A DNA stretch of 64,000 bases from Bugula neritina (GCA_964035545.1 OZ037765.1:18042995-18106994), one strand, 5' to 3'. Shown: positions 1 through 64,000, counted from the stretch's first letter. Made by a program: numbers and translations. The notes: generated by a model not told the origin, from the sequence alone.

Positions 1-1189
1 GAACTACAATAACCATCAAAGTTTAGAAATTTAGTAAACAGATTAATGTAATATTTTATAGATTAAACCTGGTAAGCTGTTTGTGGTTACAAGTGGTCAA
101 CAGCAAAAAGTGTCACATAATATGGCAACACCTTCTAGCCTCATTGTAAGTTTAATGAAGTTAGTTGTCACTTGTCGGTAGGTCAGGTAAAAGTGCACAC
201 CTGAATTATTTAATAAAACAATGCTAAAGTTGTTATTTGAGACATTTTTTTTAAAACCAGTTACCAGCAATTAGTTTTTGAAGAAGAAGTCTTTAAAATT
301 TTGGCTAATTTTAGAAATAATTACAGCGTTTAAAATAAAAGCTAATGATTAAATCTTGCTATAGAATAATAACAAAATCGAAAATATCTCAAACCTAAGA
401 ATCAAGTTTACATTTTAATAAGTATTTAGTGTTAAAGTATTGAATTTTCTAGAGTTTTACAAGAGCTGAGTTTTACTTTGCTAAGCTAATGAAGCCACAA
501 ACTAGAACTGCCAGCTGCTATAGCTGCTAGCAGTGTCACCGCAGAGTTGATGTCCACTTACAGATTGAAGATGGTCTCTCCTACTCTTATTCTTCCCGGA
601 GATGAAGTGTGTGTTGCCTCGAAGAGATAGAAACTACGAGTGATGATGTATGCCTGTTATAACAGTAACATATACGATGAAATTAGTCAATCAGCTAATC
701 ACTGGCTGCGATGAAACCCCTATAACAACATAATACACATGTAATACAATTGTAGCCTATATAAGTGGCAATCAATCTACTGTTGTAGTAACTATATCTA
801 GATATTACATATCCAGTTCGTGAAATTTAATACGATTAATAGCAGGGCAATAAAGTTACAGACTATGGGCTGCTATTGAACATTATCTCATGAGTATTTG
901 CTTTCCATTTTTAGAAAAATGTTATCAATCTTTTATATTACTAGTCAAATTATACAATTCTTCAGTTGCGGAGTATAAGATAACATTGATCAATGCAGAT
1001 TGAGAGTAGGCTGTAAACTTCATTTAGCTACGTGATATGATTTGATTGTACTTGTGCCATGATATATAAGCAGCTCTTGAATCCCTTGTAATACCATCAT
1101 GCAGCTGTGAGTTTATTCCTCAACTAGGCTTCATTAGGCTGTTAAGGTGCCAGGTGCACAAAAGTTTAAAAGATTTTCACCAATTCATT

Positions 1190-4100
1190 TATCCTTAGTA
1201 CAAAACAAAATTCTAATTGATTATAGCTTAAAAAGAGTGAAAAGGTTTTATATCATATTCCAAAAATGTGCTGAATGAGTCATCATTGAAGAAGCTACAG
1301 CTTTTAACTGCAGATCCTATTTGTTCCCGAAAAGGAAATTATAACAAGTTGCGGTTAATTAACCAAATCAAACTTTTTCTCTCCATTCCAGTTCAAAGTT
1401 TATGTACAGAATCTTGATCTTATTTACCAAATTTACTTCTTTTAATTCCAGTAATTAAAACGGCTGTTTTATTCAGTAATTTTGATTTGAAACTCCGTTT
1501 CTGTGACCAACTATTGTATATTGATTGGATTATGATGAAAAATGTTTTGAGAAGCATCTTAATAATACTGTTTAACAAACAGAAAGTCATTAACCTAATT
1601 TTTACAGAGTGCTTGCATTTTTGCACTATTAGCTAAAGTGTTGATAAGTGGGTTATAACCATACAAGTATTTATTCGTAAATTATTTGTGAAGATAAAAA
1701 GTTGAAGAAGGATGGCCAGGTATATTAATACTGTATATAGAAAGAGAGCCAAAATACTATTAGTGTATGCTGATGGGTAGTTTAGTAATTATATCCAATT
1801 ACAATTATATGTCAACCTATGGCAGTACTATAAAGGTCAACGCCCTACAGCCAGCAATATTGTTCTGTACAAAATTTATGATTTCTTTCAAATCTGAGCT
1901 TAGCTGTAAATCAACATAGCATTAAATCTTGTTTGTAAAAGCCTGCAAAAATAGTTTAAACATGAATTCATCCTTCATTGTTTTTCTTTGTTGGTAGGTA
2001 AATGCATATAAGTAACATCTGGAACCACATTTTTGCAAAGGTGAAGCAAAAGCTTTCCAGATTTGAAAATAACTCCAAAGCCTTATTCTGCTAATTTAAG
2101 ATTCTTTTAATTGATCTACAGATTCTATAGTAAAGCATGATAACTTTATCTTACATAGACAAGTTCCAATTTCAGAGATACGATATGCATTTCATCCAAA
2201 CCAATCAACTGTGCAAACTAAGCTGTATCGATCCTGGCAAATTGTTAGAAGAAATTCTATTATATATTAATTGCATAAATGTCAGTTGCACATGCGCAAC
2301 TAAAAAGCTATATAAAAGTGCAAAAACATGTTTTGATAAAATGTAATTAAAAACGCATAAATTATTATCTTTAGAAAGCTCTCTGCTAAGCTGCTGTTTA
2401 TTGTATGCATTTTGTTTTCTAGACTGGATATTGATTATTCACCAGACAGGCTCCTATATTTGCGGTAGAGGCAGTCAGCAAGAATAAAACTCTCATAATA
2501 GTTAAGCTATCTGTAATCCTGGGATGAGCATATGCTAAAAGATTTCATCTCAAATGGGTTGCTAATTAGTAAGTCTATACAATCATACCCCATTTGCCTG
2601 GCTTTAGCTTTGCTCTATATAGTTTAGTCCTTGTGCAGTCTGAAGCTAGCATTCAGCTAAAGGTCTACATTATGTGCAGATATCTTTTTACATATAATAA
2701 ACTTTTTTATAAAGGATGCTTTTTTAAATAAAATATACATTTGGGACCACTACAGCTGGGAACCTCAGCTCACCTTAAGAAAAACCACAATAGTACTATG
2801 AGGAGGACTTGAATAAGCTTTTTGGATAGCCGATCTTGACTGCAAGGTTTATATTACGATTATTGATTTTTCACAAAGCCAATCATACCATCATATGAAG
2901 AAGCCAGTTACTGATGGATAACTTGCAATATATTTGGGACTAGCACCAATATATTACAATAGATAAAATAAAGAAGTTGAGATTAGCTGCTTGCAGTAGC
3001 ATGATATTTTTAGGTAGTTCAGTTTTATCCTATCAAAAACAAAAAAATATGTGTACTGAAAGTTGTTAATTTTACTTTAAATTTTCTGAGAGTACAAAAT
3101 AGTTTTATAACGCAATGGCTGGTATGTTTTATTTGGTATTGATAATTGCACATGTAAACATATTATATTGCCCCAGGTGCAGGCAAGCCTCACTACACAC
3201 TGTTGAGTTACTGACTGAAATACCTGTTCACAGTGAATTTGCAGTTGCAATAGTAGCTGCTGTATATAGTCTATGATCAATTATGTAAATATATCCATTT
3301 ACTCTCTGTACAAAACAGAATTTTAATTGAAGCTTTAAAAAGTGGTAGATTTCATATCATGTTTTAAAAGTTGGCTAGATGGGTCTCTATTAAAGAAACT
3401 ATAGCTTTCAACTGCAAATCATATTGTTTCCTGAACAAATAAATAACAAGTTGTGGTTCATTAACCACATCAAACTTCTCTCTTCATTCCCAGCTCAAAG
3501 TTTATTTACAGAATCTTGATCTTCTTTACCAAATTAACTTCTGTTAATTCCATTAATTAAAATGGCTGCTTTATTGGGTAGTTTTAATTTTTGTAAACTT
3601 TATTTCAGTAAGCAACTATTCTATATTGGATTATGATGAAAAATGTTTTGAGAAGTATTTTTAATAACTGCTGTTAGACAAACAGCAAGTCATTAGCCTA
3701 ATTTTTACAGTGCTGCAAGTTTTTAAACCTAGCTAAAGTGTTGATAAGTGGGCTATAACCATAAAACTATTTTTTCATAAATTATTTGTGGAAATGAACA
3801 TTTGAAGAAGGATGACCAGGTACAATAACACTGTATATAAGAAAGGAAGTCAAAACATTGCTAGTGCATTATATACACTGATGGATAGTTTAGTAAGTAT
3901 ATCCAATTACAATAATATGTCAATCTACCGCAATACTATAGGTAATAGTCAATGCCCTACAGCAGGCAATATTTTTCTGCGTAAAAAAATTACGAATTTT
4001 TTAAATTTGAGTTTATAGCTATAAATCAACACGGAATTAAAATCTTGTTTGCACAGGTTTGTAAAAGTAGTTTAAATTTGAATTCATTCTTTACTTTAAG

Positions 4101-4610
4101 TGTGTTTTCTTTGTTAGTAAATAAAAGTAACGTATCAGAAAGCACATTTTTGTAAAAATGAAGCAAAATCTTTACATGCAACTTTAAAAATGATTCTATA
4201 AAACTTAATTCTTCTAGTTAAATATTATTTTAATTAATTTTTATATTTTGTAGTAAAGCATTATCTTTATCATACGTAGACAAGCTCCAATTCCATTGTT
4301 GATTTGCATTCCATCCAAACTAATGAACTTTACAAACTAAGCTACACGGATCCTGGCAAATCGTTAAAAGACCTTCTATTGCGCATCTATTACATGAAGG
4401 CCAATTTCACAAGCACAGCTATTATAAGAAAGCTATATAAAAGTGCAAAAGCATGTTTTAATAAAATTTAATTTAAAAAATCGTAGTTGATCAATAAAGC
4501 AGCAGCAACAACAGCAACAACAGCAGCAACAACAACAACAACAGCAACAACAGCAACAACAGCAACAGCAACAACAACAGCAACAGCAACAACAACAGCA
4601 ACAGCAACAA

Positions 4611-4657
<47 letters not shown>

Positions 4658-4665
4658 ACAACAAC

Positions 4666-4708
<43 letters not shown>

Positions 4709-5650
4709 CGGAATGCTAATGTGTTTTCCATTTACAGTGTAAATGAAAAACACATTAGCATTTCATTGCTGTGCTTTTCTTGGAAATATTTTTTTTCAAT
4801 TAGTAGTTTCAGTCATAGCATGAAACCATGAATTCATGGTTTCTTTAAAATAATGTAGCAAAAACTCTTTAAAATATAGATAATTACTTGATCATGTATG
4901 CTAACACAGCTAAACCACTGCCTCATTAACTATATACACACGCATATATACAAGTAGCAGGCATGCACTCCAAGACAGTGCCAATTATTGTATACAGTAG
5001 AGCTTGACCAATGGTGACAGCCAACACAACAAATTATTAATGGGACTTATATCATAGCTGCCAAACCACAAAAATGCTTTTAAGTTTATTTTCTTCAAAA
5101 CTTTCATGAAGAAATATTTTACAAATATTTTTTTAGCTGCTGATATGTGTGCTTTTACCAAAATATCTATCTCCTAAAACAACAACTCTATAGCACAATT
5201 AGAATTTTAAGTAGCACACAAACTTAAAAATTTTTTAATGAGTTTCCTCTTTATAAAAGGGTTTAACCAATTCACTTTGCGAGGACACAACTCTTAATTA
5301 TGAAGTGGGTACCATGGACATTGGAGATAGGTCTATTCCGTTTTATCTTTTTTGTAAACATAAAATATATGTACTGAAAGTTTTTGGCTTATTACGATAA
5401 ATTTTCCGGAATTGTTAATAACAACTAGATGTCCACTTACAAAAATAACCTGGAATAGTTTTATAGCGTAATGGCCGATATTTTTATTGGGCATTAATAA
5501 TTGCACTAGCTCCGTAATATTTATGACTGGCGGGCATGCAAGGCTCACTACACAGTGTTAAGTTGCTGACTGAAATACCTATTCACAATGCATTTGCAGT
5601 TTCAAAAATAGTGACTGTATATAGTCTATAATCAATTATGTAAATAGATC
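1190..5650. repeat. Degenerate local duplication: about 1190-2400 resembles 3300-4490, and about 3010-3295 resembles 5335-5650
   Basis: Many shared blocks in direct orientation, e.g. ACAGAATCTTGATCT, GCTAAAGTGTTGATAAGTGGG, TTGAAGAAGGATG, GATCCTGGCAAAT, AAAGCTATATAAAAGTGCAAAA and CTGACTGAAATACCT. Roughly 75-80% identical by eye. Confidence 0.85.
4499..4709. repeat. Compound (CAG/CAA)n microsatellite
   Basis: Mixed ACAGCA/ACAACA units followed by pure (CAA)n. It accounts for the poly-C, poly-T/A and poly-Q ORFs in the track. Confidence 0.98.
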
Positions 5651-6699
5651 TAAGAGCACCTTATATACGGTAAAGCATATAAACAGCCTTTCCTTTCCAG
5701 ATATCCAACGGCCAAATTCAGCATTACAGTTTTTGAAACCCTAACAGCAATGTTGAAGCCTGAAAATATGAAAATAGTTTGATCTAACAACTTTAGATTT
5801 TGAATGACTATTTCTAATAGTTATTCAGCCCACCACTGATATCGGTGACTGGATATTAAGATAGTTATGTTTTGTGATTAACTTAACAGAACTCCCGAGT
5901 GCCCTAAGAATTCTAGGTACACCTAGGCTAACATTACCTTTTCACAGTGGTAAATATGAATTAATTCATAGTTCTAGGAATTTTGGAGCCAACGTTGCAA
6001 AATATATATAGAACTCTTATTTCTCCTGATAACAATTTTCTGGCATTGTGAGTTTTACACTTGTGTGTACACCCACCTGCTTTTACTAATGTAATCAGAT
6101 TATATGCACACCTTGATGCACGCTGAGCACATTTAATTAATTCTAAATAATGATTGATCATCACCCTCACTTTCTGTGGGAGTGATGATCAGTTTAACCG
6201 ACTACTAGTTCATAGCTTCCTACTAGCATCAATCTTATTGGCTGAATGCATTTATTGTAATGTTAGCAAACTTGTCACCCCTTTACTCATTTAAACAAAA
6301 TTAAAAACCAGTAAATTTTAATATGATTAGGCAGGTGTCTAAGTTGATAGACTGAGAGTAACAGCTAGATGAGTGATGCGGTTACCAACCACTGCTGTGC
6401 CCACAAAGTAATGTACTGTAATGCTGTATGGTTGGCAGCAATGCTAGCTACATACATGCAGCTTTATATTACTGGCCAGCATCATTGTATAATTTGTAAA
6501 ATCCAATAAAGCATGACTAAAACGGAATTTGATATACAGTTGAAAAATTATTTTCTAACTGTAGCACCTAATTGTTTAAATTAACTGTTTGCTTAAAAAT
6601 TATAAAAAGGTTATTTTCCTTACAAAGCTTAAACATAACACAATAATATTATCAAATGTATAAAAGCTGTGTTGAGAAATAATTTATTGTAATTTACTA

Positions 6700-7022
6700 T
6701 GCTTGTCAGATTGAGAGCCACTAAAATAGAATATTTTGAATGAGAAGTCCATTTTGTCAAATTTAGCTTGAGTTGAGACCAGAGATCAGCATTTTTGAAA
6801 TTATTTAATTCCAATTCCCTATGAATCATTACACAATAAAGTCCCAATAATTACTGCAGGCTGCATGTTTTGTAGCACCGTATAAATAGATATCTAAAAG
6901 GTGGTTTTTCTACTCTAATTCATATACATGTGCAAAATAACTGTTTATGCTTTTGATCTAGGGTCACATAAATATAGGCTGGGTACCAATCCAGCCCTGG
7001 GACAGCCTGTTGGATAGCCCTG
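6700..7022 (-). mobile_element. Possible second hAT relic (single terminus)
   Basis: CAGGGCTATCCAACAGGCT (- strand, ending at 7022) resembles the terminus at 46683. No partner TIR was found. Confidence 0.4.
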
Positions 7023-8186
7023 CTTTAGCGCTTCAATAATTAATTATCTTTTATTCAACAACCTGAAGCCTGTGAATATTGTTAATATAGATGCTATGGG
7101 CTACATGGTTAATAATAATAAATCTGCTGTAGATGTGAAGTTAGATTATACTTTATTGGACAAAGTATTTTCCCCTGAATTATTAAAATGAATAGCATAG
7201 ATATGACAACCCTTGCAATGTATGTATATATATAGACATAATATTATAACATAGACATATATGAAGCAAACATATTACAAATTAATAAGTATTTAGCTAT
7301 ATTAAAATATTTTCCATATATTTTTATAAAACAAAAGAAAACTAGGTACAAGATTAATTACTGTAAAAAAGTAAAAATTCAAAATTGCCTTGTCCACTCT
7401 CAGTAGAACGCTCTTAAGCAAGTATTCAACAATTAATTAGCAAGTGACTCATTACCCAATACTTCCAATTGCTGTAATATATTTGTGGAAATGCATATTT
7501 TGCAGAGCTTTATATCTGATCATACAGTCAGTCTGTTGCATTGAGATGGTGTTAGAAGCAGACTTCAGCTTTCTCTATACTAGTCAGTCTCTATATCTCA
7601 GCAATATCCTCGTCTTTTTTATTATTGCTGTAATTATACGTCAAAATTATATAATATAATTTAAATGTACTAAAGTTGCTTCATTAAAACAACTGCGTGA
7701 AATTTATGATAATAAAACTGAAAAGTTTAAGTAAGATATGAGAACTTTGAATCAACACCTATGTTAAACATTTCATGCGCAGCAATAACTAGAGTCTTCA
7801 CAGCTACAGACCTCAAGCATTACAAATTTTGTAAATCTAATAACTGATGTCAGTAACATAGCTAATTGGACTGCTGAAACAAAAAGAAATTGTGTTGTTT
7901 TTATCACAAGTAATATAAAACTCAAACCCCTAAAATACTTCAAATCGGTGAGTCTTTATAATTTCCAGTTTTTTAATGGAATAAAATTTAGTTTTTAAAA
8001 CATTATTTGATATTTAGCCCTACACTTATTATCAATGCAGCTTTATAATGCATGCAGGAAATCACAATAGATTCTAATAAAAATAACCGACAGACCTTTA
8101 AAGCAATCTAATGACAGATATATTCACCATTACAAACAAAAGTAGTAAGAAATGAAACAAGAACTTTTTTAGAAGTTGTTCATAGC

Positions 8187-8256
8187 TTGCTATCTGCTAC
8201 CTGCTGCTTGCTAGCTACTACCTGTTACTTGTTACTTGCTACTTGCTACTTGCTGC
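8187..8256. repeat. Degenerate 7-bp repeat (TACTTGC/TACTTGT), just downstream of the predicted Hv stop
   Basis: Seen directly: TACCTGT TACTTGT TACTTGC TACTTGC TACTTGC. Confidence 0.8.
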
Positions 8257-8325
8257 ATTGATTATTAATGTTATTGCTTAATATAAAGCCATAGCTGGTA
8301 GATAGTACTTCAATAAACAATGCCA

Positions 8326-11300
8326 TCAGCCCTTCACAATTTGTGTGGGACTACATTAATATTGTAAGCAGAGAAAAAGCATGACAGCCAAGCATATGCA
8401 GCATACTCCTTATATTTTTAGCATAGAGCAAATAAATGAAACTCACGAAACCATGTTGTTCATTCCATGCATTAAGCCCATAGACATCTGCATCATAGAT
8501 GCTAAACCTGCACTTGTACTAGGCCTCTTTATCTGTTTAACTGAAAGAATACACATGGTAAAGAATACAATTGGTATTCTTGTAAATGATATGCAGTAGC
8601 ATAACTATGCATTGTCTGATTACTATGTCAGTGTAAGCCCTTAGCTATGTCTTTCCAGAGCTAGTGGTGAATTTCTTGGTTTAGATACTATCTTCTGATA
8701 TACTTTAAATGTCAGTGCAAACAGTTGCGTAAGGCTGTTGTATTAGTTACTATCAGTGTTTACAGTGTTTACATGCATATAGAGAGCTTCAATTCGAGTT
8801 TATTCAAATAAATCGAACCAAGCTATGGTGAAATGTAATAACTTGTTTTCGTTCAACAGTTGCAGCAATTGTTTTAGTCATGCAGCAACACTTTGCTACT
8901 AAAGTAAAGATGTTTCAACAAACAAATTTACCAACAGCCATGATATGTAGCTTTTAGGAAATTGTCTATTAAGCATGCCATCATTATCATTTCTATGAAT
9001 AAAGTTAAAAATATTATCACTAAAATAAAGATTTTATAGCTCATAAAACACGTAAACCCAAAACTGTATGAAGAATCAATAAATTACTTTCCCTACCCAA
9101 GGGTTTGCAGGCTTTTAGCTTGTATTCACTGATGTCATAAGATTTAGCAAGTCTACAAAGATTTGCTACGTAATCCTAAAAATAAAATTAATGCATAATA
9201 ATTACTTAATAAAAGTACATATTAAAAGTTAAACAGATGTGGTCAACAATAAATATTTGAAAATGCACTTGGAGTTGTCTACTTATTGTTGCAAGTTCTT
9301 GCTCTGTTTATTAAACTGAAATATATGCCAACACAAATGTCTTACTAACTTTATAAAATAATTTGCAAACCTCATAACTCTTTATCTCTTCAGAAAGAGT
9401 TTCAATTTTATCTTCTAGAGCTTTTCGAATTCTTTTCTGTACTCTTATTCTGAACTGTAACCGCTTTTTAGCAGTGACCAATAAAGCTGTAACAAAAACC
9501 ACTTAGGTTATATGAAATCCATGTTTAGGGCGATCAATCAATATCACTGTAACTGTTAATTTCTTAGGTCAAGTCAAGTATAGTAAGTCAAGTATAGATT
9601 AGGTTCTGCTATTAAATTTCCAACTTCAAGCTAATTGCAGGTGGAGCTAACAGAGGTCAATACTTTGTGTAATAACTAAGACACCACAAATTTTATTTCT
9701 CATAATTTGTTGTTTTAATGTTAATTCAGTAGCAACCTAGCGTGAATATTTGTAATAATTTACAGCAAACTACTTGAAGGTATATCTAATTTCTTAGAAG
9801 TGAATTTCTATTATTAATAATTTAAAAAGAACTAGCTTACTCTACTACCCAGCACTATAGCATCTTATAAAGGTGCTCTACTAAAATGCTTTTATAGAAC
9901 ATTGTAACAAACTACAGAAGCTGCTACATCAGAGAGTTATTGTTATTCACTGATTCTAATTTGAGAGATCAGATTATTTTGCTAACTTGTGTAAAAGCCT
10001 GTTAGTTCTCAAGCTACATTATTTCACAATATTGAATATTCTTCCAACTTTCAGCTAAATATTTCAGCCAAATAATATGTATATTATATTAGAGATTGTT
10101 GTTATAACATGACAACACCTGTATATCCATATACTCATATATAACTATGTATAATTATGTGATCACCACTGTGAACTGTCTAACATTTCTTTCTGTTACA
10201 TATTATTCTATAAATACAAATTGTTAGTATAATATTAAGTACATATGCAGCACTAAGGTCATATAAGATATAGTAGTGTTTTTAAAATTAATCCGCCTTA
10301 AAAACACTAACACCACTTTAATCCTAGTTTAATATCTTCTAGATCAAAGACTATAAACATTTTTTAGCTGTTCTAGTAGTAACTTTCAGTTAGAATTGAC
10401 ACTTCGTTACAGTACGTTGCTGGCTTGGTGAAAGCTGTGAAGGTTATATATGCAGGCATACGGCAAGATAAATATAGTAATTTTCAGCGTCTGATGACTA
10501 ATAGGCAACAGGTTAATAAGCTCTGTTTTTTGTAATTCTATAACCCAATGTACATAATACAACCTGCTAATTTAATAAAATTTCAAATCCATCCCTAACT
10601 ATGAGCACCAAACCATGAAAATTTATAACATATGCTCACAATAAAGTCTTTAACCATTATAATTCTTTATATATGTTTGAAAAATTATCATGCCTCTAAA
10701 ATTTGCTCTTTAACTAGCCACAACACTGGTATAGGTACTATACAGCATTTTAGAGTATATAAGTATAAACTGCATGAAGTTTTTAAGTACTTGGAACAAT
10801 ATTTGTACGCAAGTTAAGTTTGTATGCTGCTATACTCAAATTAGATTAAAGAGGGAAATAAGAAATATAAGATGATAGTACAAGCTAACCATTGAACACC
10901 CTCAAAATTCTCCATAGTAAGAATATGACTAGTATAGTGGCCCCATTATTTACACTTTCTGGTGAAACCCCATAGATGAAGTAAATGTCCATAGCAAAGG
11001 ATATGAAAATCACTATCCCATCAACTACCTAAAATAGAGAATACATACATATGGAATATATCAGCTATGAATATTCATAGCTATGTTTCTTTAGTTAAAA
11101 TAAACAGCCACAAAAACACAATTTGTGTTATCATTGACGGGATTGAATTAATTTTGCCGATATTAATTCTATGCATGCAGTAGAATAAAGTAATATATAA
11201 TATTCTACTATGAATCAAGTGTGCCTACACACTACATTAATCTTGAGAGATTAAGACCCGTGCAAGATCATAAATAAGTCAGTAGTCAGAATAAATCATG

Positions 11301-14300
11301 CAGAGGGCAAATGATATTACTAGGTGAGTGACACCAAGTACATAAATATAAATGATGCAAATGATGTGAGTAACTTATAGTTGAAGTATTTACCATGTTT
11401 AAGGTAAATCGATATGTTAATTAAAATTCCTTAGTGAAAAATGGAAGGAAATTTATAAATGGATGGTTTCTAAATCTAAAGGCTGACCAACAGTGTATCA
11501 ACAAATTAATGAAGTTGAAAATAAGTTAGCCAATGCCTGTTTAGTTATAACTCATGTAAGTTAAAATCAACCATTTATGTTGTCCTTTTATGGTAACTAT
11601 ACAAACCGCAATAGGTAATCTAAAAGGAAAGGAAAATTGCAAGAATTTCTTTAGTAAAACATCATAATTTCTTATGCAAGCTTATTACATACAATAAGCA
11701 CAACTGTATATACCTGCAATTTTCTTGATAAACCTATATAAATATTATGATATAATATTATACACCAAAAACTTAGCAAAAATGACAAATTTGGCAATGA
11801 TAAAATTTAATGACAAATTGTTGACTAGATATTTATGGATGACACCAATTAGAACGTATTTTAGTGTCATAAATGTCATTTATACTCAACAAAGTCATGA
11901 ATACTTATGGCTGCATTAACTACTATACTAACTATACTGTAGATAAAATACTTGTGCAGACAAAGACATGGGAGCAGCTTTCAAGGTATTCCTGTAACTG
12001 AGGCAGGTGTTTCTACTAACATCAACTTTATTAAGTTATTTTGCAGCAGTATTATAGGCAATTTAGTGTGATAGGTGATGGGATTATAGTAGTTCAATAC
12101 TATTATAGCTCTATAAGTATAATAATATTACAGAGTAAAAGTTATATTGGTATAAAATGATAATTTAAATCATTGAAACAAAGCACTAACCTCAAGTTTG
12201 CCTTTAAAGTATTTTATCCCCATAGCAAATATTTTCAAAAGTACCTGCAAAATAAATTAGCTCTAGATGTTAGATTGGATCAAATCAACTTAATCAATCC
12301 TGAACATAGACCTTTGATACAGTCTAACTTACATTACCTTATATTATTAGTATAATGAAAAAAATTCAAAAATGATATTCTTAATTTGGAAAGTATCCAA
12401 GTTTATAAGTAATTAGAACTTTGACAACAATTGAGTAATTAGCAATAATCTTTTCATATTCAAATACTGACAATCATGAAAGTATTTAGCATTATATTAT
12501 ATTTATCCACTTTGTCGTAATATCATTCAGGTTATAATCTAAAAATTATTTATTTGTTGGTAAGTGTCAAAATCAAGTGAGATTTTGATCAAATGCTTGC
12601 TTTCTAAGCCAATTTGTTGTTATTTACTAAAATAGCATTCTGGTGTGCTAAAATGTGGATGGCAGATCATATCAAAACATCCCTTACTAATCACTAAATT
12701 ATATATAATAAGATCATTAAATTAAACTTAATGCCATCATAAATTATACTACATTATGCTTTAGCTCAATATTCTAACTAGTCAGACTTCTCAGTTTAAT
12801 CTCGTAGAACATCTAAACAGCAGTAGAAGTCAATTCACAGCACAAATATTATGTGCATTCTCTACCTCAGCCACCATGATAGCTAGGATCACCACACTAG
12901 TTAAATGGAAGGCGTGGGCTATGTTGAGCAATAGCGTGATTGTGGGATTGGTGCCTTCTTCAGCTTGCCCTGCTGCTCGCCGGTTTCTAACGTGCAGTTC
13001 CTGACTGTGGTTGAGAGAGTTGAAATCCTCTTGCCATATACAGCCACTGTGAGTTAGTAGTCTAGTAACAGTAACTAAGTTCGACTCATTGTATTGTTTC
13101 AACTCAATATTGCCTTTACAGTTTGCTTGCAGCTCTCTGGTCAACTCATTAGCTGCTTTTCTTCCATCTTCCAGATATACTGAAACACCAAAATAGTAGC
13201 TTGGATATTGGCCTTAAAATACAATAACTCAACCACAACCTCATGCAGTATTATAGTAAGAGTTAGGCCTAATAATGTACCGTTATTAGCGTTATTTATT
13301 TTAAGAAGGTGCAATGATACCAACAACAATTAGATGAGCATTGTTGAAACAAAGCGAAAATTCTTTTAAAAAAGAAGTTGCATGTAGCCTGTTGCATGTT
13401 GAATCTAAGCTATGCATTTAGAATAACATGCTAAACAACAAAAGTCCAAGTCTTGTTAGCAAAAAATAAAATGCAATACATTTAAAAGTATGCTTTGTAA
13501 CTTATCACATTATAAATGAAAGTAAGTGAATGTATAATTGTAATGCCTTTAGAGAATATAATTGCATGCATTGACTTACAGTTTAGAACATGTAGATCTA
13601 TTAACAACATGGCCAACAGTATGATGACATCCACAACCACTAGCACAACCAGAAACACCTCCAATGGCGTACTCTCCAGAAATCTCTCCAACCGAGCCTG
13701 AATTCTACAGCAAAGACTTTCCATATTATATTATGCAATACAATTATGTATATAATATATAATATATTATGTATGTAATAAATGAATATTATATTATGAA
13801 TATTACATTATGCAATATAATTATGTATATAATATATGTATATAATAAATGTAACTGTTTCCCTTTTTAATGAATATAATTACATTTAAAATAATAAATA
13901 TAATACTATTTTACATACTAAATATGATTATATTGTATGTGTGCTGAAAAATGTGAGAGTAGGCAAAAGTTGAAAAAACTTGCGTGAGTTTTTCTAACAT
14001 AATTGCTAATGCTGGCACATTTATGATCTAAAAAAGCAGTTTTGTGGAACTATTTTACATAAAAAAAACTTTGAAGGCTTTTACAACCTCACTACACACT
14101 TTATGTTCAATGTACATTAACTTCGCAAGAAAAAAAACTGCAAAAAAGTTTTAAACCAATTAGTGAAGCTTACTGCATAGTAGAGAAAGTATAAATGTAT
14201 AAGGACTTTCTTATAAGTCCAAATTTTCCAATGACTCTGAAACATATTCTTTCCAACCAGTTCATGGTAACTCTATACCATTTCATGAGAACTAGTATAG

Positions 14301-17276
14301 AGTTACCATACAGTTGTCAACTCTTATTTAATGTGGTAATAGATTTGGTTTGTTTGTATCTTGTGGTATGATTAAAATAATTAAAAGAATGGAGCAATTG
14401 TATTAAGTATTGCAAATTAATAATTGCTATACAAAACTAACTTTAAATATGAAAAGTATTAAAAGGACATTAAAGCAGTGCACAAGATACCATTTTATAA
14501 TTTTTCTTTTAAACTTAACATCATGAAGCAATGTTGTTTTTCAAAGAAGATGTAGTGAAATATTATTCCAATTTCCTTTTTTTAGATTTATGGGTGTTAT
14601 TTAAAATTCTATTTACACTGGTCAAGTGCAGAAAATAAGTTAATATCTTACTCTAGGCGCTTCAGCAATGACATAAAAATACATTAAGTAAAGTGGCACA
14701 CTTTATTAAAAATGCATTTAATTTTTCTATACTCTATTCTCCTAGTTCCTACGCCAATACATCAATTATTGCAGAAATAATTTGTAAGTTTAATCTTCAA
14801 AGGTAGCTGATTTATCATTATTAGAATGTTGCAATATGTGATAATAATTATAGAGAGCTTGAAACTCATTACTCAAGTAACTAAGACTATTATAGTTTTA
14901 TTTTGAGCTTTTCACCCACTCAGATCAATAATATTGGCAAGACTCTAGTCATTTTTTTACATAATTAATACCTCTTTTGGCAGGAGTACCCCTTTGGAAG
15001 TTGTTGCTCTATAAAGCCAGGAAAATCAAGTTGTCAAACACTTAGCTATATAGTGCTATTATTAGAGCAGTCTACCCTGAACTTTTCTATGGTGGGGGGG
15101 GGGGTCATTGTGTCACACAAGACTTGAGACTAAGTATCCTTAATCACTATTATAGCTTGCCTTTATCTTTCTTTCTAAAGAGTATTTTTATCTTTGACCT
15201 GGTGACTCTACGCTACACTATACACTATACACTAGACACTATACACTAGACACTATACACTATACACTAGACACTATACACTAGACACTATACACTATAC
15301 ACTATACACTATACACTAGACACTATACACTAGACACTATACACTAGACACTATACACTATACACTATACACTATACACTAGACACTATACACTATACAC
15401 TATACACTATATACACTATACACTATACACTATACACTATACACTATACACTAGACACTATACACTATACACTATACACTATACACTAGACACTATACAC
15501 TATACACTATACACTATACACTATACACTAGACCCTAGACACTATACACTAAACACCAGACACTATACACTATACACTAAACACTATACATTATACACTA
15601 GACATATTATACACTAGACATATTATACACTAGATATTATACACTATACATTATACACTAGACAATAGACACTATACACTATGCAGTATACACTATACAT
15701 TATAATACACTATACACTAGACACTATACACTAGACCCTAGCCACTATACACTAGACACTGGACACTATACACTAGACACTATACACTAGACACTAGACA
15801 CTATACACTATACATTATACACTAGACATATTATACACTATACACTATACACTATACACTAGACACTAGACCCTATAGACACTATACACTATACTCTATA
15901 CACTATACACTATACACTAGACACTAGACACTAGACACTATACACTATACACTATACTCTATACACTATACACTATACACTATACACTATACACTAGACA
16001 CTATACACTGCACACTATACACATCAAGGAGCATTTGGGAGAAAGTTCAAAATTAAAAGGTTTATTCATTCCTCAGGCATAACCTTGACTAATCTACTAC
16101 AACATAGGCTGTAAAAGCTACACAGATTATACTAACTCAAGCTTCAGGCATACAACAACACTCAGACTTAAACAACTAACAGGTCAAGTGAGTTTGTAAA
16201 ACGTAATTAATAGCATACATAGTGAAACATATCAAGAGGAGATTACTCCGGAATGCTTACTTTGTGTTCGAGTGATAAAGCACGTCATCGTTGAGTGATT
16301 TCAGTTCTTCTGCTATCACATCTGTGTCAGCGCTGTCTTGCCTCAGTGCTTTGTACAATTTGTCATCCAATTCTAGCAGCTTGGAGTCAGCATTGTTACT
16401 TGACCTGCAGTGATACAGCATATGCGCTATTAATTGCCAATAACTTTATACGAAACACTACATTAGTTTATCATAAAGATAATATCTTTGAAAGCAGAGA
16501 AATATATTAGATTATGATATCTAGGGGTCAAAATTGTTATTCTATAAATCAATATGTAATCAATATTTATGTTCACAAAGCATTTATATGTTCTACAAAT
16601 TTTTAAGCATAATTCTGCTTTGAAACTTCACAATAAAAACAGATTAAATATTTGAAATACTACATTTATTTAATGATGCATACTCTGTGATGTATGGGGC
16701 CTGAAAACATAGGTCAAGATGGTTTTTATGAGGTTTAACAAAAAACTGAATTACAAGCTATATCGTATGTCAGAATGTCATTATAGCCTATAATTATATC
16801 ATATCATTATATCATATCATTACATCACATCGTTACATCATATAATTATATCTTATCATTATATCATATCATTATATCATATCATTATATCATATCATTA
16901 TATCAAAATTACTTATCAATCAGTCTCTCCGCCACACATTTTCAGCCTATTGATAAGCGTGACACAAATCACTTTTAGCTAAAGATAATAAATTATTTTT
17001 CATGCAATTAAACTGTCTTCAATCTAATTGATTATATGGCAACTGACAAAATATTATTTATATGTTTTTTTGAACTGTTAGACATAATTCAAAATAAATA
17101 CATGTTTATTACATAGCATGTCTACAGCACTTACTATATATAGTGTCTACAATATCTAGAATATTCACTTACAGTACCTCTCATATTTATTTACAGTATT
17201 TATTATTTACTAGTGACTGCAACATTCAATCTATTGATATATTACTGAGAATTTTAACTTACTTGAATTTACCCAT
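8326..17276 (-). CDS. HVCN1: Voltage-gated proton channel (Hv family, Hv3-like variant lacking S4 R1), about 367 aa, 10 coding exons
   Basis: Phase-consistent GT-AG exons on the - strand: 17263-17276 (MGKFK), 16261-16404, 13580-13704 (S1 LVVLVVVDVIILLAMLLIDL, with the D112-equivalent), 12866-13179 (long loop and S2 AFHLTSVVILAIMVAE), 12191-12244 (VLLKIFAMGIKYFKGKLE), 10890-11028 (S3 VVDGIVIFISFAMD, S4 LLWRILRVFN), 9371-9486 (coiled coil), 9097-9175, 8447-8540 and 8326-8350 (stop). No S5-S6 pore domain or phosphatase domain follows. The last two exons are the least certain. Confidence 0.88.
15214..16022. repeat. 7-bp tandem satellite (ACACTAT/ACACTAG), about 800 bp, in Hv intron 2
   Basis: More than 100 units in two main variants, with occasional CATTAT/GACCCT variants. 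Confidence 0.98.
16792..16905. repeat. 13-bp tandem repeat (ATTATATCATATC)
   Basis: About 8 degenerate copies. Confidence 0.85.
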
Positions 17277-19713
17277 CTGGCGGTTTCAGAGCTGCACAGA
17301 TTATGTAGGATAGTGACTGCTGACTCCAACTACAGCATTATAGAATGCAAATGGTAAAATATTGATATAACTGTCAGGTTTTAGAAATCAATTCAACAGC
17401 ATGTCACTTTATTGAAAGTATTCAATGCAGTGTGATATATAGCCCATAAGATTTTTTGCTTATATCTTAAGATTGCATAATGTTCTACAGGATAAAATAC
17501 GGGACATGTAAGTCTACCTTCCCAAGAGATCAGATCAAAGATTTGTAAATTAGAATATTACGTGATTGATGTATTAGCAGTTTTTACCTGGAAACACTTA
17601 CCTAAGAAAGTGATGTAGCGCTTACATAGAATATATAGCCTAAGCTTCCACCTCAAACAACCTCAATCAAGTGTATGACACGGAACAGATATCATTATGT
17701 TGAATTAAAGTCTTCCAAGTGTGACCATCTCTCACTGCACCATTCCACACCCGACCAATAGCTACGCTGGTAGATTTCTTCTGTTTTAGCTTATGAATAC
17801 TTAAGTTGTCTGAAAAGTTATTTGGATATGCAATAAATTAATAGATAGCATTTTCTAACTTTCTAACTATCAAACTGGAAATTAGAGATCTAAATTGACG
17901 AAACATCCATTCCAAGCATCTTAATTGGAGTTAATCCATTTGGAAATTTAAAAGTTGAATCATATCATTAAAAGTTAAAATATATGACTTTTGCTGTTGG
18001 TGAAAAGCCTTCTATATGCTAAATATTGCTGCAAATATGCAAATAATACAAGTTTGAAGGTGATAATCTCAGAAATATAGTTACATCTTATGAGTTTAAG
18101 ATCCGTTCATCAACAGCTATTTATAGTTGTTTAGGAAGAGAGTTACAAAAAACTGACTGCTAATATGAAATTTTCTTGTCTACACTTTTCAAAATCAATT
18201 TTATTAGCTTGTCACTAGGCAGCTACAAAAAAGAGCTTGTCTGCATTTAGAATTAGTTTGGGATTCATATATCTAGCATTATATATTCAAAAAGTGTAAC
18301 TTGATGAAACCAAGTGTTTGTTGGTTTGATTGTTGAAGCACTTTTGTTTACAGGTTTTTATAGCCACATATAAATGGTAACAAAAAGGTACCTTTTGTAA
18401 TGTTAGTCCAACTTACCAGGTTCACACTATAATCTTAATTCCCCAGCTGTTTACATGTGCACTCAGGTCACAGCTATCGCAAAACTACATCTGTACCAAA
18501 AGCCATAATGTCATAACTCCAATACAAGCATAACGATAACCCTACACCTGTTCTAAAATTAAAGTATTATAGTTATCACATGCAACTAGAAATTGTTTTG
18601 CTTCTAAATACATATATTTAAGAAAAATAATAATTATAATGAAAAGTTGTCAATATACCATTTATATACTTGATCAGCCATTTTATGTCATTGGTTTGTC
18701 AGCATGCTCTGTTGATGAGCTAAAAAATGGCAAGTGATTTCTAAGCATGCAAATCAATTATCCTGCTGCCAGTAGTATATTACACCATACAGCTGCTACT
18801 TGCATTTTCTAACTATCTATTATTTTGGTTATTTTCTGTCATTTTGTATTTAGATACAAAATATTCTTATAACTAGCAATATTTTTTTTCATAACAAATA
18901 AAATCAATTCAACTTTGAAAAATATGAATTCAGGCAAAATATTGCTAGTTTTACACTTTTACTTAAATTAAACAACGTACGTGTTTGAAATACATAGTTA
19001 TGTACTAACTATATATAGCTTTTATATATAGTTTTCAATCAATGGTTACAATAGACTTAAAAATAGATTAATATTCTGATATAGTTGCTAACTAGGTACT
19101 GAAATGTTTCTGTTTAGACTCATTGCATAAAGCCAAATGGTTAAAGGGCATATATATAACACATACATTATATAATATAGTATGTAGAGAAATATAATTT
19201 CATAACTTTATATTAGCACAATTTGAAACAATGGTAAACACAATTTTACTTGTAGTGTATATCCAAGCTTCAAATCAAATTTACGTAAAAATTAAGTAGA
19301 GATAGTTCTTATGGAGCCTATATAACAAATAATTTTACAGGCATTTTAATCAATTCTAAACTCAAGATGGGTAGGAAAGATAACTCTATTCTTCAACATT
19401 CTCAACTCACTGCACTTTGTGATGAATGCAAATTTAAGTTAAAGTATCACCAGATGACTCATTTAAATAAATATATTTCACAATCTTTGTCAAAATCGAT
19501 GACAGACGACAACAATTAGAAATTTTATTTATTTACTTATAGTTATGTTTTATTATCTTATATTCTATCATTCTATACCACAGGGTTACTTTTTGAGACG
19601 ATAACTCTACATTACAGACGTTCTATGACCTTGGTGCCCACAGCTATACTATCTGGGGTGACTTGGTGCATTAGTTTAAAGTTTTCAAGTTTAGAGTGGA
19701 GGGGGAGGAGTAA

Positions 19714-20464
19714 CACGGGCTTTCCATGTACCGATCTGAGAAATGTGCTCAGATCGATCGTTTTTCCATGAAAGTGTCAGATCGATCTCGCGAAGTTGCC
19801 TCCTTTTAAGTCAAGGATACTTTAAAAGTACAATTTGTTCACCTATTTGAGTGATGAAAGCTACTACTGTTGAAAACAAGATGGCCGTAGTCTAAAATTT
19901 AATCCCAGCTATGAACTATACGCAGCAAAGCTTTCAGTGTATGGTAATTTGGCCAATTTAAAATAATTAATTTTATTTTTTTAGCTTGAAAGCTTATATA
20001 AAATTAATGGCTGTCTTGCAGATTATTAATAAACTTACAGGACTGTTAAGCTTAAAATTACAAAGAAAATAGCTAATGAAACTAAGTTTTAATAGTCATT
20101 TAAATTCAATTTAAATTCTCCCATTTTTTTACCTTCTACTGCATATAACTGAGTTTTCTTAATCATTGTACTGAAAGTCAAAGTTTTGCCACCTGAAAAG
20201 GTGGCTATCTTAATTATTAAGTACTTTGCTTAATAATTAACAATAAGTTATCATTTTTATTAGCAGACAACATTTTAGCGAGCAGTCATTTTTCCACTTC
20301 TCAGATCGATCTTTCGTCTTTCCATGGCCTTATTGCTTTGAGATCGATCTGAGTTCGAGCTCTACAGACCGACCAGCTCAGAACGACTGAGATCGATCTT
20401 TGACATCTTTCCATAGATCGATCTCGCTAAGATCGATCTGAGATCGGTACATGGAAAGCCGATG
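19714..20464. mobile_element. Non-autonomous DNA transposon (MITE), 751 bp, TAA target-site duplication
   Basis: The 24-bp terminal inverted repeat CACGGGCTTTCCATGTACCGATCT matches the right end at 22/24. TAA flanks both sides (19711-19713 and 20465-20467), and there are multiple subterminal AGATCGATCT palindromes. Superfamily is unresolved (PIF/Harbinger-like TSD, CACTA-like CA..TG ends). Confidence 0.88.
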
Positions 20465-21429
20465 TAAGTTTGGAGACCTTCAACTCCAATTTCAAGAACT
20501 TTGAACTATTGCACTCAGTCAGCTCAACTTGGAAGCTGCTTATAGAACAAATTTTCTGTGACAGCTTTTCATCCGGAAAAACCTGTTATTCATCATAAAC
20601 ATAGGACTAAGTGATAAACTTTAACTTTAAGTAAAGCTATAGTAAAAGAGATAAACTTTTCTAGCCATACTGTTCATGTTTCACTTCAGATTATTATCGT
20701 ATGTGCCCATATTGATACTGCTATTTCAAATTAACCTAAAATCTACTCATGTGATGTGATCAACGTCACGTCAAATTCAATATCGATATTGAATATGAAC
20801 ATCGCGGTGGTAGAGTACTAGACGTAATCATAATTAATTATGATAATGAAATTCAAATTGATTATGATTATTGTTATAAATAATAAATATGACGAACTGA
20901 TTATCTGTCAAACCCAAACGGCAACAGACAAATCACAATGACAATCATAATGATAATAATATTAATAATAATAACGTATTGATAATGGTATGGATATTTC
21001 AATTTGAATTTATATTATTATTTAGTATTTACTAATACTAATAGTAATAGTAATATCGACGTTGATAATGATATTTATTGCGGTAATGAATTATTGAATA
21101 TCGAGTGTTACTGATTGCTTCTTACACTTAGCTCATGGCCTAGCCTTTTCAAGTTATTGCTTATAAGTTATACGTTCAACTTTAATTCATAAGACTAAGT
21201 TACACTTAGTCTTAGTCTTACTGTTATACCTTAGGCTTATGAGCTATGGCTTATGATTCATGCTGATAGTGAGACTGATACTCAGCTACCTATACTTAGA
21301 CTGTAGCCTTACTTATTCAAATTGAGATATATTATTTATTCATGTTAAATAATAACACATTCGTGCGAGTTTATAGTAACTATGACTATCCCTATTACAT
21401 TTACTATTAGTATTACTCTATTAGTATGA

Positions 21430-21618
21430 GAATCCCTGATAAAAACTGGAAGGGGTTTTTAAAGTGGGCTAAAGACTTCTGAGGCACAGGAGCAATTAAT
21501 TATTCAACTGTGACTGGATGCTCTTTCTAATATGAATATCACTGCCTGTGTTTGGACTTGAACCACTGATCTTGTGTTTACTAGGCCAGCACTCTAACCA
21601 CTGCACCATGGCTGCTCC
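21430..21618 (-). mobile_element. tRNA-derived SINE (degenerate)
   Basis: The - strand reads GGAGCAGCCATGGTGCAGTGGTTAGAG (A box) ... GGTTCAAGTCC (B box, 21554-21564), followed by a non-tRNA body (AGAGCATCCAGTC). It has no complete acceptor stem, so it is not a tRNA gene. The 3' end is approximate. Confidence 0.72.
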
Positions 21619-22880
21619 CTATTCATACTATTTACTCGTTAGTATCTTGCATTTAGTAACATTATGATAATGATTTTAATAGTCATAATAATATTGAATT
21701 TGATAGCCATGTCAATAATTATAATTAATATCATGACTATCACAGAGATTCTAGCAGTACCACTCTGACTATCAATATTTTATAAGTTAAAATTAAATTT
21801 AAAATATAATTATTAATATAAATATGCTTATTTCATATGATATATCATGTGACATTATCTTTATGATTATGATTATACTCATTATCATTCGCATAAACTT
21901 GAAATTAAACACATTTAAGTAGTTTATCGCTCTGATAATCACTGTTGTTGGCTTAAATTATCATAATAAGTATATTGATACTATTAATAGATATAGAAAC
22001 TTTGTTAAATATCAAATTATAGTTATAGTAGTAATAATATTCAAACTCGATAGTCATAAACCAAGTGCAATTAATGAAAAATGTGAAATTCTTTGTTTGA
22101 TGTTTTTGATAATATAATTTTAGCTCTAGGTATTTATTTTTCAATCCAAGTCTCCCATAAAATTAAGTGTCTGAGAAATTTTCAATGGCCTAAATTTTCT
22201 AAACTTCAGAAATTAGTTTGAGGTGTCAGTTGAAAATTTCATAAAAGCATAATTTTTTGTGATATTTCTATCTAGAACAGACTATTTGTCAAATTTCTTC
22301 ATTACTGCACCATGAACATATACACCTGCCATGCCATGCCTGTACATTGGACTGGGTATAAAATTAATAGGATATATAATATAATTAATCTCAAGATCAT
22401 AATGGTTATGGTTATCAACACCATACATGCAATTGTGACTAATCATTAAAATACTCATAACCCTTATAGCGCTAATGGAATAGTGTGACAGAGTTAAGTC
22501 AAAGCCATGCCATGTCATTATAGTTAAAAACTTAATTCATTTTATGACTGGATACAAATTTCACTCAAAAATTATTTTGAATCATCATGTTTAAATTAGT
22601 TTGCTAGTGAACATTCTGTTTACATGAATACTCTCATAGCAACTGTTGAGCAGAGTTTAAACATGTTAACTGTATGTATTATAGCCCAACCTGCAAAAAC
22701 TTCTTATTAAATATATGATTGAATAATTAGGAGACTTGGATACCATCAAGTGAAGAATTTAAAGTTGTTTTTAGGGCAAATTTTAGAAATAATTTTTTTG
22801 TATCTATCGAGTAATTATAATTCTGATATTAATGGTTATAACTCATTATCCTAATAAATAATCACAATGCTGTTCAGACA

Positions 22881-25800
22881 ATGCTGTCAAAGTCAAGCTC
22901 AGGTTTGAACAAGCACAGTGGGACCGATCACCATGTTGAAATTTCTCCTCACAGTCAGTGTTGCAGTACAGAAACTCATCTTGACTTTGAAGATTCATCT
23001 AAATTAGTTGATGGCTGGCTATATGTTGATGTTTGCAATAAGCTAGATGACAAGACTCCTACTTCAGACTCCAAGACTGATCATTTGACTATGACCATGG
23101 CTACTGATTCAATGCCAACTTCTCATCTTCATGCATCACACTCCCAGTTGTCTTTTGAATCTGACCAGGTAATGTTTATAGTTTTTTTGATTGAATTTAA
23201 TATATGTATGAAATAATTACTTGTAGCATTACTAATACGTATGCTGATCTGGGCGTATGTAGTAAAAGTAGAACTGCAAAAAAATGTAGTTAGTTGACCA
23301 ACATAATAAATACTTGTTAGCTACCAGTAACAAATGGTTTTTCTTAAGTTGAGTAATTCATATACAACACACTTTCTTGGTCTTTTCTGATTGAAATATT
23401 GTATTTTCTTTGTAAGCATGTAAGATGTTTTAATTTGTTTATCTGTTATATCAATTAAACTTGATAGGTTTACTGGTAGAACAATGGTGGACAATTTTTC
23501 ACATTGAAACTAGTCAAAGTATACAGTGTAGGTAATTGTGTTGATCTTTTATAGTTGAAACAAAAAACAAAAAAGGCGATTGAATTTCTTGAAATTTCTT
23601 GTGGTCTCAACATCGTAGACTTTGTAGTAGCTTACTAAAGTATTAAATTCAATGATAAATGGGATGTTTGAAAAGCATAGTAATAACCTGTCATGTTTTT
23701 TGTATAGTTTGTACTGCTAGGTTCATGAAATCTGTTTTTTTCAATGGTGACAGGATAGAAAAACATGGCTGGATGACTTACCAGTTGATAAAGAACATTC
23801 CGGTGTTGGCTTTGCTTACAATCAAGAATACAAAGATGACGGGTATAAGCACCAGTACCACGAGTTTGAGGATAAGTGTTTGCGCTTCAAGTAGGTTGTT
23901 ATAAGTGGTATCCTAATGGATAAATGGTTATTTTAAAGGTGTTGACTTTTGTTATAGGGGAAAACTCTTGCATTTGTCTCAAATCTAAAAGGCCACCTTA
24001 ATCAAACAGTGTTCAATTTTGATGTTCTTTTTAACTCTTATTATTGTATTCCAAATCAGATGTTGGTAATAATTTTACTTTGAATACCATTCAGTCATGA
24101 AAATTGAGGAATTTTGAGTTAATTTTATTCTTTTTTCAAACATTTGTAAACTTTAAAGTTTTAAAAATTAATCTAATTATTGTCTGAATGATTCACAGCA
24201 ATAGTATTTAGTAAATGTGGTGAAATGAAATTGACGTCTAGACCAAACATCATCCATGTTGCTATCTGACTGGAAAAGTGTCTATTTTTAGCCAAATACT
24301 TATTAATGAGTTATATATACTATGCTGTAACTAAATCTCTACCACCATGATCATTGTGTTGCTAGAGTTTCGGAGAACTGCTACTTGTATGGTGTATTTG
24401 ACGGCCACAGTGGCACAAGAGCTTCTGAGTATGTTTCACAGTGGCTCCCTGCGGAGATATTACTGGGTCAGCTAGACTCTGTTACAAGTGATGATGAAAT
24501 ACAAGAGATTCTTCGCCAAGTCAGTATATTTAAAGTGATAATTCATTGCATACGTTACTCCATTTATATGCATGTATCTTATCGGCCATGGCTACTATTT
24601 TGCAGGCATATAAAACAGTTGAAAAGTTCTACTTTGACTCTCTTGGAGAGTTAATTGCAGAAAGGACATCTTTACAAAAAGAAATAGAAGGGTGTAATGC
24701 AGCTACAGTATGTAGTTTTTGTTATTATTTTTATTTTCAAATTGTAAATAAATTTACACAGTGATATAGTTACTTAGTGTGACAGCTGCAACTCTGCGGC
24801 TAAAGAAGTAAAGTATGGTGTATTTCTATTAACCAGCTTCTACAAACTTACAATTTAAAAAGTTTGAAATTGGCTTAAATTTTCTTGTGGCATAAATATA
24901 ACTGTGTCAAAGAATTAATTTCATGATGCAAAATTAATTTATACTTTTTATTGAGAATTTAAGTTTTCTTGCATTATAGAGTATATTCTTACAGTGTAAA
25001 AACCGCTGTGTTGGCTAGAATGGGTAAGTCCAACTTTTAAATGGTACAAAAGGTAGTTGGCAGAAGATTTTTAGCGTATATTTGAGTCACAGTTTTGCAG
25101 CTGTCGCACTCATGTCTGTTCAACTCTATTTAATTTAGTATTTTAGTAACGGCTGAAATTGAAGTAAAGGAATATTAATATACAGTAAACAACTACAAGA
25201 GCGACAAAGTGATACTCGCACATTTTTGTTATGATATAAAGTGTTTAGAGTTGCCCTCCCTAAAACAAATGACTAAAATTCAACATTTTGGACCAGCTTG
25301 ATATAGTATTATATACCAACAAAAACTGCTCGCTGATTCATAGCTGCTGAAATTTCAAGTGAAGAGTAAGCCTATTAAGACTTAAAAGATCAAATATAGA
25401 CTATATCTTGAGTATATAAAACTATAAAATGTTTAACTATCGAGCTATGCTTCTGTTCTATTTGTCACCCATTACCTAATGGTTTTTGTTTTACACCTTT
25501 TAAACTCTTTCTAACTACTTCTACCTGACAACATAAAGTTGTAGCATTTAACAGATCTTGCAAGCAAAAAGATATTACTGGTTCAAAATGTATTTTTATT
25601 GCTGCAAACTAGCCATTTTCTTTTTTTAAAGAATTTTATATATTTTTGTTAGTTTTATTATACTGAGCATAACCTTTTACTGTCTATATTATTATGTTTA
25701 GGAGTTGTATAGCTGTTTTATTAGCAAATGATTTTAAACTATGGTTGTAAGATTGAATAACTGATTGCAAGTTTAGTTGCTTCAATATTATTTCTGTTGA

Positions 25801-27677
25801 TTGAAAGTGACAAGAGGATTTCTCTTTATTTACATTTAACTAAGGATATAGTATAACTGTATGTATAGACTATAGAGTATAGACTAACAATTCTAGCAAT
25901 GTTTAGAAGTATTCCCTGTTTTTGGTCACAAAATGTTCACATCAGGACTGCAATGTATAAATATAAATGTTATTATCTTTCATGTAGCCTTTTGTGAATG
26001 TTGTACTTGCAGATGAAGCCTGAGCTTGTTGAAAGGTTACGTGTAGTAGATAATGAGCTGGGTAGTGGTACATCAGCTCTAGTAGCTCTTATCTTCAATG
26101 GAAAGATGTACATTTCTAATATTGGTAAGCCACTACACTCATTTGCTCATCAATGTTTCATCCTACCTTCTACTAGGCTAGTACTAGTGGACACTATGTG
26201 CACAAATTGAAATTTGTGTTTTGAGTTCTTTATGTCATGGACTAGTATGTTTCTATCTTATTTTAAGGCAACAGCCGTGCCTTGCTCTGCAGAACAGAAA
26301 ACGGCAAATTAAGAGTTGAGAAATTGAATGTTGACCATACTTTACAAAATGAAGATGAAGTCGAACGGCTACATCAATTGGGGTTTCCTAAAGAACAGCT
26401 AGTCAACAGTACCCGATTTGGACAGCAGCTCTACACACGATGTATTGGGGACTACAGTGTGAAGGGTGGCTACAAGGACAATGAACAGATGAGGTTGGCT
26501 ATTATTACCTTTCTTTTCAATACATAATTTATTTTCTATGACAAGAGTTAGGTAAAATCTCACTTGCTTTTTTATCCAGATGTTTCTTTATAGGTATGTG
26601 GTGTACTTCTTTTTTGATGTATTTACTAGGGTATAGTTAAAAAACATAAATTTTATTTTGCCTTATTTGTTTTACTTTTCACCCAATTGACATAATTTCT
26701 AAAATATGTTTTCTTTAGAAAACATGTCTTGAGAGAGCTGTAATAACTCATCACACACAATTGTATGCAGTTCCACCAAACAGTTCTGTATTTGTCAAAT
26801 AATAGCTTCCTCTTATATTAGAAAAGTAACTTGTAGTTGGGAAATTTTCACAAAGTTTTCATGCAAATCTTTGTCGTTCAACGTAATCTCTACTCCATGA
26901 CTATGCGATGTTTGATATTCAAAGTCTGCAATATTAATTTTCTGTTTTAGTTGTGCGGTGTCAGAGCCTGTGATTGCCATACCCGATCTGGAAAATCCCA
27001 TCACCCTTGACGAATCTTGCAACTTTCTTTTACTAATGTCAGATGGGGTTTACAGAAGTTTATTTGATGCCACGGAGACTGGGCATGTAAATGGCGACAT
27101 TGCTGGCATTGTAGCTGCAGAGTTTCCAAGACAGTCAACTTTAAACGGTGTTGGCCAGGCTGCCATTGACAAAATTACAAGGACTCATCACGATGCATTT
27201 GCTTTGGCATTGCCAGGTGATAGCAGGCATAGCAAGTGCTCTTCTAGAGATGACATGACACTGCTTATTAGGAATTTCAATTACAGCCTGAAAGCTCACA
27301 ATGTAGAAAAGGTACCTTCATCATTCCCATTGCCAGCTAATCACCAGATTGAAAGTTCTGAAAGTACACCAACAGACACTGTGGCTGCACCAATTGATAG
27401 ATACAACATCACAACAAACCCATTCTTTGCTCAGTTGAAGTACTCGCTAGATTCATATAATCTGGACTCTAATCCAGACTCCATAGCTGACTCTCTCAAG
27501 TCTACAGGCAGCACATCAGCTCTTGAACTAGACGCTGATGGACGCTTAGAACCTTATGTCAGCTTTAAAGACTTTGATGCTGCACTAGAAGCTATGAGTG
27601 ACCGAGAACGACAGAAATTTGAGCAGAGCCTGGTTCCAAAGATGGATTGTGAACCAATAATTGAACACCCAGAATAA
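22881..27677 (+). CDS. TAB1: TAK1-binding protein 1 (PP2C-fold), 7 coding exons
   Basis: Exons 22881-23168, 23754-23890 (TWLDDLP...SGVGFAYN), 24366-24519 (YLYGVFDGHSG...AEILLGQL), 24606-24707, 26013-26124, 26268-26493 (TRCIGDYSVKGGYKD) and 26951-27677 (LMSDGV, RDDMTLLIRNF, C-terminal GRLEPYVSF resembling the TAK1-binding GRVEPYVDF). All phases are consistent. The first exon and start codon are less certain. Confidence 0.93.
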
Positions 27678-28512
27678 ACGACATCATTGATGCTGTTTCA
27701 TGGATGCTTTCCCAAATTTAACTTGAATGATGCTGGAAAATGTCTAGTTTTAATTTTTTATTTCAGAGTGTTCTTGGCTTTTAAAGAACCTTATTTGTAT
27801 AACTTTTGTATTTATTCCTGGATTTTTAATAATAATACTTTGTAAAAATGCTTGCATTGCAAATTATGGATATTACAATATTTGTATTACTGAGGTGATA
27901 TTCACTGTAGTAGCCTTAAACTTTCTATTTTTTCGGTTTGTGCTAGTTTTATAGTGTAAAACATTTTCTATACAACTGAGTATTAAATAATATTTAATTT
28001 TATTAGCTTATTCCTATTTGAATATCTGTTCTTTAAATTATGCCTATAAAATCCATAAATCCAAAATTCAATACATACACATGTTCTTTACTTTTTTTTC
28101 TCAACTGAGAATTTAAATATTTTCACAGCATTATTGTAGAAGGTTAATTTGTTCAACCCTATCTATTATTCCATTATTTTGTAAAATTGATGAAAATATA
28201 ACATCAATATTTTGACTTGCTTCAGTATATCCCCAATTGATGGTCTAAAAATTTCAAAAATCCTGCCGAATGATGTGTCTATAAGAATTTATTTAAGTAT
28301 TCCTGATATTTTGCTGTACAGTAACAATGACCATAAATAAATAACATGTTTCTTGAAATTTACATTCAGCTATAGTAGTTAGTACACAACACTTGCCATG
28401 ACTTACTTAGGCTGACTGAAGACTATTTATAGCCTTATTCACTGAGAAAAATCTACAAAGCACAGTTTGAGATTGATTGAGAATAATATATACTAGTTCT
28501 TATTCACTATAT

Positions 28513-31500
28513 CTATAACCTTTTCAATTGTTTCTTTTTGTCATTTTTTCTCTTAGTTGTAGATTTAATTTCTAAGGCAGGTTTCTTAGATTGAGTGGGA
28601 TCGTCTAACTGCATGTCTTTTTTTATTCTACAACAATAACAAATGCGACTAAAAACTAACCATAATCAATTGTCTTGGAACACAAATCTAGAAGCCAGCA
28701 TAACTAAATTTCATCACACAATGTTTTGTTACAGGGAAGTGGACATAGTAGTACATCATTATCCAAATTATCCACTGATATTAAAATAACGCAAATTAGG
28801 AGACATATTGACAACTCATAAAAAATGTGGCCAACATGAAAATGAAAATTTTGCTATGTAAAGAACCTCTGAGGTCCAGTGCTGGGGCTCTGAGGTCTAA
28901 CATTACTCTTTAACAAATTTTATAGATTAAAAACAGTCATATGCTGGTTTTATCTTAAAAAAAGCTTATCACTAAACACACCTTTATCTAGTAATTTTAC
29001 TTTTTTGAAACAAATAATGACTTTGAAGCATACTTCAATAGTCAGATGGTCGACAAAATAGAATTTATATAATTTCAAAATGTAGTTATCTAATTGAGGG
29101 TGGAATTTCAAGAACAATTATCGACTGCATATATATAGTATAGGTTTTTGAGTTTGACCCAGTTTGAGTTTGGACCAGTATGGGTGTCGGTTGATGCTGG
29201 CTGCATCTAAATTACACATAAGGTAACTAAACTTTTATTGGTACTCTTTTCACGTTTAGTGAACCGGCACGCAGGTAATTTTCTAACTTTGCCACCAGCT
29301 AAGAGGCATTTAGTTATACAATTCATCTTTTATTCAACACTTAAATAACAATTCAATCAATAGAGTAAAACTGATTAAGAGTAGTTCAATGCCATACCAC
29401 TACGTAGCTAGAGAATCAGTATAAAAGTTAAATATACTCTAATGTATTGTTATAACAATCCCAAGATACTATGTTTTGATACGAAGACTAACATGATTTA
29501 GAAGTCACTTTATTCAAACTTCCTAGATCACAGTAGTATCAGCTACATCTTAGAAGCTAGCAAGCCTATATTATAACTATAGTTGACAACAATCAATTTC
29601 TAATATTGACAATAATTGCGGTATAATCATCAACAGGAGAAATATATTATATATACAACTTGTATAAATAAAAACAACAATCCCCAGGGTGCCTGCTACA
29701 TAAACTATTTCCACGTCATCTTCAGAGTCAAAACTTGAGCGAATTTATTTGCTATGCACAAGTTTTTTTGGGGAGAAATGTGTCTAAGATAGCACTAAAA
29801 CTAGAAAAAATCAGACAGTTTTAAAGCGGTAAATATTGAAAACAAAAACTAAACTAAATGATAAAAACTGATTTACAGCATTTTTTAAATAGTTTCTTCA
29901 AAATACTAATGACTTATTACAACAAATAAAAAGGGAAGTTTTATAATACATAGTTACTGTAACTGGGAAAAAGAAACATTTTTAAACTGAAAATTGTAAC
30001 AAAATTTTTCATGTGAAACCACTTTTAGCATAGACTTTACTACCAACACACACATGATGCATAATATAATGAAAGGTAATATTTTTAATGTTTGTTTCAT
30101 TATGACTAGGAATAATCTTACTAACTTATACAACACACTGCTGTAACATTTCTACATGTTGTAACATATTGTCATGTGTTTATAAGGTTATTTTATGATA
30201 ATTTTGTAATCATACATTTATTCATTGTAAAACAAAATGTTTAAATGTCAATTTGAACTATTTTTTTGCATTCAGCATTTATTGAAAAAGACACCTCTGG
30301 AACATCTAGGCTCAAACCAACAGATAAAATTGGATTGAAGGCTGAATTAGTCTTAGTTCCACTCTTTCTATTGAGCAGAGCAGTCACTAAGCAACATTAC
30401 TTCTACTACTTACTTTGATGGTCTCGCATGAATTTCTGTATGTAGCTTGGCTCTGCTACAGAAATCCTCGTATTGTTCTAATAACAGTTTACCAGCTTCT
30501 TCATTGAGCGCTGATTCCGGGTTAGGGTTGATTAGCAAGCATTTGATTACCTTGACATGAAAACAAACAGGTATCAGAGAACTAAGTTGGCAAGAGTGAC
30601 TGAAGAGAAGTAAAACAATTTAGCAAAAGTAGAGAACAAATGCTATAATTTATATTAGAATTGAAAGCTGTCATAACTTACTTATATATGCAAAATATAC
30701 TCACTAATAAAACATGTTTAATGCCGAGTTTGGGATCCCAATCTTTTTTTAATGCATTGACACAAATTTCACCATTACCAGAGACATTGGGATGAAATAT
30801 TTTTGTGATAAAGAAACCTCTGGGTGGTTCAGCTGGAAAAGACTTGCCAAGAACCAACTTCATGTGAAATGACCCACCAGCATATGGTGTCCCAGCTGCA
30901 ATTTCATACATACATGCATTATTTTACATTCAACAGGATATATGTGTATAGCTTCTGACAATTTGACAAAACTAGAAATTGATAATTAAATCAACGACAA
31001 TGAAGATTTTTTAAACATCCCATCTTCTGAGAAGGGAAGAAAATATGCAACTTGGTTTAAGAAAATTTAATGTAATTTTCGAAATACAATTAAAACAAAA
31101 CACATGCAACAAACATTGACCAACAATTGAGGATACATAAAAATGAAATAGCTTAAATAGCTATTAATTTCAAAACTATAACATGAACCCAGCTACCACT
31201 AGACACAGATGTTAGGTGTGTCTGCATATCAGTCACATATAAACTATATGTAGTAGAAGGCAAGGTAGTTGAGCATACAGGCTACAAATATTATTATTCA
31301 AGCTAAACAATTCACAATAAAATTCATTACAACAAACTTAATAAATTTTCATTAAAAAATATTGGGCTTTCAAAAAATTGGCTATCTCCAGAATAGACCT
31401 TGATTCAGGTTATTTATAATGGAATTTTATCATATTTTAATGTTTCCTATAAGAAATCTTATTATAAGATTCAACTACCTGATGTTAAAAATTAATTTTA

Positions 31501-31986
31501 TGCCTTACAATTTAAATAAAGATAACTTTATATGGAAATCTTCCATGAACTGTAACTTGATATGAGAAATAAAGAAATATCTTTACCTGGCCCATCAATC
31601 ACAGCTTGTATATCAGTAATATCTTCTTCATTGGTAATAATTCGAATACCTTCAGGGGCATCTGTCACAAGGTCACTCACCTCTCTGGTCAACATTCGAA
31701 TTATTTGAGGAGAGAGATTCTCCACATTGCTCTAAAGTATTACAAGAGTGTAAAAAACATCAACTAAAAACCAAATCATAATCTCCCACCCTAAAAAAAG
31801 CTTAATTTTTTAATCAAATTTAATAATTACTTGAGTGCACTTTTGAAAACACCGAGTTAATTAATACATGGCATTACTAAGTAAATAATGTTGAGATGCG
31901 TTATTGATAGGTTCATATTGCAATTTTTATAGGCTGCTTTAAAGTTACAAGCAACCATGTGTTAGTATCACTCTTACCGTAGACAT
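28513..31986 (-). CDS. UBE2S: Ubiquitin-conjugating enzyme E2 S, 5 coding exons
   Basis: Exons 31978-31986 (MST), 31587-31731 ([12 protein letters not shown]...), 30705-30895 (GTPYAGG...[22 protein letters not shown], catalytic Cys), 30414-30550 ([17 protein letters not shown]) and 28513-28627 (Lys-rich tail ending KKKQLKRL*, matching the APC/C-binding LRRL tail). Confidence 0.95.
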
Positions 31987-33867
31987 TGTGCTCTGAATTC
32001 TTGTGTCAACAGCTCAAAATGGTGACCATCTACAAAAAAAGCTTATTCAGTGACAATAAGAACTAGGCAACCACTCATTTTATCTCAGATAATTTGTGAT
32101 ATAAAGCATTCATAGCAAGTGTGGTGGCAGTTACAAAGTTTGAATTAAATAGAAAAACAGAGATGTCAGGTTTCATATAAAACATCAACAGCATCGCTAT
32201 TCGTAAACTTTTCAGGTACCTGTGCCATAAGTGCACAACTCATTTTTTTTTAAAGTTGAACTTGAAGTAACTGGAGCTTTTTTAAATCTAAAATGAATTA
32301 ATGTCTACTTGGAGGCAGGATTATAAAACTGTCTCAAAAGCATATATATCATAGTAGTTTCTTATCAAGAACCATTAGACACCGGAGAAGCATAGATCAA
32401 AAAACTTAACACCACCTCCACTTAACCTCAACCTATAGTCAAGAAAATTTCACACTATGAACCAAATCAAAATGACTAAAAGTAAATCTATCAATGCAGC
32501 AGAACTATAACTATAACTTCTAAGTATTAGAAATAGATTTACTTTTGGTATAACCATAAGTATAACATTAACTACTAATTAAATTAAAGTGCATAGTTAT
32601 GTGTTTATAATATTAATATTGTAATTCACTAATTGTTCAAATTATATAATAAAATCAAATTATAAAAATATAAATTCAAAATAAAAATTATCAAAACAAA
32701 TAATTTTTAACCATTCTATTTATTAAAATACTAATAGTAACATTAATACTAATAAGTACTAATATTAATTAATAAATATAATGATTAATTATTATTATAA
32801 TAATAATTTATTAAATTTATAATAACTATAACTGTATAGTGTATAAGCATATCTATAGGTAATATTTAAACTTTATACTATAGTTTATAAGTATAAGTAC
32901 AACTACAAGTATAACATTAACTATAACTATAAGTATAAGTCATTAAGTGATTAGGTCTTGTACTTATAGTTATAGTATTAGTTATTGAGTTATAGACTAT
33001 AATTTAAATTATTATAATTATTATCATAATCATTTCCATTATGACCATAATATTAGTTATACTTATAAATATAATTATAGTAATACTAATAGTAATACTA
33101 AGAGTACTACTAATACTCATACTGGTAATACTAATACAATAACAATAGTTACACTTATACTTATACTTATAGTTATAACTATAAGTTATAGTTGATAACT
33201 ATAAGATCAAGTATAAGCATAACTTTGGTATACTTAATTTTATAGTTATAGTAACACTAACACTTTGACTTACACTAACAGTAACTAAGACTACGAGTAA
33301 GTGTAAATATAAGTTTAAGTGTAAGTTTACTAACAGTAACTCGACTCAGACTGAGACTGTTACAACTACAAGTAGTGGTACAACCTTAAAGTTGAAGGCA
33401 CAGTTAAACTTAATGTTATATAATATATATAAATTAAAAGACAAAACTCCAAACTTCTATGTAGTCATACTAGTAAATTGAACAACCGAGCTAATTATAG
33501 TAATAATGCTTTTAATATCGTACTCAGCTAGATTAAATGATAAAGTCAAAGTCAAACTCTACTAGAATAAGTCCAGTATATGACCATGAAAAAACACCGT
33601 TGCTCATCGTAAATATGAATTGTCCAATTACAGACACGAAATAGCGTGAACACTTTTGCACGCCGTAAACAAACTCGTGAAAAATCGAACATAGCATTTT
33701 ACGTCTAATTTCCCAGCTTTGAACACTGAAGAAAACTTTGAACTCGACAACATGAGTTATCTACTCAAAAAAGAAAGCTCCTAGAACTTAGATCGACACT
33801 CGACCAGTGTGAATTTTAACTCTTTGGATTACTCTACTGAGTCTACTACCCTTATCACCATAAATAG

Positions 33868-34055
33868 TTCTATAAGCAGCTCCGGTGAATGAGTGCAGTA
33901 GTTGAAGGGTCTTGAGCTTAGAGTTGGAGAAGTAACTCCAAACACTGAGCTAGGAAAGATAATATTAATTGAGTTCATTGACTCCAAACGTCAGCCCTTC
34001 CCCCCACCCCGAACTTTTGCACTCATTCACCACTAATTCGGAGCTGCTCATAGAA
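33868..34055. mobile_element. Small foldback/MITE-like element (about 190 bp); a second, interrupted copy spans about 19621-20547
   Basis: Inverted ends TTCTATAAGCAGCTCCG..GTGAATGAGTGCA and TGCACTCATTCACC..CGGAGCTGCTCATAGAA. Its reverse complement resembles 20468-20547 and, more weakly, 19621-19710. Confidence 0.7.
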
Positions 34056-34504
34056 TCACTATCACTATAGCCTCTACAGCTGCTAAGTTGATTGTTGGTT
34101 AAACTAGTAGTAGTTCAAGTTGTCATGTGTTACACTTACAGTTACATTAACACTTGTTGTGCTATTGCCTGAGGCTGATGGCTGTTAGTATTAGTTTTAG
34201 CAATAGTATCACTACTAGTACTACTCCATTACTATTACTTTTAGTATTATTCGATCAAAGCTCATGGCATTTGTCTTTGAATTGTGACTTATGAGTCATG
34301 ACTATCACTATGAGTATGAGTAGCATTAACAGTGGGTGTAACTGATCACAATGATGATGATAATATTAATTATTATTATAATATAAATATTAGTAGTAAT
34401 AATTATATTTATAATCGTGATCATGATGATAATCTAAATCTTGATTATAATAAAATATAAATAAATCAATAATAATACTAATCTAAATTCAAGTAGAAAT
34501 CACT

Positions 34505-36600
34505 GAACTGTGGAAACATTGAAAATGAAGAGTGTGGCATACAAGAAAGCAGCGGGGGTACTTGGTAAACCACAAAGGATGCACCAAGACTGGTTTAGTG
34601 AGGGTGACGAGAAACTGAACAAACTGCTTAAAGAGAGGAATATTGCTAGAAATAAGGTACTATCTCAAAACACAAGAGCCAATAAGGCTAAGATTGTGGA
34701 GACAAGAAGCGTACTTCAACAGTACACTAGAAAGCTGAAATATCATTGGTGGGAAGAGAAAGTAGGGGTTTGCAGCTTGCTGCTGACCGCAATGATATGA
34801 AAGAGCTCTATCATGGGCTGCAGGAAGTATACGGTCTAAAAAGAAGAGGTACCACCAACTAAGAATGCTTGATGGAGAAGATATTCTCCAAGACAAAAAC
34901 AAAACCCTTGAACTATTTGATGAGCATTTTAACCAACTACAAAATGTTCCATGAAGCACAGATCATAGAACACTTGATAGCATTTCTCAGCGGCCGATTG
35001 TAGACAGTCTTGATAAATTTATAAATGAAAAAGAATTATTAAGTGCCACCAAGAGAACAAAAGAGAACAAAGCTCCAGGAGTTGCGATATTGTAGCCGAG
35101 GTGTGAAAATGTAGAGGTGAGAAGTTGCAATTATCATTGTTTTGCTTGATTAAAGACATCTGGGAAAAAACAAGTATTACAAAATTAAAAAGATGCTAAC
35201 ATCATGCCAGTATTCAAAAAGTGAGACCGTGAATACTGTGGGAACTATCGTGGAATTTCGCTTCTGTCAATTGCAGGAAAGATTATGGCCTGTATGCTGC
35301 TGAATTGCTTAAGTGTAAGCATAGCTGCTGTGGTTTTCGAGAAGGCCGCAGTACTATTGATATGTTATTCAGCCTCCGTCAAGTTCAGGATAAATGCCAA
35401 GAGCAAAACATGCCTCTGTATGCAGTATTCATTGATTTCACAAAGGCTTTTGACACTGTACCAAGAGATGGACTTTAGCCTGTATTGAAGTTCAACTAGG
35501 GTGCATGGCTAAAATATTCAACTTGATCCGATTACTAAATGATGGCATGCAAAAGTGTCATCTGACAGGTTTCCAGTACAAAATGGTGCCAAGCAGGGCT
35601 GTGTCTTGGCTCCTACCCTGTTTTCTCTCTACCTTGGCGCTATGCTGGAGGTTGCTTTTAAAGATGTAAACAAGGAGGTATACATCCAGACTAGATCTGA
35701 TACCAATCTATTTAAAGTTTCCTAGTTTCAATCAAAGACCCGCACAACTGAAGTCCTTGTCAGAAAGATGTTGTTTGCGGATGACAGTGCACTTGTTACT
35801 CATTCTGCAGAAGACATGCAGGCGCTTGTAAATTGTTTAGCCAAAGCAGCTTCACAATTTAGTTTAAAAATAAACATTAAGGTATCGGAATGCCTGTATC
35901 AGCCAGTTAAGATCACCCGCTCACCACCGGAGCCAGTAAATATAATCATCAACAATAAACCCTTAGTACAGTGTACTTATTTAAAATTTCTTGGCAGCAC
36001 AGTCTCCAACAATACCAGGTTAGAAAAAGAGCTCAGCTACAGAATTAGAAATGCCAATGCCGCTTTTGATAAACTCCAACGTCGTCTCTAGAGAAACAGA
36101 CACGTGTCCATCTGAGTCAATTGTAAAGTGTACAGAGCTGTTGTCATGACAGCTTTATTGTATGGAGCTGAGACTTGGATGGTGTACCGTACCCAAGTTA
36201 ACAGACTACATACCTACATGATGAGGTAACTGAGAATAATACAAAACATTGCATGGCAAGATAAAGTCACAAACAGGGATATTTTTAAATGAGCAGGTTT
36301 GCCATCCATGGCTGACATACTTATAGAAAAGAGATTTCGGTGGCTGGACCATATACATCGAATGAATGGAAAATGCCTACCCAGGCAGTTACTGTATTCT
36401 CAACTCTGTAAAGGTAAAAGGAATCATGGCAGACTACGGCTGCGATTCAAAGATGTCGCTAAGCGCAACATGAAGTGGAGAGAGATAGACACAGAAAGAC
36501 GACAAGCGGCTGCAGAAAACAGAATGGTGTGGAGAGCCGCCATTAAGCGTAAGCATAAAACAGTCATTGTCAAATCAATCGACTGCAGAGAAAAAGAAAA
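34505..36600 (+). mobile_element. Decayed, 5'-truncated RTE-clade LINE (RT pseudogene)
   Basis: ORF broken by stops and frameshifts: HQDWF, WWEEK, KAPG, GNYRGISLLSIAGK, FIDFTKAFDTV, KQGCVLAPTLF, LFADD, LLYGAETW, RWLDHIHRM..PRQLLY..GKR..GR.RLRFKD. No endonuclease domain seen. Confidence 0.92.
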
Positions 36601-37973
36601 TATTAAAGCTAATGTCGTATAGTTCACTAATAGTAATTAATTCTAATAGCAATACTAATAGTTTTAGTTTTAAAAGTGTAGTAAAAGTGTAATACTAACT
36701 GTGAAACTAAATGTGGTACTTATACTTATAGTTATACTGATACTCATTGTCATACTGTTATACTGATAGTTGTACTATAAGTAATACTAATAGTAAGGCT
36801 TATATTTATAAATATTAGTAGTATTAGTAGTAGTACTAATACTCATTACTAGTAGTAATACTAATAGTTACACTAAGTGTAAGACTAACAGTAAGTGTAT
36901 TACATTTTGATTTACTATAACTATTGCCATGGTCTATGAGTATGTCTATTAGTGTTAATATCAGTAATGAGTATTAGTATTATTACTAAGTATTACAGAG
37001 TTACTTCAACTATTAGTATAAGTATTAGTATTACGATTAGTATTAGTCTATTAGTAAATGCATTAGATTAGTTTATTGCTATTGGTGGAACACTATCAGC
37101 AATTCCAATATTGGCATTCGCTATTTAGTATTTATTGGCAGTTAGTGTTACTATTTGTATTTAGTAACTGTTACATCTTTGCCACTTACGTTATTATTGA
37201 GTTCAATTATAACTAACTCTAAGAGCAAGTCTGATGCTTATGCTATGCTTATTGCCTATTGCCTATTGCAAATTACTATTAGATTTAGTATTACTATTAC
37301 TATTAATATTATTATTATTAGTATTACAATAACTATAAGCGTTAGTAATAGTTATACTCATACTTATATTAATATCATTATGATCAATATTAGTAAATTA
37401 CTATGTTATTGGCGTTGTGATTCCTAAACCTCAATTGTTAAACTTTAAGTTGAAGTTAATCAGATAAAGTTAAACTTAGTTTTAAAGTAGTAATCACAGT
37501 CACCAGTCGTAGTAAGCATAGCACTCACAGTAACTGTGAGTCAAAGTCTGAGTGAGTGTTGGTAATCATAATGTCAGAGTTTAGTATTAAATTAGCAGAC
37601 CTGTAAGTCATCAAATTCAATCGTAATCATATTGATATTCGTCCATCATTTATATTCATGAATGAATTTAATTTTAATCATTATTATTTTATTAATATTA
37701 TTACTAATTAGTAAGACTATCTTAAAATATTAGGACATGTTTTGGCTGAGATTTTATTTCAAATAAGCAAGTAAGTTACTATTACTATTAACAATTAAAA
37801 CTGGGAATTACTAAAATAATTATTTATTTATAAGTAATTGACATAGATACCGTGTAGATAGTATTCTAGTGATTGCTTGCTCGTATACCTATAACCACAA
37901 CATAATCAAAATGGCTAATGGTATACTTAAAGTTCAAGTCTGAAATTAACCGCTGAAACAAATATCAGAAAGC

Positions 37974-38639
37974 ATGGAATCAGGAGTTACTAATCATTCT
38001 AGGAGTTCAGATGGACCTGATGGAAATGCTACTACCAGTGTAAGTCATAATACTAAGTGAGCCGATGCAAACAATACTTGTTTATTATTCATAATTGTAG
38101 TACAATGATTGGCAACTTTAACTTTAAACTAAACTCAAGGTAATGGCGTAATTTATATTAGTGGACGATACTAGGTATATTATTTTAAAGGTCCACTAAA
38201 AGTAGAAGCGTTTTGTGAACTACAGAATATATTGAAGAGTCCGTAAAAAATTTACTACAATGTATTAAACTGATATTTTGGCAATAAATTTGTCATTTTG
38301 GGAGTTTAACTTTAAGCCTATACAGATACTAACATATATATGCATAATTTTTTATGTACGTTTAAAATGGAGCAGAAAAAGTTTTATGTTTTGCGATGCA
38401 TTTTGTGTTCAGCTTTTTCAATGGAAAATGCCTCAACAAATCGTTTTAGCAAGCTGTGGTCAAACCTAAAAACTCAGTAAAATAATTTTCTGTCAGAATA
38501 TAGTTAGGAAATTTTAAATCATACTAGTATACCTGTACTGCTGGTTTTAGAGTTGAACTCTGAGAACAGCCTAAACAAATTACACCCCCCCCCCCTCCCA
38601 GTAAATCATTGTAACACCAGATTCAGTTTTTGACAAAAC

Positions 38640-38675
<36 letters not shown>

Positions 38676-41566
38676 ATATCCCGCTACCCAAACAGGATAA
38701 GGCGGAGATAGGGAAGAAAAAAATATATATTATATATTACCTTTAGCTACGTGAAGTGGAGCAACTATCTAAATTATTGTCAACATGGAAAGAAGTACTA
38801 ATATTCACTCACGATGTACTTATGTGGAGAGAATCTCATTACCCTTACTGTATTGCTGGGGTTGTTAGCTTCACCTTTTTGTAAGTATTATTTGTGCTGC
38901 ATATTAATTTTTTACCGGTAGATACTCTCTAAAAAGAATAATTTCAATCCTGCGAATGTAGTCATAGCAAGATTTCCATTTTGTTGCTTTGCTTTAATTC
39001 AGTTGGTATGTATGTATATTTTAACTGTTAACCCCCTCTTCACACATTGCTGTACCGTACGCCGTAACAGCAAATAGCCGCCATCTTTGGTAACATTCGG
39101 GCTAAATCGTACCCCGGTATACGCTGCGGCGTTGATCAAGCAGTGCTTGATTCAAAAAATTACGTCGGGCTCCCATTTAGGTAGAGTTGATCTGGTACTA
39201 AAATTTAAAGAATATTTTCGCTAGTCTATTTTAATCACTTATTGTTGATTTAATTTAACCAATTCAAAAGTTTTAAAAGGTTAAAAAATCTTTACCAGGC
39301 TTGTTTAAATTAAACTCAGCTTAAAAATTTAACTTTCACTCATTACAAAAGCACACAAACCAAAAAAACTAAAAATTAATTGGACGGCTTAAATATTTAT
39401 TATTCAAATTAGTTTGCACAATTATTTTAAGGACACATATATTTCAAAAAGAGACTTCTTTTTTAAATTGATTTTATCTAGTCAATAACATATTGATCAT
39501 ATCTTTTGAGAAGAATGTTACAATAAACTTGTGAAATAATATTCAAAGGCGTGCAAGTCACCGCAGACAAGAATTAGCCTTGTTATGATTGGTCACAGCT
39601 CAACGCCATGTGTTGTACTTTTACGTCAATGTGTGAACGCCTGTTGACAAAATGTTACAGCGGCGCCATTTTGTTTGTGCTGTTACGGCAATGTGTGAAC
39701 AGGGGGCAAGTATAATTACATTATGTGTTTGAAATTGTAGAGTGTGGTGGTGGCTTAATGCATCATTCCTAACAACTGTTGCCATGGTACTGCTTTTCTT
39801 GGTCCTAGTTGATCACTTTCTTTACACTTTTGGATCTCGACTTTTCAATGGAAAAAAATGGTAAGTTCAGCAATAGAGTTTTTGATTATTCTTAATGTTT
39901 TTTAAACATTTTACAACTCTATTATATATGTAATGTGGTTGTGGGCTAGAATTGTTTAATGTTTTCCTACAAATAACACTGCAAGTAAGTTTGTACATAC
40001 TCTTTCTTAATCAATGCTTCATTTTTGAACACAGCTTCTAAAGGCTAGAGCTGCAATTGTTTGTGTTTAATTTTGCTGGATATTTCATAATCATTAAATA
40101 TGAATATTATGCTGTGGGTGACACCCAACTTGTTGCATAATCTAGGACTGGTGAACACGAAAGGCAATTTGAGGAGTTGTGCCACCTGGTTTTGGACTCC
40201 AGAAAAATAGCTTACTCAGTTTATAATCATATCACAAATTTGAAATCGAAATGGCCTCAACTGGTAAGTTTTACTAAAATGTGTCTGGTTGTAAAATGAT
40301 TTTATGGGCTGTTTAAAATATGTGTGTTTTCAATAGTAATTTTCTCAATTATTTGTGCATGCATATTTGCGAAATTTAATTCTGCTTGAAATATTGCACT
40401 GCCATGGTTATTTTTTAGTTTGTGGTAGTAACTTGTGGGATTCTTTTTCTGGTAGGACTAGTTGGCTACTTCATTAACAATACTCTGCTTCTTTATCTGT
40501 TTGGTGAGTAATTCAAATTAGGTGGAATTAATTGAAACTAATTTCCCGACATGCCTGTTTTTGGCTGTATTTAAACAGTTCTTTAGTATTGTATTATTCA
40601 CATAAATTAGTTGCTGTCATCTCGAGCAGTTACAAAGTTAAACTCATACCAATATTGGAAAAAAAGTTGCCAGGGCATCAAATTATCACAGCGTGCTACC
40701 ATGAGAATAGCAGTTGACATGAATGCCAATATATTTTTTAACGTCAAGCTTCATTCTAGACCCCAAATTTCAGATTTTATATTTTTCAAAATTTTGTAAT
40801 ATTTATTATTAAATTATTTCGAAATGCTGGTTTAAACAGAATTATAATCTGGTTTACCTTGAATATGCATTTTTACAAAAAAAGTGTTGTGAAACGTTTT
40901 TCATTAAAAGATGGATAGCATTTTGCTTTTCTCATTTTTTATGTTATATTAATGAACTACTTATACTAAATATTTGATAAAACTGCAAACTACATATTAC
41001 GATAAGCCAGAATTATTCATACAAGACAATGATTTTTATTAATTTTCACAATTATCAGTTTGAAGAAAGACTTTTATTTTACAATCTATTTAGAATCCAT
41101 AATGACATGTATTATTGTTCGATTTTTAGAACTGTTTGTAACATAAGTTAAAGAATAATTATTGATTGGCTTGAAATTATTTTAAGTACATAATAGTGGA
41201 TGTTTTATATATTCTGTGTCTAAATCATAAAATATTAGGTCAGGGGTGTAGTTTATTTTTTCAGTCAGTTGTTAAACAAAAGTCAGCGAGGTGATTGCAT
41301 TGCTTGAAAAGTTCTATTTAGTTTGTCATAGCTTTTTAAAAATTAATATAGATCCTGATGAGTGATTAAGTGCTATTGGATAATTTATATTTGCAAAACT
41401 TCTGTTAATGGTATTTTGATTATATTATTATTATATTATTGTAGTGCTTATAATGGCTGAATTTCCAGGAGCACATGCCAAGGGCTATGTAATGCTGGTA
41501 TATACCAAATTATTTGAAGCATTAGAGAAAAACTTTCTACAGTCCTATAAAACTAAAAAAAGTTAA
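37974..41566 (+). CDS. ARL6IP1: ARL6-interacting protein 1 (reticulon-like ER-shaping membrane protein), 6 exons
   Basis: Absent from the ORF track. Exons 37974-38039, 38747-38880 (WKEVLIFTHDVLMWRESHYP), 39741-39860, 40146-40263 (WTGEHERQFEELC), 40419-40503 (GYFINNTLLLYL) and 41445-41566 (FPG...KTKKS*). They match ARL6IP1 motifs (WGEV..DKVLRWE..FP; KWT.EQ..RF.EIC; VHNLLLTYL; LPG) and end in a di-lysine ER-retrieval-type tail. Confidence 0.88.
38585..38679. repeat. Poly-C run and (TA)n microsatellite in ARL6IP1 intron 1
   Basis: C-run at about 38585-38599 and TA repeat at about 38640-38679. Confidence 0.85.
39031..39707. mobile_element. MITE (about 680 bp) in ARL6IP1 intron 2
   Basis: Terminal inverted repeats ACCCCCTCTTCACACATTGC and GCAATGTGTGAACAGGGGGC (18/20), an inverted subterminal GCCGTAACAGCA, GC-rich ends and an AT-rich core. 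The TSD is unclear. Confidence 0.82.
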
Positions 41567-41814
41567 AGTTACACCTTTTTATTCTCACAGTAACAAAGCA
41601 TGCCACTATAGCTGTAATATGTTTTATAAACTACTTTTGCTCTATTCAAAGCTTATTGGAATATTATGTGCAACTTCTACTACTAATTTTGTCTTAATTT
41701 ATTTGTCACAATCAATATACTATATGGAATAATGTTATACTATTTATTTTCGTTTATATGCTATGTTAGCCTATGTTTATAAAATGTTGTTAGCGATGTC
41801 CTTTTTCTGTCTCT

Positions 41815-44800
41815 CTATTTATTCAGCTTCTCCAGTACCTTCAAAATAAAACTTTGAATAAAAATTAGTACAATAACTAATAAATGAACGTTACTAGTAA
41901 ATTAATCATAATTCTCAATGGTATACTCCTAAATACAGTGCAAAGCGTACCTTGTTGGCTGCTCTTTTACCAGCATTTACAGCACCACTTAAATATCCAG
42001 ACCAAACTGAGCTCGATTCAGTCCCAGCAAACTCTATCCTGTGCAAATGAACTCTTATGATTAGCTGTTTAGGATGTTATTCTTGTAACTATTGCATTGC
42101 ATTTCACTTTTCGTTCTTGGTAGCAAGATATTCTGCCATAGTACACTTTCTTTAATGAAATTGCTTACAAAAAGTCAAGTTACCTTCCTAAAGGAGCTTT
42201 TAACTCGTTGTAATACTTCATAACTCCTGTGTTAACCACATCTGTTGGGCATCCGCCATTATACTTTTCTTTTGCCCAATCTTTTTCTCTGTATTCTATA
42301 GGATGCTTCAACTCTTGAATCTCCATAATCTCTGAGAGGCTATCAAGAACAGCTTGACGTCTCTCCTCTGGCTACAAACACAGTTTCATTTATTTGCAAA
42401 GTATATATTACTTTTTTAGCTTGGGATGCCCGCTTTTGCATGGTTTGTAGTTTGGTTACAGATACAAACTTAAATATGCTTCTCATGCAATAAGCAGTAA
42501 CAGTCATTTACATATTCTTAATAGCGAATGCTTCATGCTAACTATGATAAAAGTTTGGTTTGCATCATTTAGAGCTTTGCTCATGGGAAAAACATGTTTT
42601 ATAATTTATTACCATTTCTTTTCTCTCAACCAATTCTGTTATGAGTTCTACTTGGGATTGAGGTATTTTCTTAATAATAGAAGAGTACAATCACGAGTAT
42701 TAGTTAATGATTAATGCATAGAAATTACATATGTTGGTACACGGCAATAGTTATTTTCCGCAAACATACAGGCTTGTCTCCCCAAGCAGTTGCCTGGTCA
42801 CCTCCAATGAAGACTACTAGTGCAGGATGACCTTGTTCAGAAGTGGCATCATACACGATGCTGATAGCTCCTTGTGCTGTTCCTTTTGGATCAGTCGTGA
42901 CTATTTCACCAGAGTAGCCCTTTTCTCTCCAATAAGCCTGCGTTTGTATAACATGCTCCTATGATTTGCACTTTATAAGTTATGGGAACAAACTGAAAGT
43001 GAGGTGAAGTAGCAAAAAAATTTCTTTAGTTCTTTAGTTAAGTGAATTTTATGCAAGGATTGATATTGAAACAATGTCTTTTGCTGCATTTCTAATCCAG
43101 AACACGGGCATATGTCAACTTTTCGATTATGTACTGGGCCTGCCTTGGCTGCTATTTACTGTCTCAAGTCTTCTGCACATTAATGTTGAGTAATTTCACA
43201 GTAAGAGGTCTGAAACTTGTATGAAAACTTATAAAATTTAATGTCTTGACTTGCAAAAGATAACATATAAGATACAGCAGCCTGTATGTTTTATTCAATT
43301 TATGTCACTAAATCACACAAAGTACACAAACTAGTAAATAGTTACTTTATATAAAAGAAAATTATTTAAGTTTGCAATTTGAATAACTGGGGTTGATAGG
43401 AACAATTTTCATACATGCATAAAAATTCTATCACCAGTCAAATATTAGCTATAGAGCTGACCTTTCTATAAGTGACAATAACTTTGATCAGGTGACCTGT
43501 AGACATCATCTTAATCAATCGTAATTTGGAGTTGGGCAATGCTGGAACAAAGTCTATTTTGAGTAGCTGCTGTGGAGGCATGGCCAGGATGGCATACTTA
43601 CACTGATATTTGTGTTCACAGCTGTATATGCTCACTGTGTCTTCATCCTTTGGTAACAACAATTACATCATAACAGGTGATGACTTGTATGTATTATGAT
43701 TATGGAAATATAACATCTGTAAGACATAAAATTTGTAAGTAATCAAGTTAGAATAGTGAGAAAATATGTAAACCAGAACAAAATTACATCCCTTACCAAA
43801 TATTTTTAGCTAAAGTTTAAAGCAGCTAGTATACATATATATTAAAATTTATCAACCAGTACATTCTGAAAGTATATACCTATCACCTGCTCAATTTTAG
43901 TCACGGGTGTAGAAAGTTTCACATTTTCTGTGCCAATATATTTATCTACCAGTACGCTGCACACATTCTGTGATCCACCCTACAGAATACACACTTGCAT
44001 TAATATAATTCAGAAAAAGTAGGTTCTTGTCTTAGGCTTATCTGATATTCTAAATTAAATACTGGGAAAAATTATGTACCACTATTTTGTACTCCTGAGC
44101 AGTTCCAGGAGTTGCCCCCACTATTTGTTGAAAGCTCTCGCCTGCTGCGCAGTAGGTGAGAAAATACAATGCGTTTATTTGTGAAGGATCTGCTCCAAAT
44201 ACTGTTCTTGTGGTGGCTACTATCATCTCCTTCACCTCTGCAAAGTTATTTTAGTATTAAAATATCTGGTGTATAATACCAGGATAGGATGGAAACCATA
44301 TAACTCAATGTTGTTTGTTGAACAGTAGCAACAGGTAAAAATATCTCTTATTATTTAAATATTTTACTTTAATAAATGCACTACAAATACAATGTGTATA
44401 CTTCAACTTGTACAGGTATGAGAATTTGTGTAGGAATATTCCTACAAACAAAACAATATCAATATGATAGTATTCCCATCTGTATATATTACACAATTAT
44501 GGTGATGGAGATATTTATGGCCTTGTGAACTTTTGAGTTGATGCTGATTAATTTTTTTAAATTCATAGTCTGCAGTTGTAAACATTTTCGAGCCACTTAA
44601 GAATATATTAAATGACATTTATTTGAAATGAGACAACTCCTTACGTTTTAGATAATCTTCCTATTTTTACTTGATTTGTATTAATATCAAATGGTGAGTC
44701 CCCTTAATTAGTGATGATAAAATTCATGTGCCTTTCTACCTGATCAGAATGTTACTAGCCGGTACCTTGAGTTAGCAGTACATTAGCTGGGTACAACACT

Positions 44801-47464
44801 ACCAGGTAAGTAAAGATTCAACAGCATGTGATGATAATAACTAAGTTATACTTACTATCAGTGAAAGTAACCTTCTTCATTAATCCTGCTACTGTTATTG
44901 AGTCTAATAACTCTGCATCTGCATGCTTCCAAGGATTCTCGGCCCCAACTGCTTTGACTAACCATTCCAACTGGAAACATAGTTCTAATTTCAATCAATG
45001 GTTTTCATTCTAAATTTTTATCACAATAATAAGTAATACTAATTTGGTTTACATGTTATTTAAACCTGCCCTAGATATGGCCTGTCCCAAGTCTACTGTG
45101 CTCAAAACCCCAACAGAAGGCAAATCCGACGAATACTTCCGTGCTTTAGTATCTGCATTTAGTTTTATAAATTTAGTTCCAGTGATATATTGGTCATATG
45201 TCTTGATATCTAACTCTTTCAACAACTCCATTACATCCAGCTGAGTTCTAAAATAAACACATGTAATTATCAGTCATTAAAATATGATGCAATACTAAAT
45301 AAGTGCTTCAATATGAATAGCATGTTTTATACATACGCCTTTTCTTAGAACTAAAGTACATATTTTATATATTACTGTATCTTAGTGATTAGTGTTAATT
45401 GTACGTTAAGCTCAATGTGTTGAAGCACTCGTTAGCGAGCAACTTATTGTTGCATCTTTCAGCTACCGCTTGTGATATATGTAGAGGTGCAGTAACTAGA
45501 TTTTACCTCCCAACCCACATTCCTCCAAACTCCCATTTCTTCAAGTCGTCATGGCCATCAGCATCCGCACATTTCATTTCCTGTAATTCTGTCCGGCCAC
45601 CAACTCTGTCTAAATATGGATATAGAAACACTATTACTAGTTAGCATTATTTTATACTAATTGATAAGCAAGAATTTACCAATCAACCAGTGACCACCAG
45701 TACGCAACACCAAAGGACCAGAGACTACACACGGATGTAACCTTTGCAACAAGAACTTTGATTAGTCTACAGAGTCATAGAACCACTCTTCTAGCTATTG
45801 AACTATAAGAGGACGTGCAACCTTTTTAGAGCAACGGCCAATACTACAAAATTTGGCTTGAGGGGAGCAGCATAAGCATTTCCAAGTTAGGCTGTACCTA
45901 AGTACATAATCTCTTAGAAACATTAAACCGGATCAAATAATTAATGCATGCTACATGCATTGTAATTGTAGAAAACTAGGATCTGCCTGTTCATAAAAAC
46001 AGACATTAACAGAAGTTGCTTGTCAACCATAACTGGTATACTATGCATAGATATACAGGAAACAGTATATTTATTATATTATATTATACACTATATTATA
46101 TTATGTACATTATTATAATATATATAATATGTATATAATAATGTAGGCTATATAATATATTATACATATATGTAAAGTATATTTATGTTTACATATTCAA
46201 ACTAAGAGTATAAGCGATTAGAGTCTTCAATGGCAGTTAAATTGTTCAACCATCAGTGATACACTTAGTACTGTTTGCCTTGTTTGCAAATCTGTCAATA
46301 TCAGGTTTTGTATCTGAACATGAAACACTTAGTTACTGGGCTAAATGCACATCAGTGAGTTAGGTACAGTATTTAATCTTTGTATAATACATCATATAAC
46401 TGAAGAATTTTTCACATCTAGGTATGTAGTCCAAAGAGACTAACCATTATTAGAGCTGTCAATATAGTATATACAGCTGGACGAGGGCCAGATGGAAGAA
46501 TTTTATTGAGGTGCGTTGATGCTTGAGAAGGTGGTTGCTTTGCAAACTAATGAGCTGCATCTTCAACTTGGTTGTAGTACATCAGGGTCAACAGAGAATA
46601 AATTTGCAAAGGTACATTTTTCTTGAACAGTCATGTCAAATTGGGGGTGAGCCCTTGGGCAGCCAGCCTATTGGACAGCCCTGAACTAGAACGTCCTTAT
46701 ATTTGTAGAGTTGCCAGATTCCAACACAATACTAGGGTTTTACCCATAATTGGACTAGGATACATTAGTCTACTATTACCTTTCTGGCCATGACTTGATC
46801 TCATTTGATTCAATCTCCTAAATATAGCTCAAATGCATTCTAAAATCAACTTTACATTCAAAATCTAAGTATGAGTTAACCAGGTGAGTGCAGAACAGTG
46901 GTGTTTTCAAATAACCAGATTTGGAGTGGATGTTTGTAGCCCGAGAACATAACTGCATGGAAATAAAGCAACCACCCTCAAAACAAATTTAGCTATAAAT
47001 CCAAGTCTACTTCATAGTGCATTAATAAGTAGGAGTCAAGTTTGGTTCCTTCAGAGGTAACAGTGGTGATGGAACTTGAGCAGATGGGCCAGAATTGTCT
47101 ACGTATCACATCATAATAATTTGTCTTTGCTCTAGACTTACCTGCTCTCATAGAGTAGAAACCTACTTACAATATGCATTAATTGCCTGATTATCAGCAT
47201 TTAGTGTTAATTTCAGTTCAGGTTACCTCTGTGTTGTACAAAGTGTCAAAATTTGTGCTGAATGCAGCAAAGACCAATCCTTTACACTGCAAGAAGTAGT
47301 AAAATGATATCAAATTAGTATTACATATTACTAACTATATACTTGCCTTTAGCTTCTAGGACACATACTTTAAGTCCAGGTCTACTTTTCAGCAGAGTAT
47401 GAGCTGCAGAAAGGCCAGAAAAACCTGCACCAACACAGATTACATCATACTGCAGGGCTGACAT
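41815..47464 (-). CDS. Flavin-containing (monoamine oxidase-like) amine oxidase, soluble type, 11 exons
   Basis: Exons 47347-47464 ([20 protein letters not shown]), 45507-45609 (DRVGGRT..FGGMWVG), 45070-45247, 44856-44970, 44080-44237, 43887-43979 (GGSQ), 43462-43647 (GHLIK), 42770-42937, 42184-42371 ([11 protein letters not shown]), 41951-42038 ([19 protein letters not shown]) and 41815-41838. Introns 1 and 3 need GC donors. Confidence 0.92.
46265..46683 (-). mobile_element. Internally deleted hAT (Charlie/SPIN-like) transposon relic in amine oxidase intron 1
   Basis: Terminus CAGGGCTGTCCAA (46671-46683, - strand), then broken transposase C-terminal fragments: [51 protein letters not shown]. 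These resemble the hAT dimerisation region. Confidence 0.75.
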
Positions 47465-47818
47465 GTTGATTCCTTTCTCTACTAAATAGAGTTAGTGTGT
47501 GCACTTTGAGCACCTGTTTACTGCTGGCATGATAAGATATCAATTGTATGCAAGCATAGACTTATAACCATACGGCAGTGCCAGTATCGATAGACATAGC
47601 TTACATAGTTTTTAAATTAGAAGATATCAAAACTATTTTATGTTCTTGACCTGTTTACTGTAGCACAGATATATATAAATAGAAGTTGCTTTCTCCTTTA
47701 ACAAAAAAGAAAGTTGTTGTTTTGGAAACTCGATAACATTGCTTACAAAGTTTGAATAACCTTTTAATTAAACACACAAAACTAGCATACAGCATTATTA
47801 AAACAAGTAAAATCTAGC

Positions 47819-47882
47819 GTGTGTGTATGTGTGTATGTGTGTATATGCTTGTGTATGTGTGCATATGCTTGTGTGTGCATGC
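47819..47882. repeat. Imperfect (GT)n microsatellite
   Basis: Array of GTGTGTATGT-type units. Confidence 0.85.
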
Positions 47883-50800
47883 TCGCGAGAATACTGGCGT
47901 GTTTTAAAACATTGTGTACACAAATACACAACAATCTACGTACAAAGTGCACCTCAAATTAACCGAACATAAGCAACTTTATGGTAAGTATTTATGCTTC
48001 ATCACTGCAGAGAGACCATTAAGTGCACATCTGATAACATTAACAATTGGCAACTATTGACCTTATTCAAAGCAAACAACTTAAAGTTAAACCATTTCTA
48101 TTAACAGCCCTTCCCATAAAATACTTGGTTTAAAAATTATCTATTGAATATTAATACTGCTGCTAGTAAGAATTTAATTCCATTTTAATTAGCTTTAATT
48201 TGTTGGCTATGCTGTGTATAAATATAGTAGTAGTTAAAATGAAAACTTTTCGCCTAAAATTAGTGCATAATAATTAAAATTACTTTACTTCCCCTTTTCT
48301 ATTTACTATTGACAGCCCATACAGTGCAATGGTAGTCCCTGAAAGTGGCTGTTTTATTTAGTTGTATAAATGTCTACTAATGCAACTACAATTTCTGTAG
48401 CTGCACTCAGCTATTTTGATGAAAAGCTGCTTTTAAATAAGCAGTGTGTGGCTTTTGAGCAAGAATATTTAATTTTATTTCCAAGTCTTGCATGCTGCTG
48501 TTGAATTCAACTCTTCAAGTTGGTGCCACCAACCATTCTCAAGGTGCTATTACTAATATTTTAGCTTTTTCTCTCTGGATTGTTTGTTTATTCTTTCATT
48601 CTTTATTTTTATAATCAAACCACTTACATCTGGTAGTTATCTTTTTCCAGGAATTGAAACAAAAATGGGATTAAACCTCATCTAACGGCCATCCGTAACA
48701 ATTTATGTCATAAACAACACATCCTGACATTAACAAACTATAGTTATAATATTATAAGGTATGTTAACAGCTCACATGTTAAGATTGAGCTGCTTTGAGT
48801 TAAGATTGTCAATGCTTTTAAAATTTTTAATTCCTCAGAAGATTTTCTGTCAACTTTTATGTATTATGCTTGTAAAATAGTACATTGTAATGAACAAAGT
48901 GCTTTCTATGTGGAAAATATTGTAGCAATACAAGTTTTTATGCAACTGCAGGTTAGACTGTGATTTCCATTTTAAATGTATAGCAATTTTCAAGTTATAA
49001 TATCACCATATACTATTAGCTAGTTATAATACAAATAATTATTTCTGTTAAATTAATATTTGTACAAAAGATTTATCAAATTTTACCCTCAGTGTTTTTA
49101 CTCTTAGGCTATATTATTTAGGAAAGTTGGCTAGCCTTCTGATTTCTACCTTTGCGGTAGTTTTTATTTTACTGTTAGTGTAATTTACTCTAAGCTGGTG
49201 GTAAAGGGCGTGCTAATACTTTAAACTTTAGATTTAATAACGCAGATGTTGTAAAGAAAAGTATTTAACTATGAGGATACATACGCCACCTAATACCCTA
49301 ATTGTTTTGGAAAAGCTATTTAAATCAATTTAACTTAAAAGGTGGTTTTATTTACTGGGTGTTTTTCTGTTAGTAATGACAATAAACATAATTGTAGTCA
49401 ATTGTTCGAATTAAGAGATTTTTGGCAGGTGGTTGAATAATATTTTCTTAATTGTTTAACGCTGCTTGGGATTACTAGGCTTCACTTGCAGGCAGCAGAA
49501 AGCTTATTGTCTGCCTATTATTACACCTGATTGATTGCCAACATCGCGACCTGGTGGGAACCGTTTTCTGGCTGCACAGTTGACCAATGACAGCTAAGCA
49601 TTAAGCTCCACCCTAATCAATACGTGATAGGCTGGAATAAAGTCAAACCTTGTTACCAAAGCCTTACCATTTGAGTATCAAGACTACTACTACCCAGAGC
49701 AGCAGATTTTAGTGTCAAGATTAAAGTCAAGGCTGTTAAAGTGCGATTATAGCTACTCGTAAGTCTTCAACTAGGTTTTCAAATATTATATCTGTCTATT
49801 TGAAATGTAATTCTTTCAACATTTTTAAATTGTCACCTAAAAAGTTAGAATTTTTCCACAAAGAAATTTCAATTATAATGCTGGGCTTACTTGTTTCAAT
49901 GAAACAAATAGAAGTTAAGTTTACAATAATTATGTTTCTTTTGTTTTAGCTAAACCATTGCTCTGCTTTAATTTTTACACAACTTTGTCCTGGTTTCACC
50001 TCCTGGAATCTGTGACAGTCCATCAAATCCCTTCATTGTCAGGTAAGTGTAGCCGCTTGTTTCTGCTTATTTTATCATTTCAGCTATTTTGAGATATTTT
50101 TAAGTATATAAACACAATATTAAAGTATTAATATCGCTATAACAAAATTTTAGAATTCAAAATTATTTTCTATCTTGAAAATCTTTTTCAGATATCATAG
50201 AAGAACCTGAGGCCTCAAACCGCTATCTTACACAGAAAGTAATTGCAGAGTGTAATAAAGGTTCGTTTGTTCTTTAAAAGAATTAAAACTCTTCAGTTTA
50301 GATTAATATTAGAAAACCCAACAGCATTATTTTGAAGCAGTTTTACTTTTAGTAAACACAAGATCATGAGTCCAAACTCTGACTAGCTCCATTTGAAATG
50401 TTAGGAAGATCATGCTGTCATATTTGTTTTTTGTTGCAGTAGAAACAAGCCATTAGCTTGCTTAAGAACCTGTATTATCAGAGGTTCTTACGGAGATGGA
50501 GACTTTGAAAACAAACGTGAGTTTAACAATATTATTCTGATGAATCTTTCTTCTGTTTCCTAACAAACATTCTTTTGTCAACATTAACAAACCTGAGTTA
50601 TTGAATATAATATATTATATTGGTTATAGAAGGGTCAGTAGAGGTGTAAAGTCTAAGTAATTTTTTATCAATTAATTTATGAAAATATGCCTCAGCCTAC
50701 ATATATTTGAGTGGCGCATAATTTTGTGTACCTGGTTTCAATGCTTTATATCTTGTAGTAAGAAAAACAAAAGTAAAATTTGCAGTCTTTATGTTATTAT

Positions 50801-51190
50801 TATTTTTGCTAATATGCAACGATGAAGAGATTAGACCTGTGTATCTTTCTATGCCTGTTCTAATATATATTAAAAAACTATATCATTTTTATTTTGCTGG
50901 GGTGACTAGCATATCTAAGATCCAAAAAAGTTTTTGGCTTGTAAAATCGAAATTCACCAAGCAGAAGCTCAGGTAATTCATAATAATAATAATTATTATT
51001 ATTATTATGGATTGCGTGTACCTAAACTTTGTGAATTTTATTTTCACAAGGAAAGAAATTTTGTTAAATCTTAGGTTTGCTAGTCATCCCAGCGGGCAGC
51101 CAAAAGGCTTGCCTCAATATTGCTCAAACAAGTTAGTCATTACGTAAGAAAATGTTTGCTTACATTTTTAAAAATTTTATTCACTCATAG

Positions 51191-52303
51191 GTAGCAAAAA
51201 TGATGTTTTCTCCGTTAACAAGTGAAAGAATAAATTCTCCAACTGAGTTGACGGAAGAATCTTGTGAACAAGAACTACCAAGTAGAATATACCCTGGAAG
51301 TTTAGACAGATACACTACCTCAGACGTTGCAAGTAGCTACTTGTTACCACAAAACTCCACGCCCAACAGCACCAATCTATTCCCATATAGATTACCTCAG
51401 ACTTCACAGGGACTAGAAAACAATGTCTGGCATTATCAAAGCTCAGCTGGATCCCCCGACATGATCTCATGGGTAGATGCATCTTCGAATGCAATAAGTT
51501 CGTGGCAACCAGAGCAAGTCCAGTTTCAACACTCCATCTCTACCCAATACAATAAGAGTTCAGACAGAGACTACACTCAACTTCGAAATAATCAGGGTTC
51601 GTCTTTATCTTCTCTCTTATCTACTACAGGAATACCTTCTTTAATTTCAAGTACATCAATATCCCCGCTGCTTCAACCGAGCTCCTCTTTTATGCCAACA
51701 AATATTATAGCCCCTCTGTCTCATCAGCCTTCAGTTTCAGAGTTTAAGAATGTAGTTACTAGTTCCACAAGCATTGCACCTTCAACAAGAAGCAATTACA
51801 CCACTCCCTCTCCGAGGGGTCGAAGGCAAACTGGTAAAAGTGCATGCGAATGTCCAAGATGCCAAAAGATTGATAGCCTGGGGCCAAATGCATCGCATCT
51901 CAAAGCTAAAGGGCCACACGATTGCCATGTTCCAGGGTGTGGTAAATCATACACCAAGACATCACACCTCAAAGCCCACCTTAGGTGGCACACCAGGCCT
52001 GAGCGGCTTCACATTTGCCAAAGGAACTCCTGTGGGAAGCATTTTGGGACAGCTGAAGAATTACAGAGGCATGCTCAAAGTCATTCTGAAAGCCAACGGT
52101 TAAGCTGTAAGTACTGCAGTAGATCATTCCAGAAAAATGATTCTCTTGCTAAACACCTCAGGCAGCATGAAGCTGACAACCAGAAGGATAGCATTGATCG
52201 TAAAAATATGAGCAGCACTAACCTAAAATCCGAAAAGGAAGCAAGTAATAATAATGATGATAGAAGTGAGATGCACATGAAGACCAAACAAGAAGCTGTA
52301 TAA
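51191..52303 (+). CDS. Sp/buttonhead-family C2H2 zinc-finger transcription factor (divergent), main exon
   Basis: 367-aa ORF with an S/T/P/Q-rich N-terminal region, a buttonhead box (CECPRC) and three C2H2 fingers. Finger 1 ([25 protein letters not shown]) is canonical Sp. A splice acceptor sits at 51189-51190, and a short in-frame first coding exon may be 50496-50516 (METLKTN|gtgagt). Confidence 0.88.
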
Positions 52304-55300
52304 TCCGAAGCATCTTAAATTTAATATAAATGACAATGAAATGATTATTGAATAATTTTTATACAATATAATGATGAACTATTTTATGACAGAAATGATT
52401 TGTACTCGTCAAAATATTTATTGCTATACCAATAATCATTACCATTGATCATATTTTTGAATTTCATATGCTTGGAAATTAAAAATTTTATTTAATTCTA
52501 TTTTATGATACTTGTGGAATGTTAAAATCAATGGACTAAATTACTAGCAGTTGTGTTGAAAGTATACAGCTATTTGTAATGTGCAACAAGTAGATCATGC
52601 TTCTGTTAGTTTTGGTCAATGATAACGAAATCTTTTGACTGGTGCTAATAAAGTGCAATTGAATAATAAAATATGTTGTCACTCTTTTTGTAATTCGTCT
52701 AGATCGAGTAAGAAAGGGGGATGGGTACACAATATATGTATGTACTACTACTATATGTATTTCTGAAACAGTAGGTACTATACTACTAGTACTGCACTAC
52801 TGAAATATACTTAATACTGGCCAGAATCAACATAATGAATGACAGTGCCTGCAATATTTGAAATTCAGCAAACATGAAAATGTGTATAGCGCTTGGGAAT
52901 ATCATATAATTGACACGATTAATAAGAACAATTTGTTATTCATACTTATAGCTATAACCAAGCTTTCAATCTGCAGAAACTATTAAAACTAAAGTAAATT
53001 CAAATAACTACTAGTTGCTTTTGAAGAACTTGGTGGCTTTTGTACTGGAGAGGAACACTTTATTAAAAAGTTAAAAAAACATTTCTGCAGACAACTGCTT
53101 AACCGAATTTTCAAATTTAAAACTTAAAAGCTGATCACTTCCATATTGCAATATAGCTATGTAAGTACAGCATTCAACAGTTGCTTTAATCTATAAAAAT
53201 TCATTTCTGACATCAAAAAGCTAAAACCCTAAGGCCTCAACTACTAATTTAAGATTAAAGGCTAGTCTATGCAAAACTATGGTATCAAAATATAAAAACA
53301 ACATAAAGTATGAGCGATTAATAACTGATGATATAAAATCTCCACACGTAGAGTCTATTTTAGATTTCCTTGTCACTACATATTGTTTTTGTTTTACCAA
53401 ACTTTGGAAACAGAGTAATCAAAAACCTACAGACTTTGCTACTAAAGAAATATTACAACGTCTTGCATATTGTATAATGCTAAACTAAAGGTAAAACTAA
53501 ACAACCCAAAACATCGTAATATATAATTAATTAGGTTATATGACTGGGGAGGGGATATTGAACAGGAAGTCCCAATACACGCATTGTTGCTGTCTCCTTT
53601 AGACATCTATAGCCTCTAAACAAAAATGAGCTTAGTTGTAATTCTGCTGCAAACTACGACCTATCACTTGAAAACTTACAACATAATTACACATTAAACC
53701 TTCCTAGCAGTGAAATGAGATTAAAATTTAACTGCAAACATAAAACGAAGTCAACTCAAATGCTTACTCCTAATTTTAACTTCTTAAACTTGCATCATAC
53801 AGTGTGCAGTTGGTTAGTTTCAGACTAAATAATAATAAAGAAAGCTGTTACATTATCATATAATGTATTGAGGAGATACAGTGCTAAGTTATATTTCATA
53901 TAATAGTTTGTATACACTCTGATGATAGAATTTAGCTCTCCTCACCCAAGTGAGATACCCTTAAAGGTTTATATGAATTGAAATAAACTGGCCTTTTTGA
54001 AGTTACAGCCTGCCATTAATGAAAGTTTAGGATAATACCATCAGCTAGCATTGAAACATAGCTCGTTTATATAATAAAGCTTCCCTATACTGTTAGCTTC
54101 CTCTTACTCTTAAAACCGCCTCTCTGCATTTGACTTTTTCTCTCACGGTATTTAAGATGTTTTATTGGATATACCTTACGTAATCAATACTGCAGTTATA
54201 CTAGTAATATAAGCAAGTATACAAAATAATTATAGCTCATCTATACATTTTACCAAGTTCTATGTAGAAACTGAAATAGCCATAGTAGCTATACGACTTT
54301 TAAAGAAGTTTTTTCAGGTCAACTAGTTGAGTATGACACAAATTTATAACTAGTTTTGGCTCTACACCATTGGCAATAGCAAATGTGGTGCAGATTTAAA
54401 TATATGTTAACATTAGGTAAGTAAGTGCTCAATTTGTAGGTCATTGCTGAATCTTCATGGTGATACATTCAATATAATGGGCACTCGGCATCACCTACTT
54501 ACTACAATTTGACCAATGATCATCCTTAGCCAGAGTCTTATTATTGTATGTACAATAATTTTATCCCTCTGACTGACACTGGCTTTGTTTCTCATAGTTT
54601 ATTTAATATAGCTATTATTATCTTTGTCTCAGAGGCTCTACATTGAATAAATATTGCCAATAAAATAATATACCTTTGCTCTTGCCAAGAAAGCTAGTCT
54701 CTGCAGTTTTTGAAATTTACAATAGGCCATATAGCACAAGTAATGTTACTTCATTAGTCTATTAGAAATGACCAATAATTTAAGGAAAACTTGAACTTTA
54801 TTTTCAGCTTGCAGCTTGTCATGGACTGTCATGGCATCTTTAATATACATTAGAAATTTGCTTAGTACCTAGTTCATTAAAAATATGGTGCAAGTTAGTT
54901 GCAGTAGTTTTTGCACAATGCTTCTAGTTATGTTGAACCAATAATTACAAATTATCCGCAACAATATTTTTCACCGTAGCAGCTTTATATTTCAATATTG
55001 CCCCTAAGACTTAACATTAAAATACTGGTTTCACTCATTTTCCTCTTTTATTTGTTTTCCATCTATGTAACCCAGCTACTTCAAACAATTTTATTCATCA
55101 AAGGATTTAAGATTTGCCTCAAATAGGCAATTATATCATGATAGGATGTGGAATCGGTAGTTACCCAGCGGGAGAAAAGTTACACAATCAAAAATGGTTA
55201 TGTACCCAGTTGGCCTGTGAACAGCTTATGAACATACCAGCTAATGATGAGGAAAATAAATTCATTGTCACCAAATATCTGCGCAACACTGAGCATAAAT

Positions 55301-55826
55301 GCCTTCTTGTCACCATTTAGAAAAGATTATAGGGTTCCTCACTGATGTAATTGCAGGTTATGTTGCTCTGGTGGGAAATTAGACATAAAGAGCCTTTCAA
55401 ATATTAATTATTTATATAACTAGGTCTCAACGCTATAATTTCACACCCTGGAAGTCTAAGTAGATTGTTTAGACGTGTAATATCAAATGCCCAAAAATTT
55501 TTCTGTTATTCTCCAACACATTCTAACAAAGGCTTAATAGTGTAAAGTAAACAATAACCTATAAAGTATGTTTTTTTTATTATTTGAATTGGATAGAAGC
55601 TTAGTAAATATTCAAATGCCACTAGAAATTTTTCTCGCACATAATTTCATATGAAATTATATGCTTATCAAAATGTAATTACTTTATTAAACTCAAACAA
55701 TTTCAACTCCAATAAATTTCTTTCTCCTCAGATCTCCAAAATCATTAACTTTTACCATCACCAATCAATTTTAAGCCTAATCTAAAATCAGTTAATTTAG
55801 AGTGATTTATATTACACCAATAGGCA

Positions 55827-56848
55827 ATTCTGTTTGCAGACGACACAAATCTTTTTTGGAAGAGCAAAGATTTAAATGCTGATATTGGAAATATAAATTC
55901 CTTATTAAATAAAGTTAATAACTGGTGCATTGCAAACAAACTAACTCTAAACTTAACGAAAACAAACTATATCATTGTTAAAAACTACCAAAAGAATTTT
56001 GTACTTAACAGTACCATCCATATTGACAATATACCTCTCTCGCCTAGCTCAGAAATAAAATTTTTAGGTGTAGTCATCGACATTAACTTAAACTGGTGTG
56101 CTCATATAAATTCTTTAAGGACTCAGCTCAACAAAGTAACTGGTATGATATACTTAGCTTCAAAGTTTTTACCATACAAAGCTTTGATTTTATTATATAA
56201 CAGTCTGATAAACAGCAAACTTACATATTGCTTAGAAGCCTGGGGAAATGCCCCTAAAACCCACCTGAACAAGTTGCTTTTAATTCAAAAACGCATTATT
56301 CGCATTATTTTCCACAAATCACCTACTGAACACACGTCACCTCTATTTATCAAAGCAGAAATTCTTCCTATTGATCTCTTGTATATCTACCGTCTATGTC
56401 TTCTTGGTCATTCAGCTTATTATACTCCATCTCACACCAAACAACCACCAACTTACCTCACCAGACATTCTGAACTTTCCTTACCCTTACCTCTCTCTAC
56501 CTCCGCAGCAGGTCATCGTCAAGTGTCCTACCAGATGTCTAGCAATTGGAATAAACTACCTCCGACTTTAAGACATCATCAAAGCTTTGCCACATTTAAA
56601 ATATTGTTGAAAAAGCACCTACTAAAATCTTTAACTTAATCTGAATAAATAGTTCCCACTATTTTTTCAACTGCCACTTGGGCCCCGCTCCTTGAATAGC
56701 TATGCTACTGAGCACATGGGCCCCCATCTTGATATTATATATAAATTGAATTTAGCTCTTTTTGTGTTACTGTTGTATATTTGTATTTTTTTGTCCTTTT
56801 GTTTTTTTTGTTGATGGAAATAAAGAAAACAAACAAACAAACAAACAA
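55827..56848 (+). mobile_element. 5'-truncated copy of the same CR1/L2-group LINE
   Basis: Aligns to about 62294-63315 with only about 7 substitutions seen by eye plus T-tract length changes. It starts at the ILFADD codons and ends in (AAAC)n. Confidence 0.95.
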
Positions 56849-57779
56849 TACATTGAGGAGCTTTTCATGCATTAAAGATTACACTATAATTATGTATCTA
56901 AACAACTTTCTCTACTGCTTACTCCCAAATGCAATGCAACTTCTGCAGTTAGAAAATAATTTATTCTCAGCTAACTTAATTTTTAAACATGAGTTACCGT
57001 CAGAAGACCATCTAGATAAAAGTTAGTGAGAATAATACGCCAGCTTTTTACCTTACTTTAGTACCGGAACATAGATAGGGGTTGGTAGTGCTTTAAAAAC
57101 AAGCAAACTGCGCTACCTGATAATCAAGTGTTAGTGATTGCAAATTTCAAACCAATTATATTTACATCACAAGATAATCCAACCCCATTAAATATTTAGG
57201 GAGAGCTACGGCCATTGAAGAATTACGTGTTGATAACAAACTTGACAAATCAAACTGGTTGGCCATTGTTTATCACAGGTAATATCAAAAGTTGTACGTT
57301 TCCCAGCTTAAGAATCGATTTTATAATTCGAGTGTATAGAGTGTGTACCAACATGAATGTATGGCTATAATTACAAACTAAATATAGTTTACATTTGTGG
57401 AGATGCATGTCAGAGGCTGCAATTAAATTGATAACCCTGAAGACAGCATAATGCAGCAGTTTAATAATTTGCTAGGTATTGATTAATTAATAAGTACTTT
57501 TATTATGTAAAGAAACACTAATTGTAAGCTATATGCAGGATTATAGAATTCAAAGGTCAGTATTTTCAGTTATGCAATTTTACTTTTTAGTTTCTACCAC
57601 TCATCACGAATCAGCAAAATTAAAGCAATACTCTTGGTACAGCTCAATGCACAAAAAAAATAAATAAATACAGACTAATGAGTTGAGCTAAAATTTCAGA
57701 AGCACACAAACATGTTTTCACTATCATTCACTTACAAAGAGCATATAGGTGTAAGATTATGGATGATGCACCTACAATT

Positions 57780-60700
57780 CTATTTCTTAGTTGCAACTTT
57801 CCTAGTTTGATAGTCAGGTCTAGTGGCAGCATTATACTCATCTACCAGCATCTGCACTACATTACGGGCATCATCAAACTCGTCAAGATTGTCTGAAAAA
57901 ATGGCTTCCTTTCTGAACTGATCTAGAAAGGCTCCTCGTTTTCGGAGCTTGTCATAAGAACTGAGAGTTCTTGAAAATAACTAAAAATACAAGTAAAAAA
58001 TATTTTACTCAATCACAAGTATCAATGCCGGAAAACTTTTTTAAGATAAAATAAACATTATTTCTAATATTTACAAAACATAGTGTAGGGCCACATAACA
58101 GAAGTGAAATGCTTAGGAAAAAGCATTAAGAAGCCTTCAAACAAGATAGAACAAGTTTCTGTGCAATGTGCAAAATGATTAAGAAACCTGTTGCAGTTGT
58201 TTTCAGACATTATTTTTATAACGATATTTGTATAAACAGACAGAAAGTTAGCCAAAATCAACAGGTGCTTGCTGATAAATTGGGGAAGGGAGCTGTGCCT
58301 TTGTTGCTTGACACTGTAATATCCCTGGATAGTACAATAGATAGAGCCAAACACAAGCAAACGACACACCCTTAAAAATCACCCACATAATTTAAACTGG
58401 TAAATTGGAGGCCCTCTATAATTTAGTAAATAGTGTATTGTAGAGGAGCTATAATTAAGATCAAAATAAACAATTCATGGTGAGCTTACAGTATTGATGC
58501 TTGTGTGGTTGGCCAGCATAAGCCCGCTGACTCTGTGACTGGACTGAATATAAGGGGACTTCCTGGAGAGAGCCACCTGAATACTGGCAGGGCCCCAGGG
58601 TATGAACTGTGCCAACTTTCTTTCTCTGATCCTCTGTAAACTCTTGTGTACCTACAGACCAATAAGACGTCTCTAAGATCTAATACATAATCAAGAGTTC
58701 CCTGTTCCAAGGAATTCCTATATATGTATGAAGTAGCAAAAGGCACAGATAACATGTTCTATGCCATCTTAAAATAGCTCACTAATGAGGATTAGAAACT
58801 CAAGTCATCACACAATAAAAATGACCGGCCTTCAATGTATCTTTAAAATTGCTTAAGGTGGGGATATAGATAAATAGTAATCATTTATAACTAAAATTAC
58901 TCTAAATTTGCTAATTAGAAAGCCAACTATGAGTTCAGTGGTCATCTACAGCCCCAATGCTCCCCACCTACATAACGCCAATTATTAATGTAATGATGTT
59001 ATATATAGGTATATTACTATATATATATTGTACCAAAATAAAAGATAGCATCTAAGTGGGAAGAGTCCAACTGGAATGAACCATGCTAACACCCTGTTAT
59101 GGTGTTTAGACAACCTGATTTTTTCACCTCATCAATTCATATATATTTTTATAAAACAACATATTTTAATAAATTATTCACTGTTATAAAAACACAAAAA
59201 TTTAATAAAAAAAATCAATAATAGGGCAATTAATTACATTCCTCTAATGGGGAATCAACTTTTGCCTGAAATCGGAAAATTTATCTCAGTCTTCCGTACA
59301 AATAATACATTCTAATATTAAAAATATTGGCAGTTGGCAGTTGGCTTTCAAGCTGTTAAGAGGTGTTTTGAACAAGCTCACACAATACTCAACATTACTG
59401 GACAGCTTTCTATTAGGACTCATTAACAGGAGGGGACAGTATAATTTCTATGAGCTGTCCCCAAATTGGGTAAGTGTTTAATACATGATTGCTTACTATT
59501 ACTTGCCTACACCATGCCCCCCAAAACTAGAACTGATTCAACAGCATCAGATATTGATGCTACCATGAAAGAAATACTTCAACAACTGAAAAAGATTAAT
59601 AATAGGATTGAGATAATAGAAGAAAAGGTGGACAGTATAGAGAGTAGTCTGAACTATCATACAGAACAATGGAAGGAAGTGAAAGAGGATATGGATCAAA
59701 TAAAGAATACCATTCCAGCACTGAAAGGAAAGATGGAGGAGCACGAAATTGAAAAGGCAAATAAGATGGCAGAAATACAGGGCGTACCCCATCACCAAGA
59801 TGAGTCCCTGAAGGATATAGTAACAAAATTAGCTGAATTGAATGATGTACACCTCACTCCAGTCAATATTGATATGGTTTACAGAAATAAATCCAAAAAG
59901 TCTATTATTGTCAAGTTTATTCAGACTCATATCTGTCAGAACTTCATAAGATCATTCAAGGCTAAGAAAAACAAGTCACTTACTAGTAAAGAACTTGGTT
60001 ATAAAACTGCATCTAAGATATATATCAATGAATACCTCTTATACCCAACTAGACAACTGTTCCACAAAGTCAGAGAATATAAGAAAGAGAATAACTTTAA
60101 ATTTGCTTGGACAATAAACCAAAAAGTCTTCTTGAGAGAAACGGAAGGTTCCAAAGCCATCCACATTAAGTCCCTATCTGATCTCTAAGATGCTTAAGAC
60201 GCCAGTATTTATATAATCGAAATTGTTTTTCATATTCTAACAAAATGGAACTTTGTAATACCAGCAAACATTTCACTATAGATGACCTAAACAATATTTC
60301 TTGTAATGATTTTCGAGTGCTTCACTGCAATATACGCAGCCTTAGAAAAAACTTCAATAACCTTTTGGAATTACTCTCAATTGTAAATTGTTCTTTTCAT
60401 GTTATTGCCATAAGTGAAACTTTTCTCTACTCCAACGAATGCAATTACTTTCCGATTTCAAATTACTCTTATATAGGCTCATGCCGTGACTCCAGAGCAG
60501 GTGGATGTGGGATATATGTGCACAGTGGCCTGGCTGTAATTGAAAAACTAGAGCCATTAATTGAGGGTTCAGAGGCAATCTCTTTGTTAGTGGCCGGCTT
60601 GGATGAAGTCCCATTACGTATTACTGCCATATATAGACAACCTTCGTCTGACACTGGTAGGTTCACTGATGACCTGCACAATTTTTTACACTCTATTTCT

Positions 60701-63700
60701 CATACTGATCACAATCACATTATCACTGGTGATATTAATATTGATATACTTAAGCAAGAATCTGATAGCTACACTGACCTATTACATCAATACAGCTACA
60801 CTCATTTAATAGAGCACCCAACTCGCACTACCCAAACCTCCAGCTCTTGTATAGATCACATAGCCATAAATTTCTACAGTAGTAACGTCATTAGTGGTAC
60901 ACTTGATAAAGATATCTCAGATCACTTTCCGGTATTTGCCTTTTTTGAGAATCTTGTGCAACCTAAATCTCAAACCTTCAAAAGACGCAGTTATAGATCA
61001 CTTTGTGATATACAGCTAAAACAAGAGTTTCAAAACTGTGACTGGAGCAAACTAGTATTTAAACATAATGATCCAATAGTAGCATACAGAAATTTCTTGA
61101 ACGAAACATCTCATATATTTAACAAATTGGCACCTTTTCAAGAAAGGACTTTTCATTTCAATAGAAAAAAGGTGAATAACTGGATCACGGATCGTTTAAA
61201 AAAAGAAATTCACAAAAAAGACAGGCTTTTTTCACAACACAAAGCTTTTCCATACAGCCCAAAACTTAAGCAAGCCTACATTAAGCAAAGAAACAAAGTA
61301 TCAACCTTAATTAAACAAGCCAAGTATAACTACTATGATAAGCTGATTTCTAACCAAGCAGACTCCAGAAAGCTTTGGAATACAATCAACAATGCTTGTG
61401 GAAGAAAATCAACCTCTCCAAGCTTTCCAGTAAAGCTAAAAGCTGACTCAGAAATCATTACCCACCATACAGAAATAGCAAACTATATAAACAATTATTT
61501 CACTAACATTGGAAAGAACTTAGCCGATAAAATACCAAGTGTTCCTGAGATCTCAGTCAATGCCAAAGATTGTCCTTCATTTTATTTTCAGCTGGTAGAC
61601 AAAAACAGAGTTTTAACTGAACTAAAAAATTTGAATGAAAATAAATCAGAAGGCTTAGACTTGATCCCAGCGAGGCTAGTTAAACAAAGTGCAACTTACC
61701 TTTGTCAGCCTCTCACACATATTATAAACTTGATAATTAAATCAGGTGTCATTCCTAATGAACTGAAAGTAGCCAAGATTTTGCCATTTTACAAAAATAA
61801 AGGTGACAAACTTTTATGTAGTAATTATCGGCCTATCTCAATACTTCCAGTTTACTCTAAAATACTTGAAAAAATAATCTGCAAGCAATTAAATGAACAT
61901 TTAAACCTACACAAAATTTTGTCGGTTTCTCAATTTGGCTTCCAACAGAAGAAGGGTGCACAAGACGCACTGATTAAGTTTTCAGACCAATCCTTCAAAG
62001 CACTTAATGACTCATTAGTAATATTGGGTATTTTCATTGATTTCTCAAAAGCATTCGATACAATCAACCACAATATTTTGCTACAGAAACTACGAGATTA
62101 CAATTTTGATTCTCACTCCATAAGTTTAATCCAAAACTACTTGACCAATCGAACACAGCATGTTATAATAGAGAACAGTATATCCAATTCCTTGCATATT
62201 ACCTGTGGAGTTCCCCAGGGCTCTATCTTGGGCCCTGTGCTCTTTCTGCTGTACATAAATGATTTAGCTACCCATTGTCCTTTATTTGATACTATTCTGT
62301 TTGCAGACGACACAAATCTTTTTTGGAAGAGCAAAGATTTAAATGCTGATATTGGAAATATAAACTCCTCACTAAATAAAGTTAATAACTGGTGCATTGC
62401 AAACAAACTAACTCTAAACTTAACGAAAACAAACTATATCATTGTTAAAAACTACCAAAAGAATTTTGTACTTAACAGTACCATCCATATTGACAATATA
62501 CCTCTCTCGCCTAGCTCAGAAATAAAATTTTTAGGTGTAGTCATCGACATTAACTTAAACTGGTGTGCTCATATAAATTCTTTAAGGACTCAGCTCAACA
62601 AAGTAACTGGTATGATATACTTAGCTTCAAAGTTTTTACCATACAAAGCTTTGATTTTATTATATAACAGTCTGATAAACAGCAAACTTACATATTGCTT
62701 AGAAGCCTGGGGAAATGCCCCTAAAACCCACCTGAACAAGTTGCTTTTAATTCAAAAACGCATTATTCGCATTATTTTCCACAAATCACCTACTGAACAC
62801 ACGTCACCTCTATTTATCAAAGCAGAAATTCTTCCTATTGATCTCTTGTATATCTACCGCCTATGTCTTCTTGGTCATTCAGCTTATTATACTCCATCTC
62901 ACACCAAACAACCACCAAATTACCTCACCAGACATTCTGAACTTTCCTTACCCTTACCTCTCTCTACCTCCGCAGCAGGTCATCGTCAAGTGTCCTACCA
63001 GATGTCTAGCAATTGGAATAAACTACCTCTGACTTTAAGACATCATCAAAGCTTTGCCACATTTAAAATATTGTTGAAAAAGCACCTACTAAAATCTTTA
63101 ACTTAATCTAAATAAATAGTTCCCACTATTTTTTCAACTGCCACTTGGGCCCCGCTCCTTGAATAGCTATGCTACTGAGCACATGGGCCCCCATCTTGAT
63201 ATTATATATAAATTGAATTTAGCTCTTTTTGTGTTACTGTTGTATATTTGTATTTTTTTGTCCTTTTTGTTTTTTTTTTTTTTTGATGGAAATAAAGAAA
63301 ACAAACAAACAAAACAAAAATAAGTATGAGCTTGTAAATAGAATATTTTTCAGTAAAGTTTAGCCAGGATTGGCAGTTATCATTACACAATGCTGAACTC
63401 TTCATTTTCTGGGATATGTTTTGGGAGTTGTTCTAAGAGGCATATGTACAGGAAATTAGTTTGTAATTTTGTGTGCTTTAAAAAACATGTATTATAAAGT
63501 TCTCAAGAGCTAATCAAGCCTTTTGGAGACAAGGTGACAGCTGGTACTCACATTGAAAGTAAAAATGAGCAGGTTTGACACAAAAAGCATAAAAGAAAGT
63601 GTTAGAAAGACAGGTGCAAGAAAGGTGATCACATGAGATCAACCTTTAGAAATAATCCACAAGAACTAACATAACTTTTGTTAACAACAAAACCATTACA

Positions 63701-64000
63701 GAGAAAGATGAACATTATAAACATAAGAAGTTGTTTGCCATTGTCTCTTTTATCCAAATTACTATTATTTTCTACAGAAGTGTTGAACACGTTAATTGGT
63801 AGAGAAAACTCTTGGCTGAACAGAGAAATAAGGAAGAGGAATTGCACCAACCTGAGTAGGGTCAACCTCTCCCTGGATGATGTTCAGAATGGAAATGTAG
63901 CAGTGATTAGCCTGTCTGTTGATGGGAGTAGAGACCATCATGTTCTTGGGTTGTAGCAACCGTCGCATTACATCTAGCACAGTTGTCTTACGGACATTGG
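57780..64000 (-). CDS. TUBG1: Gamma-tubulin, last three coding exons (the gene continues beyond the window)
   Basis: Exons 63852 to >64000 ([38 protein letters not shown]), 58490-58651 ([47 protein letters not shown]) and 57780-57980 ([24 protein letters not shown]). These are diagnostic gamma-tubulin sequences. Confidence 0.97.
59514..60188 (+). CDS. LINE ORF1 protein (coiled coil plus FP25K-like C-terminal region)
   Basis: First ATG at 59514 (MPPKTR). A heptad-rich N-terminal half is followed by EIQGVP...IIVKF...IYINEYL...FAWT..KVFLR, as in CR1/L2-group ORF1s. Confidence 0.85.
   Translation: MPPKTRTDSTASDIDATMKEILQQLKKINNRIEIIEEKVDSIESSLNYHTEQWKEVKEDMDQIKNTIPALKGKMEEHEIEKANKMAEIQGVPHHQDESLKDIVTKLAELNDVHLTPVNIDMVYRNKSKKSIIVKFIQTHICQNFIRSFKAKKNKSLTSKELGYKTASKIYINEYLLYPTRQLFHKVREYKKENNFKFAWTINQKVFLRETEGSKAIHIKSLSDL
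60245..63106 (+). CDS. LINE ORF2: AP endonuclease plus reverse transcriptase, 953 aa, uninterrupted
   Basis: Endonuclease motifs NIRS, ISET, GDIN, CIDH and SDH. RT motifs [32 protein letters not shown] and FLG. Confidence 0.96.
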   Translation: MELCNTSKHFTIDDLNNISCNDFRVLHCNIRSLRKNFNNLLELLSIVNCSFHVIAISETFLYSNECNYFPISNYSYIGSCRDSRAGGCGIYVHSGLAVIEKLEPLIEGSEAISLLVAGLDEVPLRITAIYRQPSSDTGRFTDDLHNFLHSISHTDHNHIITGDINIDILKQESDSYTDLLHQYSYTHLIEHPTRTTQTSSSCIDHIAINFYSSNVISGTLDKDISDHFPVFAFFENLVQPKSQTFKRRSYRSLCDIQLKQEFQNCDWSKLVFKHNDPIVAYRNFLNETSHIFNKLAPFQERTFHFNRKKVNNWITDRLKKEIHKKDRLFSQHKAFPYSPKLKQAYIKQRNKVSTLIKQAKYNYYDKLISNQADSRKLWNTINNACGRKSTSPSFPVKLKADSEIITHHTEIANYINNYFTNIGKNLADKIPSVPEISVNAKDCPSFYFQLVDKNRVLTELKNLNENKSEGLDLIPARLVKQSATYLCQPLTHIINLIIKSGVIPNELKVAKILPFYKNKGDKLLCSNYRPISILPVYSKILEKIICKQLNEHLNLHKILSVSQFGFQQKKGAQDALIKFSDQSFKALNDSLVILGIFIDFSKAFDTINHNILLQKLRDYNFDSHSISLIQNYLTNRTQHVIIENSISNSLHITCGVPQGSILGPVLFLLYINDLATHCPLFDTILFADDTNLFWKSKDLNADIGNINSSLNKVNNWCIANKLTLNLTKTNYIIVKNYQKNFVLNSTIHIDNIPLSPSSEIKFLGVVIDINLNWCAHINSLRTQLNKVTGMIYLASKFLPYKALILLYNSLINSKLTYCLEAWGNAPKTHLNKLLLIQKRIIRIIFHKSPTEHTSPLFIKAEILPIDLLYIYRLCLLGHSAYYTPSHTKQPPNYLTRHSELSLPLPLSTSAAGHRQVSYQMSSNWNKLPLTLRHHQSFATFKILLKKHLLKSLT

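Follow-up and report, generated by a model that had tools for sequence, protein, structure and literature searches.

Does a voltage sensor of the Hv proton channel type that lacks the first gating arginine of S4 (R1, position R205) belong to a genuine gene, and what would such a protein do? The question is raised by a 64,000-nucleotide stretch of the Bugula neritina genome (the window), in which an initial annotation had placed, at 10890-13704, an Hv channel carrying three coordinated changes in its voltage sensor. Our analysis showed that the locus holds a genuine bryozoan gene, conserved and spliced, whose product is a voltage sensor of the proton-channel type without the first gating arginine. 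The gene has already been annotated, an orthologue has already been catalogued, and the group to which it belongs is known in invertebrates.

Gene structure, orthologues and selective constraint

Database searches were performed exon by exon and then with the public counterpart of the gene, the GenBank protein HVCN1 of Bugula neritina (P0049, assembly GCA_010799875.2), whose locus, L007, is collinear. The results revealed at least nine exons on the minus strand, spanning 17276 to 8443, with an open frame kept through nine exons and canonical splice sites (Table 1). The range given initially does carry four exons of the gene, but the gene has at least nine. Exon 1 was assigned from a motif found where collinearity with L007 puts the first exon of the annotated Bugula neritina gene. 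The joined spliced model was used for translation, the dN/dS estimate, codon coordinates and the tree row. Two alternative boundaries were set aside in building it: an ATG at 13724 was ruled out as the start, as the orthologues and P0049 use the acceptor at 13705/13704 from upstream exons, and exon 8 was ended at the donor that follows C-K-P-L, with the next exon at 8540, and not at a read-through end (..GRESNLL..). Likewise, the glycine that had been read after N214 is intron read-through, and the spliced protein has an alanine there (P0049). Because a strong GTGAGT donor overlaps the TGA stop of exon 9, an isoform with a longer tail is possible; the annotated form of the bryozoan gene ends at 360 amino acids, and the orthologues reach 449-615.

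Table 1. Exons and key codons of the Hv-type gene, in window coordinates
Feature	Position	Strand	Evidence or content
Coding exon 1	17263-17276	-	ATG plus 11 bases (MGKF-K), then GTAAGT donor
Exon 2, cytoplasmic N-terminus	16261-16404	-	tblastn of P0049; AG/GT boundaries
Exon 3, S1 helix	13580-13704	-	Acceptor 13705/13704; P0049 and orthologues splice in here
D112 position, Asp (GAT)	13629-13631	-	Exon 3
E119 position, Met (ATG)	13608-13610	-	Exon 3
D123 position, Asp	13596-13598	-	Exon 3
Exon 4, long extracellular S1-S2 loop and S2	12866-13179	-	Translation, P0049 match
H140 position, His	12905-12907	-	Exon 4
F150 position, Met (ATG)	12875-12877	-	Exon 4
E153 position, Glu	12866-12868	-	Exon 4
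Exon 5, end of S2 and S2-S3 linker	12191-12244	-	Last residue is the E171 equivalent
Exon 6, S3 and S4	10890-11028	-	D174 and D185 equivalents
R205 (R1) position, Leu (TTA)	10918-10920	-	S4
Residue before S4 Trp, Leu (CTA)	10915-10917	-	S4
W207 position, Trp (TGG)	10914-10912	-	S4
R208 position, Arg (AGA)	10911-10909	-	S4
R211 position, Arg (AGG)	10902-10900	-	S4
N214 position, Asn (AAT)	10893-10891	-	S4
Exon 7, post-S4 helix and start of putative coiled coil	9371-9486	-	Clade-typical basic motif (..FRIRVQKR.RK..)
Exon 8, end of putative coiled coil	9097-9175	-	Extends as far as conserved C-K-P
Exon 9, conserved C-terminal Ser/Met-rich helix	8443-8540	-	TGA stop 8443-8445

Comparison with the independent Bugula neritina assembly revealed that 342 of 353 aligned residues are identical to those of P0049 and that none of the 11 differences falls at a key site. 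The estimates of dN and dS were 0.014 and 0.135 (dN/dS =0.10), and the exons are 92-100% identical between the window and L007 versus 75-87% for the surrounding DNA, with every GT-AG site conserved; exon 5 is identical, and exon 2 differs at 12 of 144 bases. The gene is under purifying selection. Leucine at R205 together with methionine at both E119 and F150 also occurs in Watersipora P0070, in the intron-free contigs L006 and L005 with the full open reading frames of P0069 and P0071, and in a Dendrobeania fruticosa transcript (TSA GJXY01243660) that had already appeared in Fig. S1 of Chaves et al. 2023 (PMC10377628). P0049 and the Dendrobeania transcript are thus orthologues with the same trio of residues, the former with the same exon structure, and both are known from cataloguing or automatic annotation alone. 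In addition, methionine occupies the F150 position in exon 4 of all 8 further bryozoan cluster representatives, and the identical S4 motif, LLWRILRVFN, is encoded by exon 6 in five orthologous genomic ORF pieces (P0056, P0061-63 and P0206). Because the independent assembly and several other bryozoans share these residues, they are not sequencing errors, and the trio is an old, selected state. Splicing and expression in the window species are predicted from the orthologue transcripts and the signature of selection. A pseudogene, a misassembly or an annotation artefact is essentially refuted as an explanation by the nine-exon open frame with canonical splice sites, by the dN/dS of 0.10 against an independent assembly, and by the recurrence of the residues in five or more other bryozoan sources, among them intron-free transcript contigs and a TSA entry.

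Voltage-sensor residues and fold

The spliced translation of S4, read on the minus strand from the exact exon coordinates, is ...VIFLLWRILRVFN. It agrees with the initial reading of S4 as LLWRILRVFN with a TTA leucine at R205, and the methionines proposed for the E119 and F150 positions were likewise found. For all three positions, HMMER alignments to the Hv1 chains 3WKV and 5OQK and a family-wide profile alignment gave the same pairing, so the correspondences do not depend on spacing only. The alignment also bore out the retention of the equivalents of D112, D123, H140, E153, E171, D174, D185, W207, R208, R211 and N214. The aspartate aligned with D112 supplies the acidic selectivity-filter residue in the middle of S1, and the ..WRxxR..N motif of S4 lies at 10914-10891; its Trp, two Arg and Asn do not vary among the four full-length orthologues. 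The full RxWRxxR signature including R1 is absent, and a leucine occupies the R1 position, as in 70/70 R1-less representatives. The proline that directly precedes the S4 tryptophan in type-3, AcHv3-like channels (xPWRxxR) is also absent from the window protein, which has a leucine there, and bryozoan forms without this proline were described in the 2023 review (PMC10377628).

The protein has a four-helix S1-S4 voltage-sensor domain without an S5-S6 pore domain, as indicated by its Pfam match, predicted structure, PDB matches and fold. The PF00520 match is above the cut-off and covers only profile positions 33-109 of 241. The only PDB sequence matches were the Hv1 chains 3WKV and 5OQK; with the S3-S4 exon alone, these chains were matched only at an E-value of about 0.2, single exons being too short. 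The top Foldseek matches in the PDB were voltage-sensor domains, with weak E-values. The AF2 model (pLDDT 81) comprises four transmembrane helices and a long C-terminal helix, which is continuous over residues 243-314, and a further helix at 337-355 corresponds to the exon 9 segment; PF16799 was not matched. In the model, the continuous helix from S4 into the putative coiled coil suggests that the protein would form a dimer.

Compared with canonical Hv1/HVCN1 (human and mouse, the structures 3WKV and 5OQK, and the gene in the same genome at G000 C4, L003), the window protein shares the pore-less S1-S4 domain, the Asp filter, H140, E153, E171, D174, D185, W207, R208, R211 and N214, and an S4 that runs on into a C-terminal helix. 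However, canonical channels have RLWR in S4, Glu at E119 in 73 of 83 representatives, Phe at F150 in all 83 and a short S1-S2 loop, and they do not possess the C-terminal module with its CKP and Ser/Met-rich segments. S1 and S2 of the window protein are separated by a stretch of about 85 residues across which the canonical rows are gapped, and this loop contains two cysteines, N-x-S/T sites and an RNRR site.

Phylogeny and the history of the substitutions

To place the gene, phylogenetic trees were built after the four trait columns had been taken out, one quick tree with 153 rows and one careful tree with 50 rows, both composed of sequences other than TMEM266. The window gene and the Aplysia californica channel AcHv3 fell together in a clade of Hv proteins lacking R1, with a support of 99 in the quick tree and 100/99 in the careful tree. 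Within it, the window gene fell in a proline-less subclade (96/85) together with brachiopod, annelid, nemertean and flatworm proteins, and the subclade of AcHv3 (99/96) is its sister. The AcHv3 sequence used (P0200, 980 aa) carries L429-P430-W431 as published (PMC10911540). Absence of the first S4 arginine and an enlarged S1-S2 loop, both features of type-3 Hv channels, were found in the window protein, and the grouping with AcHv3 holds at the level of the R1-less clade. The term "Hv3-like" in the initial annotation is therefore apt in the broad sense of membership in the R1-less spiralian clade, but the gene is not an orthologue of AcHv3, as it lies in the sister, proline-less subclade. None of the 20 characterized channels in Table 4 of the 2023 review belongs to this subclade (PMC10377628).

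The three substitutions did not arise as one coordinated event in this gene. First, the loss of R1 is ancestral to the entire R1-less spiralian clade. Second, the S2 phenylalanine (F150) is replaced across the clade, in 60 of 70 R1-less representatives versus 0 of 83 canonical ones, by Leu, Met, Ile or Val, with Leu in AcHv3. Third, Met at E119 was found in bryozoans only, and it is present also in a paralogue, in the same genome as the window gene, that retains the phenylalanine. Independent-pairs tests of co-evolution had no power, because R1 was lost essentially once, with one or two independent changes. With the queries used, convincing Hv exons were found in neither of two further candidate paralogous regions (G000 C7:10.55 Mb and C1:32.74 Mb). 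The terms E119 and F150 do not occur in the main text of the 2023 review (PMC10377628) or in the AcHv3 paper (PMC10911540).

Predicted function of the bryozoan protein

We consider the most probable reading, at roughly 60%, to be that this is a functional multi-exon gene of a type-3-like, R1-less Hv subclade without the S4 proline, and that it encodes a proton channel with shallower gating and perhaps a resting leak. To our knowledge, AcHv3 is the only R1-less Hv channel that has been recorded. That channel (XP_005094274, 980 aa; Chaves et al. 2022, PMC10911540) shows a proton-selective leak and gates with about 60 mV per e-fold, and it shares with the window protein membership in the R1-less clade, Leu at R1, an aliphatic residue in place of the S2 Phe (Leu in AcHv3, Met here), the Asp filter, Trp, R2, R3 and Asn, and an enlarged S1-S2 loop. 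The two differ in several respects: AcHv3 has LPWR in S4 and Glu at E119, and its loop and C-terminus measure 299 and 535 aa, respectively. In the window protein S4 reads LLWR, Met stands at E119, the loop is about 85 aa long and the annotated form has a short tail. The window protein would most likely still be a proton-selective channel, since Asp112, R2 and Trp remain intact, just as they do in AcHv3, which conducts; R3, Asn and the S2/S3 acidic counter-charges are also retained. Leu replaces R1, and Met replaces both the outer S1 counter-charge E119 and the S2 gasket and charge-transfer Phe. With only two charges in the S4 of each subunit, a charge-transfer center that has no aromatic cap and no outer partner site for R1, voltage dependence is predicted to be shallower than that of Hv1, and protons might pass at rest. 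The loss of E119, together with the lack of an H193 equivalent, predicts weak sensitivity to external Zn2+.

Analogy with AcHv3 and hHv1 R205A (PMC10911540, PMC10377628) makes the initial suggestions of leakiness, weak voltage gating and an offsetting of the R1 loss by the loss of E119 plausible. In hHv1, R205A has a reduced apparent voltage dependence, and an interaction between R3 and Phe150 stabilizes the open state (PMC10377628). As to the leak, single R-to-A mutants of Hv1 were reported to show none (PMC10911540), and F150A opens faster without leaking (PMC6754559). Since methionine leaves the gasket position hydrophobic (PMC6754559) and Val, Val and Ile stand at the V109, V177 and V178 positions, hydrophobicity does not point to a gasket breach or predict a closed-state leak. 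Moreover, the AcHv3 leak may depend on the S4 proline, which is absent from the window protein.

The intact second and third arginines, acidic network and putative coiled coil, and a gasket kept hydrophobic by aliphatic residues, could also belong to an ordinary Hv channel with Hv1-like steep voltage and delta-pH gating, in which the three substitutions are near-neutral or mutually compensating; truncated mouse Hv1 without R3 still gates (PMC10377628). We regard this as decidedly unlikely: hHv1 R205A has a reduced apparent voltage dependence (PMC10377628), AcHv3, the sole R1-less channel tested, gates very weakly (PMC10911540), and the retention of both R1 and Phe in 83/83 canonical representatives argues that they matter for the canonical phenotype.

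A different possibility is a non-conducting voltage or pH sensor that works, in the manner of vertebrate TMEM266/HVRP1, through the conserved loop and C-terminal module. TMEM266 resembles the window protein as a voltage sensor related to Hv that has no pore; it has a coiled coil and a long tail, which the window protein may share. R1, E119 and F150 are all changed in the window protein, and selection acts on both its conserved C-terminal module and its structured S1-S2 loop. NCBI names some isoforms of Lingula P0072, the nearest relative outside the bryozoans, "transmembrane protein 266", and the 2023 review allows for loss of channel function in divergent Hv-derived proteins (PMC10377628). 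However, TMEM266 does not conduct protons, its D112 position is Val and its S4 arginine repeat is conserved (PMC4148356), whereas the window protein keeps the Asp filter and lacks R1, and so does not show the TMEM266 residue pattern. W207, R208, R211 and N214 are also retained, AcHv3 conducts protons although it likewise lacks R1 and has a non-Phe gasket residue (PMC10911540), and in the Atlas look-up the TMEM266 cluster, at rank 10, was outranked by Hv clusters. A sensor without conduction therefore seems unlikely, and a proton channel with shallower gating remains the preferred reading.

The long S1-S2 loop is partly structured and probably glycosylated, with a conserved RxxR in its sole disordered stretch, and this site and the conserved C-terminal helix suggest additional regulation or maturation in the secretory pathway. 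A more far-reaching proposal, which we regard as rather unlikely, is that the bryozoan Leu/Met/Met clade represents a new Hv-derived functional type, cleaved at the loop RxxR into S1 and S2-S4 chains and providing secretory or calcifying membranes with a proton pathway that is largely independent of voltage and either open at rest or gated by pH or a ligand; more generally, the losses of R1 and the S2 Phe would be mechanistically coupled across the spiralian R1-less clade and explain the AcHv3 leak.

R1 loss, the S4 proline and a gasket defect are candidate causes of the AcHv3 leak, and the bryozoan clade provides a natural experiment in which R1 has been lost without the proline and methionine replaces the gasket Phe as well as the outer counter-charge. 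Replacement of the Phe in 60/70 R1-less proteins, AcHv3 included, versus 0/83 canonical ones offers a testable lead for voltage-sensor biophysics, and the bryozoan protein and its Phe-keeping paralogue could separate the roles of R1, Pro, Phe150 and Glu119 in gating charge and closed-state leak.

Exon structure and key residues of the window gene

The region is AT-rich eukaryotic DNA (G+C approximately 30%), and its minus strand contains exon-sized open frames with AG and GT at their borders. The window gene, with exact coordinates, comprises at least nine coding exons from 17276 to 8443, among which exons 3 to 6 encode S1 to S4. The range 10890-13704 of the initial annotation therefore includes S1 to S4 but covers just these four exons. 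An ATG at 13724 was rejected as the protein start. The S4 segment reads ..VIFLLWRILRVFN, and the pairing of its sites with R205 (R1, the first S4 gating arginine of human Hv1, hHv1), and of those in S1 and S2 with E119 and F150, was backed by the family profile alignment and, in HMMER, by alignment with two solved Hv1 chains, 3WKV and 5OQK; together with the codons, these bear out Leu at R1 and Met at E119 and F150. The proposed retention of D112, D123, D174 and D185 (all Asp), H140 (His), E153 and E171 (Glu), W207 (Trp), R208 and R211 (Arg) and N214 (Asn) was confirmed residue by residue; V109 and V177 are also Val, while V178 is Ile. A Gly after N214 was rejected as intron read-through, and the spliced product has Ala.

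Coordinates of the window gene, related loci and other features of the window
Feature	Content	Positions	Strand
Coding exon 1		17263-17276	-
Coding exon 2		16261-16404	-
Coding exon 3		13580-13704	-
Coding exon 4	S1-S2 loop	12866-13179	-
Coding exon 5		12191-12244	-
Coding exon 6		10890-11028	-
Coding exon 7		9371-9486	-
Coding exon 8	C-terminal motifs	9097-9175	-
Coding exon 9	C-terminal motifs	8443-8540	-
R205 position	Leu, codon TTA	10920-10918	-
E119 position	Met, codon ATG	13610-13608	-
F150 position	Met, codon ATG	12877-12875	-
Stop and donor	TGA, GTGAGT	8443-8452	-
Stop and donor of counterpart	TAA, GTAAGT	L007 19050-19070	
Second R1-less Hv gene	L009	contig C3 21429000-21438000 (~21.43 Mb)	-
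Its exons		L009 near 5796-5671, 4265-4164, 3826-3773, 3638-3507, 2899-2822	-
Canonical Hv1	exon encoding S1 to S4	contig C4, L003 1009-1635	
Open frame upstream of Hv gene	239 aa	26958-27677	+
Zinc-finger open frame	367 aa	51200-52303	+
Non-LTR retrotransposon	ORF1, ORF2 and 3' ORF2 fragment	59466-63106 and 56145-56639	+
Trinucleotide microsatellite		4436-4831	

Elsewhere in the window, translations read by eye suggested an open frame ending in three C2H2 zinc fingers of Sp/KLF type and a non-LTR retrotransposon with an ORF1 of 240 aa, an intact-looking 953-aa endonuclease/reverse-transcriptase ORF2 and a near-identical 3' ORF2 fragment 3.6 kb upstream. The long microsatellite encodes Val, Leu, Cys, Ala, Thr or Gln runs depending on the frame.

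Conservation in Bugula neritina and other bryozoans

The genome carrying the window (G000) spans 216 Mb in 321 contigs. In a word search with the window exons as query, aligned to a single-exon paralogue, the best match was P0049, a 360-aa protein already in GenBank as HVCN1 [Bugula neritina]. Its locus in a second assembly (L007, GCA_010799875.2) and the window align collinearly for over 13 kb, with DNA identity of 75-87%, and the locus takes in a PP2C-type neighbour. All eight mapped exons are of equal length in the two loci, with conserved AG/GT sites and 92-100% identity, and the proteins differ at 11 of 353 residues (dN 0.014, dS 0.135). Because dN/dS is 0.10 and the exons are more conserved than the surrounding DNA, these comparisons indicate that the window gene is under purifying selection. 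The differences also mark the source of the window as a bryozoan closely related to the B. neritina individual sequenced, though distinct from it. At the L007 position equivalent to the 239-aa open frame, a gene encodes a PP2C-type (PF00481) product; local synteny is conserved if that frame belongs to a PP2C-type gene.

Full-length relatives of P0049 were found in Watersipora subatra (P0070, 60% identical) and as P0069 (60%) and P0071 (44%), the latter two being uninterrupted ORFs on contigs of 2.7-2.8 kb, which must be transcripts since the gene has at least eight introns. A further orthologue is the Dendrobeania fruticosa transcript GJXY01243660, listed in a 2023 review (Chaves et al., Fig. 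S1, PMC10377628). All four full-length proteins (P0049, P0069, P0070 and P0071) possess Leu-Leu-Trp-Arg in S4 and Met at both E119 and F150; in addition, all eight additional loop/S2-exon cluster representatives read His..Met..Glu, and 5/5 S3-S4 exon pieces read LLWRILRVFN. Error as the source of the trio was rejected, because other bryozoans, including transcript contigs, carry the same residues. Judged from these sequences, the Leu/Met/Met state is old and selected among bryozoans.

The S1-S2 loop is also conserved among bryozoan orthologues, with N-C..G-N, N-x-S/T sequons and a second Cys (G-C-x-W), alongside a basic RxxR/RRKR site that precedes A-G-P..E-G-x-N-P. P0049, P0069-P0071, the Dendrobeania transcript and loop-exon fragments share this basic site. 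In the AF2 model, the loop is partly ordered, and its sole disordered stretch (residues 149-163) contains the RxxR site; since both Cys lie N-terminal to this site, a disulfide would not span a cleavage there. At the 3' end, the stop codon and a strong splice donor overlap, and they do so in the same phase at L007. The Watersipora, P0069, P0071 and Dendrobeania orthologues extend 80-250 residues further. A long-tail isoform using extra 3' exons seems likely from sequence, although such exons were not found for the window gene.

Family placement and probable order of the changes

A profile of four orthologues, run against 1.84 billion representatives, yielded 1127 proteins at E<=0.001, and Hv key sites were tabulated in the best 150 of these 1127 matches and in earlier matches. 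Trees were built on 157 core columns, with the E119, F150, R205 and L206 columns taken out. The quick tree (153 rows) divided its rows into 82 canonical RxW proteins and 71 others with a support of 99, and 70 of these 71 lacked R1, the exception being the long-branched P0182. In the careful tree (50 rows), the R1-less proteins formed a clade (100/99). Within it, the LPW subclade, with Pro before the S4 Trp (99/96), contained Aplysia P0200, Ostrea, Haliotis and one Tubulanus protein; P0200 is AcHv3, since its 980 aa and L429-P430-W431 match that channel (PMC10911540). The proline-less subclade (96/85) included the window gene, its bryozoan orthologues, a second bryozoan paralogue, Lingula, Owenia, a second Tubulanus protein, Intoshia, and cestode and trematode proteins. 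The window gene thus groups inside the Hv family alongside AcHv3 and other invertebrate Hv channels, and its description as Hv3-like is right as to the R1-less clade but not as to the LPW subclade of AcHv3.

A basic post-S4 motif is common to the proline-less subclade, as is a C-terminal C-K-P, basic stretch and Ser/Met-rich segment (Lingula, Owenia and flatworms included), which canonical Hv1 lacks and which is weaker or missing among the LPW rows shown; the AF2 model renders the Ser/Met-rich segment as a helix (residues 337-355). Bryozoan Hv channels have been described as having large loops and no mollusc Hv3 proline (PMC10377628). None of the 20 channels in Table 4 of that review belongs to the proline-less subclade, and the exact terms E119 and F150 are absent from its main text and from PMC10911540, where the positions may be worded otherwise. 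The same review reports the S4 proline outside molluscs for brachiopods and phoronids only; the nemertean P0078 (Tubulanus polymorphus XP_074660947), a member of the AcHv3 subclade, combines an LPWR S4 with Gln at E119 and Met at F150.

Residues were counted in 153 rows among the matches listed, 83 R1-bearing and 70 R1-less. Position F150 was Phe in 83/83 R1-bearing rows, while the R1-less rows had Leu in 45 (AcHv3 included), Met in 12, Phe in 10, Ile in 2 and Val in 1. Position E119 was Glu in 73/83 R1-bearing rows; among the R1-less rows it was Glu in 48, Gln in 14, Met in 4, and Gly, His, Leu and Ser in one each. Among these matches, Met at E119 was confined to bryozoan rows, and only the exact Met/Met/Leu trio was bryozoan-specific, Gln/Met/Leu-Pro-type combinations occurring in nemertean and mollusc-type proteins. 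At the family level, loss of Phe150 appears to track loss of R1, AcHv3 included, which is a modest observation. R1 changes state just twice on the tree, one change being P0182, so independent-pair tests have no power; F150 changes four times. The likely order is that R1 was lost first, in an early spiralian, followed by E119 to Met in bryozoans and lastly by Phe150 to Met in the lineage of the window gene, parallel to other Phe losses of the clade. The three changes initially proposed to be coordinated are all present, but they were probably acquired stepwise, and a paralogue with Leu/Met keeps Phe150.

Predicted working of the putative channel, and paralogues in the same genome

Proton conduction would be the most likely function, because the protein retains the selectivity Asp, R2, the Trp and an intact inner acidic network and because AcHv3, the one R1-less relative tested, is proton-selective (PMC10911540). 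By analogy, it may be expected to depend less steeply on voltage and to open faster or more readily, because S4 has two charges only, the aromatic is lost at the charge-transfer centre, and R205A reduces the apparent voltage dependence of hHv1 (PMC10377628); F150A accelerates opening (PMC6754559), and the open state is stabilised by contact between R3 and Phe150 (PMC10377628). An AcHv3-like resting leak is possible, but hydrophobicity does not predict it, because the four gasket positions are hydrophobic (Val, Met, Val, Ile) and the leak in Banh et al. was limited to hydrophilic or multiple Ala substitutions (PMC6754559). In the AF2 model (pLDDT 81, pTM 0.67), S4 continues as a 70-residue helix, which would fit a coiled-coil dimer. 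Met at E119 would remove an outer acidic site left without its R1 partner. The Zn2+ site of hHv1 is established, and weak external Zn2+ block is predicted here because of this Met and because the S3-S4 loop has no His.

At least four Hv-type genes are present in G000, against the figure of three that the 2023 review (PMC10377628) gives for Bryozoa. The canonical Hv1 holds 209 N-terminal residues, S1 to S4, in one exon, with an S4 of RLWRIGRVVNG, and a long-branched RLWR paralogue (L012/L004) has Ser at E119 and Glu at D123. The second R1-less gene, on contig C3, is the orthologue of the Logan protein P0075 (paired at 100/99). Its S4 reads FLIWRVIRILN, with Leu at R1 and Met at E119, and it keeps Phe150, making it a natural comparison for the role of this residue.
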